NCBI GenBank assembly: GCA_963664325.2
Contig: CAXXDQ010000007.1
Span: 896,001-960,000, forward strand
Reading direction: 5' to 3'
DNA length: 64,000 nucleotides
Source of the DNA: Desulfomonilia bacterium
GTDB taxonomy: Bacteria > Desulfobacterota > Desulfomonilia > UBA1062
Numbering within the stretch: the first letter of the stretch is position 1; every line of letters begins with the position of its first letter. A program made the translations under genes and the position numbers. Positions 1 through 64,000 of this stretch are shown here, in pieces. The notes beneath the pieces are model-generated. The model saw nothing but the letters and a program-made list of their open reading frames with translations, did not search any database and was not told the DNA's origin.

Positions 1-223
1 CCATCATTCTGCCATGCCTGATTCCATCATGGGTAAACTGAATCAAAACCATATTTCGAAATTCAATCAGGGCAACAGACCGTAAGGGCCTGACACCATT
101 TGGTTCCGTTTTGATTATCAATAAGCCTTTGATGGTCCTCTGATTTATGCTTAACTTCCCCTTGTCCGCGATGTCCCGTTCATGGTAATTTAGAGTTCAT
201 TACCATGTGCGGCAGGGGAGATC

Positions 224-1561
224 ATGAGATGTTCCGCTCTGCCGGAGGGAATGATTATGGGCCGTACAAACCTGCCGGAAAAAACATATCTTGTCTTCAC
301 CGTCGCCATCCTGATGGCCATCTCCACGCTCCGCATGGCCGATTACGAGCTCCTGGCTCCTCTTTTCCAGCCCCTAAGCAAGGAGCTGGGCATCAACGAT
401 CTGCAGTTCGGGCTGCTTCGCTCTGTCGCCGACGTGGTGACCATCGCCGGGATCCTCATCTTCGGGCTCGTGGCTGACCGCTGGCGGCGAAGGGACCTGC
501 TGAACCTGGGTGTCTTCGGGTGGTCACTGGCGGCCATTATCACGGGCTTCACGAAAAACTTCACCCAGCTCCTGGCCGCCAACACCGGCATGCGTTTCTT
601 CCAGGCTACATTCAGCGCCACGGTGTACCCCATGCTTTCCGACCTGGTACCCAGACGGTCGAGGGGCCTCGTGCTGGGCATCATGGGCACCACCTTCGCC
701 CTCGGCACTGTCCTGGGCCTTGCCGTGCCCGCGCTGCTGGGGACCAAGCACTGGCGCTCGGCCTTTTTCTGGTTCGGGATCCCCGGCCTGGTCCTAGCCT
801 TTCTCATGCTGGTTTTCCTGAAAGAGCCAGTCCGGGGCCTGGCCGAAGACGAGGTGATAGATGCGGGAGGGTATTCAGGAAGCTTCTCGTGGAAGGAACT
901 TTCCAGGACGCTTATCACGCGCACCGTAATCCTGGTGTGGCTCCTCGACGCTTGCGAAGGGGCCACGTGGTACGCCTTCTCCTTCTGGACTCCGGCCTAT
1001 CTCCTGCGGGTGAGCATTACCTCAAGCGCCGACACGGCGGCCATGGCACTCCTGCCTGCCATCGGGGGGTTCGTGACGGGCAATATCCTGGGCGGATGGC
1101 TTACCGATAAACTGCGGAAGCAGACCGAACTCTCGGCGGTGTACGTGGCCCTTATTTCCATGACCGGGGCGCTTCTCATGACTGCAATCGTCTTCTCGCT
1201 GCGCGACCTCACCGCGGTGATGGTCGCCGGGTTTGTCATGGGGACCTTCGGTCATATGGTGATGTCTCCTATCAGCGTGATCCTCTATGATGTTGTGCCG
1301 CCCGAAACCCGCTCTTCAGCCACATCCTTCGGCGGGATAGTAATGAGTGTCTTCTGCGCCTTGTCGTCGCTCTCCATCGGTGCGGTGAGCCACTACGCCG
1401 GCATCTGGCGCGGACTGAGCGAGGGCGACCTGCGTACCGGGTTCCAGGGAACGGTGAGCGTGCTCCTCGCTGGCGGCATCATCGTGACCCTGGTGCTCCT
1501 GAAAACCGCGCCGGGGGACATGAAGAAGCTCAGAGAGCACATATCAAGCCGGGTGAGGTAG
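224..1561 (+). CDS. MFS transporter (spinster-like)
   Basis: 445-aa ORF with about 12 hydrophobic segments and MFS motif A (GLVADRWRRR); start could be 251/257. Confidence 0.85.
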   Translation: MRCSALPEGMIMGRTNLPEKTYLVFTVAILMAISTLRMADYELLAPLFQPLSKELGINDLQFGLLRSVADVVTIAGILIFGLVADRWRRRDLLNLGVFGWSLAAIITGFTKNFTQLLAANTGMRFFQATFSATVYPMLSDLVPRRSRGLVLGIMGTTFALGTVLGLAVPALLGTKHWRSAFFWFGIPGLVLAFLMLVFLKEPVRGLAEDEVIDAGGYSGSFSWKELSRTLITRTVILVWLLDACEGATWYAFSFWTPAYLLRVSITSSADTAAMALLPAIGGFVTGNILGGWLTDKLRKQTELSAVYVALISMTGALLMTAIVFSLRDLTAVMVAGFVMGTFGHMVMSPISVILYDVVPPETRSSATSFGGIVMSVFCALSSLSIGAVSHYAGIWRGLSEGDLRTGFQGTVSVLLAGGIIVTLVLLKTAPGDMKKLREHISSRVR

Positions 1562-1633
1562 TACGCTGCGAAGGCGGAACCCGCCCGTGACGCAACGGAC
1601 CGCGGCCGATATTTCTATAACAGGGAGGTGGCG

Positions 1634-3285
1634 ATGATACGGAGGTTTTCCGATGCACTGCGTTCCATCATACCAGCGCGTGGAAGGAGGCTCCCGGACG
1701 CCAGACACCGAGAGGTGATGGGGTGCGCGCGCATGGAGAAGGCGGGCGGTCTTCACGTGCTCTACCTCGAGGGGACTCCCTATGAGATGGGCTACCAGCA
1801 CGGTGTCCTGGCCCGGGAAGTGATAGAGAGCTTCCGCACCGAGGCCTACGCCTATGTGGAGACGCTGGTCCCGATACCGGGGTTCCTGGCGAGGCCGGCC
1901 CTCTTCTACCTACGCATCCGCCTACTGGAAGACCATCCCCCCCGGACCTGAAGGAGGAGATGCGCGGCATCGCCGACGGGGCCGGCGCACATCCAGTGGA
2001 GGTGCTTGTGGCCACGGCGATATGGGAGATGCTCCTGACCTCGGGATGCTCAGAATTCGCGGCGATATCCCCCTATTACGCCTGACGGCGGGATGATCCA
2101 CGGATACAACTACGATCTCATGAAACCGGAGCATGCCATCATACAGCCCTATCTTGCCGCGCTGTTTTACCGGCCCTCGTCCGGCATTCCCTTCGTCACC
2201 GTCAACACCGTGGGCTCTGTAGGCGTGAATGCCGGCTTCAACGACGCCGGCATATCGGTGGCCTGGGACGATACCCATCTGAACACGACGGAGCTGTTCC
2301 AGGGGATCAGTGGCAACGCCGTCCCGTTCATCATAACCCTCAGGAGGCTCCTGCAGTATGCGAAGACCGTGGACGAGGCGGTGAAAATCGCGCTTACCGG
2401 TCTGCCGCGCCCGCTGGCTGATATCATCGTCATAGGGAGCGCCGGTGAAAATCCGCGCGGTGGCCATGGAAACGGCCGGGAGACTGCACGCCCTTAGGGA
2501 GATGGAGGACGGGAAGGTCTTCTCCACGAACCACTTCCGCTCGGAGCTCCTGGCGCGACACCGATCAGCGCGGCGACTGGAGAACGTGCCCGAAGGAGCA
2601 GGAGTGGCAGCGCTTTCCGCGATACACGGCATACACCGGCCTCTTCGAGGAATTCCGCGGAAGGCTCGATGCGCCGGCAGCGGCGCGCTTCCTTCGCGAC
2701 CCCTATCCCCCGCGAGGCGGCCGGATTCGTCCATCCTAATCCAGCGCCGCGCGCCACCATCTGCCGTGATATCACCTCCTTTTCCATGGTAATGGAAACT
2801 GATAGAAAGCTCCTCTGGGTCAGCGATAACGAGATACCGGCCTGCCAGGGGACCTTTTACGCCTTCGACTTCGCCGCACGCACGCGGCTGCCCGCCCTGG
2901 ACATCCCCGGCACCGGTTTTAGCGACGCTCTTCAGGCGGCGCGAAGCTTTATCAGCGGGGACACGGACAGCGCCCGGGCCTCCCTGAAGAAGGCCTTTGA
3001 GCATGATGGCGAGACGGCACCGCTCCTGCTTATGCGCGCCCTCGTCGAAGGGGTCTCGTTGAACGAAGAATATGCTACAGAGAGAGCCTTGAGAAGGTGG
3101 TGTCGCTTTATGGCGGCACGTCACCGGCGGCCCTTGCGGAATCATGGCTAGGCCTCAGCCGGAAGAGTGCGACCGAGCCGGTTCCCTTCCCGGGAGCCAT
3201 TTGCCCGCTGTTGTGGCTCAAGGCCGGGGAGGCGTGGAAGGACCGCTTCAAGATAAGGACGGACGCCCCTGCTGCTGGTCGGTAA
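1634..3285 (+). pseudogene. C45 family (Ntn-hydrolase, acyl-CoA:6-APA acyltransferase-like) peptidase split by several frameshifts
   Basis: Consecutive fragments in different frames: LEGTPYEMGYQHG, EEMRGIADGAG, GCSEFAA (Cys nucleophile), IHGYNYD, GFNDAGISV, STNHF; GGGAGG RBS before ATG 1634. Confidence 0.7.
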
Positions 3286-3455
3286 GGGCATTCAAGCCAG
3301 CCAGGTCCGCGGTTTATTTTATCTAAATAGACAGTTTCTCGGCCTTGTCAGTGAAGTTAGAGACAAGGGTTGACCCCTTCACATGGGCCAGGCTGGAGAC
3401 GGTATCCCTTAATGATGCAGGACGGCTGAAGAGCAGTGCAACCTGTCAATCGGTC

Positions 3456-3632
3456 TATAAGATGCGGCTCAAACTGGCCAAGAGCTGGCTCATGGCGGAC
3501 GGTCTGCAGGTGGAGCTCATCCCCGGCATTATGGCGAGCGCAGAGGTTAAGACCGGCAAGCGCCGCCTGTTCGAGTTCTTCCTCTCGCCGCTGCAGCGCT
3601 ACATGGTCGAGAGCGTGCGGGAGCAGCAGCAG
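3456..3632 (+). pseudogene. C-terminal remnant of an HlyD-family type I secretion adaptor
   Basis: YKMRLKL...ELIPGIMASAEVKTGKRRLFEFFLSPLQRYMVESVRE matches the typical HlyD C-terminus; no N-terminal part present. Confidence 0.7.
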
Positions 3633-3785
3633 GAGCGCCCCTGTACGGTTGCCTGGATGAAAAACGAAAAAGTTCCCGCGAGAGAGCTCCTCATATATCC
3701 ATACTCAGCATGAATGTTCCTGTTGAAAACAGGTATGAATTATAATAATAGAAGTTGATTTTGTAATATAGTCAAAGGAGAGGTC

Positions 3786-4013
3786 ATGGAAAAGAAGAGA
3801 CTGTATGAGAAGCCTTTGTCCGTTGGTTTGAACAGAACAGAAAACAGCCTTGGAACCTGTGAGCTTCTCGGTTCAGGTGACGGCGATGCGTGTTCGACCG
3901 GTAATACAGCCGCACATGGAGGTTGTTATATCGGCAACGGCGCTACTCACATCGGATGTTTTACCGGAAATTCAGCTACAACCGCTTGTTCGGTTGGAAA
4001 TGATGTAGGGTAA
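3786..4013 (+). CDS. Small Cys/Gly-rich repeat peptide, probable RiPP precursor
   Basis: Strong RBS AAAGGAGAGG; 75 aa; YEKP leader motif; Cys at 25/36/47/58/68 with four C-x-x-G-N repeats. Confidence 0.7.
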   Translation: MEKKRLYEKPLSVGLNRTENSLGTCELLGSGDGDACSTGNTAAHGGCYIGNGATHIGCFTGNSATTACSVGNDVG

Positions 4014-4320
4014 CAATTTGCATAAGCTGCGGCTTGAGACGGACGAGATCTGTCGTCCGGGGACTTGAAACGGGACAATTTAATCAATCAGTCAAGGATC
4101 AAAACCAGGCACATTCTGTCCTGAAAGACTACTTGGGGTCGCTGATTGGAACATTATTAAACATCTCATTCAAGTTCATATTCCTCCAGTTTGACGATCT
4201 TTTCCCGTTCCAATGCTTTGGACATATTCTTAACTGTTTTACATCATATTTACAGTTTCCTTTATTAATGCCGGTCAGTATAATTATTCAGTCATTCAAT
4301 GAAATTTCAGGAGGTGATTT

Positions 4321-5313
4321 ATGAAAAGGGCACTTGTAACAGGCGCGGCTGGATTCATAGGTTCACAGGTAGTCAGGGAACTGCAGAATGAAGGCGTCGA
4401 GGTCAGGGCCATGATAAAGCCCGGTGAGCCTCTTGACAACCTCGCAGGCATTGAATGCGAACGCGTTAAGGGCGATCTCCTTGACACGGAGACCGTAAAC
4501 AGGGCTGTGAACGGAGTAGATACGGTCTTTCACCTGGCCGCCATCTATTCGATATGGCTGAGTGACTGGAGCAGGATTTATGAAGTCAACATCCAGGGTT
4601 CCAGAAATGTCCTGTGGGCCTGCCTGAAATCAGGAATAGAACGCGTCGTTTATACAAGCTCCATAGCCGCAATAGGCATCGCCCCGGGGAAAGCGCTGTC
4701 AAATGAGGATACGGTTTTCAACCAGTACACGCTCGGCAACCACTATGTCCTGACAAAATACCTCTCCCAGCAGGAGGCGCTCGGCTTCGCCAGAAACGGG
4801 CTGGATGTCGTTGTCGTCAACCCGGGTTTTCCTTTCGGCCCCGGCGATATCGCACCCACGCCCACGGGCACAATAATACTTGCCATACTTAAGGGCCTGA
4901 ACAGATTCAGCTTTGAAGGGGGAATCAATATCGTTGACGTAAGGGATGTCGCGAAAGGCCATGTGCTGGCAGCAAAAAACGGCCGCACAGGCAACCTGTA
5001 CATCCTGGGCAACATGAATGTTACAATGGACGAGTTCATGGCCATGGTTTTCAAGGCCGCAGGAATCAGCCAGCCGTTCATCCCGAAAATCCCCCTGCCC
5101 CTGCTCAAGGTCGCAGCCGCAGGCCTTACCTGGATTTCCGACCATGTCGTCCACAAAGCGCCCCTGTCGACCCCGGCCGAAGTCGATTATGCAAAGCAGT
5201 ATCTCTTCTTTGACAACTCGAAGGCCCGAAATGAGCTGGGCCTGGTATTCAGCCCCGTCGAGAAATCATTGACAGATTCAATCGAATGGTTCAGGGCCAA
5301 TGGTTATGCGTAA
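4321..5313 (+). CDS. NAD-dependent epimerase/dehydratase (dihydroflavonol reductase/HpnA-like SDR)
   Basis: VTGAAGFIG Rossmann motif, YVLTK catalytic motif, VDVRDVA; RBS AGGAGG. Confidence 0.85.
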   Translation: MKRALVTGAAGFIGSQVVRELQNEGVEVRAMIKPGEPLDNLAGIECERVKGDLLDTETVNRAVNGVDTVFHLAAIYSIWLSDWSRIYEVNIQGSRNVLWACLKSGIERVVYTSSIAAIGIAPGKALSNEDTVFNQYTLGNHYVLTKYLSQQEALGFARNGLDVVVVNPGFPFGPGDIAPTPTGTIILAILKGLNRFSFEGGINIVDVRDVAKGHVLAAKNGRTGNLYILGNMNVTMDEFMAMVFKAAGISQPFIPKIPLPLLKVAAAGLTWISDHVVHKAPLSTPAEVDYAKQYLFFDNSKARNELGLVFSPVEKSLTDSIEWFRANGYA

Positions 5314-5323
5314 ATAATAAAGA

Positions 5324-5355
5324 CTTCCAGGCAGGGAATAAACCTGCCCGGGAAG
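5324..5355. terminator. Hairpin between convergent genes
   Basis: CTTCCAGGCAGG-gaataaa-CCTGCCCGGGAAG imperfect inverted repeat. Confidence 0.4.
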
Positions 5356-5423
5356 GGGCTGGCAGGATTGAGGCGAAAATCCTTTGGGAAAAAGTTTGAG
5401 TTCAATGGTACTTTTGCTGTCTG

Positions 5424-6293
5424 CTAATGAATTCCCGCCAGTTCCTGAAAATTCTCCCCCAGAAGCCTTCTGCGTATTCCCGGATCGGGGAATACGGATT
5501 CAATCCTTCTTTTTATGAGGCCGTAATCAAATTTCCCGTCCGCACCATGAAATCCGTAAGGCCCGTCAGTGCCGAACAGACAACGCTCCACGCCGAGACA
5601 GCTGACCGCTTCTTTTATGGTCTTTACTCCCACGTAGCTCGTTTGCGACAGATCCACATATACGTTTTTTCTGGGGAGTATGTTTTTCCATGTATCAGAA
5701 TAGCCGGGAAAACCTGCGTGGGCAATAATCAGCTTCAAACCGGGTACAGCGTCCAGGAGCGCCTGATAATCGCCATCAGGACCATAACCCAGGTGGATGA
5801 TCAGGGGAAGTCCCGCAGCGGCAGCCTTTTCCGCTACGGGCCTTAATTCCAGCGGAGTATGGTGATTCCAGAACGCATGGGCCTTGACGCCTACGCACCT
5901 TTCCGATGTTTTCCATTTTTCAAATTCCTCAACCTGGTCTTTTCTCCCTCTGGGGTTTACAAATATCCAGCCTAAAAATTTATCCGGGCGCGCACTGACC
6001 AGTTTGAATACCGGCTCGTTATCGGGATCGGAACAGAGCGGATAATTTTTGCCAAGTATCTTTATGCCGCCATCGGTGAAGTTTGCGATAAATAATTTTC
6101 CAAGGCGCTGCAATGGGCGCCTGGTAAGCAGAAACAGCAGCAATGAGATCAGCGGTCTGCTCGGCTCCGGATAAGGATCTATCTGGAGTCCCATAAGGGC
6201 GGTTTTATCAACACCGGCCTGATCCATTTTTTGCAATAATTCTCCCACAGCCAACAAGCGCTCTTCCAGGTGATAATGACAGTCGATTATCAT
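5424..6293 (-). CDS. Amidohydrolase family 2 metal-dependent hydrolase
   Basis: MIIDCHYH start after AGGAGG, IIHLG, IIAHAG, LFGTDGP motifs. Confidence 0.85.
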   Translation of the reverse strand: MIIDCHYHLEERLLAVGELLQKMDQAGVDKTALMGLQIDPYPEPSRPLISLLLFLLTRRPLQRLGKLFIANFTDGGIKILGKNYPLCSDPDNEPVFKLVSARPDKFLGWIFVNPRGRKDQVEEFEKWKTSERCVGVKAHAFWNHHTPLELRPVAEKAAAAGLPLIIHLGYGPDGDYQALLDAVPGLKLIIAHAGFPGYSDTWKNILPRKNVYVDLSQTSYVGVKTIKEAVSCLGVERCLFGTDGPYGFHGADGKFDYGLIKRRIESVFPDPGIRRRLLGENFQELAGIH

Positions 6294-6498
6294 GGTGACC
6301 CACCTCCTAAAATTTGACTGAAAAGCCCGGTTTTCCCTCGTGCCGTGTTTGAGATATCTGATTTTTGCACAACACATGCCTGTTGGCAAATACAATCATA
6401 GAGTTATTGACGGGGATCTTGGGACGTTACCGCTATTTTGACAATTCTTTTTCACAGAGGCCAGAAATACTGTTACCTGGCATTTTTATCCCATTGTA

Positions 6499-6978
6499 TT
6501 ATTGCCGGTCACCCTTATCTTTCAAGGTTTTGTCAGCCGGGATTTTATCTTTAATACCAAGGTAAAACTTGCTTGCACATTCAGGGCATATCGAATGGCT
6601 GAACTTTGCCAGAGAGTTTTCGGTGATATATTCCTCCAGCACTCTCCAGTCGATATCCTGTCTGATTTTCTTGCAGCTGGCACAGATGGGGATAAACCCC
6701 TCAAGAATTTTTATCTCAGCTTTTATCTTCTTCTCAAAGACATAAAATGCAACCGACAGGACTATAAAATAAATGAGTATCTCGAATATGACCTCACCTT
6801 TCCTTTGCGAGAACGATGTCGGCTGGTCTCCGAACAGATACCTGGGCAGGTCAAGCAATTCGTTCGAAATGGTCAGGAGCACAAAGATTGTCAGTATGAG
6901 TATAAACACCTGAAAGATTTTGCGATGCGCAGTCAGGGGTAGTTTTTTGTTGCCTCCCGATCCTGATTTATCATTCAT
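6499..6978 (-). CDS. Two-TM membrane protein with C-terminal CxxC...H-x2-CxxC domain
   Basis: Two hydrophobic helices followed by LEGFIPICASCKKIR...FSHSICPEC. Confidence 0.7.
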   Translation of the reverse strand: MNDKSGSGGNKKLPLTAHRKIFQVFILILTIFVLLTISNELLDLPRYLFGDQPTSFSQRKGEVIFEILIYFIVLSVAFYVFEKKIKAEIKILEGFIPICASCKKIRQDIDWRVLEEYITENSLAKFSHSICPECASKFYLGIKDKIPADKTLKDKGDRQ

Positions 6979-7124
6979 ATTGCGCCTCTCATTCATGGAT
7001 TTTATAATTAAACAGCAATAGTGCAATTGCGCATTGCCCGGCCGTGTTTCCTGAATATACCCTATTTGAGGTCTTCACAAAAGTCTTTCATAAAGAGGCT
7101 CCGGCAAAGAATATCGCAAGTTTC

Positions 7125-8279
7125 TCAGGGCTTGAGGACCGATGCATTCTGATTCCCGGAGCCTGTCTTGTTCAACTCCATCCCTTCACCGAACTTTAAT
7201 ATCCGGAAGTCATTCTCAGGAACACGGTATTTTCTTAATGCCGTTTTCAAATCCTTCTCATGGGCATCGACGCTCTGTTCCGGGTGCTCATTAAAGGTGG
7301 CATAATGGACGCCCATGCTTTTTGATGCACAGAGCATCTTATGAACCTTTACCGCATCATCGGGATTCATGTGCTGCGATTTCATGAACCACCTCTTTTC
7401 ATAATTTCCTATCGGCAATATCAGCAGTTCGAAACTCCCGAACCTGCGGTGAATATCTCCAAAAAAGTCCCCGAATCCGGTGTCACCTGCAAATAATATA
7501 TTCCCGGCCGGAACTTCAATAACAAAACCTCCCCACAAAGTCTTATCCTTGTCGGAGAGTCCCCGGCCCGAACCGTGGAGCGCCGGAACAAATGTAATTT
7601 TAACGGTCCGGGAAAACATATATTCCTGCCACCAATCAAGCTGGTTTATTTTATCATATTTCAGCGAAGAGAGCCTTTCAGCAACTCCCAGTCCGCACAA
7701 TACGGTTGGACGGGAGGTTCCCAAAATCTTCTTCAAGGTCGGGATGTCAAGATGATCGTAATGGTCATGGCTCAAAAGTATTAAATCTATTTTCGGAAGA
7801 TCATCAATTTTGACCCCCGGTGCGCGTATCCTTTTCGACCCCATCCATGAAACGGGACCGGCGCGCTCGGAGAATATCGGATCAGTCAGGATATTCACCC
7901 CGTTCGTCTGGATCAGCACTGTCGCATGGTTTATATATGTCACCCGCAGAATATTCTGATCTTTCACGCACGCCGGAGGCTTCGGCTGGATGGGATCGTC
8001 GATCCAACCCGGCCAGGGGACGGTTTTCATTTCCCAGAGCCATTTAAGATGGTCGGAAAATGTATTGTCAGACTCTTTGTTGAAAAACCGTTCTCCATCG
8101 AAATGATCTGATTGAGGACCATTCCAGCAGCAGAACCCCGCAATGAAAAAAGCCGGCAGGATCACCAGGGCGAGATGCCCGGCCTTCAAACTGCGCCTTG
8201 TCCTTATTGCTGCCATGACTTCTTTCCCTGATATATCATTTTCTATTTTTGGCACTTTTATGTTCTTTCTTATATACAC
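7125..8279 (-). CDS. MBL-fold metallo-hydrolase (NAPE-PLD/RomA-like)
   Basis: LTDPIFS, SHDHYDHLD, FAGDTG, HMNP motifs; real start perhaps 8216. Confidence 0.85.
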   Translation of the reverse strand: MYIRKNIKVPKIENDISGKEVMAAIRTRRSLKAGHLALVILPAFFIAGFCCWNGPQSDHFDGERFFNKESDNTFSDHLKWLWEMKTVPWPGWIDDPIQPKPPACVKDQNILRVTYINHATVLIQTNGVNILTDPIFSERAGPVSWMGSKRIRAPGVKIDDLPKIDLILLSHDHYDHLDIPTLKKILGTSRPTVLCGLGVAERLSSLKYDKINQLDWWQEYMFSRTVKITFVPALHGSGRGLSDKDKTLWGGFVIEVPAGNILFAGDTGFGDFFGDIHRRFGSFELLILPIGNYEKRWFMKSQHMNPDDAVKVHKMLCASKSMGVHYATFNEHPEQSVDAHEKDLKTALRKYRVPENDFRILKFGEGMELNKTGSGNQNASVLKP

Positions 8280-8491
8280 CCGATCATTTTCAGACGGGAC
8301 TTTATCTTATCCGCAGGGCCCGGCCCGAGCCTGGTAAATAACGGCCTTCAAGCCCATATGAAACGCCGCTGCCCGCATTAAAATGATACGTTAAGACCTC
8401 TGTATTGATCATACCTCTCCCATAAAAGCGAAAGAATGACGCAAAGGGTCATGTCTCAGGGCTCCGCTGTCTGTCATGCTTTTAAACATGA

Positions 8492-8929
8492 TCAGGCAAT
8501 GATCTTATACTGAGTAGCAACTTCAACATTATTTTTTATCATCTGCCAGACGGGACAAACCGAGCTCTCAGCGAGTTTAAGAGCCCTCTGAATGTCTTCA
8601 TCCCTTGTATTTTCTGAATTGAGGATGAATTCCAGAAAAATCTTTTCGAATTTTACGGGAGGCTGCTGCGACCTGACGCCTTTTGCGTTCACAGCAAGTC
8701 CGGATACGGTTTTGCCCATTTTCCTGAGAAGATATACGAGTGCCGTTGCGCTGCACCCGCCAAGACTCATGAGCAGCAGTTCCAGGCCGTTATAGCCCTG
8801 CCCGTCTCCAATCGGGGGTTTATAGTCAAAAGTTATGGGGCTCTCAGGGTTTGATTTTGATACTCCGACAAAACGGACCTTCCGGTTCGTCAAATTAATT
8901 TCCACTTCCTCTATCTGCTCAGACATCAT
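8492..8929 (-). CDS. OsmC family protein
   Basis: ELLLMSLGGCSA and SVCPV motifs, 145 aa. Confidence 0.8.
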   Translation of the reverse strand: MMSEQIEEVEINLTNRKVRFVGVSKSNPESPITFDYKPPIGDGQGYNGLELLLMSLGGCSATALVYLLRKMGKTVSGLAVNAKGVRSQQPPVKFEKIFLEFILNSENTRDEDIQRALKLAESSVCPVWQMIKNNVEVATQYKIIA

Positions 8930-9027
8930 GCAGCTCCTTCAATAGCATCTTTATTTATGATCTTTTTGCCCGGCGCCTGAAACCATTATTACCGGACCCC
9001 TATTGCGGTTGATCAATACATGCGCCC

Positions 9028-10158
9028 TTATGGTTTCACTGGCTTCTGTTCAGGCATTATCCCGATCGCCCGGTTTCTGAGTATGATCCCGTTTACTTTC
9101 TGGTAATCGTCAAAGGCCTCATCAGAGTCTCTCTGGAGGATACGCTCCCTGAGCGCTTTGAGTTTCCCTTCATCCTCTGCCGTGCTGAATTTTCCGAGGT
9201 TTTCATAACTGCCCCTTGTCCCGGCTGATTTTAAAAGCTGATCATATTCTCTCTTAAAGGATGCGGATGAAGGTTGCTTCTTCTGTTTAAAAGATGCCAC
9301 ATCGGCTTTCATGCGGTCCATGTTTGCGAGTGTCTCTCTGGCAAAGCCCGCCAGCTTTTCATCGCTCTCTTTTAAGACAACCTGTTCAAAAACAGCTTTC
9401 ATCTCATTAAAGTCGGGAATGGTCCTTTCCAGAGAACCCAGTATCATGCTGCGGAGCCCCGTATCCTTTTCCATCCAGAACCGTTCTTCAAGAGGCTTGG
9501 CTGCTTCGGCAGGGATCAGCCACTGCCCCAGGACATTGATAGCATTGGCCCTGACGTTTATGTCTTTGCTGCTTATCCGCTTCAATAAAAAAGGAACGCC
9601 CTTGTCCCCCATCTTCCCGAAAACGAAGACGGATTGCCAGTAGAACTCTTTCGGATCCTGTCTGAGGATTTCCTCTGTCTTCGGCAAAGCGTCTTCGCAT
9701 TGCATCTGTCCCAGCAGATTCAGGATATCGAACCGCTTTCCCTCGTCTGACGCGGAATCAAGCGCCCTAAGGAGAAAATCTCCAGCCTCCTTCCCTCCGA
9801 TCGCGGCAAGCGCCCGCAGGCAATTCGCCCTGACAATATCGGATTTGCTCTGCCTGTACAACGCTTCAACAGAACCAGTCGCTGACCGGTCTTTTGTCTG
9901 CCCGAGAGCCCATACGTAGACTGCCTGCTGCTGTTCTGTCAGTTTTTTATCATTCAATTTAACAACAAGCGTTCTCGACACCTGCGCGGGATTTTTCCCT
10001 ATACCGTCGGCTATCGATTCCACCAGCGAGGGATCGGCATTTTCTCCGAGGGAGGCCACACGGTCAATCTGCAATATGACATCGTTCGTTTCCTTTGCAT
10101 ACGCAGGGTGCCACGCCGTGAGCATCATGAGCACTGCTGCAATTGAGAGCCTGTTCAT
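9028..10158 (-). CDS. Exported HEAT-repeat protein
   Basis: Signal-peptide-like N-terminus (AYA|KE), repeats such as VRANCLRALAAIG and VRANAINVLG. Confidence 0.65.
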   Translation of the reverse strand: MNRLSIAAVLMMLTAWHPAYAKETNDVILQIDRVASLGENADPSLVESIADGIGKNPAQVSRTLVVKLNDKKLTEQQQAVYVWALGQTKDRSATGSVEALYRQSKSDIVRANCLRALAAIGGKEAGDFLLRALDSASDEGKRFDILNLLGQMQCEDALPKTEEILRQDPKEFYWQSVFVFGKMGDKGVPFLLKRISSKDINVRANAINVLGQWLIPAEAAKPLEERFWMEKDTGLRSMILGSLERTIPDFNEMKAVFEQVVLKESDEKLAGFARETLANMDRMKADVASFKQKKQPSSASFKREYDQLLKSAGTRGSYENLGKFSTAEDEGKLKALRERILQRDSDEAFDDYQKVNGIILRNRAIGIMPEQKPVKP

Positions 10159-10258
10159 CCGTGCCACAACTTTTCTCCTTGTTCGTCGCTTGAAAAATTC
10201 AGGGTGATGCATTTTATGCCTTTCCCGCCATCGGCATTATTCCGTGCGCAGCCTTCAG

Positions 10259-10780
10259 TCACCTCTCCTTCATAAACTGCTCGATCGTCTGCCTGTGTCC
10301 GGCTGTATAATCGCAGCTCGGCTCTCTGCCGCATTTCCTGCATTTCAGGTCATAGGCGGAGTTGATGATCCCGCACCGAGAACAGGCATAATTTCCTTCG
10401 ATTTCCTTCAGCCAGCGCTCATATCCGACGGCCCGGATCCGCTCCAGGTCCTTCCAGAGCTCTATACGGTGAGGCCTTTCAGATTGGAACTGCTTCAGGT
10501 CGCCGCAGGGATACTCAGGGCACTCAATACAGAAATCGATTCCCCGTCCGGCGGCGCAGTCGGACATTTTGCATATCCTGCAATAAGGCCCCCTTATGGC
10601 CGACCGGCAGCCGCAGCACTTGACCTCTTCCTCGGAAAGATTAAACCTTGCCGCCATCAACTTGAGCCTGGCCGGGTCCTCGGTCGTGGCTATGAATAAA
10701 GAGCAAGCCTTACAGTAAAGACCGCATACGGCGGCAAATTTTTTATCCGGTTCCCGTGAAATATTTTCCTCTTTCTGCAT
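10259..10780 (-). CDS. DUF3795-like Cys-rich protein
   Basis: CGLYCKAC, CCGCRS, CRICKMSDC, FCIECPEYPC pattern. Confidence 0.75.
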   Translation of the reverse strand: MQKEENISREPDKKFAAVCGLYCKACSLFIATTEDPARLKLMAARFNLSEEEVKCCGCRSAIRGPYCRICKMSDCAAGRGIDFCIECPEYPCGDLKQFQSERPHRIELWKDLERIRAVGYERWLKEIEGNYACSRCGIINSAYDLKCRKCGREPSCDYTAGHRQTIEQFMKER

Positions 10781-11035
10781 AATAACATTTTCCGTTTGTA
10801 AATTTGATTGGTTTCCGCCTTTTACTGCATGGCTGATGATTATACCGCTGCGGTGAAAAAATCCAAGCCCTTATCGGAAATTGCCCCTTCCGAAAACGCA
10901 TTGATGCCTTGGGAATGTCCCAGCCGCTAATCTTTTCATTGTCAGTTACAGCGAATTTCTGTTTCATTCGTCTGCAAATCAATGTAAGAATCTACCTGTC
11001 TCCGATTATTCTTATTCATAACAAGGAGGTTTGTT

Positions 11036-12205
11036 ATGGAAAGGGTTGAGAGGGTCAAAACAGCTTTACTTCACAAAGAACCAGACAGGGTCCCGACAGT
11101 CTCATGCATCGATGTACAAAAACATATCTATGAAATCCTCGGAGAAAAACCTGACAACTCGTACAAATATATCCAAAACCCGATTTCCGCTAAAATAATC
11201 GATTATATCGCCCCGCTGCTCAACAGGATCGGGGTTTTTGAGCGGGACGTACAGGAGTTCATGCTCAAGAAGATAAGCTCCGACATAATCATGGGCTATG
11301 ACTCCACCTGGGCTATCTATGCCAACATATTCCTGTTCAAGGATTCGCGCTTTATGACTGACGTTTATGGAGGAAGGCTTTATAAGATAGTGGATGACGG
11401 CTACGGAAACATGGACACTCCCATGTATGTCGATGGAACCTTCAAGAGCCCCGACGACTGGCGGCGTTTCAATAAAAACTACTGGGAGGCGCTGCCTGAG
11501 AAGATGTTCAGGTTCAACAGGCTGATCAGCAAAGAGTTCGGAAAGGACATCTATATCTTCGGTTCGCTGTTCATGGGGCTTTTTGAAAATGCATGGCAGC
11601 CGTTCGGGTTTTCAACCTTTGCCAGATTTGTAAAGAAGGAAAGGGCGTTTATGGAAGAGGTCATCGAATACAACAAGAACATCTACCTTCAGGTTATCGA
11701 CGCCACGGCGGATGCGGGTCTGCCGGGTTTCATCTATTCAGACGACATGGCCTTCAAGACCGGCCCCCTGCTCAACCCGAAGGTTGAAGACGAACTGTTC
11801 GGAAACGCCTTTAAAGAGATCACGGACAGGGCTCACAAGAAGGGGCTGTCCATTATCGTACATACCGACGGGTGGACTATTCCACTGCTGCCGTATTTCG
11901 TCAAATGGGGATTTGACGGCCACCACGCGCTCGAGCCGACGGCAAACGTCGATCTGGCTCAATGCAGGGAGGTGATAGGCCATCAGCTCGCCCTGCTCGG
12001 GCATCTCGATATCTCCCACGTGCTCGTCAAGGGTTCCCGTGAAGAGGTATTCGCCCAGGTGAAAGAATCGATACTCAAGGCGGGTCAGGGCGGAGGTCTG
12101 ATACTAGGCCCATGCAACTCGCATGCGGATATCCGGGTGCAGAACATACGCTGGATGATGGAGGCGGTTGAAGAGTTCGGAAACTACCCTCTTGGAACCT
12201 GCTGA
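11036..12205 (+). CDS. Uroporphyrinogen decarboxylase family / MtaA-like methyltransferase
   Basis: ERVKTAL..KEPDRVP, SDDMA, HTDG, GGGLILGPCNS; RBS AAGGAGG. Confidence 0.8.
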   Translation: MERVERVKTALLHKEPDRVPTVSCIDVQKHIYEILGEKPDNSYKYIQNPISAKIIDYIAPLLNRIGVFERDVQEFMLKKISSDIIMGYDSTWAIYANIFLFKDSRFMTDVYGGRLYKIVDDGYGNMDTPMYVDGTFKSPDDWRRFNKNYWEALPEKMFRFNRLISKEFGKDIYIFGSLFMGLFENAWQPFGFSTFARFVKKERAFMEEVIEYNKNIYLQVIDATADAGLPGFIYSDDMAFKTGPLLNPKVEDELFGNAFKEITDRAHKKGLSIIVHTDGWTIPLLPYFVKWGFDGHHALEPTANVDLAQCREVIGHQLALLGHLDISHVLVKGSREEVFAQVKESILKAGQGGGLILGPCNSHADIRVQNIRWMMEAVEEFGNYPLGTC

Positions 12206-12329
12206 AAGAACCTGCGGTTCTGCATATTATCCCGAAGGGCGGTTCCGGCTTATTCGCCTGGGAGCTTCAAAACGTCTCTCATGCTTGAAACCGTTTGCCC
12301 GGCGCATTATTAACAAGTAAGGTGATAAA

Positions 12330-13037
12330 ATGAAGGACGACGCCAAAATACCGCGAAAGAATGCAAGGGGCCGTGCGTCTTCGCTGAATGTACAGCTCGA
12401 GATCTACGGCAACATGATACAGAACTGTGCCGTGGCGATATTCGCCATTGACACCGGACACCGCGTGATCCACTGGAACAGGGCCTGCGAAGGGCTCACC
12501 GGCATCATGGCATCCGAAGTGCTCGGAACGGGCGGACACTGGAAGGCCTTTTACGAACATGAAAGGCCCTGCCTGTCGGACCTCATCGTTGACGGCGACC
12601 TCAATAACCTGGGCGAGCTCTACGGCGACCACGGACCGTCGGTGCTCATCTCTCAAGGGCTGCACGCCGAAGGATGGTATCCCGATGTGGGAGGCAAAAG
12701 GCGCTACCTCATCTTCGATGCCTCTCCCATCTACCATCATGACGGCAAGCTGCTGGGCGCGGTGGAGACACTTCAGGACATCACGGCCCGCAAGCTTATG
12801 GAAGAAGAGAAGCTGCGTCTCAATGACGAGCTGATCAAGGCCATGAACCAGATCAAGACCCTGAGCGGCCTGATACCCATCTGTGCGGCCTGTAAGAAGA
12901 TCAGGGATGACAAGGGTTACTGGAACCAGATCGAGAGCTATCTCGAAGAGCACTCGGAAGTGGAGTTCAGCCACGGGTTGTGCCCCGAGTGCTTTCGTAT
13001 CTATTTCCCCGAGGCTGCAAAGGCCCGCGAGGAATGA
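12330..13037 (+). CDS. PAS-domain protein with C-terminal CxxC...H-x2-CxxC domain
   Basis: PAS (WNRACEGLTG...GAVETLQDIT) followed by LSGLIPICAACKKIRDDKGYW...FSHGLCPEC. Confidence 0.8.
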   Translation: MKDDAKIPRKNARGRASSLNVQLEIYGNMIQNCAVAIFAIDTGHRVIHWNRACEGLTGIMASEVLGTGGHWKAFYEHERPCLSDLIVDGDLNNLGELYGDHGPSVLISQGLHAEGWYPDVGGKRRYLIFDASPIYHHDGKLLGAVETLQDITARKLMEEEKLRLNDELIKAMNQIKTLSGLIPICAACKKIRDDKGYWNQIESYLEEHSEVEFSHGLCPECFRIYFPEAAKAREE

Positions 13038-13246
13038 CCTGAGCGGCCGTCCTCACACCTGTGCCGAGACCTTTTTTCCGAGACTTAAGATATGGCCAAA
13101 AGAAAAAAGAAATGATACTTTGGATCCATACATCATGATTTGCTCTTTAGGTTCCTATAATGAGGCTATGCCGTCTCATTAAACTGATAACCGGTAAATC
13201 ATTGAGCAAAAGGCCCTGCTGAAAATAATTTCCAGGGGAGATCGTT

Positions 13247-14488
13247 GTGGCGAATATCATGTTGAAGCTCTCAAAGGGCATCCTTTACGGAAAAGGCGTC
13301 CGCCTGGGCGCGCTCGATGGTTATGAGCGGCTCATTGCAGCACTCTATGGAACCCCCGACAGGGTACCGGTGATTCTTCAACCTTATCTTTACGCCATGC
13401 ACCTGAACGGCCTGTCCAGCCGGCAATTTTTCCGTGAACCCGTCCCCTTTATACATGCCTCTTATAACACGGCACAATATTTCGGGGTCGATACATTCTC
13501 ACCCGTATTCGACTTTTACAACATTGAAGCTGAGGCCCTGGGACAGAGCCTGACCTGGGATGAGCAAAGGGAGCCTGCCGTCAATATAAACGACTTCCTG
13601 ATAAAGGAGAAGAAAGACCTTAACGGTCTGAGACCGCCTGTACCGGGGAAGAGCGGCCGCATGCCTTATGTACTTGAAGCTTACAGTCGCTACAGTGAGA
13701 TCATGAAGATGCCGCCGATATGCTACTGCTGTTCACCCTTCACCATGGCTGTACTCATTCGCGGGCTGAACAAGCTCGTCGTGGATATGCGCAGAGACCC
13801 GCGTTTTGTTCACGACCTCATGTCTTTCCTCAGCATGGAGGTCGTGGTCCCGTGGATCGCCAGGATGGTTAAGGAAACCGGCTCATCGATGGCGGTGATG
13901 TCCGACGCCTGGGCCAGCCCTCCCATCGTATCCCCGGACATAATCCGGGAATTCTGCCTGCCCTATGTGAAGAAGGTCATCAGTGAGACATCCACGCCGC
14001 AGTGCACTGTTGTCGATACAGGGACCTGGGGGGAAAGCCGCGTCAAAAATCCGAGGGAAATACTGGACATCAAGATGGATATGATGCTCTCGGGAAACAA
14101 TCTTCATTTCATGCGGCCTTATTACCTGCTGGTATGGCATGAAGACTATGAAAAGGCGGGCATTCCGGTCATCCGCTCCTATGCAGAGGAAAAGAAAATA
14201 TGCCTGATGCTCAATGTACAGCATGATATTCTGGCAAAGGGTACGCCGGAGACCGTCGCCGAAAGGGTGCGCAGGCTGATCAGGGAAGGCGCGGGGAAAG
14301 GAAAATTCGCCGTGCTGATCAATATGGTGTCCCCCGATACGCCGCTGGAAAATGTTCATGCCGCTGTGGCGGCCGTGAAACAGTTCGGCGTATATCCCAT
14401 ACCGGGTGATATCGACCGGCAGCCTTTCCGGAAGCCGGCCTTCCCGCTATTCGACCGGTGGGTGAGAGATCAAGGACTGCCGGTTTAG
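13247..14488 (+). CDS. URO-D family / MtaA-like methyltransferase
   Basis: PDRVPV, GRMPYVLEA, SPFTMA, DTPLENVHA; GTG start with GGGGAG RBS. Confidence 0.75.
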   Translation: MANIMLKLSKGILYGKGVRLGALDGYERLIAALYGTPDRVPVILQPYLYAMHLNGLSSRQFFREPVPFIHASYNTAQYFGVDTFSPVFDFYNIEAEALGQSLTWDEQREPAVNINDFLIKEKKDLNGLRPPVPGKSGRMPYVLEAYSRYSEIMKMPPICYCCSPFTMAVLIRGLNKLVVDMRRDPRFVHDLMSFLSMEVVVPWIARMVKETGSSMAVMSDAWASPPIVSPDIIREFCLPYVKKVISETSTPQCTVVDTGTWGESRVKNPREILDIKMDMMLSGNNLHFMRPYYLLVWHEDYEKAGIPVIRSYAEEKKICLMLNVQHDILAKGTPETVAERVRRLIREGAGKGKFAVLINMVSPDTPLENVHAAVAAVKQFGVYPIPGDIDRQPFRKPAFPLFDRWVRDQGLPV

Positions 14489-14565
14489 GATGGCATGTAT
14501 TCGGAACTCGAAGCCGGAAAAAAGATACAATCAGTACCCACGGTATGTTTCATAAGGAGGAACGG

Positions 14566-16485
14566 ATGACGCACAGGGAACGTATTCTCAAAACCATGCG
14601 CGGCGAGATGGCGGATGTGATCCCCTTTGTGCCCCGCCTTGACCTCTGGTGGCTGGGAAATGCAAGCCGAGGGACCCTGCCGCAGGAGTTTGCCGGCATG
14701 GGCCCGGATGAGATTTCGCGTGCCGAAGGCTGGCCCGTGTATCATATGGTACCTGCCTTTGCGGATGTCGGCAGCATGGATGATGTGCTGCACCGGGCTA
14801 TCGGGCTCTTCAATTTCAAGCAGTCGGTATACGGCTGGAGGTTTTCACCGGACGTCGAGGTGCGCACGCACGATGAAAACGGACAGCAGATCATAGAATA
14901 CCACACCCCCCTGGGCATGGTCCGGACGGCAGGGGGTCTTACCGAGGCCATGAAACGGGCCGGGGCTTCGCTCGGATGGGTCCAGGAACACATCCTCAAA
15001 CGGGTTGAGGATTACCGGATCGTGGGCCATATCTTTGAAAATATCGAGGTCTTCCCCCAATACGCAGGGGCAGCGGAATACATCGCCAAGGTGGGGGACG
15101 ACGGAGTGGCTGCGGCCGGCGGCCCGACTCTGGGGGCTTCGCCCATGCATATGATACAGAAGGACCTCATCGACACCACCCGGTTCTACTACGCCTATAA
15201 GGACCACTACCCTCACATGCGCGATCTGGCCGAGCGTATCGAGGTGTACTTCGCAAAGGTGCTGGACGTGATCTCGCAATCCCCGGCCGAGGTCGTGCTG
15301 TGGGGGGCCAATTATGACGACATGATCACGTACCCGCCCTATTTTGAACGGGAGATCCTTCCATGGCTCAGAAAGGCATCCGAAGTGCTCGGAAGCAGGG
15401 GCAAAATCGTGGCCACCCATACCGACGGTGAAAACCGGGGGCTCATGGATCTAATCAGAGACAGCGGCGTGCATGTAGCGGAATCCGTCACTCCATATCC
15501 CATGACCAGGGTCACTCTGGAAGAGTACTACCGCCGCTGGCGCGGCAAGCTCACCATCATGGGCGGCATACCGGAATCGCTCCTGCTCAGGGAATCCACC
15601 TCTGATGAAGATTTCGAGGCCTTCCTTGATAATCTTTTCGCCAAACTCATCCCCGGAGACCGGCTCATTCTCGGCACGGCCGACTCGACACCGCCCGATG
15701 CGGTCTTTGACCGGCTGCGGCGTATTGCGGACCGGGCGGCAGGAGAAGGAAAACTGCCTTTGCGCATGCGGGGAAAGAGCCCGGGCCCTGACCCCGAGGA
15801 CGTCATCAAGGGAACAGGAAAGATATCGTCCGGGGAACAGGATGAGCTGTACGCGCCCGTCCTATCCTACCTGGCTGATGGGGACGAGAAGGCCCTTACG
15901 GAGCAGGTTGAGGCCCTCCTTGCGCAGGGCCTTCCGGCGCGCGATATCCTGCACAATGGACTCATCCGCGGCATGCTCATAATCGGCGAACAGTTCAAGG
16001 CCGGCGACATCTTCATCCCCGAGGTGCTCCTCGCCGCCCGGGCCATGAACAGCGCGCTTGCCGTCCTGGAGCCCCGGCTGACGCAAGCCGACAGGGGCGC
16101 CAGGCATCTCGTGCTGATCGGCACCGTAGAGGGAGACTTGCACGACATCGGCAAGAACATCGTGGCCATCATGCTCAGGGGTGCAGGCTTCGAGGTGCAT
16201 GACCTGGGAATCAATGTCGCAAGTGAAGAATTCATTCGACAGGTCGAGGAGCGCAAGCCTAGTATTCTGGCCCTTTCCGCCCTGCTCACCACTACAATGC
16301 CGGCAATGAAGGTCATCATCTCGGGTCTGAAGAACAGGGGCCTGAGGGAAAAGGTCAAGGTCATGGTTGGGGGGGCGCCTGTGAACCAGAAGTTCGCCGA
16401 CGATATCGGTGCGGACGCCTATGCCGGGGATGCCGGGGCAGTGGTGGAGGCCGCACAGAGGATACTTGAAGGCCCGTCAGGGTAA
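14566..16485 (+). CDS. URO-D-like methyltransferase fused to a cobalamin-binding corrinoid protein domain
   Basis: N-terminal MTHRERIL..., HTDGEN, MGGIP; C-terminal FIPEVLLAARAM, GTVEGDLHDIGKNIV, SALLTTTM, VMVGGAP; RBS AAGGAGG. Confidence 0.85.
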   Translation: MTHRERILKTMRGEMADVIPFVPRLDLWWLGNASRGTLPQEFAGMGPDEISRAEGWPVYHMVPAFADVGSMDDVLHRAIGLFNFKQSVYGWRFSPDVEVRTHDENGQQIIEYHTPLGMVRTAGGLTEAMKRAGASLGWVQEHILKRVEDYRIVGHIFENIEVFPQYAGAAEYIAKVGDDGVAAAGGPTLGASPMHMIQKDLIDTTRFYYAYKDHYPHMRDLAERIEVYFAKVLDVISQSPAEVVLWGANYDDMITYPPYFEREILPWLRKASEVLGSRGKIVATHTDGENRGLMDLIRDSGVHVAESVTPYPMTRVTLEEYYRRWRGKLTIMGGIPESLLLRESTSDEDFEAFLDNLFAKLIPGDRLILGTADSTPPDAVFDRLRRIADRAAGEGKLPLRMRGKSPGPDPEDVIKGTGKISSGEQDELYAPVLSYLADGDEKALTEQVEALLAQGLPARDILHNGLIRGMLIIGEQFKAGDIFIPEVLLAARAMNSALAVLEPRLTQADRGARHLVLIGTVEGDLHDIGKNIVAIMLRGAGFEVHDLGINVASEEFIRQVEERKPSILALSALLTTTMPAMKVIISGLKNRGLREKVKVMVGGAPVNQKFADDIGADAYAGDAGAVVEAAQRILEGPSG

Positions 16486-16726
16486 TGAAGACGATTTAAG
16501 GTCATTGCCGAGTGCATCGGCCGTTGCCATCATATCTGCCGGAATCCGGCTCGATCATTAACCGGCGGGATGCTGCCTCCCGAGCAACCATCAATGCCCA
16601 GGAGGTCGGCATGAAACGCTTCAGTTCCTGGCCCGGAGGCGTTTCAAAACAATAAACAATTGATAAACACCTCCTTTTCATGCCAATATGGTGGCACTGC
16701 ACTTTGCTTATAATGGGGAGAGCCTG

Positions 16727-18130
16727 ATGCCGGCGTCATTGAAAACTCATCATTTGAAATTGATTATATTATTATCTGCTTGTGCAGTTTTCAGCGTTTC
16801 GTGCCAGAACACCGGACCGGAAATAATCTCCCCCGCTGATAACGGCCTGGTTTATGGAAATGCATGTAAACTTATTGTCAGAAGCTTCAGCAGGCCGGAT
16901 TTCAAGATTATTCTGGACGGCGAAGAATGCACCCCGTCCTGGCTTAAAGAGGCCTGGCCGTTCAGGTGGATGGCGGTGATAGCCGTTCCCCGGAAAGGCG
17001 AACATGCGCTTATATTAAAAAGGGGCGCCATTGAAATAGCCGGGATAAGGTTCAACAGCGGCCTCAGCATTGGAGAGATTGCCGGAAAAGTCATAGGCCA
17101 GTACTTTTCTGACAACTATCCGGAGGACCTCAAATGGGACTGGACGCCCGCCGTATTTCTCTATGGTCTAATGAAATATGCGCCCTATTCATCAGATGAG
17201 GGGCGATGCATCGCTTACGTCAGCGCCTATCACAGGAGCTGGCTCGAAAAAGGCCTTCCCGACATAAACTGGGCGGACGAATGCCCTCCGGCCCTGTCTG
17301 CGCTGATGCTCAGGGAGCTCTACGGAATTGATTTCGCAATGCCGGCTGTCATAAAAACGGCTTCATACATCAGGACCGCTCCCAGAAATGCCCTGGGGAG
17401 TATCGACCACCTGGGCTCAAGCCTGTTTTCGCTTGTCTACCCCGACTCCATATGGGTTGATTCGCTCATGATGTGGGCGCTGCCTGCTGTCATGTACGGC
17501 GTTGATGCAAACGACAGCGGCCTTCTCGAATTCGGCATTGCCCAGCCTTTCATTTTCGCAGACAGGCTGCTCGACAATGAAACCGGGCTTTTTCATCACG
17601 CCTGGAATATTGAGGCGGACACCCTCTGCCCGAAAGACAATGCGATATGGCTCAGGGGAAACGCATGGGTCCTGGTCTCCGTCCTCGAGATGATCTCGAT
17701 TCTGGATAAAAATCATCCCCGGCATCCGGAGCTCTGCGGCCTGTTCAGAAGTCTTGCAGAGAGCGCGCTGGCCTTCCGCCAGCCCTCAGGCTTCTGGGAC
17801 ACCGTAATGGATGAGCCAGGGTACGCCTACGAGGAAAGTTCGGGTTCGGCGCTCTTCGCCTATGCCTATGCAAAGGGGTACAGGCTGGGCCTGCTCGAAG
17901 AACCTTACATGGCGGCTGCCCGGGACACCTTTTCATCGATTACGGCAAGGCTGATAAAAGGCTCTGCCGGCTATTCCGTAACGGGCGTCTCCTCCGGCAC
18001 GATCCCCTCGGACAGGCTCGGCTATAAACTTGTCCCTACAGGGGACAACATCCTCTACGGGGCAGGCGCATATCTGATGCTGGCATCAGAAATGATTATT
18101 TCTGAAAATCAGTCAGGCCTGTCACATTAA
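16727..18130 (+). CDS. Glycoside hydrolase family 105/88-like lipoprotein
   Basis: Lipobox-like FSVSC; WDWT, WVDSLMM, TGLFHHAW, WLRGNAW, ESSGSALF motifs. Confidence 0.75.
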   Translation: MPASLKTHHLKLIILLSACAVFSVSCQNTGPEIISPADNGLVYGNACKLIVRSFSRPDFKIILDGEECTPSWLKEAWPFRWMAVIAVPRKGEHALILKRGAIEIAGIRFNSGLSIGEIAGKVIGQYFSDNYPEDLKWDWTPAVFLYGLMKYAPYSSDEGRCIAYVSAYHRSWLEKGLPDINWADECPPALSALMLRELYGIDFAMPAVIKTASYIRTAPRNALGSIDHLGSSLFSLVYPDSIWVDSLMMWALPAVMYGVDANDSGLLEFGIAQPFIFADRLLDNETGLFHHAWNIEADTLCPKDNAIWLRGNAWVLVSVLEMISILDKNHPRHPELCGLFRSLAESALAFRQPSGFWDTVMDEPGYAYEESSGSALFAYAYAKGYRLGLLEEPYMAAARDTFSSITARLIKGSAGYSVTGVSSGTIPSDRLGYKLVPTGDNILYGAGAYLMLASEMIISENQSGLSH

Positions 18131-18151
18131 GGCCTCCCGTGACCGGTCTTC

Positions 18152-18616
18152 TTATGGCTTGGACCCTGGCAGCCAGCGGGGTACGGACGCCCTGTAGGTT
18201 TCCCATTCTTTTCCAAATTGAGCCGCCATCCACGGCTCTTCATATCTGACGACCCGGACATGGAATCCGGCTGCAAGCACAAGCATGTAAGCGCCGAGCA
18301 GAATGGACGACAGATACAGCGACCAGCCGAGCACCAGCAGAAGCACGCCGATGTACATGGGATTTCTCACATAGCGGTATAATCCAACAGTGACGATCTT
18401 CCGGGGCGGGTCCCACGGGGCGAGAGTGCCCTTTCCTGATACATAAAAATTCCTGACGCACCAGAGCAGAAGAAATGCCCCGGCAAACATCACAACAAGG
18501 CCCGGCATCCACACCGCGCCGCGCCACGGGTCAAAATAAGCGATGACCGGGGGTGCCATGCCTGCCGCAACACCGGGCAGGACTATGAAAGAGAGCAACG
18601 CTCGCATGAACATCAT
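18152..18616 (-). CDS. Isoprenylcysteine carboxyl methyltransferase / PEMT family protein
   Basis: GTLAPWDPP, GLYRYVRNPMY, EE...FG..W..Y...VPRW. Confidence 0.85.
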   Translation of the reverse strand: MMFMRALLSFIVLPGVAAGMAPPVIAYFDPWRGAVWMPGLVVMFAGAFLLLWCVRNFYVSGKGTLAPWDPPRKIVTVGLYRYVRNPMYIGVLLLVLGWSLYLSSILLGAYMLVLAAGFHVRVVRYEEPWMAAQFGKEWETYRASVPRWLPGSKP

Positions 18617-18682
18617 GGCTCAAGATTGATGATTAGAGGCCTTCAGGCTTCTTTGAATCCCTGAAGTGTCAGGCTGCATGAA

Positions 18683-19555
18683 TTAATCAGCATATTCCCC
18701 TTCCTGCAGATACCCGCCTTCAGGCTCCGGACCGGGACCTGCAGGCCCGGGAGCAAGTGGGAGGAATTCAGCAGGCATACGGACTTTGTCCTTGAACTCA
18801 TCGATAACAGCGGCTTGACCCAGCACCGCAAGCAATGCCGCTGCCGCATTATCCGCGGCCTTCCTGACATTGCGGATTATCCTGAAAGAGCCGAGCGCGA
18901 GCTTAGGCTTGAGGAGGACCATTCTGGCGGCCTTGCCGATGCTTAGGTTGAAGTCTTCGTCCGTCATGGCCTCGAGGTCGAAGGACAAAGGCTCCAGGGG
19001 CCCGTCGCTCACGGCGCGCAGGGCTATGAGGGCCGTCCCGTGCCCGGCTGCAACCTGCGCAATGCCGGCCGTCTCCATGTCAAAAAAGGGGTGCGCCAGC
19101 TCATCAGGCAGAAGCCGGGCCGGGTTGGACATGCGCGTTGTGACGGCCGTACCTGTTGCCAGGCGGGCCCCGCACAGCCCGAGTACACGCACGGCCGCCT
19201 GCCAGGCTGCATCGGATAAGGGCTCAAGCTGCCGGAACAGGATCTCTTTGTGTCTCTCCAGCAGGAAGGTCTGACTGGCGGCGATGACATCACCGATCTC
19301 GAGATCGTCCCTTGCAGCGCCCGCCACACCGAAGGATACCAGAAGCCGCGGACGCTCTTCGGCAATAAGGGTACGGGCGGCATCCATGGCGCGCTTTATG
19401 CCGATGCCGGATTTGACCAGGAGGCAGTTCCGGCCGGACAGCTGAAAACGGTAGCAGGGGAACGGGCCCAGTCTGGTGCGTTCGGTTTTTCCGGCGCACT
19501 TAAGGAGCGCCCTGCATTCCTGTGTCATGGCAGCGATGATCCCGACAGTTTCCAT
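18683..19555 (-). CDS. Nucleoside phosphorylase / MTA-SAH nucleosidase-like protein
   Basis: GIIAAM.QE, SGIG, GVAGA, DMET, RAVSD. Confidence 0.75.
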   Translation of the reverse strand: METVGIIAAMTQECRALLKCAGKTERTRLGPFPCYRFQLSGRNCLLVKSGIGIKRAMDAARTLIAEERPRLLVSFGVAGAARDDLEIGDVIAASQTFLLERHKEILFRQLEPLSDAAWQAAVRVLGLCGARLATGTAVTTRMSNPARLLPDELAHPFFDMETAGIAQVAAGHGTALIALRAVSDGPLEPLSFDLEAMTDEDFNLSIGKAARMVLLKPKLALGSFRIIRNVRKAADNAAAALLAVLGQAAVIDEFKDKVRMPAEFLPLAPGPAGPGPEPEGGYLQEGEYAD

Positions 19556-19611
19556 AGTATTCCTTTCTGTATCCGGCCGTTATCCTGTTTACTCAGGAAT
19601 AAAGCACCGGC

Positions 19612-20085
19612 TCATTGATCGCAGCTCATACCCCCCAGCAATTTCCAGCGGCCGCCTGTTTTCACCCATGTATGGGTTATCCGTGAGGATTGTGTCTTCG
19701 CTCCTGCGGCGTCACCGCAATCAACGTTGATGATGTATTGAGTCAATGCGACATCTCCCTGCACCCGGATGCCTTTCCGTTCGATCTTGAAAGTGCATGA
19801 AGAGGGTCCGGAAATCAACTGTTTCATGAAGCGGGCGCTTCCCTCCTTGTCAACCGGTTGCGGCACATTGCCCGGCCATCCGAGAAACCGGCTGTGTACA
19901 ATATCAAGAACCGCCTCGTAATCCGCCTTGTAGAGGTTTGTAAAGTAAGCCTCTTCCAGTGCCCAAATGTTTTCTTCCACCGCGTCCCCCCTGCTGACAG
20001 CACCCGATACCGCTGAATAAGCCTGTGGACAGGAGAAAAGAAAACCTGCCAGAAGGACCGCCAGCAGCAGGGCTGTGCTCTTCAT
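19612..20085 (-). CDS. Exported NTF2/DUF4440-like protein
   Basis: Signal peptide; C-terminal RITHTWVKTGGRWKL typical of SnoaL/NTF2 folds. Confidence 0.7.
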   Translation of the reverse strand: MKSTALLLAVLLAGFLFSCPQAYSAVSGAVSRGDAVEENIWALEEAYFTNLYKADYEAVLDIVHSRFLGWPGNVPQPVDKEGSARFMKQLISGPSSCTFKIERKGIRVQGDVALTQYIINVDCGDAAGAKTQSSRITHTWVKTGGRWKLLGGMSCDQ

Positions 20086-20166
20086 TGAAATGTCCCCGTC
20101 TTTCCCGGTTTTCCTGGCCCCTTCAATTAATCATCCCCTTGGTTTCCCTGGTCCCCCTGACCGTCC

Positions 20167-20487
20167 TCAATATGACATCAGGGCTATGCCTGCGACAACG
20201 ACTGCACCGCCGATCATGTTAATGAAACTTATTCTTTCACCGAAGATTATACTGGACAAGAGTATCATCAGGAATATGCATGCCCCGGAAAACACGGGAT
20301 ATGCAATGCTTAATTGTATGTCCTTGAGCGCTTTCGTGAAGAACAGCACGTTGATTCCTCCAAGGACCAGCCCGATTGCGAATATCACGAACCAGAGAAC
20401 GCTGCTTTGCCTGCTTGAAATGCTCTTGTACAAGAGGTAGGATATAACGTTGAAAGCAACCGACAGGAACAAGTAAACATATCTCAT
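20167..20487 (-). CDS. SMR/EamA-like small membrane transporter
   Basis: About 106 aa, four TM helices, LSIAYPVFSG. Confidence 0.75.
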   Translation of the reverse strand: MRYVYLFLSVAFNVISYLLYKSISSRQSSVLWFVIFAIGLVLGGINVLFFTKALKDIQLSIAYPVFSGACIFLMILLSSIIFGERISFINMIGGAVVVAGIALMSY

Positions 20488-20627
20488 TTTACGCCCTCCG
20501 CATGTTTGCATGAAAGACCGCATCCAGACATTCAACAGGTTCTGTCGAATGCAGCGGCCCGGCCCCTGTTGCCTGCTTCAGATCGCAAGGTCATGTGCGT
20601 CCCGGTTCCGTATCAGGCCGGGGCTCT

Positions 20628-21569
20628 CTATTTTCTGCCGTGCTCCCTGTTCCAGATATCTGTCAGTTTCCTGGCCTCGGCAATCTGGGCGGCCGTCATC
20701 TGTCTGGCAAGGGCATCCCTGTTTTTTGCTGCGCTGCTGTTCCCGTTTGCAGCGCACAGGCTGAACCATTTATAGGCCTGGACATTATCCTGCGGCACAC
20801 CCTGCCCGTTGCTGTACAAGAAGGCAAGGGTGCACTGAGCCCTGGCCACTCCCTGTTCGGCCGCCTTCGTGTACCATTTAACGGCCTCTGCATAATTCTG
20901 CGGTACCCCCTGCCCCAGGTCATACATGAAAGCGAGATCGAGCTGGGCTTCGGCATCTCCGTGTTCAGCCGCTTTTGTATACCATTTCACGGCCTCTTCA
21001 TAACTCTGCGTAACGCCCTGTCCGTTTTCGTACATAAGCCCGAGGCTCAGCTGAGCAGTGACATTCCCCTGTTCCGCCGCTCTTGTGTAAAGTTTCAGGG
21101 CCTCCGCATAATTCTGCTTCACGCCCTTCCCGCTTGCATAGAGGGCGGCAAGATGATTCTGGGCCGGGACATGCCCTTGAGCAGCCGCTTTTGAAAACCA
21201 CTTGAAGGCCTCTTCGTAATTCCGGGGTACCCCGTCTCCCGTTTCATACTTGAGAGCGAGATAATACTGCGCTGATGAAAGACCCTGTTCAGCGGCCTTT
21301 ATAAACCACACAACCGCATCATCGGAACCTGACGGCGCCACTTTTCCCGTATCATACATGAGTGCGACATAGAACTGGGCCCTGGCATCCCCCTTCTCTG
21401 CCAGAGGCTTTGCCATCTTGAAAGCACTGGCGTAATCCTGCTTTTCATAAGCCTCCAGATATGAGGAATATTTCACGGGTGTTTTTGATTTTCCGGTCTT
21501 GCTCTCAGGACAAGCAACCCCCGGGAGCACAAAAAATGCTACCAATAAAATACAAACCGCCCTTTTCAT
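20628..21569 (-). CDS. Sel1-repeat protein
   Basis: Six repeats of AQ..L..MY..G.GV.QNY.EA.KWY.KAAEQG; signal/lipoprotein-like N-terminus. Confidence 0.9.
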   Translation of the reverse strand: MKRAVCILLVAFFVLPGVACPESKTGKSKTPVKYSSYLEAYEKQDYASAFKMAKPLAEKGDARAQFYVALMYDTGKVAPSGSDDAVVWFIKAAEQGLSSAQYYLALKYETGDGVPRNYEEAFKWFSKAAAQGHVPAQNHLAALYASGKGVKQNYAEALKLYTRAAEQGNVTAQLSLGLMYENGQGVTQSYEEAVKWYTKAAEHGDAEAQLDLAFMYDLGQGVPQNYAEAVKWYTKAAEQGVARAQCTLAFLYSNGQGVPQDNVQAYKWFSLCAANGNSSAAKNRDALARQMTAAQIAEARKLTDIWNREHGRK

Positions 21570-21708
21570 CCGTTTAATCTCCTTATATCCATTGATATGA
21601 ATCCGGGCCTTTCAAAACCCTTTTTACCCAGTTTTGCTTTTTTATCCGCCAGAATCAAATGTTTTAATGCTTTCCTTTTTTCATCGAGGTCATGTTCAAT
21701 GCCTGTCC

Positions 21709-22776
21709 TCATACAACTCCCCTTTTGCGCGCCAGGGTAAGCATCTGCTCAAGTGAATTCGTGGGCGGTAATTTTCTCTTTTCTTCAGACTTGCCCGTAA
21801 GGAGAATCGCTTCACCCGGGCAGGTTGGAACGCAAAGCCCGCAGCCTATGCACCTGTCATGATCGATGACGGCCATACCGTCATTATCAATTGAGATCGC
21901 GTCCATCTGGCACCTCTCCAGACAGATACCGCAGCCGGTGCAGTTTTCAGCATCAACAAAAGCCTGATAATTGGAGTAGACCAGATCGGCGGGTTTAGGG
22001 TCAAGCTTTATCGCCCTTAATACCCCGCAGCAGTCGCCGCAGCAGTTGCACATGCCCCCCGGATTCTGCGAAGTCGCCGGCTGGGTGACAAGGCCGGCCT
22101 TTTGCGCATTTGTGAGGATTGCAAGCGCTTCATCATAGGAAATCTTTCTGCCCATCTTATTGTCCAGATAGTATCTGGCCATGGAACCGAACATGAAGCA
22201 TACCTCGACGGGTTTATCGCACGCTTCATCAATCGCCTCCCTGCTTTTTCTGCAGATGCAATCGGATACCACGATCGGCTCGGCGTTTTTCAGAATCGCG
22301 CAGGCGTCGTCAAATGAGGCTATTTGCATGGAGCTTCCGACGGATTCCCTGACCGGTACTGTCCGCAAAAAAAGTCCGGCGCAATCGGCAATCGCTTTCT
22401 GAAAACCTTCTTTGAAATATTTTTCCAGGGCGATCACCTTGTCCCTGCTGAGATTATTGACCTGAAACTCCATCAGCCCGTGCATAAAAGGGATGGCGCC
22501 GTATTTGACATCATCACCCTTCCTCAGTCTGAATAGCAGCCCCTTTGCGGCCATATCCTCCAGCCTGGCTGATATTTCTTCCCTGTCCAGCCCCAGCCTT
22601 GCAGAAACCGATTCGGGAGATTCCAGTTGAGGAGTCATATTTGTAAACAGAGCCGCTTCTTTTTCGGTGAACAGTTTTTTTAATATATCTATTTCAATAC
22701 CGGAGACGGTTGCGGGAAAACCCACCGAATATGTATCAAGCTGTTTCTGCAGTTTTCTGTAGAGCCCTTCTTCCAT
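21709..22776 (-). CDS. 4Fe-4S dicluster-binding protein with N-terminal HTH-like region
   Basis: CICRK, CNCCGDCC, CTGCGICLERC and CIGCGLCVPTC motifs. Confidence 0.85.
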   Translation of the reverse strand: MEEGLYRKLQKQLDTYSVGFPATVSGIEIDILKKLFTEKEAALFTNMTPQLESPESVSARLGLDREEISARLEDMAAKGLLFRLRKGDDVKYGAIPFMHGLMEFQVNNLSRDKVIALEKYFKEGFQKAIADCAGLFLRTVPVRESVGSSMQIASFDDACAILKNAEPIVVSDCICRKSREAIDEACDKPVEVCFMFGSMARYYLDNKMGRKISYDEALAILTNAQKAGLVTQPATSQNPGGMCNCCGDCCGVLRAIKLDPKPADLVYSNYQAFVDAENCTGCGICLERCQMDAISIDNDGMAVIDHDRCIGCGLCVPTCPGEAILLTGKSEEKRKLPPTNSLEQMLTLARKRGVV

Positions 22777-22926
22777 AACCGTCTCCTTGTTTAAATATAT
22801 TCCGCTTTTCAATTTTTTAATTCAACCAGACTTGCCAATATCTATCAACCCTGAATATCCATTATGAAAGTATTCAAGAATGTAAACGGGTTGCAGCCCT
22901 TCAGTCAATATCGTTCATATTTTACC

Positions 22927-22977
22927 CGGCTGCGTCTCAACACTACACCAGCAAATGTTGATTGTTGAGCCTGACCC
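22927..22977. repeat. Degenerate inverted pair of GGGGTC-tagged repeats
   Basis: GGCTGCGTCTCAACACT ... ATTGTTGAGCCTGACCC. Confidence 0.55.
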
Positions 22978-23105
22978 TTCTCCAGTTTGCACTATAATCC
23001 CGAAAGGCATTCAGATAAAGTCTTTCCGCTAATATGAACAGAAGCCGGCAGGCGGGTCCTGTGCCGCATGCCGTTTCCTCCGCGCATGCCCGTACGGCGA
23101 CAGCG

Positions 23106-23134
23106 TTGACATTGGAATTGACGTCCTGTAGGTT
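23106..23134 (+). promoter_or_regulatory. Putative sigma70 promoter
   Basis: TTGACA-N17-TAGGTT about 100 nt upstream of the 23232 start. Confidence 0.5.
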
Positions 23135-23160
23135 CTTTTGAGAAGCACAACCATACATCA

Positions 23161-23207
23161 GCCAGGCAAGGTGATTTTACCTGCCAGGACCGGACGGTCA
23201 TCAAGGC
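23161..23207 (+). promoter_or_regulatory. Candidate structured 5' leader RNA
   Basis: GCC / GGC(A)AGGT-gatttt-ACCTGCC / GACC-ggac-GGTC / GGC can fold as a compact three-way junction just upstream of the RBS. Confidence 0.4.
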
Positions 23208-23231
23208 ACAATATCTGAAAGGAGATGCGGT

Positions 23232-23489
23232 ATGGCAAAGCGTATAATTCTTGGCGTTCAGGTAACCAACAGGACAAAAAATGTCGCCGATGTTCAGAAG
23301 ATTCTGACGGAGTACGGCTGCAACATCAAGACACGCCTGGGAATGCATGATGTCGATGCAAATTCCTGTTCGCCGTCAGGCCTCCTAATACTGGAGACAT
23401 TCGGGGACGAGAAAACCATACTGGAGATGGAATCCAAGTTACAGGGAATCAGCGGACTCATAGTAAAAAAGATGGAGTTCGAACTATAG
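23232..23489 (+). CDS. TM1266-like (iron-only hydrogenase system regulator-like, ACT-fold) small protein
   Basis: 85 aa; VQKILTEYGCNIKTRLGMH..., GLLILE, VKKMEF; RBS AAAGGAG. Confidence 0.7.
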   Translation: MAKRIILGVQVTNRTKNVADVQKILTEYGCNIKTRLGMHDVDANSCSPSGLLILETFGDEKTILEMESKLQGISGLIVKKMEFEL

Positions 23490-23535
23490 GACGGATTCTC
23501 CAGATTCAAGAAGTCAATGATTCAAAGTATTCTAC

Positions 23536-23631
23536 GGGGTCGCGTCTCAACATTCTTCCGGCACATCTCAATTGCTGCGACCTGACTCTTTTACTCATCT
23601 CCAGGGCAACAGGCTCTTGAGACCTGTCCCC
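23536..23631. repeat. GGGGTC-tagged inverted repeat pair plus extra half-site
   Basis: GGGGTCGCGTCTCAACATT (23536-23554), ATTGCTGCGACCTGACTC (23571-23588), TTGAGACCTGTCCCC (23617-23631). Confidence 0.65.
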
Positions 23632-23682
23632 TTTACTGCTCGTGACCACTTTTTTATGCTTTGATGGATATTCCGATGGAAG

Positions 23683-24672
23683 TCAGGGCGTGAAATTTTC
23701 GGAATGGGAAGAGCCTGCCTTCGAGATAGTGGCCGTTCCCGTAATTCCGATAACGGTCGCAGTGAAGCGATGGACGACATCTCGTTTGAACACCACCGAA
23801 CGTCCCTGGGGGTTCTTCACGCGGTAGGCCCATTGAATAATCCAGGTGAAGGTGCCCGGCGCGCATTCCTTTCCGAAGGTATTGCTCACGGTATCCGTTT
23901 GCTGAATGTAGTTCTTCCGGCCCTGATACTCCTTCTGAATGCCCATCCAGGTGTTCGGATTGCCTCCGTGGCGCGTTATATCCAGCCGGTTATTTTGAAA
24001 TCCCCATTTGGGAACGTTCATCATTTTTCCGGTGAAGGAAGCGGCTTCACCCCCCGGCTCCTGCCATTCGATTCCTGCAAATGAGACATCGCTTGGCGTC
24101 AGCCAATAATCCAGTTCCATGGAGGAGGACACCAGGCCGGGGCCGCCCCGGTTTGGAGTTGCCTTGATCGCACTCACCACTCCCTGAGGTTCAACAACCG
24201 GAATGGCGATGTTATCCGCCACGATCCGCCCTGAAAGGCCGCTGCCGACTCCCACCACTTTCAACTTGACCCCTGCTTTGTCGGTGGCAACAGCTGTCAT
24301 GGTCCCGGCCGCTTTATCCACTGCCATCCTCGAAGCGCCGGAGATCACCTGCCACTCCAGGCCCCCGAGATCGGTGATGGTTACGCCGGGGACCAGGATA
24401 ACTGCTTTCACAGTAAACTTCTCGCCGATTCCCAGCTTGTTGGTCGCATGACCGATGAAATCGTAAGCCGGATCCGGTTTAATGATGAGGCTGATGTTGG
24501 TTTCGATGCGTTTCGCCGAGTCCCAGAAGGCCTGCTGCTTCGCTGTGAGGGGGCCGAAGCTGGGCCTGACGGTCTTGGGGCCGGATGCTTGCTGCAGTGC
24601 GGCGAATTTCGCTTTGGCCTGGATATAGGTGTCTGCTTCGATCCAGGTTCCGTTGATGTCGAATTTCGGCAT
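23683..24672 (-). CDS. Hypothetical beta-rich protein, candidate T6SS-associated effector/accessory
   Basis: 329-aa ORF with AGGAGG RBS; no signal peptide; motifs KLGIGE, VVEP, PSDVSF.GI, GTFTWII.W.Y, SKAG. Confidence 0.65.
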   Translation of the reverse strand: MPKFDINGTWIEADTYIQAKAKFAALQQASGPKTVRPSFGPLTAKQQAFWDSAKRIETNISLIIKPDPAYDFIGHATNKLGIGEKFTVKAVILVPGVTITDLGGLEWQVISGASRMAVDKAAGTMTAVATDKAGVKLKVVGVGSGLSGRIVADNIAIPVVEPQGVVSAIKATPNRGGPGLVSSSMELDYWLTPSDVSFAGIEWQEPGGEAASFTGKMMNVPKWGFQNNRLDITRHGGNPNTWMGIQKEYQGRKNYIQQTDTVSNTFGKECAPGTFTWIIQWAYRVKNPQGRSVVFKRDVVHRFTATVIGITGTATISKAGSSHSENFTP

Positions 24673-24704
24673 AGAGGACCTCCTGTTTCTGGCTAGGCTG
24701 TAAA

Positions 24705-24738
24705 GCGTTTGCTATTGGTCTGACGTGCAGCAAATATT
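24705..24738 (-). promoter_or_regulatory. Bipartite motif shared with the T6SS upstream region
   Basis: Plus strand GCGTTTGCTATTG-N12-GCAAATATT; the same blocks occur at 45868-45902 with N13. Confidence 0.6.
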
Positions 24739-25077
24739 GCAGACGGAAAAGGAAATAAGCATTTCGCATGATTTGCAGAAGTCATATGGGATGTCAAATA
24801 TCACCTCCATTTGATAAGAATTTACTTTTTAGAATAAAAGGATGTTATCTTCACGTTTCGTAATTGTCTATGGAAATGTTCAGCAATTTTCGAAGTTCCG
24901 GTTAGAGCAGGAAACTGACTTGCGCGCAGACCGCCGGCTTTTCCAACGTCCGTGTCAGGCCTTTATTCTTTATGTTTTACCTAAATTCTCAAGAATGAAC
25001 GTTCGTCCATCACTAAATACACCGAATCATTCACCCACCTTCAATGGATTGCATTTCAGAACCAACAGATTTTGGCA

Positions 25078-25138
25078 AATGTTGCGACTTGACCCCCTAG
25101 TTATTCCTAGCAAATGTCAATTGTTGAGACCTGACCCC
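25078..25138. repeat. Two tandem GGGGTC-tagged repeat ends
   Basis: AATGTTGCGACTTGACCCC (25078-25096) and ATTGTTGAGACCTGACCCC (25120-25138). Confidence 0.65.
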
Positions 25139-25163
25139 GTTTAGACATTTTGTTCCCTTTGAT

Positions 25164-26285
25164 TTATTTCGGCAGGCGCATCCATCCGGGCACCGCCGGG
25201 CTGAGAAGCCACAGGAATCGCTGGTCCATGTGGGCCTGGAGCCTTAAGACCGCAGGGATAATCATGCGGGGCCCCCAGGGATGTGTGGCCCACAGCAGCC
25301 GCCGCGTCAGGTAGCCGAGCCTCCACCACCGGTTCATGCGGCTGAATTCCGCGATTGACTGTTCGCGGTCATGCACGGCCATGGCTGCGATCCTGCCTGA
25401 GACGAATGCCCCATGCACCCCGAGGACCATGGTGGGGTCCTGCATGCCGGAAAGCGTCCCGGCCAGGATGAGATCTCCGGCAAACAGCCGTGGATTGGAA
25501 AAGGATCCAGTGGGTGTGCCTGCCAGGTTCTCGATCGCCTGCCAATGGGGAAACTCAATGCCCTCATCCTCTTTGAGCTGTTTCGGAAACCACTCCATAG
25601 CCGCGGCCGAAAGAGGCTTGCCCCGCTGAAACAGAACTGCGGCTCCGGTGCCATTGGCAGTTGCGTAGTAGGCATAGTCGTGCGTGTGTTCGTTGTAATA
25701 GGCGATGCAAAACGGGCTGCGGCCATCAGGTGCAGGCCCTCCGGCGAAAAGTCCATATGCCCGGGTGTATGGGATATTAAGGGCATCGAATGCTTCCCGG
25801 AACATGCCTGTGGCCACTATGGAGCCGTGCGGAAGAGCGCTGAAGTCCTTGCGCGTGAGTATCGGTGTATTGAAAGAAAAGCGCACCCCGCAATCCGTCG
25901 CCAGACGGAAAAGGTGCATATCGATTGATGACGGGCGAGACCCGCGCTCGACCATCTTCATGTGGACATTGGAGGGTATCGGGAGGTCGATTATTTTGCT
26001 GAACGCCCGAAAGCGCAGGCTCGGCAGGGGATTGTAAAAAGGCCCATGCGGGGAACCCTCCGCAGGGGTGAGGGGAAACCCCAGATACCTGCTCATGGCG
26101 TCGATGTCCAGCGGGGTCATGTCTGCGAAGTTAAGCTCGTTACCGCTGGCTGATGAAGCCTGGAGCGAGGCGCCGCCGATGGCATCCTTCTGCTCCAGTA
26201 CGGTAACGTCATACCCCTCGCGAACCAGAATGATGGCCGCAGCCAAGCCCGAAAGACCTGCACCAACTATGGTTACTTGTTTCAT
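25164..26285 (-). CDS. NAD(P)/FAD-dependent oxidoreductase
   Basis: IVGAGLSGL FAD motif, VLEQ....GG, LAGTLSGMQDP...GVHGAFVSG; RBS AAGGAGGAG. Confidence 0.8.
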   Translation of the reverse strand: MKQVTIVGAGLSGLAAAIILVREGYDVTVLEQKDAIGGASLQASSASGNELNFADMTPLDIDAMSRYLGFPLTPAEGSPHGPFYNPLPSLRFRAFSKIIDLPIPSNVHMKMVERGSRPSSIDMHLFRLATDCGVRFSFNTPILTRKDFSALPHGSIVATGMFREAFDALNIPYTRAYGLFAGGPAPDGRSPFCIAYYNEHTHDYAYYATANGTGAAVLFQRGKPLSAAAMEWFPKQLKEDEGIEFPHWQAIENLAGTPTGSFSNPRLFAGDLILAGTLSGMQDPTMVLGVHGAFVSGRIAAMAVHDREQSIAEFSRMNRWWRLGYLTRRLLWATHPWGPRMIIPAVLRLQAHMDQRFLWLLSPAVPGWMRLPK

Positions 26286-26296
26286 AACTCCTCCTT

Positions 26297-26337
26297 GGAG
26301 ATAAATAGGAGATAAATAGGGGTCGCGTCTCAACATT
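26297..26337. repeat. GGGGTC-tagged repeat preceded by an 11-bp tandem duplication
   Basis: GGAGATAAATA x2 then GGGGTCGCGTCTCAACATT, identical to 23536-23554. Confidence 0.7.
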
Positions 26338-26382
26338 CAACAAATTGTTTATTACAACTATTGCAACTACCGGTCATTAGCT

Positions 26383-26503
26383 GCAGGGCGTCAGAACGAT
26401 GCAGACCTAGGAGCGACGAAGCGAAAATGCGAGGTGTACTTTTACGTACTCCGCAGCGTTTCCGCGAGGAGCGACAACGGTATGCGAAGTTATCACGCCC
26501 TGC
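26383..26503. mobile_element. MITE-like 121-bp element at the tssG stop codon
   Basis: Terminal inverted repeats GCAGGGCGTCAGAAC / GTTATCACGCCCTGC (13/15 match), internal GTAC-N6-GTAC hairpin and duplicated AGGAGCGAC. Confidence 0.55.
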
Positions 26504-27510
26504 TACATTTTCTCGCGGATGATGATGCACTTATCATCCGCGGCCCCACCTTCAGCCTGCACCATCCACGTCGTCTGTCCTATATGATACCCCATACCCA
26601 GGCCCAAGGGCGGGACCTCTTCCTTTTTGAGGATAATCTTCAAATCATATTCATACTCGATGCCTGCGGCATAGCGCACCATCGCCTTTACGGGTTCGGT
26701 CATGTCGCCGTCCGGCATGAACCTCAGAAACTCATCATAGCCCATGGGCCCGATGTTCACCCTGAATCCGGCCTGCATGTCCGTCACCTCGGAACCCACG
26801 ACCGTATCGACACCGAGCGCCGAGTTCGCAAGCCCCAGGCTGGTCATGTCCTCCGGGGTCAGCTTTATGCTGCGCTCCCGGAACTGGTCCAGGCTGACCC
26901 CAGTGCCCGTCATGCCGGATATCACGGCTTCCAGGGAAGCGGCAGTCGGCATGGGCCTTGAAAGCTGGCCGGTATGGAATAGAAACCTTCCGGCAGGCAG
27001 GCCCGACATCTCGATTAGCCATTTGGAGCCCAGCCCTGTCAGACTCAAGAGCATAGCGCTCAGCCTGCCGCCATGCTCTTCGGCATAGTTCTCAGCAAAC
27101 CGGCCCCTCTTCCAGGCCAGGTAAAAGAGCGCGATCAGCCTGTGGTGGAAGATATCGAGAAAGGAGGTGAGGCTGAAGTCCTTCTCGCGGTTCCGGTTGA
27201 GCGCCAGCTCGTTGTACCAGTAAGGCAGGACGCCCGAAGGCCCGAGAGCGCCCATGAACGCAACCGACATCACAGGCGGACCGTCAGCGGTTTTTTCGAG
27301 CGAAACTATTTCCGCCTGGGGAAATGAAAAGCCCGGCTTGACCGAGAACCTGACCGGCTCTCTGGCAGGCTCGAGCGTAACGCCCAGGTGTCCCTCATCA
27401 GGACTGAGCCCCTCCAGCAGACCTACGGCCTTGAAAAACGAAAAGGACTGCGGCTCTGCGAAAAGCCTTTCGGTTACAGTAGTATTCTGCTTCCGTTTCT
27501 TGGCGGCCAT
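26503..27510 (-). CDS. tssG: T6SS baseplate subunit TssG
   Basis: FSFFKAV.LLE, MGALGPSGVLP, FLDIFHHRLI.LFYLAW; overlaps the tssF end. Confidence 0.9.
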   Translation of the reverse strand: MAAKKRKQNTTVTERLFAEPQSFSFFKAVGLLEGLSPDEGHLGVTLEPAREPVRFSVKPGFSFPQAEIVSLEKTADGPPVMSVAFMGALGPSGVLPYWYNELALNRNREKDFSLTSFLDIFHHRLIALFYLAWKRGRFAENYAEEHGGRLSAMLLSLTGLGSKWLIEMSGLPAGRFLFHTGQLSRPMPTAASLEAVISGMTGTGVSLDQFRERSIKLTPEDMTSLGLANSALGVDTVVGSEVTDMQAGFRVNIGPMGYDEFLRFMPDGDMTEPVKAMVRYAAGIEYEYDLKIILKKEEVPPLGLGMGYHIGQTTWMVQAEGGAADDKCIIIREKM

Positions 27511-29267
27511 TTTTTCAAAGGCTCCTTTTTCTGCACCGTCCTCGCCTCGAGCTGGACGAACGAGTTTATGGAAACGTACTGCGACAGGAAGGCCTCAAGG
27601 ATGGAGGCGAACAGATACAGCCCCGCGCCGACGAACTTGTCCTCGTCAAAGGTGATGCTCGTCCGTATTCCGCGGATGAACGAGACCCCTATCCTTTTCG
27701 TGACATGATCGGTCGAGACTCTGGTAATGCCCGATATCTGCTGGCCGGTCGACGGCGAGTTGTCGAAGTCGTAGAGTTTGAGTATCTCCTTCAGCGCCTC
27801 TTCGCCCCCGCCCACGAGCGAGAGATAGTTGAGCGAGAGGTGCGAGATGAGCTTCCACTGGAGACTCCCGCCGAGTGACGGCCTCCTGCACGGGGTCGGC
27901 TTGATGAGACTCGTGATCTTCGAAAAGGGCCCGGCGGTGTCAAGGTCGAAATCGCCCTGGGAATCGCCGAACGAGAGCCTTGCGGGCAGGTCCCTGTTCG
28001 TGCATGTCACATGCAGGGTCACCGTTTCAACGCCGGGGTCGGCCGGGGTGAGAGAGGCGTCGGTGAAAGAGAGGTATACTTCGGTGCCCGAATCCCCCTT
28101 TTTGCCTGAAGGAAGCCTCTTTATATTCCAGAAGACCTTCCGCCCTTCCTCCTCGTCGCCCGGGTGCCTGAGCGAGAATATGGGCCTGTAATCCACCACC
28201 TTGCCGCCCGAAAGGCTTGATACCACGCTGTCCACGGTAAACACCTCGGTCGTGTTCTGGCGCCTGATGTCGGGTATGATCCTGTAGTCGCTCAGCCTGT
28301 GCTCGATCCTTACGGGTTCGGCCACCCTTTTGAATATGTTTACCGCGGGCGTTACATTCAGGCAGAAGGTCTCGGCGTTCATCACGAGGTTCTGCTTGGC
28401 CGGTCTGTCAAGGTATATCCATATGTCAAGGGTCTCCGTGAGCTCATAATCCCTGAGCCTGCCGAGCCCGGTTATGTCGAAGAACAGGAACTTTTCCGGG
28501 AAACAGAAATATTCGAAAAGGAGCAGGTAGCCGGGGAATGAACGCGACGAATAGGGCAGCAGGTTTTCTTCCGCGGTAAATCCGACGGGCTTTATGTCGC
28601 CGGGCGAAAGCCGGATATTAACACTCTGCCCCTGTTTGGTCCTGGCCTCGAGCTCGATATGGCAGACGTTGTTCATGAGCAGTTCGTAAAGGTGAAAGAC
28701 ATGCTGGTGCTGCGCATTCAGGAAAAACCTGAGGCTCTCCCATCCGAGCTGCGACACCGGCAGGCTGTTGGATGTATTAAGCTGAATCTGTATGGCCTGC
28801 TGGGCGTTCCTGATGCTGAGCCTGGGGGTTTTGAGCGAGGCGGATGCGACCTCGACCGGCCATGCGGTAACCGGATATGACGTCGAAAACTGGCAGGCGG
28901 TCCCGCTGAGAGGCCTGGAATAAAGCGTCGTGCCTTTTTCAATATTGAAGCCCGAGGCCGGAATGTTCTGTCTGATCGGCTCGAACCTGACAATAGTCAT
29001 CGCGGGGATCGGGTTTATGTAATGGGGATATATGATGCTTAAAAGGGATTCGGTTATCTCGGGGAATTCATCGTCGATCTTCTTGTGGACCCGGGCCGAG
29101 AGAAACGCAAACGCCTCGATCAGTCGCTCGGTGTGGGGATCTTCACACTTGTCGGGCTCAAGCTGGAGCCGCCCAGCGATCTTGGGATATTTGCGGGCGA
29201 ATTCGGCCCCCATCTGGCGTATAAACGTCAGTTCCTTTTCATAGTAACTTAAAAGTTCATCGTCCAT
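27474..29267 (-). CDS. tssF: T6SS baseplate subunit TssF
   Basis: LLSYYEKEL.FIR, DPHTERLIEAFAFL, EYFCFPEKFLF, WKLISHLSLNYLSL, W.PR.G. Confidence 0.95.
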   Translation of the reverse strand: MDDELLSYYEKELTFIRQMGAEFARKYPKIAGRLQLEPDKCEDPHTERLIEAFAFLSARVHKKIDDEFPEITESLLSIIYPHYINPIPAMTIVRFEPIRQNIPASGFNIEKGTTLYSRPLSGTACQFSTSYPVTAWPVEVASASLKTPRLSIRNAQQAIQIQLNTSNSLPVSQLGWESLRFFLNAQHQHVFHLYELLMNNVCHIELEARTKQGQSVNIRLSPGDIKPVGFTAEENLLPYSSRSFPGYLLLFEYFCFPEKFLFFDITGLGRLRDYELTETLDIWIYLDRPAKQNLVMNAETFCLNVTPAVNIFKRVAEPVRIEHRLSDYRIIPDIRRQNTTEVFTVDSVVSSLSGGKVVDYRPIFSLRHPGDEEEGRKVFWNIKRLPSGKKGDSGTEVYLSFTDASLTPADPGVETVTLHVTCTNRDLPARLSFGDSQGDFDLDTAGPFSKITSLIKPTPCRRPSLGGSLQWKLISHLSLNYLSLVGGGEEALKEILKLYDFDNSPSTGQQISGITRVSTDHVTKRIGVSFIRGIRTSITFDEDKFVGAGLYLFASILEAFLSQYVSINSFVQLEARTVQKKEPLKKWPPRNGSRILL

Positions 29268-29322
29268 AATGACTAGTGGTGAGTGATGAGTGGTGAGTGG
29301 TGAGCAAGAATTTATCTAACAT
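29257..29322 (-). other. 21-codon micro-ORF (MLDKFLLTTHHSSLTTSHYGR) overlapping the tssF start
   Basis: GGGAGG RBS and ATG at 29322, reads through the heptamer array, stop overlaps the first 11 nt of tssF. Confidence 0.45.
29274..29304 (+). repeat. Heptamer array (AGTGGTG)x4, left arm of an inverted repeat
   Basis: T AGTGGTG AGTGATG AGTGGTG AGTGGTG AG. Confidence 0.9.
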
Positions 29323-29371
29323 AATTCCTCCCTGGTCGGATGAACCTTTATTACCTGTTTACAGGCCTTTT

Positions 29372-29758
29372 TTAACTTTCAAGTCTTTCAATAAGTTTAT
29401 ATAACATTTTCTGTAATTCGTCTATTTGAGCAGAAATAGTATCAAAATCATCCTGTTTCAAATAATTTAGTTCAAAAGCCAGAATTGTATGTGTATCCAG
29501 TTCGGCAAGAGAACCTCTTGCAATCGATAAAAACCTGACAAATTCTTTTGTACTGTTTCGCGCTTGTCCTTCAGCAATATTCGATGGTATTGATGCCGAG
29601 GCCCTGCGAGTTTGATTAGCCAATCCATATTCTTCTTTTTTAGGATAATTCTCAGTTATTCTGTATATAATTTTTGCAAGCTCAATCCCTTTTTTCCAAA
29701 CAATAAGCGACTTATAACTTTTTACAGCACAATGTTCGTTGTTCTCATTATTATTCAT
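29372..29758 (-). CDS. Four-helix-bundle protein (23S rRNA IVS protein-like / TIGR02436-type)
   Basis: SYKSLIVWKK, YP..E.YGL..Q.RRASASIPSNIAEG..R, F.RFL.IARGSLAEL.T; AT-rich relative to its flanks. Confidence 0.9.
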   Translation of the reverse strand: MNNNENNEHCAVKSYKSLIVWKKGIELAKIIYRITENYPKKEEYGLANQTRRASASIPSNIAEGQARNSTKEFVRFLSIARGSLAELDTHTILAFELNYLKQDDFDTISAQIDELQKMLYKLIERLES

Positions 29759-29767
29759 GAGCTTTTT

Positions 29768-29878
29768 CTCACCACTCACCACTGTCCACTCACCACTATC
29801 CCTTAACTGTATCTCTTTCCTCACCACACACCACTGTCCACTCACCACTGTCCACTCACCACTATCCCTTGACTGTAT
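29768..29878 (-). repeat. Two heptamer arrays (4 and 6 units), each preceded by a copy of the tssE 3' end
   Basis: Minus strand ATACAGT(C/T)AAGGGAT-(AGTGGTG/AGTGGAC)n-AG at 29820-29878 and 29768-29812. Confidence 0.9.
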
Positions 29879-30326
29879 ATTCTCCCCTGTTGACATCAAA
29901 AAAAGTGTCGAATGAAACAGGTTCTGATTCCGGCTCGACCACCAGCATGGCGTTGATCCTGAACCTGAGTGAATTTATCCTTGAATCGCCTTCAACAACG
30001 ACGCTGACATTTCTGAGCCTGGGCTCGAACCTGGCGATCACCTTTTCAATATCCTGCCTGATCGACTTCTTCACCGAGATGTTGCCGGGGTTCTGGGACG
30101 TAAAGTCGCTCACGCCGTAGGTGAACAGGGATTCGGCAACCTCCCTGAATCCTTCCGGCGGGTCGAATATGTGCCGTCTTGTGTTGAGAAGGTTTTCCAG
30201 GTCGCGGACGACCTGCGCCTTGATCTGCCTTATGTCCATATACCGGTCCTGCGCCGCTTCCTGCGACAGGTCAGGATCGTTGTCTATGAGGCGATCAAGG
30301 ATGGAAGGTATAATGTTTTCGTTCAT
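29862..30326 (-). CDS. tssE: T6SS baseplate subunit TssE (gp25-like)
   Basis: PSILDRLID, RDLENLLNTR, YGV.DF, I.RFEPRL..V.V. Confidence 0.9.
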   Translation of the reverse strand: MNENIIPSILDRLIDNDPDLSQEAAQDRYMDIRQIKAQVVRDLENLLNTRRHIFDPPEGFREVAESLFTYGVSDFTSQNPGNISVKKSIRQDIEKVIARFEPRLRNVSVVVEGDSRINSLRFRINAMLVVEPESEPVSFDTFFDVNRGEYTVKG

Positions 30327-30328
30327 TC

Positions 30329-31261
30329 TTAGCCCTGCCAGTCTTCTCTGAGTATCGCATAAAGGACATCGTCCTCGTACCGGCCCCACTTGACAAAGGC
30401 CTGCCTTAAATATCCCTCCTGTTTCATGCCCAGCTTCTGCATGACCTTTCCTGATGCGGGATTGCGCGCAAGGTGCTTCGCCTGTATGCGGTTCAGATTC
30501 ATTTCCTCAAACCCGTATTTTATAAGGGCCGAGGACGCCTCGGTGCAATAGCCCTGTCCCCAGAAATCCTTTCCGATCCAGTAGCCGAGCTCCCCCGAAT
30601 TGCTCGCTTTATCTATATCCAGTATCGAGACGCAGCCTGCAAGCCCGCCGTCTTCCTTGAGCGTGACGGCAAGGGCCAGCATTTTGTTGTTAATGAATTC
30701 ATCCTTATGTGTATTTATCCATGCCTCCGCCGCACCGTCGGGATACGGATGCGGTATTGCCGCTGTCGTATCAGCTACGGCGAAGTCGCCTGCAAGCCTC
30801 TGCAGATCGGACGAGTCAGACAGGTTGAAGGGCCTCAGGACCAGCCTGCCGGTTTCAAGCACGGGCATCTTTCTTTCAGCCTGAACCGGGTGCGGCGTAT
30901 CTTCACAATCCTGATAATTCTCCGGCACAAAACGCGGGGTGCATATGGCCAGGAATATCAGGTCCCTTTCCCCGGTGCTGGTTATCCGCTGTTTTACGCC
31001 GGGATGTATTACCACAACATCGCCTTTTGTTACCGGGGCCGCGCTTTCATCACCGACCTCGGCCAGCCCCTCACCTTCAAGAATAATATAACGTTCGCAG
31101 GTGCCGAGAAGCTTGTGGAACCTTGTTGTAATACCGGGTTCAACCCTTACCCTGGCAATCGAAGCTTCGCCATCGGCAGACGTGTTCCACCATTCGGTAA
31201 CAAAGCACCCTTCATCAATAAAATATTCCCCGGGATTGTTTCTATGTACAGGCATAATCAA
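30329..31261 (-). CDS. Cupin + RimJ/RimL-type GNAT acetyltransferase fusion
   Basis: Cupin (ERYIILEGEG...GDVVVI...FLAICTPRF), then LETGRLVLRPF, ELGYWIG..FWGQGY, NPASGKVMQKLGM. Confidence 0.85.
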   Translation of the reverse strand: MIMPVHRNNPGEYFIDEGCFVTEWWNTSADGEASIARVRVEPGITTRFHKLLGTCERYIILEGEGLAEVGDESAAPVTKGDVVVIHPGVKQRITSTGERDLIFLAICTPRFVPENYQDCEDTPHPVQAERKMPVLETGRLVLRPFNLSDSSDLQRLAGDFAVADTTAAIPHPYPDGAAEAWINTHKDEFINNKMLALAVTLKEDGGLAGCVSILDIDKASNSGELGYWIGKDFWGQGYCTEASSALIKYGFEEMNLNRIQAKHLARNPASGKVMQKLGMKQEGYLRQAFVKWGRYEDDVLYAILREDWQG

Positions 31262-31290
31262 TATCGGTGATAATTTTTTCTTTTCTTTTC

Positions 31291-31320
31291 CTCACCACTC
31301 ACCACTTATAACTCATTACC
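31291..31320 (-). repeat. Third, degenerate AGTGGTG heptamer array
   Basis: Minus strand GGTAATG AGTTATA AGTGGTG AGTGGTG AG. Confidence 0.7.
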
Positions 31321-31335
31321 ATTTTTATAAAGCAA

Positions 31336-31367
31336 ACCCCCTCCGCAATTCATATATCGGAGGGGGT
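31336..31367 (-). terminator. Stem-loop downstream of hcp
   Basis: ACCCCCTCCG-N12-CGGAGGGGGT perfect 10-bp stem followed by TTGCTTT on the minus strand. Confidence 0.65.
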
Positions 31368-31388
31368 ACTGTATATAAAAATTCTATT

Positions 31389-31886
31389 TTACGAACCTTT
31401 GTTGGCCACCAGGTCCCAGTTGGCAGCGACATTGCCCTTGGGTTTGCCTGTCTTGTGGTCGGTCTCGGTATACGTCCACTCCATCTTGCCGTAGTTGAAG
31501 GAAACCTCTTCAATGGGCAGCGTATCTCCCCCCGCCGAAGAGCCCCCCGGCCTCACCGAGCTCACGATGACATCGCTCATCTTGTATTCCATGTATTTAA
31601 CCTTGTCTCCGCCGGCCCTGCAGAGTTCAACCTTGACTTCCTTGATATGGGTGCCGTTGCAGCAGAAAAGATTGAGCTTCGGTGAAGCCTTGTCCAGGGC
31701 CTTGACAATCGAAAACGGGCTGTGCTCGCACCGTTCCGCAGTCCTGCCTCCGCCGCTGCTCACCGAACCGGATGCCGGCTGCGAAACGCCATGGCTGTAG
31801 GACAGTATCTCTATCCAGTCCTTGTGCTTGTCATCCGTGCTCTCTCCCGGTATCCCTTCTATTTTCAAAAAAGCGTCAAACGCCAT
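31389..31886 (-). CDS. hcp: T6SS tube protein Hcp (TssD)
   Basis: MAFDAFLKIEGIPGESTDDKHKDWIE, KALDKASPKL, EEVSFNYGK.EW.Y, NWDL..NK. Confidence 0.95.
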   Translation of the reverse strand: MAFDAFLKIEGIPGESTDDKHKDWIEILSYSHGVSQPASGSVSSGGGRTAERCEHSPFSIVKALDKASPKLNLFCCNGTHIKEVKVELCRAGGDKVKYMEYKMSDVIVSSVRPGGSSAGGDTLPIEEVSFNYGKMEWTYTETDHKTGKPKGNVAANWDLVANKGS

Positions 31887-31964
31887 TGTTACTCCCTCCC
31901 TTTCTTGTTTTTTTCATCACGTATCCGGTGACGGGTGTGCAACCCGTCCCCTGAATTATGTTTT

Positions 31965-33455
31965 CTATCCCTTTGCCGGAGGCGGAAGCTCTGCAACAAG
32001 CCTCAGCGACACCGACAGCTCGTCGAGCTGGAAGTGCGGCTTCAGGAAGGCCACCGCCCTGTATGCGCCGGGTTTGCCGGGTATCTCCGCCACGTCTATC
32101 CTGGCTTCCCTTAAGGGCATCTTGGCCTTGGCATCCTGACCGGCATTGTCGTCCAGGAGCACATAGCTGCTAATCCAGCGGTTCAGGAAGTCCTCGGCGT
32201 CCTTTCGTGTCATGAAGCTTCCGATCTTATCCCGCATAATGGATTTCAGGTAGTGAGCAAACCTGGAAACGGCCATAATGTACTGGAGCTGCGAGGAAAG
32301 CTTGGCATTGGCGTTCGCCGCATCCGTGTCATAGGCCTTGGCCTTGTTCGCCGTCTGGGTGCTGAAAAATGCCGCATAGTCCGTTCCCTTGCAGTGCACC
32401 AGCGGGACAAACCCGAGATCCGCAAGCTCCTTTTCACGCCTGTCAGTTATTGCAACCTCGGTCGGGCACTTGAGCGCCACGTCGCCGTCATCGGTCTTGA
32501 AGGTGTGCACGGGCAGCCCCTGTACAAGCCCGCCTCCCTCGACGCCCCTTATGGCCGCCGTCCAGTGGTATTTGGCAAAGGCGTCGGTCAGACGGGAGCC
32601 GAGCGCATAAGCCGCGTTGCCCCAGAGGTATTTGCCGTGGTCCGTACCGGTTACATCCTCTTCGAAGTCAAAAGATTCCACCGGCACATTGTCTTTTCCG
32701 TACGGCAGCCTCATAAGCACATGGGGCAGCGCCAGGGCGACATACCTGGAATCCTCCGATTCCCTCAACGATTTCCACTTTGCATATTCGACACTCTGGA
32801 AGGTCTTGGCCAGGTCCCTCGGAATCCCGATATCGGTAAAGGAGTCAAGGTTGAACATGCTGGGGGATGCAGCCGAGATAAACGGCGCATGCGCCGCTGC
32901 CGCGACCTGCGACACCTTTTCCAGGAGCGCCATGTCCTGAGGGTGGTTGCTGAACTCATAATCCCCTATCAAAGCGCCGTATGAGGCGCCGCCGAACATG
33001 CCGAACTCCTCTTCGTATATTTTTTTGAAGAGTGTTGACTGGTCGAATTCGCTCGCCTTTTCCATATCTTTCAGGAGGTCGTTCTTGGAAACGTTCATCA
33101 CGCGGAGCTTCAGGCTTTCCCCCGTTTCGCTCTTGTTGACAAGATAGAAGAGCCCTCTCCACGACCCTTCAAGCTTCTGGAAGTCCTGATGATGCATTAC
33201 TTCGTTGAGCTGATCCGATATCAGCTTGTCTATCTGTGCGATGCGGGCGTTTATCATGGCCTCGGTATCCTTTGATACCGTGATCACGCCTTCCATTATC
33301 TGGCTTACAAACTCTGAAAGGATATCCTTCGCCCTCGCCTTCTGCACATCGTCGCGTGCCATTCTTCCTTCATCGATAATCTTATCGAGAAGGCTCAATT
33401 CCTCTTTCTCGACTACTTTTGCCTCTTTCTGGGTCAATTCCTGATTCTCAGGCAT
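31965..33455 (-). CDS. tssC: T6SS sheath large subunit TssC (VipB)
   Basis: FQKLEGSWRGL, AAAAHAPFIS, YLWGNAAY, RFAHYLK, PHFQLDEL; start MPENQ after GGGAGG. Confidence 0.95.
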   Translation of the reverse strand: MPENQELTQKEAKVVEKEELSLLDKIIDEGRMARDDVQKARAKDILSEFVSQIMEGVITVSKDTEAMINARIAQIDKLISDQLNEVMHHQDFQKLEGSWRGLFYLVNKSETGESLKLRVMNVSKNDLLKDMEKASEFDQSTLFKKIYEEEFGMFGGASYGALIGDYEFSNHPQDMALLEKVSQVAAAAHAPFISAASPSMFNLDSFTDIGIPRDLAKTFQSVEYAKWKSLRESEDSRYVALALPHVLMRLPYGKDNVPVESFDFEEDVTGTDHGKYLWGNAAYALGSRLTDAFAKYHWTAAIRGVEGGGLVQGLPVHTFKTDDGDVALKCPTEVAITDRREKELADLGFVPLVHCKGTDYAAFFSTQTANKAKAYDTDAANANAKLSSQLQYIMAVSRFAHYLKSIMRDKIGSFMTRKDAEDFLNRWISSYVLLDDNAGQDAKAKMPLREARIDVAEIPGKPGAYRAVAFLKPHFQLDELSVSLRLVAELPPPAKG

Positions 33456-33477
33456 ACTCGCCACCCCCTCCCTATTC

Positions 33478-33987
33478 TCACTTCTTCTTTGTGCCTGCAT
33501 CGGCAGACAGCTTCTGCAGGGCATCGGTCGACGAAATAACATCCTGGAGAAGTTCATTGAGGTTGTCATTTCCATCCAGTTTGTTTAACAGCTCGGAGAG
33601 CTTCTTCCTCGTTTCAACAAGCTTTTTGAGCGGGTCGATCTGCTCTGTCACGCGTTCCGGGGAAAAATCGTCAAGGGACTTGAATTTAAGCTCGACCGCT
33701 ATCTTAGAATCATCGCCCGTAAGCTTGTTGTCCACCTTGTATGCAAGCCTCGGCTTCATGCCTTCGAGCACCTTGTTGAAATTGTCACGGTCAATCTCGG
33801 TGAATTTCCTGTCCTTCAACTTGGGCAGCGGTTCCTCCGGCTTGCCGGAAAAATCCCCCAGCACCCCGACAACGAACGGAATCTCCTTCATCTCTATGGA
33901 GTCGCCAATCTCGACATCATAGGTAATCTGGACCCTTGGAGCCCTCACTCTGTCGAGTGTATGTTGCAGACTCTCCTTCTTCGGCAT
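33478..33987 (-). CDS. tssB: T6SS sheath small subunit TssB (VipA)
   Basis: RVRAPRVQITYDVE, EIPFVVGVLGDFSG, DDFSPE. Confidence 0.95.
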   Translation of the reverse strand: MPKKESLQHTLDRVRAPRVQITYDVEIGDSIEMKEIPFVVGVLGDFSGKPEEPLPKLKDRKFTEIDRDNFNKVLEGMKPRLAYKVDNKLTGDDSKIAVELKFKSLDDFSPERVTEQIDPLKKLVETRKKLSELLNKLDGNDNLNELLQDVISSTDALQKLSADAGTKKK

Positions 33988-33990
33988 GGT

Positions 33991-35373
33991 TTAACCTCCT
34001 GAGTTTATTTGTTCCTTATAGGCAATAGCCTTTGTTATATCCCTCGTGCAGAGCTTAGGAAACATTTCGCTCCTGGCCCTTGCAAAATCTTCCTCCCTGG
34101 CGCCCTCCGAGGTGAGGCACTGGTAGTATGCATCGATCACCTCGGCTATCCAGATCGGGGATTCCCACTTTTCAAGGCCCAGCTCTTCGATCAGGGCATA
34201 AAGCTGTTCGATCACGGGTTTCGCCAGGTCGGGCCTTTCGGCCTTAAGGCTGAGCTTGGCCATGAGGAGCTTGTAGCGGTTTTTCTGCCTGACCGACGGC
34301 GCCGATGACGAGGCGTCGAGGAGTTTCTGCAGGGCATCCTTGATCCCGCCCGAATCAAGCGTATCAAGTGCATCCTGCCATACGGCATCTTCAACGCCCG
34401 AACTCTCGCCTATGCTTGCCGGTTGAATAATCACTGAAACACCTCCGGCAGGCTGAACAGGAGAGGTTTCCGCAGGAGGCTGTTTGGCCTTTTTAGCCGG
34501 CCTTTTTTCCTGGGCCCCCGCGGGTTCCGCCATATCCTGTTTAGCCTCTTTATTCTGGGCGGGCTCAAGGCCGCCCTTTTCCTTCAGTATCCGTTCGGCA
34601 AGCTGCAGGTTGTCGTCTATGGCCTTTCCTAGTTCCGAAAGCCTCGGGGCATCCCTGCCGAACTTTTCCTCGGTAACAGCATCAAACCTTTCAAACTCTG
34701 TTTTACACCTTGATATCTCTTCAGCCAGTGAAATATAAAACTGTTTTGAAGACCTTGAGGCTGCTGCATCGAACTGCTCTCCGGTGATCTTGCCTTCTGA
34801 AATTTTTTCATCACGGGCTTTTTTCTTGTTCTCGTCGATATCGCCGTACTGGTTCTTGAGGTCTTTATCAAAGCCTGTCTGCCTCGACTCCTGCCATCGG
34901 GAATAGGAATAGCCTTCCGTTGACGCCGGGTCCGTCAAAGGGATATCGTTTATCGAAGGAGAGACCTTGTCGTTTAAAAACGTCAGGGGACCCGCCCTGA
35001 ATTCAAGGTCTCCGTCATCGATTGCAGGATATACCGTATCCCAGAAATCAGACAGGAAAACAGCCAGTATATTGAGCCCGTCGGCAAGCCCCGTAAAGCC
35101 AGCCTTCTTTATCAGGGCCTCGGTAAGCCAGACAGCGATCTGGATGTCTTTCGTCTTGTTGGCCAGTGTGTCGATTCCGGTCTTGATGACCTTTTCCCAG
35201 TCCGAGGTCTTCAGGTCGCGCTGCCATTCACCCTGGTCAAGGGTATCGTCCGCACGCCTTGCCTCCTTGATCTCCTCGTAAACGCCGGAATACCTCATGT
35301 CTTCCCCGCTCGGGCTCCCGCCCGCCATCGGGGCTAAAATTTTATCGATATCCTGCCTGCTTATTTTTTTCAT
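33991..35373 (-). CDS. tssA: T6SS TssA (ImpA N-terminal domain)
   Basis: ILAP...PSGEDMRY, EIKEARR, KTKDIQIAVWL.EAL, FWDTVYP; C-terminal LEKWESP. Confidence 0.9.
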   Translation of the reverse strand: MKKISRQDIDKILAPMAGGSPSGEDMRYSGVYEEIKEARRADDTLDQGEWQRDLKTSDWEKVIKTGIDTLANKTKDIQIAVWLTEALIKKAGFTGLADGLNILAVFLSDFWDTVYPAIDDGDLEFRAGPLTFLNDKVSPSINDIPLTDPASTEGYSYSRWQESRQTGFDKDLKNQYGDIDENKKKARDEKISEGKITGEQFDAAASRSSKQFYISLAEEISRCKTEFERFDAVTEEKFGRDAPRLSELGKAIDDNLQLAERILKEKGGLEPAQNKEAKQDMAEPAGAQEKRPAKKAKQPPAETSPVQPAGGVSVIIQPASIGESSGVEDAVWQDALDTLDSGGIKDALQKLLDASSSAPSVRQKNRYKLLMAKLSLKAERPDLAKPVIEQLYALIEELGLEKWESPIWIAEVIDAYYQCLTSEGAREEDFARARSEMFPKLCTRDITKAIAYKEQINSGG

Positions 35374-35383
35374 GTTTTCCAGT

Positions 35384-36187
35384 TCAATCCTTTTGGGGGA
35401 AATTAAAGGTGATCTCCTTTATTTCAAGAAGCGGAACATCATTTTCTCCGATCTGAAGGACATGCTGTCCCATGCCCTTGGCAAATTTTCCACCAAGGTC
35501 TTCCCAGTCGGTCATCCGTCCCAGCCTTATCTCGGCGCTCTCGCTCAGTTCGGAGTCCGGATACAATACGGGAAGATTGCAGTTCGCAGTCAGCCCTTCC
35601 CAGGTGGTAATACTCGCGGGTATCCAGATGAGATCGAGAAGGCTTTTAGGTTCCGTTATAATTATCTCTCTTAAAGCCTCGAAGGGAATCCAGACATACC
35701 TGTCATGAACGAAAGCCTCCAGGAAGAATGCCAGCATCGAATCGGTATCCCAGATGCCCGAGAAGTTCTTTCTGTTAAACACCCCGCTTATTTTAGGCCT
35801 CGTTCCGGCCGCTTCATCGAAGAGAGCTGCTGACTTCTTCAGCTCGCCCTTGATCAGGTTCGCACATGCATCCCAGTAGGTTTCGAAATATGGCGGCGCA
35901 TCTGTCAGGAATGAAGGGAGCTTGCTGAACAGGCATACCTTGCGCCGGTCCTCCTGCGCCCTCAATATATCTTTATAGGCAGAAACTGCAATCGCCCTCG
36001 CGGTATCCAGAGAGCTTATCATGTCAAGGTGCTTGAATGCCCTGTCCCATTCGCCGCATAACGCAAGCACCTGGAACAGGAGTGTCCGTCTGGCGGTATC
36101 GGCAGGCTTTGCTTTGATTTCTTCGGTGAGAATTCCGCGGGCCTCCTCAAGCCTGCCGGCCTTTATAAGTTCAGCCGGGCCCATCAT
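35384..36187 (-). CDS. tagJ: T6SS accessory TagJ (ImpE/SciE family)
   Basis: LFQVLALCGEWDRA, YVWIPF, DLIWIP, LGRMTDW, GMGQH. Confidence 0.85.
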   Translation of the reverse strand: MMGPAELIKAGRLEEARGILTEEIKAKPADTARRTLLFQVLALCGEWDRAFKHLDMISSLDTARAIAVSAYKDILRAQEDRRKVCLFSKLPSFLTDAPPYFETYWDACANLIKGELKKSAALFDEAAGTRPKISGVFNRKNFSGIWDTDSMLAFFLEAFVHDRYVWIPFEALREIIITEPKSLLDLIWIPASITTWEGLTANCNLPVLYPDSELSESAEIRLGRMTDWEDLGGKFAKGMGQHVLQIGENDVPLLEIKEITFNFPQKD

Positions 36188-36274
36188 ATAAGGATTCCCT
36201 CCCTGAAGTCATTAAGACCACAACAGCCTTCAAAATACAATACAAACATCACAGTCGAATACCATTTTCCCGCC

Positions 36275-36961
36275 TTATTCATAAGTAAGCAGCCTTAAAA
36301 CGTTATCCGTATCAAGAGGCCTTCTGAATATAAAGAGGCAAGATTTCTCGCCGGTCCCGCCTATGAAAACAGCTTCAGGGGAGGAGGGATCAGACTTCTT
36401 CAGCCCTGCCATATAGCCTGAAACCTGTTTATTTATCCCGTCTTCATCGCCAGGGGCAAGCGGTATGAAACCGCTGCCGGAAATTTCAGTGCTGTAAACC
36501 GGCATGTCCGCAAAACCGGTTTTATCAACATCCGAAGGGGACCCGAGCCTTGACAGCCCTGCTTTGAATTCGCCGAGCGTTGCCAGTCTCCTTGAACTGA
36601 TGTACTCGGCCTCGGAGCATACAGCTGCCATAGCCTCAGGAACGGCTTCCCAACGGGTTTCCCATCCCGCAAGCATTCCATATCCGGCCACGACAAGGGG
36701 GTATTCCCTTCCGAGAGCATCCCGGCTGTCCTTTAAAATTCCGCATGAGATTAAATCTTTTTTTCCGCCTTTTAAAAAGTACCTGTAGGATACATATTTT
36801 CTCACTGCTGATCCGGTCTTCATAAACCCCTTATCTACAAGTCCTGAAAGTATTCTCAGGCAGGGACTCTGAAAACCTATGGATATGTAATCTCTGGCAA
36901 CCGGGTGCTTGCCTGCTGCACCCCATTGCCAGGAATCAGGTTTGCTCAGGGAGCCCAGCAT
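36275..36961 (-). CDS. tagF: TagF-like T6SS-associated protein
   Basis: GKHPVARDYI (cf. GK.P..GDF) and DSRDALGREYPLVV; directly after tssM. Confidence 0.7.
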   Translation of the reverse strand: MLGSLSKPDSWQWGAAGKHPVARDYISIGFQSPCLRILSGLVDKGFMKTGSAVRKYVSYRYFLKGGKKDLISCGILKDSRDALGREYPLVVAGYGMLAGWETRWEAVPEAMAAVCSEAEYISSRRLATLGEFKAGLSRLGSPSDVDKTGFADMPVYSTEISGSGFIPLAPGDEDGINKQVSGYMAGLKKSDPSSPEAVFIGGTGEKSCLFIFRRPLDTDNVLRLLTYE

Positions 36962-39900
36962 GTCGAGATTCTTGCGGGCAGCGCTCCCGGGGCCGCCGCC
37001 TGAGCTTGCGTCTGGGCCTCCTTGGCCTTGGCCTTGAGCACCGTCTCGTGTCCGCTGAACCTGTAATGCACCTTGATGAACCTTATGCCCATTGCCCTGA
37101 GCGCGGCTCTCTTGTTCGGAAATTCAGAGGCGCTGAAGGTACGGCTTCCTCCTGGAAAGTCCTTGAGGAAAGCCACGAATGCATCGGGACCCGAGTAATT
37201 TCTGGTAAGTGTGATGCTCCCCACGTCAATGGAAAATGAAACGCCAGTGCACCTCTGGGAAGACCAGGTGAAGGCCTTCCTGACCGGGTAGTTCATGTTG
37301 ACCAGGCTCTGCAGCTGATCGCACTGTAGCTCCAGCCGGGTCGCATTGGGCTGGGTTGTCGCTCCTTCATTCGTCTCCGTCGGAAGCCCCTCAACAAGCA
37401 CGGTCGAATCGGGCGTAGGGCCGGCCGGTGCAGCCATAACGGCCTGGCCGACGCGCGCCCTCGAGAAAAAGCCCTTGAATGCCTCTTCGAAGGGTATCGT
37501 CCTTCCGATGACCTGCTTGGCGGAATAACCTCCGCCTACACTTCTTGAAACAAACGGCGCCGCCGATCCCTTTATGAACTTGGTCCCGTATCCTTCGGGC
37601 GAAAACATGAGCTGGTTAAGCTGCATGGGATCGCTTATCCCCTGAACCTCGACAAGGACTTCCTTCTCCCATATTTCCTGAAGCCTGCAGGACGTCTCCT
37701 GGCATGCATATGCCCAGAGGAAGTTTATGGGACCGCTCACCAGCGACCAGAAGGGTTCCGCAGGCGGCGTCTGGCTTGACGACATGAGCGTTTTAAAGGC
37801 GTTCACGGCGGGAAGCACCGGAGACTTCGACGGGTCGTCGTTAAAGGTCTGGCTGGCGGCCTGAAATGCGGCCTGCCTGGACGTCGTAACTATCTGGGCG
37901 GCCTTTGCCAGGGATTTCATATATTCGTTCAGGGCCCTGGCCTCATTAAACCTCGAAGGCTGATCCGGCTTCTCCGTCGCACTTCTAACATCGGTTTTGG
38001 TCTGCAGCTTTTCTTTCAATTTTTCAACGGTCTCGGCCGCCTTGGAAACGGCCCCGGTATCCAGTGCGGCAGCCACAGCCCCGAGTGAATCAATTTCCAT
38101 GACCAGGTTCATCCACGAGGGATCATTCCCTGTGCTGTACGGTTTCAGCTCCTGGGCCATCTTTTTAATGAGGGCCAGGTAAGGGCCGGCGCCTCCCATC
38201 TTCTGGGCTGCGAGCCTCCATTCTTCCTGGCCTTTCAGCCTTTCAGCACCTCTTGGAAAGACGAGCCCGAAATTATGCCAGGCATCCAGATATGAATTTT
38301 TATACCAGGTCACATACTCCTGTTTCCTCGAGGTGATGAGGCCCGGATCGGAAACTGCGGTCTCCATGTCGGCAAGGAACAGCTCCAGCTGTTTTTTGCC
38401 TTCAGCGGTAAACGCGGGTTCTACCCTGACATCTTCAAGTACGGGATTGCCGCCTCCCCAGAAAGATTTCAGCGTAACCGCATAATTAGGATACATCTCG
38501 TTTACCCAGCCTGTAACCCAGTGCAGGTCCTGCCTGTTTTTCAGTATGATCTCGAGCAGGGACTTAAGGTTCCTCATCTCGCTTTCAAGCACGGCATTGT
38601 CTTCTTCCCATACGAGCCGCCAGAAATACAGTCCCATCAGTTTTTTGGCAGCCTCGGGATTATCAGTTCCCGGGGCCGCAAGATTGTAGGTTTGTGCATC
38701 ATCAGGACCCAGGTCATTATTGAGCCTGTTCCTGACCATTATCATCCGGCTTACTATGTGTATGGCATACATGCCTATGGCCGTTTCGGTTCCTGATACA
38801 GATATATTTGTCACCGAGGCTGAAAGCTGCCTGTCATAGGGCTTCAAGAGCGTGATATCATACGCACGGCAATACTGCTTCTTTAAAAGCTTTTCGACAT
38901 CCCTGCTCTCGGTAAGCCCGAAGGAGGGCATCCACCAGGACCTGTTCTTCTTTTCTATGGCAAGTATCGAGTTCCTGAACTTCTCCATGTATGCGGAATC
39001 AGCGGTAATCTCGCCTTTAACGGCAGGCCTGCCCAGGAATTCTGCAGGGACGCCCCTGATAATCCCCAGGTTGCGAACGAATGAAAAGCTCAAAAGACCG
39101 CATATGGCTATGCCTATGGCCAGCCACGCCATAAGCCCGAGGTTCTTTGTAAGCCTGTTCCATGCCACGGCCTGTTTTGTGGGGGCAAAAAGCCCGCGCT
39201 CCGAAGGCAGTATCGAGGCAAAAAAATCATGCAGGAAAAGGCCTTTGCTTGTATTGGGCAGCATATCCCTTTCATCGATAAGCCCGAGGCTCTTCAGGAA
39301 ATGCGAATAAGGGCTGCCCTGCTGCTGTCCACTCGAAAAGTACAGCCCCCGGAACATGGGTGTTTCCTGATAGGGATTGACCTGGAACACCCCTTTCAGG
39401 AACGGGCCAAGCCCCGAGCGCATCTTTCCGAATTCCTCGGGGAACAGGAGGAGGGCCGGGTCAAGCGACTGGGGTTTGTGGAATATGACGAGCCTCAGGG
39501 CTGCAAGCCTTTCCGAGAGGGTGTTCATGGCGCTGTTTATAAATGCGTTGAAATCCTGAGAAGTATCGCTGTTGACCGCACCGAATGCCTGCTGGAGATT
39601 CTCTTCGGGGAGCTGGTTTGAAAACTGCGTCATGCCCTGGATCAGGTCGCACTTGGTCACGAGGACATAAACCGGGGACTTGCTCCCGAGCACCCTCATG
39701 AGCTCGCTGATTCGCTTGCGTATCTCCTTGCCTTCCTCTTCGAGCTTTTCAGGCGCGCTCTCCACCAGGCTGTCCGCGGATACGGTTACTACAAGTCCGC
39801 TGAGAGGCTCCTTCTTTCTGTATCTGGAAAGGAGGTTTAAAAATTTCTGCCACTCGTCCCTGTCACGGCCCTCGTCGACCGGGATTGCATACCTGCCCGC

Positions 39901-40410
39901 CGTGTCAATGATTATGGCCTGCTCGAAGAACCACCAGTCGCAGTTTTTCGTTCCCGAGAAGCCGGAAACCCTGTTCATCTCGGCAAAGGGAGAGGAAAGC
40001 CTTGCACTTTTTATGGCCGTGGTTTTGCCCGAGCCGCTTTCACCCAGAACCATGTACCATGGCAGGATATAAAGGGGGTTGCCTAGCTTTTTCAGGTGTG
40101 ATCCTTTGAGGGCATTCACCGCCTCCCTGAACCGGTCCTGGAGCTCGGTGAAATTCTTTCTGTCATCTTCCCTGAGCGTTTTTATATAGGCCTCATCCTG
40201 CTCGATAATACGGCTTACAAACTCCTGCTCCTTTTTTTTCTTCAGGAACTGCCTGATAATGAATGCGGCTATGCCTATGCCGGCAAACCCGAACAGCAGG
40301 AAAAACCCGACCCACCAGGGCCAGCCCAGGACAAGTACGATTCCGAAGGATATGAGGCAGACAAGAACAGCGGCCAGTATTATTATGAGATATTTTATAA
40401 GGCCTTTCAT
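36946..40410 (-). CDS. tssM: T6SS membrane subunit TssM (IcmF)
   Basis: LPWYMVLGESGSGKTT, CDWWF, IDTAGRY, VLVTKCDL, FRGLYFSSG; TM helices. Confidence 0.95.
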   Translation of the reverse strand: MKGLIKYLIIILAAVLVCLISFGIVLVLGWPWWVGFFLLFGFAGIGIAAFIIRQFLKKKKEQEFVSRIIEQDEAYIKTLREDDRKNFTELQDRFREAVNALKGSHLKKLGNPLYILPWYMVLGESGSGKTTAIKSARLSSPFAEMNRVSGFSGTKNCDWWFFEQAIIIDTAGRYAIPVDEGRDRDEWQKFLNLLSRYRKKEPLSGLVVTVSADSLVESAPEKLEEEGKEIRKRISELMRVLGSKSPVYVLVTKCDLIQGMTQFSNQLPEENLQQAFGAVNSDTSQDFNAFINSAMNTLSERLAALRLVIFHKPQSLDPALLLFPEEFGKMRSGLGPFLKGVFQVNPYQETPMFRGLYFSSGQQQGSPYSHFLKSLGLIDERDMLPNTSKGLFLHDFFASILPSERGLFAPTKQAVAWNRLTKNLGLMAWLAIGIAICGLLSFSFVRNLGIIRGVPAEFLGRPAVKGEITADSAYMEKFRNSILAIEKKNRSWWMPSFGLTESRDVEKLLKKQYCRAYDITLLKPYDRQLSASVTNISVSGTETAIGMYAIHIVSRMIMVRNRLNNDLGPDDAQTYNLAAPGTDNPEAAKKLMGLYFWRLVWEEDNAVLESEMRNLKSLLEIILKNRQDLHWVTGWVNEMYPNYAVTLKSFWGGGNPVLEDVRVEPAFTAEGKKQLELFLADMETAVSDPGLITSRKQEYVTWYKNSYLDAWHNFGLVFPRGAERLKGQEEWRLAAQKMGGAGPYLALIKKMAQELKPYSTGNDPSWMNLVMEIDSLGAVAAALDTGAVSKAAETVEKLKEKLQTKTDVRSATEKPDQPSRFNEARALNEYMKSLAKAAQIVTTSRQAAFQAASQTFNDDPSKSPVLPAVNAFKTLMSSSQTPPAEPFWSLVSGPINFLWAYACQETSCRLQEIWEKEVLVEVQGISDPMQLNQLMFSPEGYGTKFIKGSAAPFVSRSVGGGYSAKQVIGRTIPFEEAFKGFFSRARVGQAVMAAPAGPTPDSTVLVEGLPTETNEGATTQPNATRLELQCDQLQSLVNMNYPVRKAFTWSSQRCTGVSFSIDVGSITLTRNYSGPDAFVAFLKDFPGGSRTFSASEFPNKRAALRAMGIRFIKVHYRFSGHETVLKAKAKEAQTQAQAAAPGALPARISTCWAP

Positions 40411-40411
40411 T

Positions 40412-41077
40412 TCACGGCACCAGTGTGGCGGCTATGTTGCCCAGAACGAAATAGTAGATGCCGTAAAGCAGTCCGAAGAGAGCCACCGGGACTGCAACAA
40501 GTATGATGTTGAAGAGGCCTGTGCCCATAGTGCCGCCGGCCTTTACAGGGACATTACCAAGAGGCGGATATGCCTCGGGAAAAAGCTGCGTTTTTTTGAG
40601 TGTAGGGATTCCGGCCGAACTTCCCATGAGGACCTTGAGGTTTGATGTCTTCAGCTGATCAAGCAGGAACTTATCCCCTTCCTTGCAGTACCTGCCCATG
40701 AACCCCATCGCAAGGCACAGGTAATAGACCTCCCTTGCATCGTTGTCCTGCGGCCCGAGCGCATTGAGCTTTTCAAAGAAATTTTCACCCGCGGCCAGTG
40801 TCTGGTAATATTTAAGCTGAAGCGGCTCCTTCTGCCAGGCCGGCTTATCATTCCACCCTGAGCTCAGGACTGCCTCGTCAATCCAGGCGCACACGGCGTA
40901 GCGTGCAATGTCCGCTTCTTCTCCGCCGAAGGCTTCGACGGCTTCGATGTAGGCGGCGGAAAGCATGCCTTCGACCCTGGACCTGACCTGTTCGAACGGC
41001 TGCTGCTTCTTCGCCGCAGACTTCAGGAAATAAGCGACAAAGGCAACAAGCTCCATGTAGCAGTCGGACAGTCTCAT
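40412..41077 (-). CDS. tssL: T6SS TssL (DotU)
   Basis: YAVCAWIDEAVL, W...PLQ, AGENFF, EVYYLCLAMGF.GRY, C-terminal TM. Confidence 0.9.
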   Translation of the reverse strand: MRLSDCYMELVAFVAYFLKSAAKKQQPFEQVRSRVEGMLSAAYIEAVEAFGGEEADIARYAVCAWIDEAVLSSGWNDKPAWQKEPLQLKYYQTLAAGENFFEKLNALGPQDNDAREVYYLCLAMGFMGRYCKEGDKFLLDQLKTSNLKVLMGSSAGIPTLKKTQLFPEAYPPLGNVPVKAGGTMGTGLFNIILVAVPVALFGLLYGIYYFVLGNIAATLVP

Positions 41078-41079
41078 CT

Positions 41080-42459
41080 CTAGCCTCTCCCCGTAACCAT
41101 GAGTTCGACCTTGAGGTCCGCCGGTGCGGAATCCCAGAACAGCGCAATGTTCTTCCCCTTAAAGACATTGCCCCATTGATCGGTGTTGTGATCAAGCTGA
41201 TAATACACGGCCCCGGCCCTTCTCGGGAGTTCCTGCGGCGGCCTGTCGAGCCTTGTCAGCGTAACGCCGGGCAGGGCCCTTACAATGAGAATAGGGAGAG
41301 ATTCCCTTGAAGAAACCTTGGCACCGGCCTGCATGGAATTAATCATGGCCTTTGAATCTGCGGAGGACTCTATCACCAGGAAGAACCTGTTCTTCCCCTC
41401 GAATATCGAGGCCGGAAGATCGGCGGAATAGTATGTCCCGTCATAAACAAGTGAATAAACATATTCAGGTCCCGCCGTTATCTCGTCAAGCAGTGAAGTT
41501 ATAACGCTCTGCGCCTTGGAAAAACATGTTCCAAGGTTGCCGTGCCGATATTTGGGGAAGACATCTTCCGCGATGTCGCCAGCCCAGTTGTATTTTTCCG
41601 AAAAGCTGGAAAGTTCGCCGATAAGCTGCCTCATCAGTCCGAATGCAGCCAGCGGGTGAACCTGCGCGGAATCCGTCATCTGATACAGAAGCGGCAGATA
41701 ACGGTTAAGGGTCATGAGCGCCAGCAGGTAAACCATATCGCGCGAGCCGAAGTCCGATGTCTGGATGCCGCGGTCTCTCTTGAAACCCTCAAGCTGGAAG
41801 GCTTTTGCGGCAATCTGGTCACGGATTTCCCTGACAACCTTTTCAAGCTGGCTTGATGACGACAGCGTGAGGCTGGGGGGGATAAACGTCTCGGAAAGCA
41901 CGACCTCTTCGCCCCTTCTCTCAAGCTGGGCCACAGGTATTATTTCATAGTCGCCTAGCCTGTCCTTCTCGGTCTCCCAGAACACCCTTATCGCATATTT
42001 TATGGACCTCACTTCGGAAGGAGGGCCATCAAGGTGCAGATCAGGGATTTCCTCGGGTTCGAGGAATGATACATACCTCGTATTTATACCGGTAACAGTA
42101 TCCTTTGCGGATATGTTGGTTACATTTTTGCCCGATTCTTCAAGCCTTTTTATCCCGACATACACGCTCAGCGGTTTGCCTCCCTCAATCAGGCCTGCAT
42201 CGAATTTCCTGGTCTCGCAGACCGCGTTTTCGGGAAACTTGGCATAGCTCATATCCGGAAAAACAAAGGCGGATTTTGCTATCTGGAAACTGCCCGTCCC
42301 AAGAGAAGCCTCCAGTATCTCGAGCCTGCCCACACCCCACATCTCGCTTCCCATGTAACGGAAAACAGGCTCGATCTGAGACTGCGAAAAAAGCTGCAGG
42401 AGCTGCAAATGCTGGGGCTGCAGGAAAAGCCCCTGATGCCACAATAGCGGTTTTTCCAT
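41080..42459 (-). CDS. tssK: T6SS baseplate TssK
   Basis: W.QGLFLQPQHLQ, FIPP.L, HP...F, Y.H.NL..CF, ALPGV.L. Confidence 0.9.
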   Translation of the reverse strand: MEKPLLWHQGLFLQPQHLQLLQLFSQSQIEPVFRYMGSEMWGVGRLEILEASLGTGSFQIAKSAFVFPDMSYAKFPENAVCETRKFDAGLIEGGKPLSVYVGIKRLEESGKNVTNISAKDTVTGINTRYVSFLEPEEIPDLHLDGPPSEVRSIKYAIRVFWETEKDRLGDYEIIPVAQLERRGEEVVLSETFIPPSLTLSSSSQLEKVVREIRDQIAAKAFQLEGFKRDRGIQTSDFGSRDMVYLLALMTLNRYLPLLYQMTDSAQVHPLAAFGLMRQLIGELSSFSEKYNWAGDIAEDVFPKYRHGNLGTCFSKAQSVITSLLDEITAGPEYVYSLVYDGTYYSADLPASIFEGKNRFFLVIESSADSKAMINSMQAGAKVSSRESLPILIVRALPGVTLTRLDRPPQELPRRAGAVYYQLDHNTDQWGNVFKGKNIALFWDSAPADLKVELMVTGRG

Positions 42460-42473
42460 AATTGTCTTCCCTC

Positions 42474-42998
42474 TTATTTTGAATTTATTTCTTTAGGTCC
42501 GAGACTCAAGGTAATCTCAAGCTTGCCCGGCACCTTTTTCTTTTTAAGCTTGAGAAAACCGTATCTCTGATTCACTTCCGGGATCTTATAAAGCCTGATG
42601 ATCTTATCCTTCTCCAGCTTGTAATACCCGGCTACGACAGCCACATATTTTGTGCCTTCCGCCCTGTCGATAAGCATCTTCTGGTTCTTCCCCGGATCGA
42701 CGAAAATCCTGGTGCAGGCGATTGCACTGGAATCGAAAACGCTGCAGTCAAGAAGTTTGTAAAGCCCCTCTTCATTGCTGGCGAGCTGATTGAACATCGA
42801 CTGGTCTTTAAGCTGATAAAGGCACATTGCAAGCTTATGCCCCTTGTTCCCCTTCAGGTTGAGCCTTGCGTCGGGCCTGATATCCAGGACAATCGCGCCC
42901 TTCTCTTCCACCCACTGAACTATATCCGGCGAAGAAGCGCATGAACACAGGATAACGGCAACAGCAAACATCATAGCAGCATATCTTGATATTTTCAT
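42474..42998 (-). CDS. tssJ: T6SS lipoprotein TssJ
   Basis: Lipoprotein signal (ILCSC), LN......H.L..CLYQLKD, YVAVVAGY. Confidence 0.85.
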   Translation of the reverse strand: MKISRYAAMMFAVAVILCSCASSPDIVQWVEEKGAIVLDIRPDARLNLKGNKGHKLAMCLYQLKDQSMFNQLASNEEGLYKLLDCSVFDSSAIACTRIFVDPGKNQKMLIDRAEGTKYVAVVAGYYKLEKDKIIRLYKIPEVNQRYGFLKLKKKKVPGKLEITLSLGPKEINSK

Positions 42999-43002
42999 AA
43001 TA

Positions 43003-43734
43003 TTACCCCCTGTTTTCCATGAAAAGTCTCTGGCAGTTCTTTTCGAACTGCCTCAACAAGTCCTCCATGAAGCGGCCGGAATCATACCATTTCCTGCACT
43101 TCATGTATTTTCCCTCGAATATTTCGAAGGATTCGGCTTTTTTAAGCGGCCCTATTTTAAGACCCGTCTGGACAGGCTCCATCTGTTTCGGATCCAGTAC
43201 CGTCAGGACATTGCCGAGAACGCTTTTAGACGCATCCTTGAAGGCCTGCTGTGTTATCAGGAACGCCTTTTTTACCTGCCCGAGGTGTTCTTCAAGAGTT
43301 TTTCCCGACGCCTCACCTTCAAGGTTCGTCCCGATTATGTGGCGGATCGTTTCGTCGCCTTCTCCCGGCGTCCCGAGGGTTGCGTTGATAAGACCGATAA
43401 GCGTATTGAGCGAATCGAATATCACGTTCAGGGATTGCGCCAGCTTTTCCGGAAGGACATCTGCCGGTAATACCGATGCGCTCCTGCCCAGTATCAGGGG
43501 AACGAGTTTTTCCATTATTCCGGCATCGATACCGGCTGACGGTATGCCCCCGCATTCCCTGGGATTTTTCATAAGATTATCTTTTATAACGTCCAGTACC
43601 GCAATTTTTTCCATTGTGTCCCGACCGGCAAGCTCTCCCTCAAGCATTGCCTCGATGGAGGCTTCGGCTCCAGCCGGGCTGAAGCTGTATATTTTTTTTA
43701 TCTCTTCCGTCAGTTTTTTTAAATCCGCCGGCAA
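43003..43734 (-). CDS. T6SS-associated protein resembling the TagH/Fha C-terminal domain, no FHA domain seen
   Basis: Helical C-terminal half (QQAFKDA...VLTVLDPKQME...KKAESFEIFEGKY...F...LLRQFE); located where fha often sits, before tssJ. Confidence 0.5.
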   Translation of the reverse strand: MPADLKKLTEEIKKIYSFSPAGAEASIEAMLEGELAGRDTMEKIAVLDVIKDNLMKNPRECGGIPSAGIDAGIMEKLVPLILGRSASVLPADVLPEKLAQSLNVIFDSLNTLIGLINATLGTPGEGDETIRHIIGTNLEGEASGKTLEEHLGQVKKAFLITQQAFKDASKSVLGNVLTVLDPKQMEPVQTGLKIGPLKKAESFEIFEGKYMKCRKWYDSGRFMEDLLRQFEKNCQRLFMENRG

Positions 43735-43764
43735 TGTCCCCGTCCTTTATCAGAATCAAGTATT

Positions 43765-45771
43765 CTACTTTTTTATTATCACAGTCTCGCTCAGTTCATC
43801 ATCCTTATTTTCCAGTTTCCGTGTTTTCACCTCATCATCCTTTGCTGGATTGACCGCGGATTTTGGCGTCCTTTCAGCATTCCGGCCCATCATGATCGTC
43901 GCTTCCAGCAGGTCTTCAGGACTGCCGGTCGGTTCCGGCTTTTCTTCAGGAGGCTCTTTTGTTTTCCCGGCTTTTTTTGAGAGTGTCGCCGCATTGAGAA
44001 TTATCGTCTCATGAAAATCTTCCGGCTCTTCAATAATATCTGCTCCCTGCCCGGCCTTCTGTGCGGGTATTATGATGGTCTTTTCAAAAGATTCTTCCGG
44101 AGCGGACTCCTCAGTAACAAGAGGTGCTGTTTTTTCTGAACCCAGCCATTTTTCCCTTATATTATCGAGAATGCCGATGATCGCGGCGTTTAATTCCTCT
44201 CCTGGAACCGACTCATCCTTAGCAGCTGAAACCGCATGCGGGGCAGGCCCCTGCTCAAAGAGCATTTTTATTATCTCTCCTTTCAGGGTGTTAAGCGATG
44301 AAATAAATTCCTCTTCAGGAAAACCGCCATCTCCTGCATATCCATGAAGCATCAGCGAAACGCCTAAGGATACGGCTTCCCTGAAGAGATTCGAAAACTT
44401 TGCCCCTATAGAGCGGCCTGCAGGCTTGTAAAATATGTTTTCAGGACTGAAAACACCGCTGCCAAGCATTTCAGGGTCTAAAGTCTTCTTGCTGACAAAG
44501 GCGCTGAGCGCCTCTTTCAACCGGGCATCGATTTCTTTTTTCCCCGGACTCGGGTTTGATAAAAGAATATAGATCAATAACCTTCCGAAGAAATAGGCAA
44601 AATAGCTGTTCGGTGCGGAAGGAAGCATATGAAAGGATTCCTCGGTCTCGGGACCTTTAAGATAAACCGACCTGAAATTCCAGAATGCCGGCAGCAAACC
44701 TCCGCCATCAGGCAGCGTTACCCATATTGATTCGGGGCCCAGTCCCATGTCAGGATATTTAAGGTTGCCTGAACCCCTGACAACACGGGATAAAATTTCA
44801 GCGGCAAATGAAAGCTTTAAATACAATATTTCAAGAAAAGCCCTGTCGCCGTTTTCAAACAATAATGAGGATAGGGATTGCCTTGTTCTCTCAAATGATG
44901 CAACGGCATCAAGCCGGCCTGAAAATCCCCCTGCCCTGAGGCTGTCCTCAATTTCCTCAAATGATGCCCCTGACAGGAGCTGAAGAAAATCCGAGGCATT
45001 GATTGTACCGGCCTCGCTCAAAGCTGCATAAAACGGATAGAAGGAGAAACTCACGATATTGTTAAGCGCATGCCAGTCTTCTCCATAGCAGCCTGTTCTA
45101 TGCCCGCACGAGGAGCAGGGTATTCTTGGATCGGCCTTGACAAGCAGGTTCACATACTCCCGGACAAGAGAGCTTTTACCTTTGACCCCTTTCGGTTCGT
45201 CACTTCCCGCAGATCCTGTATAAAAAACCGGGGTCCTGCCCTGGGTCTGGCATTCGGGACAGTACAGATACCGTTTCAGGGATCCGGAATAGGATGCAAG
45301 ACCGTTATCCCTGAGCAGGTTTTCGTCCCTGCAGAGGTCAAAGCCGGATGAACAGGCCGGACAGACAGGTGTGAAATATGCCTTGTTCTTAATGCAGTAA
45401 AAAAGAGGGTCGAACGGAAGATATGCCCCGGCAGAATCTTTCCTGTCCGAGAGGAGCATATCATTATTTTCCGCAGATGATTTCAGCATTCTCTGCCAGC
45501 TTTCATCGAGAGTTCTATTCGTGACATCTTCCAGCAGATTGCCATACTGCAGGTACTCATCACGTGCAGTCACCACGAAAACCTCTTTGACGACAGACCC
45601 CGGGGAAGTGACAACATGCGCCTTCATCACTCTTGTAAACGGTCTTGACTCGTCTACTCCGGCAAAGGGATTTGGCATGGCTTCCGGTTCGGCACCAGTG
45701 TTTTTTATGTCAAGCTTCAGATAAATGCCGCCTGCGGTATCCTTTAAGAAGGCTGTAAATGTATTGTTCAT
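43765..45771 (-). CDS. Hypothetical Cys-rich T6SS-associated protein, first gene of the cluster
   Basis: 668 aa from MNNTF (AAGGA RBS); CPAC, CPEC, CSSC..C motifs; acidic tail with four acidic-T-hydrophobic repeats. Confidence 0.7.
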   Translation of the reverse strand: MNNTFTAFLKDTAGGIYLKLDIKNTGAEPEAMPNPFAGVDESRPFTRVMKAHVVTSPGSVVKEVFVVTARDEYLQYGNLLEDVTNRTLDESWQRMLKSSAENNDMLLSDRKDSAGAYLPFDPLFYCIKNKAYFTPVCPACSSGFDLCRDENLLRDNGLASYSGSLKRYLYCPECQTQGRTPVFYTGSAGSDEPKGVKGKSSLVREYVNLLVKADPRIPCSSCGHRTGCYGEDWHALNNIVSFSFYPFYAALSEAGTINASDFLQLLSGASFEEIEDSLRAGGFSGRLDAVASFERTRQSLSSLLFENGDRAFLEILYLKLSFAAEILSRVVRGSGNLKYPDMGLGPESIWVTLPDGGGLLPAFWNFRSVYLKGPETEESFHMLPSAPNSYFAYFFGRLLIYILLSNPSPGKKEIDARLKEALSAFVSKKTLDPEMLGSGVFSPENIFYKPAGRSIGAKFSNLFREAVSLGVSLMLHGYAGDGGFPEEEFISSLNTLKGEIIKMLFEQGPAPHAVSAAKDESVPGEELNAAIIGILDNIREKWLGSEKTAPLVTEESAPEESFEKTIIIPAQKAGQGADIIEEPEDFHETIILNAATLSKKAGKTKEPPEEKPEPTGSPEDLLEATIMMGRNAERTPKSAVNPAKDDEVKTRKLENKDDELSETVIIKK

Positions 45772-45867
45772 GATATCCTTTTCATTATCTTTTTTAATTT
45801 TCAAAGCTCCTCTGCCAGCGGTGAAAAATCCTGCAAGCTGTCCAGTGTTTCCGGAGGTGTGTTTCAG

Positions 45868-45902
45868 GCGTTTGCTATTGAATCCAACTGATTGCAAATA
45901 TT
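45868..45902 (-). promoter_or_regulatory. Bipartite motif upstream of the T6SS operon
   Basis: Plus strand GCGTTTGCTATTG-N13-GCAAATATT, shared with 24705-24738. Confidence 0.6.
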
Positions 45903-46001
45903 AATTTTTATAAGACAAAAGTCAAGCTTACAAAGGAATCCCCTTTGTCGTTATCGGATATCAATGTATAATGAAATTTCAAACTTATTCAGGAGGTAAC
46001 A

Positions 46002-46715
46002 ATGCCCATTACAGGCTACGCACTTGACGGTACGGTTGCCGTTGTCAGCCTTAACAGCGACGACAACAAACTCAAGCCCGTTTTCGTAAAATCTTTTTTG
46101 AAAACATTGGATGATATCGAACATACAACGGATGCAAAGGCCCTTGTTGTAACATCGTCGCATGACAGGATCTTTTCAAACGGTCTTGACCTCGATTGGG
46201 TTGTGCCTACGATCAACTCCGGCAAGCTGGCTGAATTCACAGAGTTTATTATCGATCTTATGAAGTTATACAGACGGATCCTCATGTTCCCGATGCCGAC
46301 GGTTGCGGCGATAAACGGGCATGCCTTCGCGGGCGGCGCAATATTGGCATGCTATTTCGATTACCGTTTCATGCGTTCCGATCGCGGCTTCATGTGTTTC
46401 CCCGAAGTTGACCTGGGAATACCTTTTTTACCCGGCATGATGGCTGCCATGCGCCATGTGATACCCGTCGACACACTTACCGGCATGGCGCTTGAAGGCA
46501 GGCGTCTGACAGGCTCGGAGTGCGCGGAAAGAAATATCGCTGTCCGGGCCCTGCCGAATGAAACGCTCCTCAATGAAGCGCTCGCTTTTGCAAAAACCAT
46601 CAGCAAGCGCCGCGAGATAATCTTCGAGATAAAAAAGGAGCTTTACAAAGACATCCTTCATGCAATGGATGTTGAGGACCCCAAGACAATAGCTTCAGGA
46701 CGGTTCAACGTATAA
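46002..46715 (+). CDS. Enoyl-CoA hydratase/isomerase family (delta3-delta2 isomerase-like)
   Basis: FSNGLDL, PTVAAINGHAFAGG, PEVDLG. Confidence 0.85.
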   Translation: MPITGYALDGTVAVVSLNSDDNKLKPVFVKSFLKTLDDIEHTTDAKALVVTSSHDRIFSNGLDLDWVVPTINSGKLAEFTEFIIDLMKLYRRILMFPMPTVAAINGHAFAGGAILACYFDYRFMRSDRGFMCFPEVDLGIPFLPGMMAAMRHVIPVDTLTGMALEGRRLTGSECAERNIAVRALPNETLLNEALAFAKTISKRREIIFEIKKELYKDILHAMDVEDPKTIASGRFNV

Positions 46716-46817
46716 CACCCTGTAAAGAAAAGACGGGATATGCGCCATGCAGCGCCTGGCGTTTTCCGGCTACTCCTTAATGCAGCCGGAAATGGCCTCC
46801 AGTCCCAGCCTCTTCCT

Positions 46818-47987
46818 TTATGTTGGCGCCAGTACCAGATCCTCAAGCCTGTCCGGCCAGCTTGTAAGAGATACGCAGCCGTCATCGGTTACAAGAACGG
46901 TATCGGAATGCCTGAATCCTCCCAGACCCGTGATGTATATCCCCGGTTCAATACTTATAACCATGTTTCTTTTAAGGATGGTCTCGCTTCCCATCGCCAC
47001 CCAGGGCGGCTCATGTCCGGTGATACCGAAGCCGTGACCCGTTCTGTGCAGGATATTGTCTTTATAACCGCGGTCTTCGATTACCTTGAGGACTTCCCGG
47101 TCCACTTCAGCTGCTGAAACTCCGGGCCTGACCAGCCTGAATGCATGCGCCCTGGCATCCATCATGGCCTCATACGGATCGCGGGCCTCATCCGGAACCG
47201 ATCCCATGAAAAAGGTCCGCTCGAGTTCAGCGGAATAGCCGTCCGCCTGGACTGCGATAATAACTACATTCGGTCCGCCCTCCTCAAAAAGGTCGAACAA
47301 GCCGGGCATGGAATGGGGCTGTGCGGAAAGTTTATTGGGCCAGACTGCACAGACCGCTTTGCTGACAAGAATATTCGGATTGGGGATCTCGAACAGGATG
47401 CGGGCCAGCATCTGCCTGGTACCCTCAGAGTAGACCGCCAGCTGCTGGGCCCCGGGACGGCTGAGTTCCAGGGCTGTTTTCATACCTGTTTCGAGTATGC
47501 TGCATGCATGTGCGATGCGGCCTACCTCATATTCACTCTTGACCATACGGGCCTCATCCACAATATCGATGACCTTCAGCTTGCCCGGCATAACACCTTT
47601 CAACGAAACTGTAATGGAAGATTCGATACCTACCGTGGCATAATCAGGAATAATCTTTTTTAATGTATCGACATAGGTGCGGCCGGCCGGGGCGGGAAAC
47701 TCATAATAGGTATGGTACTCGACATCCAGAAGGACCCGGTCCCGTGCATGGCTGACTTCCAGATCCGGCGTAACCATGATGGGTTTGTCCGAAGCCGGGA
47801 CCACCATGAAAAAGGGCCTCTCGAACGGTATGTAGGCAAAGTTGGTCAGGTAATATACATTCTCGGTACTGGCGCATACATAATAGCCGAGACCTTCCTT
47901 CGCCATTCGGGACCTCAGGGCGTTTATCCTCGACTGCAATTCCATGGTGGAAGGCTTCTCAGTAATGTGGGGTATTTCGAGGGACAT
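46818..47987 (-). CDS. Xaa-Pro peptidase family M24 protein
   Basis: RMVKSEYE, GYSAELERTF, HRTGHGFG..HEPP, SIEPGIY, GFRHSDTV. Confidence 0.85.
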   Translation of the reverse strand: MSLEIPHITEKPSTMELQSRINALRSRMAKEGLGYYVCASTENVYYLTNFAYIPFERPFFMVVPASDKPIMVTPDLEVSHARDRVLLDVEYHTYYEFPAPAGRTYVDTLKKIIPDYATVGIESSITVSLKGVMPGKLKVIDIVDEARMVKSEYEVGRIAHACSILETGMKTALELSRPGAQQLAVYSEGTRQMLARILFEIPNPNILVSKAVCAVWPNKLSAQPHSMPGLFDLFEEGGPNVVIIAVQADGYSAELERTFFMGSVPDEARDPYEAMMDARAHAFRLVRPGVSAAEVDREVLKVIEDRGYKDNILHRTGHGFGITGHEPPWVAMGSETILKRNMVISIEPGIYITGLGGFRHSDTVLVTDDGCVSLTSWPDRLEDLVLAPT

Positions 47988-48222
47988 CGCAAACTCCTTT
48001 TTCATTGAGATTACCATTGGCCTGCCCCGGGGTAAAGTGCCCATTGCCGAAATCAAAACCCTAAAAACGGCTTCTTGAAGACAGCACTGCTTTTCAACAC
48101 ATACTGAACCTTGTAAATATTGCAATAATTATTGTATTTATCAAAAGAACTTAATGAAAATCATCCAAAGAAATCCGCAAGAAGAACATTTTTAAAAATA
48201 CAATTCGATTGAAGGAGATAAT

Positions 48223-49803
48223 ATGAACAAGGGCCCGAAATCTTTTAAATTCGCCATGCAGCCCGGAGAAGAGTTAATGGAGCTTTGCAGGGTCTTCGGC
48301 ATTTCACAGCCGGATCTGGCCCCGCCGCGCAAGGAGGGCCAGGGGCCGTTCGGCAGACTTGTGCTCAAGAATGCGATGATGATCGACGGAACAGGCGCAC
48401 CGGTCCAGGGACCGTTCAACATCGTAATCAAACGCGACCGGATAGCTGAGATACGTCATGCGATGTTCCTTCTTCCTCCGGAACAGGGGGACCTGGAGAT
48501 AGACTGCACCGGCAAATACGTGCTCCCCGGATTCGTTGACTCCCATGTCCACATAGGAAACCCTTCGGAAGGCTTATGCGGAAAGATCACGCCGCCGGAA
48601 TACATATTCAAGCTCTGGTTGGCGCACGGGGTCACCACTGTAAGGGAATGCGGTGCGCTCATGGGTCTCGACTGGACCCTGGCGCTCGAAAAAAAGAGCG
48701 AGGCAAACGAGATCACCGCGCCCAGGATCGTGTCCTACCCGTCACCGTATACGCCTTATATCGTGACTCAGGTGACCACGGGAGAGGCGGCCCGCGCGTG
48801 GGTCGGCGAAGTGGCTGAAAAAGGCATCAAGGGCATCAAACTGTTCGGGCACTATCCCGAAGTGATGAATGCCGTATATGACGAGTGCAGGACCCGCGGG
48901 CTGCGCAGTTCATGTCATCATACGATAGTATGGGCCAGCCGCGTGAATGCTCTCGATTCATGCCGCATGGGATTGACCAGCATGGAGCATTTCCTGGGGC
49001 TGGCGGAGGCCCTTGACCCCTCCTCCACTGTCCAGAACTTCCTTCCGGACTACAACTATGAAAATGAATCGATGCGCGCCCTGCAGGACGCACGCATGTG
49101 GCGGCCGATCGTACCCGGCAGCCAGCGGTGGAAAGACGTGCTCGACGAGATGCTGGAGCACGGCCTCACAATAGTGCCTACCCTTTCGAGCTGGGAACCC
49201 GGCATGGACGTCATGCGGTACACCTTCTCGGAGTGGCACAAGGACTATACCCTGCCCGCCCTCTGGCGCTTCTTCCAGCCGAGCCTCATGTCCCACTGGT
49301 CTTTCTATTACGACTGGTCCACGGCCTGCGAGATCGAATTCAAGCGCGCCTATCCCAAGTGGATGGCATTTATCAACGACTACAAGAACATGGGCGGCAG
49401 GGTCACGGCAGGGAGCGATTCCGGCTTCGGAATGAAGCTCTTCGGCTTCGATTTCATCCGCGAGCTCGAACTCCTTCAGGAGGCTGGCTTCCATCCGCTC
49501 GAAGTGGTGAGATCTGCGACGCTCGACGGCGCCAGGCTGCTCGGCATGACGGACGAGATAGGCAGCATCGAACCCGGAAAGAAGGCTGATATCCTGGTAA
49601 TAGACGAAAATCCCCTCATGAACTTTAAGGTGCTGTACGGAACCGGACACATGAGAATGGATACGGCCACCGGAGAAGTCAGAAAGATAAAGGCCCTGCG
49701 TTACACCATCAAAGACGGCATCGTCTATGATTCACAGCAGCTTCTGGCAGATGTGGCCGCAATGGTCGAAAGAGAAAAAGAAGCCGAGTCGCAGGCCGGC
49801 TGA
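48223..49803 (+). CDS. Amidohydrolase family protein
   Basis: GKYVLPGFVDSHVH, AGSDSG, GSIEPGKKADI. Confidence 0.85.
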   Translation: MNKGPKSFKFAMQPGEELMELCRVFGISQPDLAPPRKEGQGPFGRLVLKNAMMIDGTGAPVQGPFNIVIKRDRIAEIRHAMFLLPPEQGDLEIDCTGKYVLPGFVDSHVHIGNPSEGLCGKITPPEYIFKLWLAHGVTTVRECGALMGLDWTLALEKKSEANEITAPRIVSYPSPYTPYIVTQVTTGEAARAWVGEVAEKGIKGIKLFGHYPEVMNAVYDECRTRGLRSSCHHTIVWASRVNALDSCRMGLTSMEHFLGLAEALDPSSTVQNFLPDYNYENESMRALQDARMWRPIVPGSQRWKDVLDEMLEHGLTIVPTLSSWEPGMDVMRYTFSEWHKDYTLPALWRFFQPSLMSHWSFYYDWSTACEIEFKRAYPKWMAFINDYKNMGGRVTAGSDSGFGMKLFGFDFIRELELLQEAGFHPLEVVRSATLDGARLLGMTDEIGSIEPGKKADILVIDENPLMNFKVLYGTGHMRMDTATGEVRKIKALRYTIKDGIVYDSQQLLADVAAMVEREKEAESQAG

Positions 49804-49818
49804 TACGGTTATATAATA

Positions 49819-49845
49819 GGCATCGAGCGTATAATGCCCGATGCC
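49819..49845. terminator. Hairpin between convergent genes
   Basis: GGCATCGAGC-N7-GCCCGATGCC. Confidence 0.5.
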
Positions 49846-49853
49846 GTCCCTTG

Positions 49854-51419
49854 TTAATCTTCCGGCGGATAACCCGTTATCTGTCCTATCCTCTTGTTGA
49901 GAGGTGCAATTATTTCAAAATTCTTTTTATAAACATCATTGAAAAGCTCGCTATATATATTGTGAGTCTGTGCATTCGGTTCGAACTTTCTGCCAGTCCG
50001 TACCATGGCTTTCACTGCATCCTCAAATGAACCGTAGATGCCGACACCTACGGCTGCATCTATTGCGGCGCCAAGAGCGGATATTTCTGTAGTGGCCATA
50101 CGGTATGTAGGCAGGTTGAACATGTCGGCTGCAATCTGTACTGCCACGTCGCTCCTCGAACCGCCTCCGCCGACCCTTATCTCTTTGATCTCAACGCCGG
50201 TTTTGACTGTTACCACTTCGTTCATGCGCCTCAATTCGAATGCTATGCCCTCAAGGATCGCCCTGTAAATGTGCGCCCTTGTATGGACATCGCCGAATCC
50301 GATGATGGAACCTTTGGCATACTTGTCATTGACAAGCGGCGACCAGTAAGGCTGAACCATCAGACCCATGCAGCCGGGTGGAATGTTTTTTATCACCTCA
50401 TCGAATATGACCTCTGGCGCCACACCGCGCTTCTCCGCCTCCAATGCCTCCCTGAGGCCAAATTCCTGCTTGAACCATGTGACCATCCAGAAACCGCGGA
50501 AGATGAACATCTCAATGTCCCAGGTCCTGGGAATGGCTGCAGGCCATGTGAAAAACCTCATTTTGCTGTCTTCGATATACTTTCTTGTAATAACCTCCAT
50601 TGCCGTTGCGGTACCGAAACTGATTACCGCTATCTTCGGGTCAATGGCGCCCGCGCCCAGGAGTTCGCATTGTTTGTCCCCTGCCCCCACTACAACAGGA
50701 AGGCCTTCAGGAATGCCTGTTTCAGCGGATGCCTTTTTTGTGATATGACCTATAATTTCATTCGGCTCGCACAGATCGACACAATGGTCCTGTCTCATTC
50801 CGAATGTTTCATAGACGAACCCAAGGGCGCTGCCATACCAGGAGAGTTTCTTATAATCAAAAGGCCATATGCCGGTTATCATGCCTTTCGAATCCTTGAA
50901 TTCGTCAGTAAGCTTCTTGACGAAGAACCCTGTTACCTGAACGAACTTGTGAGTCTTTGCGTAGATTTCCGGCTCGTTCTCTTTTATCCACAGGAATTTG
51001 GAATTCTTCTGTGCATAACGTATTGTTTCTGTCTTGCCCATCAATCCGAATGCTATCTTGCCGATGGTGGGAAGCGGAGGAGGATCGTTAACCGTCCGGT
51101 TGTCAAGCCAGATTATACCCGGACGGAGGGCATTCCCGTCTTTATCCATGGGAATTACCGTGTTCCTCTGGCTTGTTATTCCGACAGCGCCTATCTCCGC
51201 CTTATCAATTTTGACCTTGTCCAGAAGGGCGCTGCAGACAAGACAGAGCTTGCCCCAGTAGTCTTCAGTCCTCTGCTCGGCCCATCCGGGATTCAGGGAA
51301 AAATATGGTTCATACTGTGCCTGTTCGATTCCTAGTTCATTACCTTCCTTGTCGAACAGGACCGCCCTTATACTCTGTGTTCCGGAATCAATTGCCAGGA
51401 TATACTTTTTTTCTGCCAC
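49854..51419 (-). CDS. FGGY-family carbohydrate kinase
   Basis: LAIDSGTQS, PGWAEQ, I.WLD.R, GAGDKQ, VGGGGSRS. Confidence 0.9.
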   Translation of the reverse strand: MAEKKYILAIDSGTQSIRAVLFDKEGNELGIEQAQYEPYFSLNPGWAEQRTEDYWGKLCLVCSALLDKVKIDKAEIGAVGITSQRNTVIPMDKDGNALRPGIIWLDNRTVNDPPPLPTIGKIAFGLMGKTETIRYAQKNSKFLWIKENEPEIYAKTHKFVQVTGFFVKKLTDEFKDSKGMITGIWPFDYKKLSWYGSALGFVYETFGMRQDHCVDLCEPNEIIGHITKKASAETGIPEGLPVVVGAGDKQCELLGAGAIDPKIAVISFGTATAMEVITRKYIEDSKMRFFTWPAAIPRTWDIEMFIFRGFWMVTWFKQEFGLREALEAEKRGVAPEVIFDEVIKNIPPGCMGLMVQPYWSPLVNDKYAKGSIIGFGDVHTRAHIYRAILEGIAFELRRMNEVVTVKTGVEIKEIRVGGGGSRSDVAVQIAADMFNLPTYRMATTEISALGAAIDAAVGVGIYGSFEDAVKAMVRTGRKFEPNAQTHNIYSELFNDVYKKNFEIIAPLNKRIGQITGYPPED

Positions 51420-51597
51420 TTTGCCCTCCTGGAAAAATATTTAACCTCAATAATAATCAGCAACATCATGAAACAGAAGTATTGGCAAGATAATTTGTAC
51501 CATTATTCTACCAGTTGCGGTCATATTCAATTTTTTCTTTACTTGATAAGCCGATTTATGGTTTATCTCACAATTACGCATAAAGGAGGTAAACGCG

Positions 51598-51786
51598 ATG
51601 GGAACGTTTAGCGTATGGCACCTGATAATTCTTCTGGTTGTAGTGCTTATCATCTTCGGCGCAGGTAAATTGCCCGAGGTGGGGCAGGCACTCGGCAAAG
51701 GCATAAAGAACTTTAAAAGCGCAATGAATGAAGAAGAAAAAAACCTGAAAGGCAACCTGGAAGACAAGAACAAACCGTCTAATTAA
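51598..51786 (+). CDS. tatA: Twin-arginine translocase TatA/E
   Basis: [34 protein letters not shown]; RBS AAGGAGG. Confidence 0.9.
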
Positions 51787-51795
51787 ATACAGTTC

Positions 51796-51819
51796 AGAGC
51801 AGGTGTTCTTACCTGCTCT
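51796..51819 (+). terminator. Stem-loop after tatA
   Basis: AGAGCAGGT-gttctt-ACCTGCTCT perfect 9-bp stem. Confidence 0.55.
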
Positions 51820-51943
51820 TCAACATTTCACAACCCTGGAAAAATCGTTTAAGTTCAAATTTTTTTCAACTTCATTTTATTGTTAAAAGATTTTAAGCAA
51901 TTTAATTATGCAACATCATGCATTTTTCTGATAAAATTATTCA

Positions 51944-54025
51944 ATGCGCCCATTAATCTCATTTGTAACACGACATCCTCGAATTGTCCTTCTTATAGGA
52001 ATTCTGCTGGCGGTCCCGCTTGCCTATATGAAGCAGATGACGCCTCTCAACTATGATATCTTCACCTATATGCCGGAGGATGTGGAATCGGTTAAGGGAC
52101 AGCAGATACTTCATGAAAATTTCAAGACATCGAACACAGCATACATCCTTCTGAACTCAACGAATGTCCCGTTTGTACTGAAAATACAAAAGGATGTCGG
52201 CAAGGTGAAGGGCGTTCAGCGCGTCTCATGGATAAACGAGGTCGTCGATCCGAGCGTACCGGACAGTTTCATCCCCCAGCAGCTCCTTGGCATTTATAAA
52301 AAAGGCAACTACTCGCTGCTGCATATCTCGTTTGCTGAACCGAGTTCATCTGCAGTCACTCTCGAAGCCATTAAAGAAATCAAATCCTATCTTGGGAAAC
52401 AGGCCACAGCCTTCACAGGCCTGCCTATTTTCCTTTATGAGCTTAGAGAACTCATGGAAAGTGAGAAGCTCATTACATTCATGGCAGCGGCATGTTTCTC
52501 CTCGTTCGTGATCGGCATTTCACTCGGTTCATGGGCAATCCCGATTATATTCATGCTCTCCATCGGAATCGGGGTAATCTACAACCTCGGCACGAACTAC
52601 TTCATGGGCGAGGTTTCATACATAACAAGTGCAATCGCCTCCGCCATTCAGCTGGGTGTGATTCAGGACTTTTCCATTTTCCTGATCCACCGTTATCATG
52701 AGGAAAAAAAGCTTATCCCTGACCCTCAAATGGCCATGGAGGCAGCCATTACAAATACGCTTCCGGCCATTCTGCCTTCGGCCCTGACATGCATGGCCGG
52801 ATTTCTTGCGCTCATTCTCATGAAAATGAGGCTGGGCCTTGATATGGGGTTTGTCATGGCAAAGGGTGTTTTCATGGGCCTTGTAGTAACGATGACGCTC
52901 CTTCCGGCAATGCTGCTCGTGGCCAACCGCTTTGTCAAAACAAGGGGTGAAAAGGCTGCAAGCTCAGTCGGTACGAGAATATCTACGTTTCTTGTCAACA
53001 ACTCCGGCAAGATCACGGTCTTGTTCATCCTTCTCTTCATTCCCATGATCTGGGGTAAAACCCATGTGAAGATCTCTTATGACCTGGATGAGATGCTCCC
53101 GAGAAATCTCGAATCCATCAAGTGTCTTAAGACGATCAAGAACGTCCTTGGCTCGATGGAAATTTCCTATATAGTGTTCCCTGATACGATTCCGCGCTTC
53201 AGGCAGGAGCAGGCTGTTAAAGAAATCAAAAAGCTGAAGGGCGTAACAAGCGTGATCGCGCTCACATCCCTTGCAGATTCCGCAGTTCCCGAAAGCTTCA
53301 TCCCGGATAAGGCCAAAAGCCTTTTTTCCAAGGGCGGCTATTCCATGATCATGGTCAAGTTCTCGGATGAACCCGGAAGCACAGTGAGCAATCAGGCCGT
53401 CGATTCCATCAGGTCAGTCGTAAAAGCAGCCGGCATCAGTCCTTCATGGCTTGCCGGAACCACACCGATCAACAAGGACATGATGGATATATCAAAAAGG
53501 GATATCCCGGTTGTCGACATGGCGTCCCTGATAAGCATCATCGTGATAATCGCCCTGTTCATGCGTTCCGTCTCCATACCCTTTGTCCTCGTAGCTGCAA
53601 TCGAGCTTGCCATTTATACAAACCTGAGCATCCCGTATGCAATGGGCCGTTCAATACCCTTTTTGACCATAACCAGCATTTCTTCCATACAGCTGGCAAC
53701 AACAGTGGATTTCTCAATCCTGCTAATGACCCGGTACAGCCAGTGGAGAAAAAAACTGCCCAAGAAAGAGGCCATGATAAAGGCGCTCTCAGGCGGGATG
53801 GGCGCGATAACGATCTCGGGATTGAGCCTGGCCGCAGCCACAAGCGGCATAGCCCTTACGTCGCATGTAAGCGCCGTATCATCTCTTACGCTTATGATTG
53901 CCCGCGGGGCGCTAATATCGACTGCTGTTATTGTATTCCTGCTTCCTTCATTCATCCTCGCCTGCGACAAGATAATCACTCATACGAGTATGGGATTTTT
54001 GAAAAAGAAAGGAGAAGTTGCTTGA
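51944..54025 (+). CDS. MMPL/RND family transporter
   Basis: Two-repeat topology with IQLGVIQDFSIFLIHRY and IQLATTVDFSILLMTRY. Confidence 0.85.
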   Translation: MRPLISFVTRHPRIVLLIGILLAVPLAYMKQMTPLNYDIFTYMPEDVESVKGQQILHENFKTSNTAYILLNSTNVPFVLKIQKDVGKVKGVQRVSWINEVVDPSVPDSFIPQQLLGIYKKGNYSLLHISFAEPSSSAVTLEAIKEIKSYLGKQATAFTGLPIFLYELRELMESEKLITFMAAACFSSFVIGISLGSWAIPIIFMLSIGIGVIYNLGTNYFMGEVSYITSAIASAIQLGVIQDFSIFLIHRYHEEKKLIPDPQMAMEAAITNTLPAILPSALTCMAGFLALILMKMRLGLDMGFVMAKGVFMGLVVTMTLLPAMLLVANRFVKTRGEKAASSVGTRISTFLVNNSGKITVLFILLFIPMIWGKTHVKISYDLDEMLPRNLESIKCLKTIKNVLGSMEISYIVFPDTIPRFRQEQAVKEIKKLKGVTSVIALTSLADSAVPESFIPDKAKSLFSKGGYSMIMVKFSDEPGSTVSNQAVDSIRSVVKAAGISPSWLAGTTPINKDMMDISKRDIPVVDMASLISIIVIIALFMRSVSIPFVLVAAIELAIYTNLSIPYAMGRSIPFLTITSISSIQLATTVDFSILLMTRYSQWRKKLPKKEAMIKALSGGMGAITISGLSLAAATSGIALTSHVSAVSSLTLMIARGALISTAVIVFLLPSFILACDKIITHTSMGFLKKKGEVA

Positions 54026-55431
54026 AAAAGGCTATCTTTATAACCATGCTGATAATGCTTGCGGTTTCACCCCTTTCAGCCAGGAGCCTCTGCCGCAATG
54101 AAACCGTATATGTCAATCTTGACGCATCGGGGAACCCGCAGAAAACGGAAGTTGTAACATGGCTCAGGACTGACGGGAGAAACCCTTCGTCGGATACAAC
54201 GATACTCACAGACATAAAAAACATCAAAAGCGAGACTGTACCGGTTAAAAAAGGCGATTGTTATTCATTTTACACGAACGACACTGACATATTCTATTCA
54301 GGCACCCCGGACAAGGCCCTGCCCGTGTCAGCCCGGATCGTTTATTTCATGAACGGCCGGCAGGCCGACCCTTTGAAGCTGAAAGGCTTGAAGGGAAAAC
54401 TTGAAATAAGGATGACCATCCTTAACAACACATCAATAGCCGGCGCGGTAAGATACCGTGAAATCGGAAGCGGCGTGATGAAAAAATCTCCTGCAAAGCT
54501 GGCTGTTCCTTTTATGGTCATGGTATCCACAGACCTGCCCATTGAGAACTATGGCAATATCGATGCGCCCCAGGGTGCATATGCCGTTGTAGGCGACCAG
54601 ATCAAAATGAACTGGCTTGTTTTCCCGTTCCCTAAAGAAACAATATCATTGAAAGCGGATGTTGCGGGTTTCAAGATACCGTCCATAATGTTTACGGCAA
54701 TACCCAAAATGCCGCCGCTTCCAAAGGTCGATGTGGAAGGCAGGATGAATAAGATTTATAACGGGGTAAGCCAGGTGGGAGGATTCCTTAAAAAGGCCGA
54801 GGCGGGTGCTGTGGAAATGAATGACGGCCATAAAAAACTGAGAAACGCCCTTGCTCAAATGGATGACGGTACATCGAAACTCATACAGGCAAGCGAGGCC
54901 CAGGCTGAAATGACCAAAGGGGCGGTCACCATTAACCGCGGGCTTTCTGAAAATCTTGCCAAATTGAAGAAAGTGCCGTTCATGTCGGCAAAGGCCGATA
55001 AGGCCGTAGGCTACCTGGACATTCAGGCGAAATTTCTTGAACTGCTGGTCTCGGGAGGACAGTTTCCTGAAGATGTGCTTTCTTTCTTGAGAAAGAACGG
55101 CAGGCCCGAACCGCCGGTTAAAGAATTTCCCGGAATAAAAGTGACCGAGGAAGGCATCCGGCGCCTTAATGATGGAATAAAGCAGATGTCGGCCGGTGCA
55201 GTACTTCTCGAAAGAGGATCCGGCCGCCTGCAGGACGGCCTGTCCAAAATACGCACGGAAGGAACGGATAAAATCATGGCGGGCATACAGGAAGGGGCTG
55301 ATCCGCTCATGAAACAGCTTGCAACCATTGACACCGGCTATATAATGGCACAAAAGTATGACAGATTCTCAGGCAGGCAGTCGGATGTTAAAAGCTCCGT
55401 TGAATTTATCATGAAGACACCCGGAGAATAA
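54022..55431 (+). CDS. Exported protein associated with the MMPL transporter (YhgE/Pip-like heptad repeats)
   Basis: TTG start overlapping the MMPL stop after AAAGGAG; signal peptide; ETVYVNLDASG; L.DG...L repeats; SVEFIMKT tail. Confidence 0.65.
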   Translation: MKKAIFITMLIMLAVSPLSARSLCRNETVYVNLDASGNPQKTEVVTWLRTDGRNPSSDTTILTDIKNIKSETVPVKKGDCYSFYTNDTDIFYSGTPDKALPVSARIVYFMNGRQADPLKLKGLKGKLEIRMTILNNTSIAGAVRYREIGSGVMKKSPAKLAVPFMVMVSTDLPIENYGNIDAPQGAYAVVGDQIKMNWLVFPFPKETISLKADVAGFKIPSIMFTAIPKMPPLPKVDVEGRMNKIYNGVSQVGGFLKKAEAGAVEMNDGHKKLRNALAQMDDGTSKLIQASEAQAEMTKGAVTINRGLSENLAKLKKVPFMSAKADKAVGYLDIQAKFLELLVSGGQFPEDVLSFLRKNGRPEPPVKEFPGIKVTEEGIRRLNDGIKQMSAGAVLLERGSGRLQDGLSKIRTEGTDKIMAGIQEGADPLMKQLATIDTGYIMAQKYDRFSGRQSDVKSSVEFIMKTPGE

Positions 55432-55457
55432 TTTTAAAGACTGGAGGGGATAACAAG

Positions 55458-56528
55458 ATGAGCATGAAAATCAATATCATGAAGCATGAAAAACCCAAGG
55501 AAAAACCTCATCACAGCATCCTTGGCTTTGGCAAGCACTTCACGGACCACATGTTTATAATGGACTACAATGAGGAAAAATCCTGGCATGATCCCAGGAT
55601 TGTTCCTTACGGACCTATAACTCTTGACCCCTCAACCGCAGTCCTGCACTATGGCCAGGCCATTTTCGAAGGCATGAAGGCCTATGTCTCCGAAGACAAG
55701 AGGATACTGCTTTTCAGGCCCGACAAGAACATCCAGAGGATGAATGCAACCTGCGAAAGGATGTGCATCCCCCTGCTGGATGAGAATTTTGTCCTTGATG
55801 CCATTAAGGCATTTGTAAAATATGAAGACCACTGGATTCCAACGGCTCCTGAAACATCGCTTTATATAAGGCCGTTCATCTTTGCAACCGACCCGTATCT
55901 TGGAGTCAGGCCGTCTGCAACGTACAAGTTCATGATCATTCATTCACCTGTAGGGGCCTATTACCCGCAGGGCATAAATCCTGTTAATATTTATGTCGAA
56001 ACCAAATATGTCAGGGCCGTGCCAGGAGGAACGGGCAATATAAAGACCAGCGGGAACTATGCTGCAAGTTTGAAGGCACAGGCCGAAGCCTCACAGAAGG
56101 GCTATATCCAGGTTCTCTGGCTTGACGGCGTAAACAGGAAATATATCGAGGAAGTCGGTTCAATGAATGTTTTTTTCAAGATAAAAGGCGAAGTCATTAC
56201 ACCTTCGCTCGAAGGCAGCATCCTGCCGGGCGTCACAAGAGACTCCGTAATCATGCTCCTGAAGGATGAAGGCATCCCTGTTCAGGAAAGAAAGATATCG
56301 ATTGACGAGGTTTTCAATGCCTTTGAAAAAGGCGAGCTTGAAGAGGCATTCGGGACAGGTACGGCCGCAGTCATATCTCCAATCGGTGTTCTTGACTGGG
56401 CCGGAAGGGACATTCTAGTCAATGACGGCAAGATCGGACAACTCTCGCAGCATCTTTACACTACCCTTACAGGTATACAGTTCGGCCGGATTCATGATAA
56501 ATTCGGATGGACCGTTGAGGTGAAGTAA
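55458..56528 (+). CDS. ilvE: Branched-chain amino acid aminotransferase
   Basis: LHYGQAIFEGMKAY, LYIRPF, KTSGNYAAS, EEVGSMN, ILPGVTRDS, GTAAVISP. Confidence 0.95.
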   Translation: MSMKINIMKHEKPKEKPHHSILGFGKHFTDHMFIMDYNEEKSWHDPRIVPYGPITLDPSTAVLHYGQAIFEGMKAYVSEDKRILLFRPDKNIQRMNATCERMCIPLLDENFVLDAIKAFVKYEDHWIPTAPETSLYIRPFIFATDPYLGVRPSATYKFMIIHSPVGAYYPQGINPVNIYVETKYVRAVPGGTGNIKTSGNYAASLKAQAEASQKGYIQVLWLDGVNRKYIEEVGSMNVFFKIKGEVITPSLEGSILPGVTRDSVIMLLKDEGIPVQERKISIDEVFNAFEKGELEEAFGTGTAAVISPIGVLDWAGRDILVNDGKIGQLSQHLYTTLTGIQFGRIHDKFGWTVEVK

Positions 56529-56536
56529 AACAGGTA

Positions 56537-58159
56537 TCAGGATTTTACAATCAGGCAAGTAATATATCGGGGATTGATTTCATTAACTGACCTGAACCCC
56601 ATAAGCTCCGAGTCAAGACGCCTGCAAAGCTGGCCGACCGCACTGTCTACAACATGGCGTTTTGATTCCGTCACCATTCCTGAAACAAGTTTTTTCAGCC
56701 CGATGATAAAATTCTGTTTCACGCGTCTCTCTTTTTCCTTTATCCCGGTTGCAGTGCTGATGAATGCCGAGAACTCTTCCTGAGAAAGTGGCCGGAAGAT
56801 TATTTTCCCCGAAACAACGTTGAGCGCAACCATCGTAAGTATGATGTTTTCCAGATCCAGTCCTTCAGCGGTGACATTGGCACCTTTTAGATTTGCGCCT
56901 TTGAAATCGATATCTTTAATCATTTCACGCATCAGCTCAAGCCGCCCGATAATTTCATTTGCACCGTCGATATCGTCGATAGTTATAAACCTGTCAGCAA
57001 TCGTTACGGGATATTTTTTAAGCAGGCTCTCGGTAACCTCCCTGCAGGATGAGGGAACCATGTCCTGCCCGATACCTTTCAAACTGCGCCTGAGCCTGTC
57101 CTGGAGTTCCATGAGGGTATTGAAGCCAAGTGAAAAGAACGTCTCGGCTGTCATTGTTTTAAGTATGCCAGGGGCATCCTCTCCCTTATTACGCATGGCT
57201 ACAGAAAGTCCCAGAGACGTCAACGCAGCAGCTTTTTCCGCTGATGTCCTTAACGAACCGATATCGTTGAGCGGTTTGTAATCAGCCATTATGACCTTGT
57301 TGGCGAGATACATCAATTCAAAGGAAAAATTCTCAACAGTCTCCGGATCCGCCTCTGCCATTGCAGATATTAGCAGGCTGCTTCCTGATATCTGTTCATC
57401 GTACAGGGCGGGCAAAAAGAATTTTTCCTCTTCCCGAATAACCGGAATCTGATCTGTTCTCAGCCCTGAAGATATGATTTTCTTCGTGGGTATCCTTGAA
57501 TAAATACCTGATGCCTCTTCCGGAGGTGGGAAACCAAGTTCGGTAAGCCTGATCGAGCGATGGTGAAACGCCGTTTCCTCCAGGGTTGCGGGCAGTTCCC
57601 AGCGTACTCCTTCCAGTATTCTGAAATACATGTCCTGGTTATATATGAAAGCCCTGTCCAGTATGAATCTCAAGAGCTTTGTTTCTTCAGTATCCTCGGA
57701 AAATCTGAAAAAGTAGCTGTTGTCAAAGGTCTCATAACCAGCCTCTGCCAGTTGGGATATATTGTCGTCAGTCGGACTTGTAACAGTCACCTTAAGGTAC
57801 GGGTAGAACAGGAGAATCAACAATTCCAGGTCCAGAACGTTAAGGGCATCCATAAGGGTATCGTCTGCCGCGTTGACGAGTTCGTTCAGCCAGTTGAACA
57901 GGCCCTCAATTGAAGGATTGTCCCCTTTCCAGCAGTCTATATCGATGAATGTTACGATTCTTTCTGGCTTGACGTAAGGGAGAAGAAACTGGCTGTCGCC
58001 GCCAAAGCTTTCCTTGATTATCATATAGGCATCCTGCACAGGTATGTGCTGGAGGATCTCTTCACAATTCGGCGAGTCTATTATCGAACTCGCCCTTTGC
58101 TCTTTAGGGCAGGAGAGTATACGCTTTATTTCCAGTGCAATTTCTTTATCGTCATGCAT
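56537..58159 (-). CDS. DUF6178-like hypothetical protein
   Basis: FIDIDCWKGD, EETA...R..RL.ELGFPP.EEA..IY motifs. Confidence 0.6.
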   Translation of the reverse strand: MHDDKEIALEIKRILSCPKEQRASSIIDSPNCEEILQHIPVQDAYMIIKESFGGDSQFLLPYVKPERIVTFIDIDCWKGDNPSIEGLFNWLNELVNAADDTLMDALNVLDLELLILLFYPYLKVTVTSPTDDNISQLAEAGYETFDNSYFFRFSEDTEETKLLRFILDRAFIYNQDMYFRILEGVRWELPATLEETAFHHRSIRLTELGFPPPEEASGIYSRIPTKKIISSGLRTDQIPVIREEEKFFLPALYDEQISGSSLLISAMAEADPETVENFSFELMYLANKVIMADYKPLNDIGSLRTSAEKAAALTSLGLSVAMRNKGEDAPGILKTMTAETFFSLGFNTLMELQDRLRRSLKGIGQDMVPSSCREVTESLLKKYPVTIADRFITIDDIDGANEIIGRLELMREMIKDIDFKGANLKGANVTAEGLDLENIILTMVALNVVSGKIIFRPLSQEEFSAFISTATGIKEKERRVKQNFIIGLKKLVSGMVTESKRHVVDSAVGQLCRRLDSELMGFRSVNEINPRYITCLIVKS

Positions 58160-58210
58160 CCTGTAGCGGATAGCACAGGCTTAAGGCACCTTCAAGCCTG
58201 CAATAATTTT

Positions 58211-61200
58211 TTATTTGTGCATCATATCTTCGTGATTCATGAAATCTTCTTCACCGAAGAGCTTGCGGTTTATCCAGCGTCTTATCCTTGGTGTATAATC
58301 TTCGACAACATAATATATCGACGGGACAACAAAGAGAGTCAATGCAGTGCTGACCAGAAGACCAAAGCTTACCGAAAGCGCCATAGGAGAACTCGTCTCC
58401 GAGCCTTCCCCCTTTGAGAAGGCCATAGGAATCATGGCGACGATTGCTGTAAGGGAGGTCATGAGAACAGGCCTCAGCCTTATAGTAGCGCCCTGAATAA
58501 TCGCCTGGGTTTTTTCAACGCCGCTGAGCCTCAGCCTGTTTATATAGTCGATCATAACTATACCGTTTTTAACGACTATACCCATCAGAATGATAAGACC
58601 CATTATCGAAGGTACAGACAGGTTGTTGCCTGTTAATATAAGCCCGAGGACAACGCCTATATAGGCAAGTGGCATTGTAAACATGACGATAAACGGCTGG
58701 GACAGAGATTCGAACTGCGCAGCCATGATCATATAGATAAGGACTATGGCTACAAGAAATGCCAGACCGAGTTCCCTGCGGGAGCTCTGCATATCTTCAA
58801 ACTGGCCTCCAACCTCGTAAGAATACCCCTGGGGCATTTTTATCGTTTTTAAAACATTCTGGATATCTTTTGTAATACTCTGGAGGTCTCTTTTGAAATT
58901 TGTTGCACCTATCGTCACAACACGTTCCTGATTTTTTCTGAATATGGAAATAGGACCGTATGTCTTAACTGTTTTCGTGACCTGCGAAAGAGGAATCATA
59001 TTACTTACACCCGGATATGATCCCTGAGCCTTAACGGCAACAGGCGACTGGATACAAATATTGTTTAAATCAGCAAATGACGTGCTCCCTTCATCACTGA
59101 ACTTTACCATAATATCATACTCTTTGCCCCCTTCCCTAAAGAAGGTTACTGTCCTGCCCTGCATGGCCATCTGAACGGCGTCGGCAATATGATAGACGGT
59201 CAGTCCCAGCCTTGCCGCCTCTTCACGGTCGACTTCAATGCGAAGCTCGGGTTTTCTTTTTTTAAGAGATTTTTTAAGGTCTTTAAGCCCGGGGACCGCG
59301 GAAAGTTTTTTCATCATGTTATCACTGATATTATCCAGAACATCCAGATCAGGGCCAAAAATATCGATTGCAATCGGGCTGCTGTCTCCGCCCATAAGGT
59401 TTCCTGCAACATCCTCAAATCTGTAATCGACCCCGCTAAGCTTCGGAAACAGCCCCCTTACTTCATTGACGATAACATCCATGCTTTTTCTACGGTCATC
59501 TTTTTCCTTAAAACGAATCCATACGGTTGCCTTATTGATACCGCTGTCCTGATCGAATTTCGATCCCTGCGTCTGGCCGACAATGCTTACGACTCCGATC
59601 ACTTCAGGCCTGGCCAGAAACAGATTCTCAATCTGTTTCACAACATGATTCGTTTCCGATAGCAGCGAACCTTCTGGGAGCGTTATATGCATGGCGGATA
59701 TCGAATAATCCTGCTTCGGCATAAATTCCCCGCCGATAAGGCCGGTAAGCCCGATGCTGATGACGAGTATTCCAAACGCCCCCCCCACAACAAATTTCTT
59801 TTTATTGAGAGCTGTTGCGAGCAGTAAGGCATATTTATCGTTCATCCTCTTTATCCAGCCCTTGTCATCAATATCCTTATAGACCTCTTTTTCCTTTTTG
59901 AAGAGAGAGGCGGCAATGGCAGGTATTATCGTGAACGCTACGAACAGAGACGCCGCAAGCGCAAGGCAGACCGTGAACGACAGCGGCCTGGCCAGTTTAC
60001 CTGCAATGCCTTTAGCCAGGCTGAGCGGGATGAAAACGGCCATTGTTGTGAATGTGCTTGCCGTAACCGCGAGAACAACCTCTTTTGCACCGTCGATGGC
60101 CGCAATATTCCTGGGCTTGCCCTGCTCCAGATGGCGGAACGTGTTTTCAATGACAACGATTGCGTCGTCAACAACCAGTCCGACTGCCAGAGTCAGCCCT
60201 CCGAGCGTCATAATGTTGAATGTATATCCAAGCAGGTTCATCCCGATGAAAGTGGTTATTATGGAAAGCGGTATTGCAAGACTGATCGCAATAGTCGGCC
60301 TGAAAGCCTTTAGAAATATGAACACTACTAATATGGCTATGATTCCACCGATGACACCGTCTTTGCCTGTATTTGAAATGGAGTTCTTGATTATTTTACC
60401 CTGATTGTAAATCAAAAAGAACTTCACACCAGAAGGTGATGTCTTTTCGATCTCTTTCATTTTCTCCATTACGCCTTCTGCAGCCTTTACCGTATTGGAG
60501 CCGCTTTGTTTCATGACATATAAAATTACCGTAGGTTCGCGGTTCGTACGTTCCTGTCCCCTTATTTCTTTGAACCCGTCCTTCACCTGGGCGATGTCTT
60601 CCAGATGTATTATCTGGCCTTCCTTGCCCATATTTATTGCAATCCCTTTGATCTGATCAATGTTTTCGAAATAGCCGCTTGTCCTGACCATGTATTCTTT
60701 CTGATCGATTACGACATTTCCCCCGGACATGCTCAGGTTGGAAGCAAGGACAGCCTGCCTTATCTGCTCCAGCGATGTATTGGTAGCCTTGAGTTTTGTC
60801 GGGTCAATCAGTATCTGGATTTCCCTTATCTTGCCGCCCCAAAGACCAACCTGTGATATCCCGTCGCATCTTTCGAGCTTTGTTTTGACCGAGCTTCTCA
60901 GATATTCCCTGAGTTCCATTGTATTGGCCATGCCCGTGACACCGTACTCGAGGATCGGCATGTTGGTGATGTTGAATTTCAAGACCATTGGAGTATCTGC
61001 GTCTTTTGGCAGATAATCGGTCACCCAGCTCAGCTTTTCCCTGACATCCTGGGCAGCGGCATCGATATTGGTCCCCCATTCAAACTCGATGGTTATTGTT
61101 GAGACTCCTTCGGATGTGTTTGAACTGAGTTTCTTGACGCCCGCAACACTGCCGACGAATTCTTCTATCGGCCTTGTAACTCCTGTCTCAAGCTCGGCTG

Positions 61201-61366
61201 ATCCCACACCCTGATATGTAGTAACAACCGTAACAACCGGATACTCGATTTCAGGGAAAAGGTCTATTCCCAGGTCTCTGAACGCAAGCAGGCCGAAAAG
61301 GGTTATGATGAGCGTAAACATTGTAATTGCAATGCGACGCTTAACAGAAAATTCAATAATACTCAT
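58211..61366 (-). CDS. RND efflux transporter permease (AcrB/AcrD/AcrF family)
   Basis: DLFPEIEYP, GLVVDDAIVVIEN, GIVVKNGIVMID, RLRPVLMTSLT. Confidence 0.95.
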   Translation of the reverse strand: MSIIEFSVKRRIAITMFTLIITLFGLLAFRDLGIDLFPEIEYPVVTVVTTYQGVGSAELETGVTRPIEEFVGSVAGVKKLSSNTSEGVSTITIEFEWGTNIDAAAQDVREKLSWVTDYLPKDADTPMVLKFNITNMPILEYGVTGMANTMELREYLRSSVKTKLERCDGISQVGLWGGKIREIQILIDPTKLKATNTSLEQIRQAVLASNLSMSGGNVVIDQKEYMVRTSGYFENIDQIKGIAINMGKEGQIIHLEDIAQVKDGFKEIRGQERTNREPTVILYVMKQSGSNTVKAAEGVMEKMKEIEKTSPSGVKFFLIYNQGKIIKNSISNTGKDGVIGGIIAILVVFIFLKAFRPTIAISLAIPLSIITTFIGMNLLGYTFNIMTLGGLTLAVGLVVDDAIVVIENTFRHLEQGKPRNIAAIDGAKEVVLAVTASTFTTMAVFIPLSLAKGIAGKLARPLSFTVCLALAASLFVAFTIIPAIAASLFKKEKEVYKDIDDKGWIKRMNDKYALLLATALNKKKFVVGGAFGILVISIGLTGLIGGEFMPKQDYSISAMHITLPEGSLLSETNHVVKQIENLFLARPEVIGVVSIVGQTQGSKFDQDSGINKATVWIRFKEKDDRRKSMDVIVNEVRGLFPKLSGVDYRFEDVAGNLMGGDSSPIAIDIFGPDLDVLDNISDNMMKKLSAVPGLKDLKKSLKKRKPELRIEVDREEAARLGLTVYHIADAVQMAMQGRTVTFFREGGKEYDIMVKFSDEGSTSFADLNNICIQSPVAVKAQGSYPGVSNMIPLSQVTKTVKTYGPISIFRKNQERVVTIGATNFKRDLQSITKDIQNVLKTIKMPQGYSYEVGGQFEDMQSSRRELGLAFLVAIVLIYMIMAAQFESLSQPFIVMFTMPLAYIGVVLGLILTGNNLSVPSIMGLIILMGIVVKNGIVMIDYINRLRLSGVEKTQAIIQGATIRLRPVLMTSLTAIVAMIPMAFSKGEGSETSSPMALSVSFGLLVSTALTLFVVPSIYYVVEDYTPRIRRWINRKLFGEEDFMNHEDMMHK

Positions 61367-61400
61367 CTATTACCCTCCGGCTTTTTAAGGCGTATCGGCA

Positions 61401-62618
61401 TTATTTGGCATTTGGATAAGAAGCCGGATTTTTCTGCTGCACCGAAGCTGGTGTTTCAGGACCTTTCGGTTGAACAGTCGGAGCCGGTATTGGAGCCTGT
61501 ATTGGAGCCGCTATTTTCTCTTTTGCCTTCACTTCCATACCGTCATTAAGCCCGACCTGTCCTTCGACAACAACAAAATCCCCGGGCTGGAGCCCGCTAA
61601 GAACTTCATACGTGTCATCTCCCTCGATGCCGGTTTTAACAGGCGTTTTTTTCACTTTACCACCGGAGACCTTAAAGACATAAAACCCTTCCTCCCCCTG
61701 TAAAAAAGCAGGTTTCGGGGCATAAATCGCATCATTCCTCGCTTTTTGCACTACCTTTGCCCTGGCGGTCATGCCGCTTCTCAGTTTAAAGTCGGCATTA
61801 TCCATCGTTATTGTTACCTTGAACGTCTTGCTTATTGCATTAATGGACGGGAATACCTTAGTAATGACACCTTCGAAAGTTCTGTCAGGAATAGCATCCA
61901 CCGTGACCATGCATTTGCTCCCGACATCGAGATAGCCGAATGCATCCTCTGAAAGGTCGACTTCCAGTTTGACCTTGCTCATGTTTTCGACAATAAAGGC
62001 CGGCATTGGCGATTGCGGGGCAGAAAGCTCTCCTTCATTGACAAATTTACTTGTTACGGTACCGGAAATAGGGGAAACAACCCTGCATTCGCTGACCGCC
62101 TTTTTCGCATTCTCAACCTGGGCAATGGCTTGCTCCATCTGATATTTGTTCGCTTCAAGCTGGCTTTGGGCATCCTGGTATGACTGCTCGGCTATCGCCT
62201 GTTCCTTGTGAAGGCTTTCTGCCCTCGCAAGATCTCTCTTGCTTTTTTCAACACCGACTTCAGCAAGTTTTGCTACCGCTGCATACCCTCTTACCCCGAG
62301 ATTATATTCAGCGTCGCTCAACTGCATCAGCACTTGTCCGGCGCTAACATTCGAGCCTTCCGAAACATAAATTCTCAACACCCTGCCGGCGACTTTCGGG
62401 ATTACCCTGGCCATATCATTTGCAGCAATTGTTCCCATTGCAGCAAAAGCCTTATGGATGGGACCTCTCTGTACCTTTGATACAATAACCTCGGCCTTGG
62501 AATCATCTGTTTTCTTGTCGTTAGTTTTGGAACTGTCCTCGTTTTTACTGCATGCTCCGAGCACCAGCAGGACAGCACTAACAAGCAAAACCCACCTTGT
62601 TCTGTTCAGGTAATTCAT
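61401..62618 (-). CDS. RND efflux periplasmic adaptor (MFP)
   Basis: Lipobox LGAC, V.EG..V.AGQ.L, SPISGTV, LRSGM. Confidence 0.9.
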   Translation of the reverse strand: MNYLNRTRWVLLVSAVLLVLGACSKNEDSSKTNDKKTDDSKAEVIVSKVQRGPIHKAFAAMGTIAANDMARVIPKVAGRVLRIYVSEGSNVSAGQVLMQLSDAEYNLGVRGYAAVAKLAEVGVEKSKRDLARAESLHKEQAIAEQSYQDAQSQLEANKYQMEQAIAQVENAKKAVSECRVVSPISGTVTSKFVNEGELSAPQSPMPAFIVENMSKVKLEVDLSEDAFGYLDVGSKCMVTVDAIPDRTFEGVITKVFPSINAISKTFKVTITMDNADFKLRSGMTARAKVVQKARNDAIYAPKPAFLQGEEGFYVFKVSGGKVKKTPVKTGIEGDDTYEVLSGLQPGDFVVVEGQVGLNDGMEVKAKEKIAAPIQAPIPAPTVQPKGPETPASVQQKNPASYPNAK

Positions 62619-62628
62619 AATTATTCTC

Positions 62629-63996
62629 CTAAAGGGTTCCCATTGCAGCTTTCAATTTTGCAACTGACTCTGCATATTCAGCCCTGGCCGAGATATAATC
62701 GATCCTTGACTTGTCCAGCATGGTCTGCGCATCCAGGACATCTGTGGATGTGCATGCCTGAAGATTATACCTGTGCTTCTGAATCCTGAGGTTTTCTTCT
62801 GCCTGGTCTATTGCCTTTATACCGACTTCCATTTTCGCCTTTGATGCAAAAGCCGTTTGATACGCATCTTTAACCTCAAGGATAACTTCATCGGTCTTTC
62901 TCTGTTTTTCCAGTAAAGCCTGAGATTGTCTTGCGTTTGCCTTTGCAACATTGGTATATGCAGTACCGCCTTCCACAAGCTTCCCGAAAAGCGTCCACTC
63001 CAATCCCACACCAATAGTCCACTGTTTGTTTACAACATCCACATCGGGACCTGATCTTTCATACTTGTATGTCGCAGCCACACGCGGTGCATACCCGCCT
63101 TTGGCTGCCTTGACTCCCTTTGCTGCGGTTTCCATATATATATCGAGTTTTTTAATCTCCTGACGATTATTTTTGGCGATTTCAATCGCTTCTTCCAGTG
63201 TTTCCTCAATCGGCGGCGTCTTAATATCATTGTCAATAATGACCGGTTCGGAAATGGGTCTCGCCATCGCAACATTCAAACCTGACTCCGCCTTATTTGC
63301 CATATTTTGAACAGTTATAAGATTCTGTTCGGTTTCAGCAAGTTTTACTTGAGCCTGAAGGACATCATTCTTTGCAATAACCCCTGCCTTGAAGAAGGCC
63401 GTCGCCTGATTCAGGTGCGCCTGAACTGAGGCTACCGCAGCTTTTGCGACATCGACTCCCTGCCTGCTGGCGATAACACCGTAATAGGTTTCAATCACTT
63501 TGACCTTCAGATCACGAACCGCTTTCTGAGTTTCCAGATCCGATGATTTCACCCCGTCTTTGGCCATCTGGTAATTCTGGTAAAGAGAGCCTCCAGCGAA
63601 TAACACCTGCGTGATCACCAGTGAAGCCGAGTGGTTATCCTGAGTACCCACCGGAATACCCTGGCCAGGGATATAAGCGAGAAGAGGCCTTCGAGTATCC
63701 CAGTCAAGGGCTATATTTCCGTTGCTGTCAAAACGGGGAGGACTCTGATCGTTTAGAACCGGAAGATACAGATCTTCACCTATCTGCAATGCCGGGACTT
63801 CATTCAAACGATAATAACCGTAATTAACCTTGACCTGGGGCAGCATCATCATCAGGGCTTCGTTCTTTTCCATTTTCCTTACAGTTACTTCTTCTTCAAT
63901 CGCTTTAATGCCCGGATAATTGCTTACAGCCACTTCCAAGGCCTGCTCGACAGTCATTATTTCCTGTGAGAATGCCTCTCCTGCAATCATTACCAT
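62629..63996 (-). CDS. TolC family outer-membrane efflux protein (5' end may lie beyond the window)
   Basis: Q.LFAGG, G......DVLQAQ, A.ENLR....RY, DVLDAQ. Confidence 0.85.
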   Translation of the reverse strand: MVMIAGEAFSQEIMTVEQALEVAVSNYPGIKAIEEEVTVRKMEKNEALMMMLPQVKVNYGYYRLNEVPALQIGEDLYLPVLNDQSPPRFDSNGNIALDWDTRRPLLAYIPGQGIPVGTQDNHSASLVITQVLFAGGSLYQNYQMAKDGVKSSDLETQKAVRDLKVKVIETYYGVIASRQGVDVAKAAVASVQAHLNQATAFFKAGVIAKNDVLQAQVKLAETEQNLITVQNMANKAESGLNVAMARPISEPVIIDNDIKTPPIEETLEEAIEIAKNNRQEIKKLDIYMETAAKGVKAAKGGYAPRVAATYKYERSGPDVDVVNKQWTIGVGLEWTLFGKLVEGGTAYTNVAKANARQSQALLEKQRKTDEVILEVKDAYQTAFASKAKMEVGIKAIDQAEENLRIQKHRYNLQACTSTDVLDAQTMLDKSRIDYISARAEYAESVAKLKAAMGTL

Positions 63997-64000
63997 GAAA

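Follow-up and report, generated by a model that had tools for sequence, protein, structure and literature searches.

The tssE and tssF genes of a T6SS locus are separated by a gene for a 128-aa four-helix-bundle protein of family PF05635, and this gene is enclosed in inverted arrays of 7-nt repeats. On balance, the unit is probably a promoterless, transposase-free cassette of the kind known from 23S rRNA intervening sequences (IVS), lodged here between the cistrons of an mRNA. Cassettes of this kind are widespread and barely described, and they are not specific to T6SS.

A PF05635 gene caged in heptamer arrays between tssE and tssF

A preliminary description of this DNA had reported an AT-rich gene, caged in heptamer arrays, exactly between tssE and tssF. 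The observation is real and is confirmed here. Gene coordinates and Pfam matches place tssE, the PF05635 gene and tssF in consecutive order, the whole set on the minus strand, and the GC content of the middle gene (0.328) lies below that of both tssE (0.519) and tssF (0.556). The relevant features, numbered along the 64-kb window (the whole stretch of DNA analysed), are as follows.

27474-29267, minus strand: tssF (Pfam, E 1.4e-214)
29257-29332, minus strand: Shine-Dalgarno (SD) site and short reading frame (sequence)
29274-29304, minus strand: 3' arm, CTCACCA-type heptamers, 4.3 units, inverted complement of the 5' arms
29372-29758, minus strand: 128-aa four-helix-bundle gene (PF05635, E 3e-41)
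29768-29798, minus strand: proximal 5' arm, partner of the 3' arm (sequence, fold)
29768-29812, minus strand: second duplication copy, including the proximal 5' arm (repeat search, fold)
29820-29864, minus strand: distal 5' array, AGTGGTG-type heptamers, about 6 units (repeat search)
29862-30389, minus strand: tssE, gp25-like baseplate gene (Pfam GPW_gp25, E 6.6e-19)
31290-31308, minus strand: solo AGTGGTG array, 2.3 units, between hcp and a cupin-GNAT gene

Tandem Repeats Finder identified period-7 arrays at 29275-29304 (4.3 copies, 91%), 29768-29797 (4.3 copies) and 29820-29867 (6.9 copies), the last recovering an additional array of about six units previously placed at 29820-29864. The 31-bp inverted repeat described around the gene was reproduced directly from the sequence, 29274-29304 being identical to the reverse complement of 29768-29798 at 28 of 31 positions; an inverted-repeat search recovered the arms as well (I2, 33 nt, 85%; I5, 27 nt, 89%). 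With up to two mismatches allowed, the window contains 12 occurrences of AGTGGTGAGTGGTG where 0.23 would be expected; none of 100 shuffles reached 12. Eleven of these occurrences fall in a 590-nt stretch (29275-29863) and the remaining one is at 31293-31306; the solo array at 31290-31308 belongs to the AGTGGTG repeat family and has no partner arm.

The arrays fit closely between the neighbouring genes. As originally noted, the upstream array begins at the tssE stop, the TAG at 29864-29862 forming its opening triplet; on the other side, where a distance of 6-7 nt had been given, we measured 6 nt between the end of the 3' arm and the tssF ATG (29267). This space holds no SD sequence belonging to tssF, and no promoter-like site was found in 29100-30100. 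The distal array belongs to the native copy of a 66-nt tandem duplication: 41-nt copies at 29838-29878 and 29772-29812 are 98% alike, and the final 17 nt of tssE and the array are each present twice, with a pseudo-copy of the tssE end at 29796-29812. The final unit of the proximal 5' arm bears an SD-like GGTGAG.

The PF05635 protein

The encoded protein matches PF05635 with 140.4 bits (cut-off 33.8) over profile positions 1-105 of 106. Its AlphaFold2 model (pLDDT 93.8) consists of four helices; the closest solved structure is XCC0516 (2gsc; TMq 0.86, rmsd 0.8, sequence E 8.2e-30), followed by Avd (4dwl) and 8ube, each with TMq 0.74. The initial assignment to the 23S rRNA intervening-sequence protein family, with a relationship to Avd, thus holds. 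The homologue structures 2gsc and 2rld contain five chains each, and we would guess that a pentamer binds single-stranded heptamer arrays. Among Pfam families the only hits were PF05635 and a sub-cut-off match to bAvd, with no match to a nuclease or recombinase family, and a PADLOC defence search gave no match for either PF05635 protein of the genome. As judged from dN/dS values of 0.19 and 0.13 in comparisons with two other species of the genus (G002 and G003, respectively), the cassette protein is under purifying selection.

Predicted folding of the cassette transcript

In the predicted fold (z -4.06), two runs, of 13 and 16 pairs, join 29798-29768 to 29304-29274. The same 29 arm pairs appear in the minimum-energy and centroid folds, so that the long helix originally proposed, with the gene looped out, is predicted in both. 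The only SD-like site of the PF05635 gene, GGUGAG, lies 9 nt ahead of its AUG and falls inside this predicted helix, in line with the suggestion that pairing would hide it. A stem enclosing the ORF is likewise predicted for the cassette of G003, and the arms of a second cassette in the present genome (G000) also pair in the predicted fold.

No support was obtained for selection acting on the RNA helix. Mismatches in the arms comprise 37 G·U and 52 A·C (p 0.14), thus no wobble excess, in a test of limited power (89 informative mismatches) in which repeat registers are possibly misaligned. The mismatch spectrum is strand-symmetric, as expected of DNA repeats, and uncompensated changes pile up between species in a gene-less hairpin. 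Since there is no G·U excess and the hairpin changes are uncompensated, the helix shows no visible sign of selection as RNA; the arms behave like inverted repeats at the DNA level.

A short reading frame ends on the tssF start

Within the cassette, a Shine-Dalgarno sequence, GGGAGGA (29332-29326), precedes a frame of 21 codons (29322-29257) that begins in the loop and traverses the 3' arm, and whose TGA overlaps the tssF start. An SD-led short frame is found in G000, G002 and G003, the loop sequence of G003 being different; since the G000 and G002 cassettes are recently related, these represent two independent instances only. The C-rich 3' arm is open in every frame, and any frame crossing it either fuses to tssF or stops no more than about 20 nt from the tssF start. 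As a general cassette feature the short frame was rejected, being present in 1 of 55 other cassettes.

Cassettes are exchanged at the tssE-tssF junction

The junction is filled by a cassette in all four genomes of the genus (G000-G003), and these cassettes fall into three lineages. That of G001 has octamer arms and a truncated PF05635 gene, 33% identical. Outside the genus the situation is different: in the sister-genus genome G013 the junction is empty (TAG, 10 nt, ATG), and it is empty in G014 as judged by coordinates. In a wider set of 77 TssF loci that have both genes, the gap is at most 60 nt in 48, 61-241 nt in 22 and at least 272 nt in seven (inspection of the gaps above 60 nt covered three of these seven, those other than L015, L062, L067 and L081); a PF05635 gene occupies the tssE-tssF junction in only two of the 77. 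The gene is therefore not fixed in orthologous T6SS loci, sister genera being without the cassette, and the comparison shows it to have been acquired in this genus.

Divergence at fourfold sites differs between the cassette and its surroundings. Between G000 and G002, 4 of 39 such sites differ in the cassette gene as compared to 131 of 249 in tssF (Fisher p 4e-7), an excess of similarity to which the GC3 of the G000 tssF (0.74 vs 0.64) possibly contributes in part. Within the genus, however, no tssF distance falls below 0.327, three times the 0.103 of the cassette in this pair; the G000 and G002 cassettes are recent relatives. The order is reversed between G002 and G003, with differences at 16 of 27 sites in the cassette and 99 of 261 in tssF. 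Because cassette divergence conflicts with tssF divergence, these site counts show cassettes to have been exchanged in place, independently of the flanking genes.

We also considered whether the G001 junction cassette could be a recent within-genome copy; it has no DNA-level match to the other PF05635 loci tested, save for a distant Desulfosarcina locus (71%).

A second cassette and gene-less arrays in the same genome

The genome contains two PF05635 genes in total, both bracketed by inverted arrays. In the second cassette, (CAGGAGA)x8 is followed by the gene and then by inverted CTGTCTCC units. Arrays of the two arm units number 64 genome-wide, many of them inverted pairs 40-130 nt apart with no gene between, and the two units dominate the period-7 arrays of the genome, with 18 arrays each. 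The scattering on which the preliminary reading might have foundered is thus real, yet the arrays are also linked to four-helix-bundle genes; with this link, and with a gene that is not fixed in orthologous T6SS loci, that reading is not refuted. An octamer hairpin family of about 19 arrays is present too, and the genome has no PF05635 gene of that type.

These elements vary in presence between congeners. G000 and G001 carry the second cassette; the corresponding sites in G002 and G003 are cleanly empty. One gene-less hairpin found in three genomes of the genus is missing from G002. Between G000 and G001 the second cassette differs at 18 of 30 fourfold sites, near the tssF value of 0.506, and so gives no sign of recent exchange; the figure for its downstream gene (2 of 16) comes from a gapped slice and is unreliable. 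Comparison of filled and empty sites, whose flanks are about 20% diverged, revealed no clear target-site duplication, and no excision product was seen in comparisons of contigs and of filled and empty sites. One sample provided contigs from three runs, and none of these had a variant, an insertion or a deletion over the locus. The single candidate excision joint linking 29304 to 29766, with 89 other letters between, proved to be another hairpin of the genome. The 23S gene (C2:155306-158308) has no period-7 array; a gene for RNase III is present.

Heptamer arms recur around the PF05635 family

The question of whether four-helix-bundle genes generally carry inverted arms, raised with the first description, was taken beyond the two genes of this genome to a sample of 80 PF05635 loci from many phyla, 73 of them analysable. 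Inverted flanks exceeding all 20 shuffles were found in 55 of the 73, compared to 1 of 74 control tssF genes; 18 of the sampled relatives lack detectable inverted arms. The period is 7 in 45 relatives and 8 in two, and the median arm is 29 nt long (about 4 units). Among the 55 armed relatives the upstream neighbour is on the same strand in 30, on the opposite strand in two and uncallable in 23; the corresponding downstream numbers are 24, three and 28. Median gaps in this set are 7 nt from a same-strand upstream stop and 11 nt to the downstream start. Altogether, these flank comparisons show that the heptamer-armed architecture recurs around the PF05635 family, and arms abutting same-strand stops and starts bear out the notion of a transposase-free operon-junction element.

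In two unrelated genomes the cassette unit is dispersed, with 15 and 129 matches against none for the reversed pattern. A scan of species-representative genomes matched at least 595 stretches, and 591 of the matches listed encode a PF05635 relative. Phage records gave no match at E 1e-5. Of 72,556 plasmid records 32 match, mostly cyanobacterial; one copy, on a plasmid of Nostoc PCC 7120, has C/T-rich arrays on either side and no inverted arms, and we draw no connection to the heptamer repeats of cyanobacteria.

Discussion

The reading that we favour, that of an IVS-like cassette between mRNA cistrons, would work as follows. The cassette would be transcribed by read-through from the T6SS promoter, and the resulting RNA is predicted to fold so that its proximal 5' arm pairs with the 3' arm over about 29 bp, masking the SD-like site of the gene. 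By analogy with the Coxiella IVS, RNase III would probably cut this stem; the cassette RNA would be released and the tssE and tssF messages separated. With the insertion, tssF would have lost close coupling to tssE, and it has no SD of its own. Translation of tssF might instead be carried out by ribosomes that load at the short frame with its SD, unwind the 3' arm and terminate on the tssF AUG. The arms, or their gene-less copies, are the likely sites of cassette swapping.

The analogy between the cassette and an IVS, drawn in the preliminary description, turns out to be close. In Coxiella, the IVS in 23S helix 45 has a 28-bp stem in which RNase III cuts, and three tandem GACAGAT heptamers, variable in number, directly precede the S23p ORF (PMC4990558). 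ORF-bearing 23S IVSs (Coxiella burnetii, Leptospira) share with our cassette a protein of the same family encoded in the loop, the absence of a transposase, terminal inverted repeats giving a stem of about 28-29 bp with an SD-like site in it, and tandem heptamers directly upstream of the ORF. The tssE-tssF cassette differs in lying between protein-coding cistrons rather than in rRNA, and in being exchanged between species at one junction. Furthermore, purifying selection acts on its protein, while the Coxiella ORF is reported to be decaying, and RNase III cleavage, demonstrated there, would apply here by extension (PMC4990558). In the literature searched, heptamer repeats are tied to an S23p ORF only in the Coxiella paper, and only within rRNA (PMC4990558). 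New here are the genus-wide junction cassettes in three lineages, their exchange in place and the short frame leading onto the tssF start.

Resemblances to mobile elements extend further. Integron cassettes are promoterless single genes with attC hairpins, served by an integrase and an attI site. Like them, the PF05635 cassette is a promoterless single gene with imperfect inverted repeats, has the orientation of a promoter upstream of it and can be exchanged at a fixed site; unlike them, it has no integrase or attI, carries arms of tandem units on both sides and inserts at ordinary intercistronic junctions. MITEs are small elements of intergenic DNA bounded by terminal inverted repeats; they exist with and without a gene, and their presence varies among relatives. 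The cassette shares all these traits, but no clear target-site duplication is recognised for it. We know of no transposase related to PF05635 cassettes.

REP/REPIN sequences and their RAYTs offer a different model. A RAYT is encoded by a single Y1/HUH transposase gene flanked by inverted short repeats, and the repeat is dispersed as gene-less doublets. By extension, the four-helix-bundle protein could spread or maintain its own heptamer hairpins as DNA, with the cassette as master copy and any RNA effects as by-products. The shared layout of a gene flanked by inverted repeat copies that also occur as gene-less inverted doublets agrees with this, as do the flanking of both PF05635 genes by the dominant period-7 units of the genome, the dispersal of the cassette unit in the two unrelated genomes, the gain and loss of hairpins and cassettes between congeners, the purifying selection on the protein and the strand-symmetric mismatches. 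The pentameric homologues (2gsc, 2rld) and the median arm of about 4 units would suit it too. Nevertheless, we regard this as possible but unlikely: the gene encodes a four-helix bundle instead of a Y1/HUH transposase, with no nuclease or recombinase match; the arms are tandem 7-nt arrays, not one palindrome; no clear target duplication came to light; the octamer hairpins of G000 have no gene; and if gene and arms simply descended together, their units would match anyway.

A broader scheme would unite these elements in a self-recognising, transposase-free mobile cassette system. A pentamer would bind its own unit in single-stranded arrays, each subunit taking about one unit on arms of some 4-5; the arrays would be the exchange sites, cassettes replacing each other at fixed stop-to-start operon junctions; the scattered gene-less hairpins would be non-autonomous offspring, and rRNA intervening sequences a special case that landed in rRNA. 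Taken jointly, these propositions make a tentative and rather improbable whole.

A third reading is that the host recruited the cassette for regulation, the stem, the SD masking and the protein acting as a switch for the tssE:tssF ratio or for baseplate timing. A junction filled throughout the genus, an SD hidden by the predicted stem, a short frame terminating on the tssF start and two 5' arrays competing for one 3' arm could be so explained. Against it, tssE and tssF are directly coupled in sister genera and in the 48 wider loci with short gaps, the three lineages at the junction, one with a truncated gene, speak of turnover rather than conservation, and the G·U signature is absent. Since the sister genera are empty and cassettes of the same build sit at unrelated junctions, a T6SS-tied regulatory role is unsupported, and we consider recruitment of this sort distinctly doubtful.

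Two further proposals are already contradicted. Avd forms pentamers that bind nucleic acid and reverse transcriptase, and the gene could be the Avd subunit of a degenerate diversity-generating retroelement (DGR). The homologous four-helix-bundle fold (4dwl, 8ube; PMC10053308) and a weak bAvd Pfam match (26.2 bits) point that way, but this score is below the cut-off of 40, no reverse transcriptase (PF00078) occurs anywhere in the genome, which is 95.6% complete, no template/variable repeat pair was noted and the gene's neighbours are tssE and tssF; a DGR remnant is thus highly improbable, barring a reverse transcriptase in the 4% left unassembled. Equally far-fetched is a chance neighbourhood, in which the gene merely lies between two generic intergenic simple repeats, as the 64 arrays across the genome might suggest, given the crowding of AGTGGTGAGTGGTG matches into 590 nt, the bracketing of both PF05635 genes and the contrast between relatives and control genes.

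PF05635 is a very large family, and three findings make it tractable: its usual packaging is a hairpin of 7-nt tandem units between cistrons, gene-less hairpin families are built of the same units, and sister species have swapped cassettes at one junction. The cassette model makes predictions that can be tested at the bench: the protein should have a defined ligand, RNA or DNA, RNase III should cut the mRNA, and the short frame should re-couple the downstream gene. For annotation, it matters that PF05635 inserts interrupt operons, bring in stop codons and can provide essential neighbours with translation starts.

The T6SS operon contains an IVS-type cassette

A preliminary description had placed a four-helix-bundle gene, caged by inverted AGTGGTG arrays, between tssE and tssF. 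Gene order, arrays and a match to PF05635, the 23S rRNA intervening-sequence (IVS) protein family (S23p), bear this out. The window corresponds to positions 896001-960000 of contig C7 in this genome.

Genes of the T6SS region (window coordinates)
31965-33575, minus strand: tssC, named by position and sequence alone
31389-31886, minus strand: hcp, T6SS gene
30329-31261, minus strand: cupin-GNAT gene, in the T6SS operon
29862-30389, minus strand: tssE, T6SS gene
29372-29758, minus strand: 128-aa gene, PF05635 match
27474-29267, minus strand: tssF, T6SS gene
26503-27510, minus strand: tssG, named by position and sequence alone

On the minus strand, a 6-unit AGTGGTG-type array (29864-29820) begins with the tssE stop codon, TAG. 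A second 5' array (29798-29768) lies 9 nt ahead of the cassette gene ATG; downstream of its stop codon come 67 nt of loop, the inverted array (29304-29274) and, 6 nt further on, the tssF ATG. The arm complementarity originally reported, 28/31, is correct. Across the window the repeat pattern has 12 matches, where 0.23 would be expected. A 66-nt tandem duplication (41-nt copies, 98% alike) takes in the distal array together with the final 17 nt of tssE. This duplication is common to the congeneric genome G002; the cassette of a further congener, G003, has a single array.

Two side features were noted. The cupin-GNAT fusion gene (30329-31308 including its array), flanked by hcp and tssE inside the operon, has ahead of it a solo AGTGGTG array (31290-31308) that lacks an inverted counterpart; the fusion ORF and the annotated start of tssE overlap by 60 nt. 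Positions 20849-21131 hold a 108-nt tandem repeat (2.6 copies, 73% matches).

The 128-aa product matches the PF05635 profile with an E value of 3e-41 and the sequence of the solved pentamer 2gsc with 8.2e-30. Its predicted fold is a four-helix bundle (pLDDT 93.8), closest in structure to 2gsc and 2rld, followed by Avd, the accessory protein of diversity-generating retroelements; a review (PMC10053308) describes PF05635 as homologous to Avd. The dN/dS ratios of 0.19 and 0.13 in two species comparisons indicate that the protein is under purifying selection. It gave no defence-system match. A diversity-generating retroelement was ruled out, no reverse transcriptase being found in the genome (95.6% complete) and the bAvd score lying below its cut-off. 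Nor is the cassette, strictly speaking, an rRNA intervening sequence, since it is not in a 23S gene. The cassette is an IVS-type, heptamer-armed element in an mRNA operon.

Predicted transcript and pairing of the arms

The cassette has no promoter-like site and is far more AT-rich than the neighbouring genes; given also the co-orientation of such cassettes with their neighbours, its RNA probably comes from read-through transcription. In the predicted transcript fold, the proximal 5' arm and the 3' arm pair (13 + 16 pairs) in both minimum-energy and centroid structures, with a z of -4.06. The G003 cassette shows the same pairing (z -2.2); in a second cassette of the genome, built of CAGGAGA units, the arms pair too, with an overall z of only -0.61.

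Within the literature searched, heptamers were linked to a PF05635 ORF only in a Coxiella paper (PMC4990558). The homologous element described there carries GACAGAT heptamers ahead of the S23p ORF; its stem, 28 bp long, is cut by RNase III (PMC4990558). Both elements combine a stem with heptamers before an ORF; whereas the cut is known in Coxiella, here it may reasonably be inferred from the predicted arm helix, the RNase III gene of this genome and the cut homologue. The arm helix in the transcript would then be cleaved by RNase III. RNA-level consequences are plausible. Two observations speak against selection on an RNA helix. Mismatched columns of 55 arm pairs (n=255) included 37 G·U and 52 A·C, and a gene-less hairpin has accumulated uncompensated changes from species to species. 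Lacking a G·U excess or compensation, the arm complementarity resembles what is seen in DNA inverted repeats.

Cassette turnover within the genus

Among 77 TssF loci having both tssE and tssF, the intervening gap is ≤60 nt in 48, 61-241 nt in 22 and ≥272 nt in 7; a PF05635 gene occurs there in only 2 of the 77, both from the cassette's own genus. The junction is empty in sister genera (TAG, 10 nt, ATG in G013; judged by coordinates in G014) and filled in all four genomes of the genus. Arms are of the AGTGGTG type in this genome (G000), G002 and G003; in the fourth, G001, AGCTGATA-type octamer arms surround a PF05635 gene only 33% identical and truncated after profile position 58.

Species pairs were compared at fourfold-degenerate sites. 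Between G000 and G002, tssF differs at 131/249 sites and the cassette gene at 4/39 (Fisher p 4e-7); between G002 and G003 the values are 99/261 and 16/27 (p 0.04). For G001-G002, tssF distance is 0.327 and the cassette gene is not comparable. By synonymous distance G000 is the genus outlier in tssF, whereas G000 and G002 form the closest pair in the cassette gene. Sliding G000-G002 identity ranges from 0.87 to 1.00 across the cassette, non-coding loop included, from 0.78 to 0.88 in tssF and from 0.72 to 0.88 in tssE once the gapped start of that gene is set aside. These comparisons indicate that the cassette's history differs from that of its flanking genes. The divergence mismatch, with the varied junction contents, indicates that cassettes entered this junction or were exchanged there at least twice after the genus's species split; on this evidence, the cassette was acquired within the genus and then swapped in place. 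As a separate observation, tssF GC3 is 0.74 in G000 (27474-29267) vs 0.64-0.65 in the three congeners (loci L003, L004, L165).

Elsewhere, G000 and G001 carry the CAGGAGA cassette; G002 and G003 lack it, and their empty sites consist of a stop codon, then 19-24 nt holding the next gene's SD. One gene-less hairpin is found in three genomes and missing from G002, where its flanks abut.

A short frame ahead of tssF

No SD lies between the 3' arm and the tssF ATG. The loop carries GGGAGGA upstream of an ATG at 29322, from which a 21-codon frame crosses the 3' arm, its TGA overlapping the tssF start. The arrangement recurs in G002 and, despite a different loop sequence, in G003; among 55 other cassettes, just 1 has a frame that is led by an SD and crosses the 3' arm. 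Ribosomes from the short frame would re-couple tssF translation, which we infer to be a local adaptation with two independent instances.

Recurrence of the cassette

Only one other PF05635 gene exists in the genome (contig C2:127461-127844); (CAGGAGA)x8 lies before it and the inverted units after it. The two arm units form 64 arrays genome-wide (≥14 nt, ≤1 mismatch), many being gene-less inverted pairs 40-130 nt apart, and each accounts for 18 of the period-7 tandem repeats, among which they dominate. A third family, with the 8-nt unit AAGCTGWT (~19 arrays), is associated with no PF05635 gene in this genome. Its hairpins (e.g. C4:118953-119040, C4:901801-901900, C7:386963-387054, C8:345272-345360) have similar loops and adjoin a further conserved ~100-nt repeat (motif ...tacgcctcgttcctcg...), which suggests a larger composite element. 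In G003, related sequence replaces a CAGGAGA hairpin.

PF05635 matches occur in 12 of 21 genomes of the bacterial family, with 0 to 24 per genome. The 24 in G010, spread over many contigs, are mostly short fragments (profile positions about 25-58), suggesting that truncated copies arose in a burst. In a Desulfosarcina MAG (L080:5810-6650), another PF05635 gene directly follows tssG, with octamer arrays, the inverted downstream one exceeding 300 nt. One four-helix-bundle protein accession is annotated on both Nostoc PCC 7120 plasmids alpha and gamma (L210, L211); the gamma copy adjoins an ISL3 transposase and has C/T-rich arrays on both sides without inverted arms.

From the best 80 of 591 confirmed relatives, which span many phyla, 73 were analysed (5 had frames <300 nt, 2 short flanks). 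Upstream and downstream flanks were complementary beyond all 20 shuffles in 55/73, against 1/74 for tssF genes taken as control; period 7 was found in 45/73 and period 8 in 2/73. In 43 of 50 periodic arms, the sense strand of the upstream arm is rich in G. Median gaps are 7 nt from upstream stop to 5' arm and 11 nt from 3' arm to downstream start. Neighbours lie on the same rather than the opposite strand in 30 vs 2 cases upstream and 24 vs 3 downstream (the remainder could not be called), a bias indicating that cassettes sit within transcription units. Two unrelated cassettes likewise have their arm units scattered through the genomes that carry them (15 and 129 matches vs 0 for the reversed pattern). 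In conclusion, the heptamer-armed PF05635 cassette is a recurrent build and no T6SS-specific feature.
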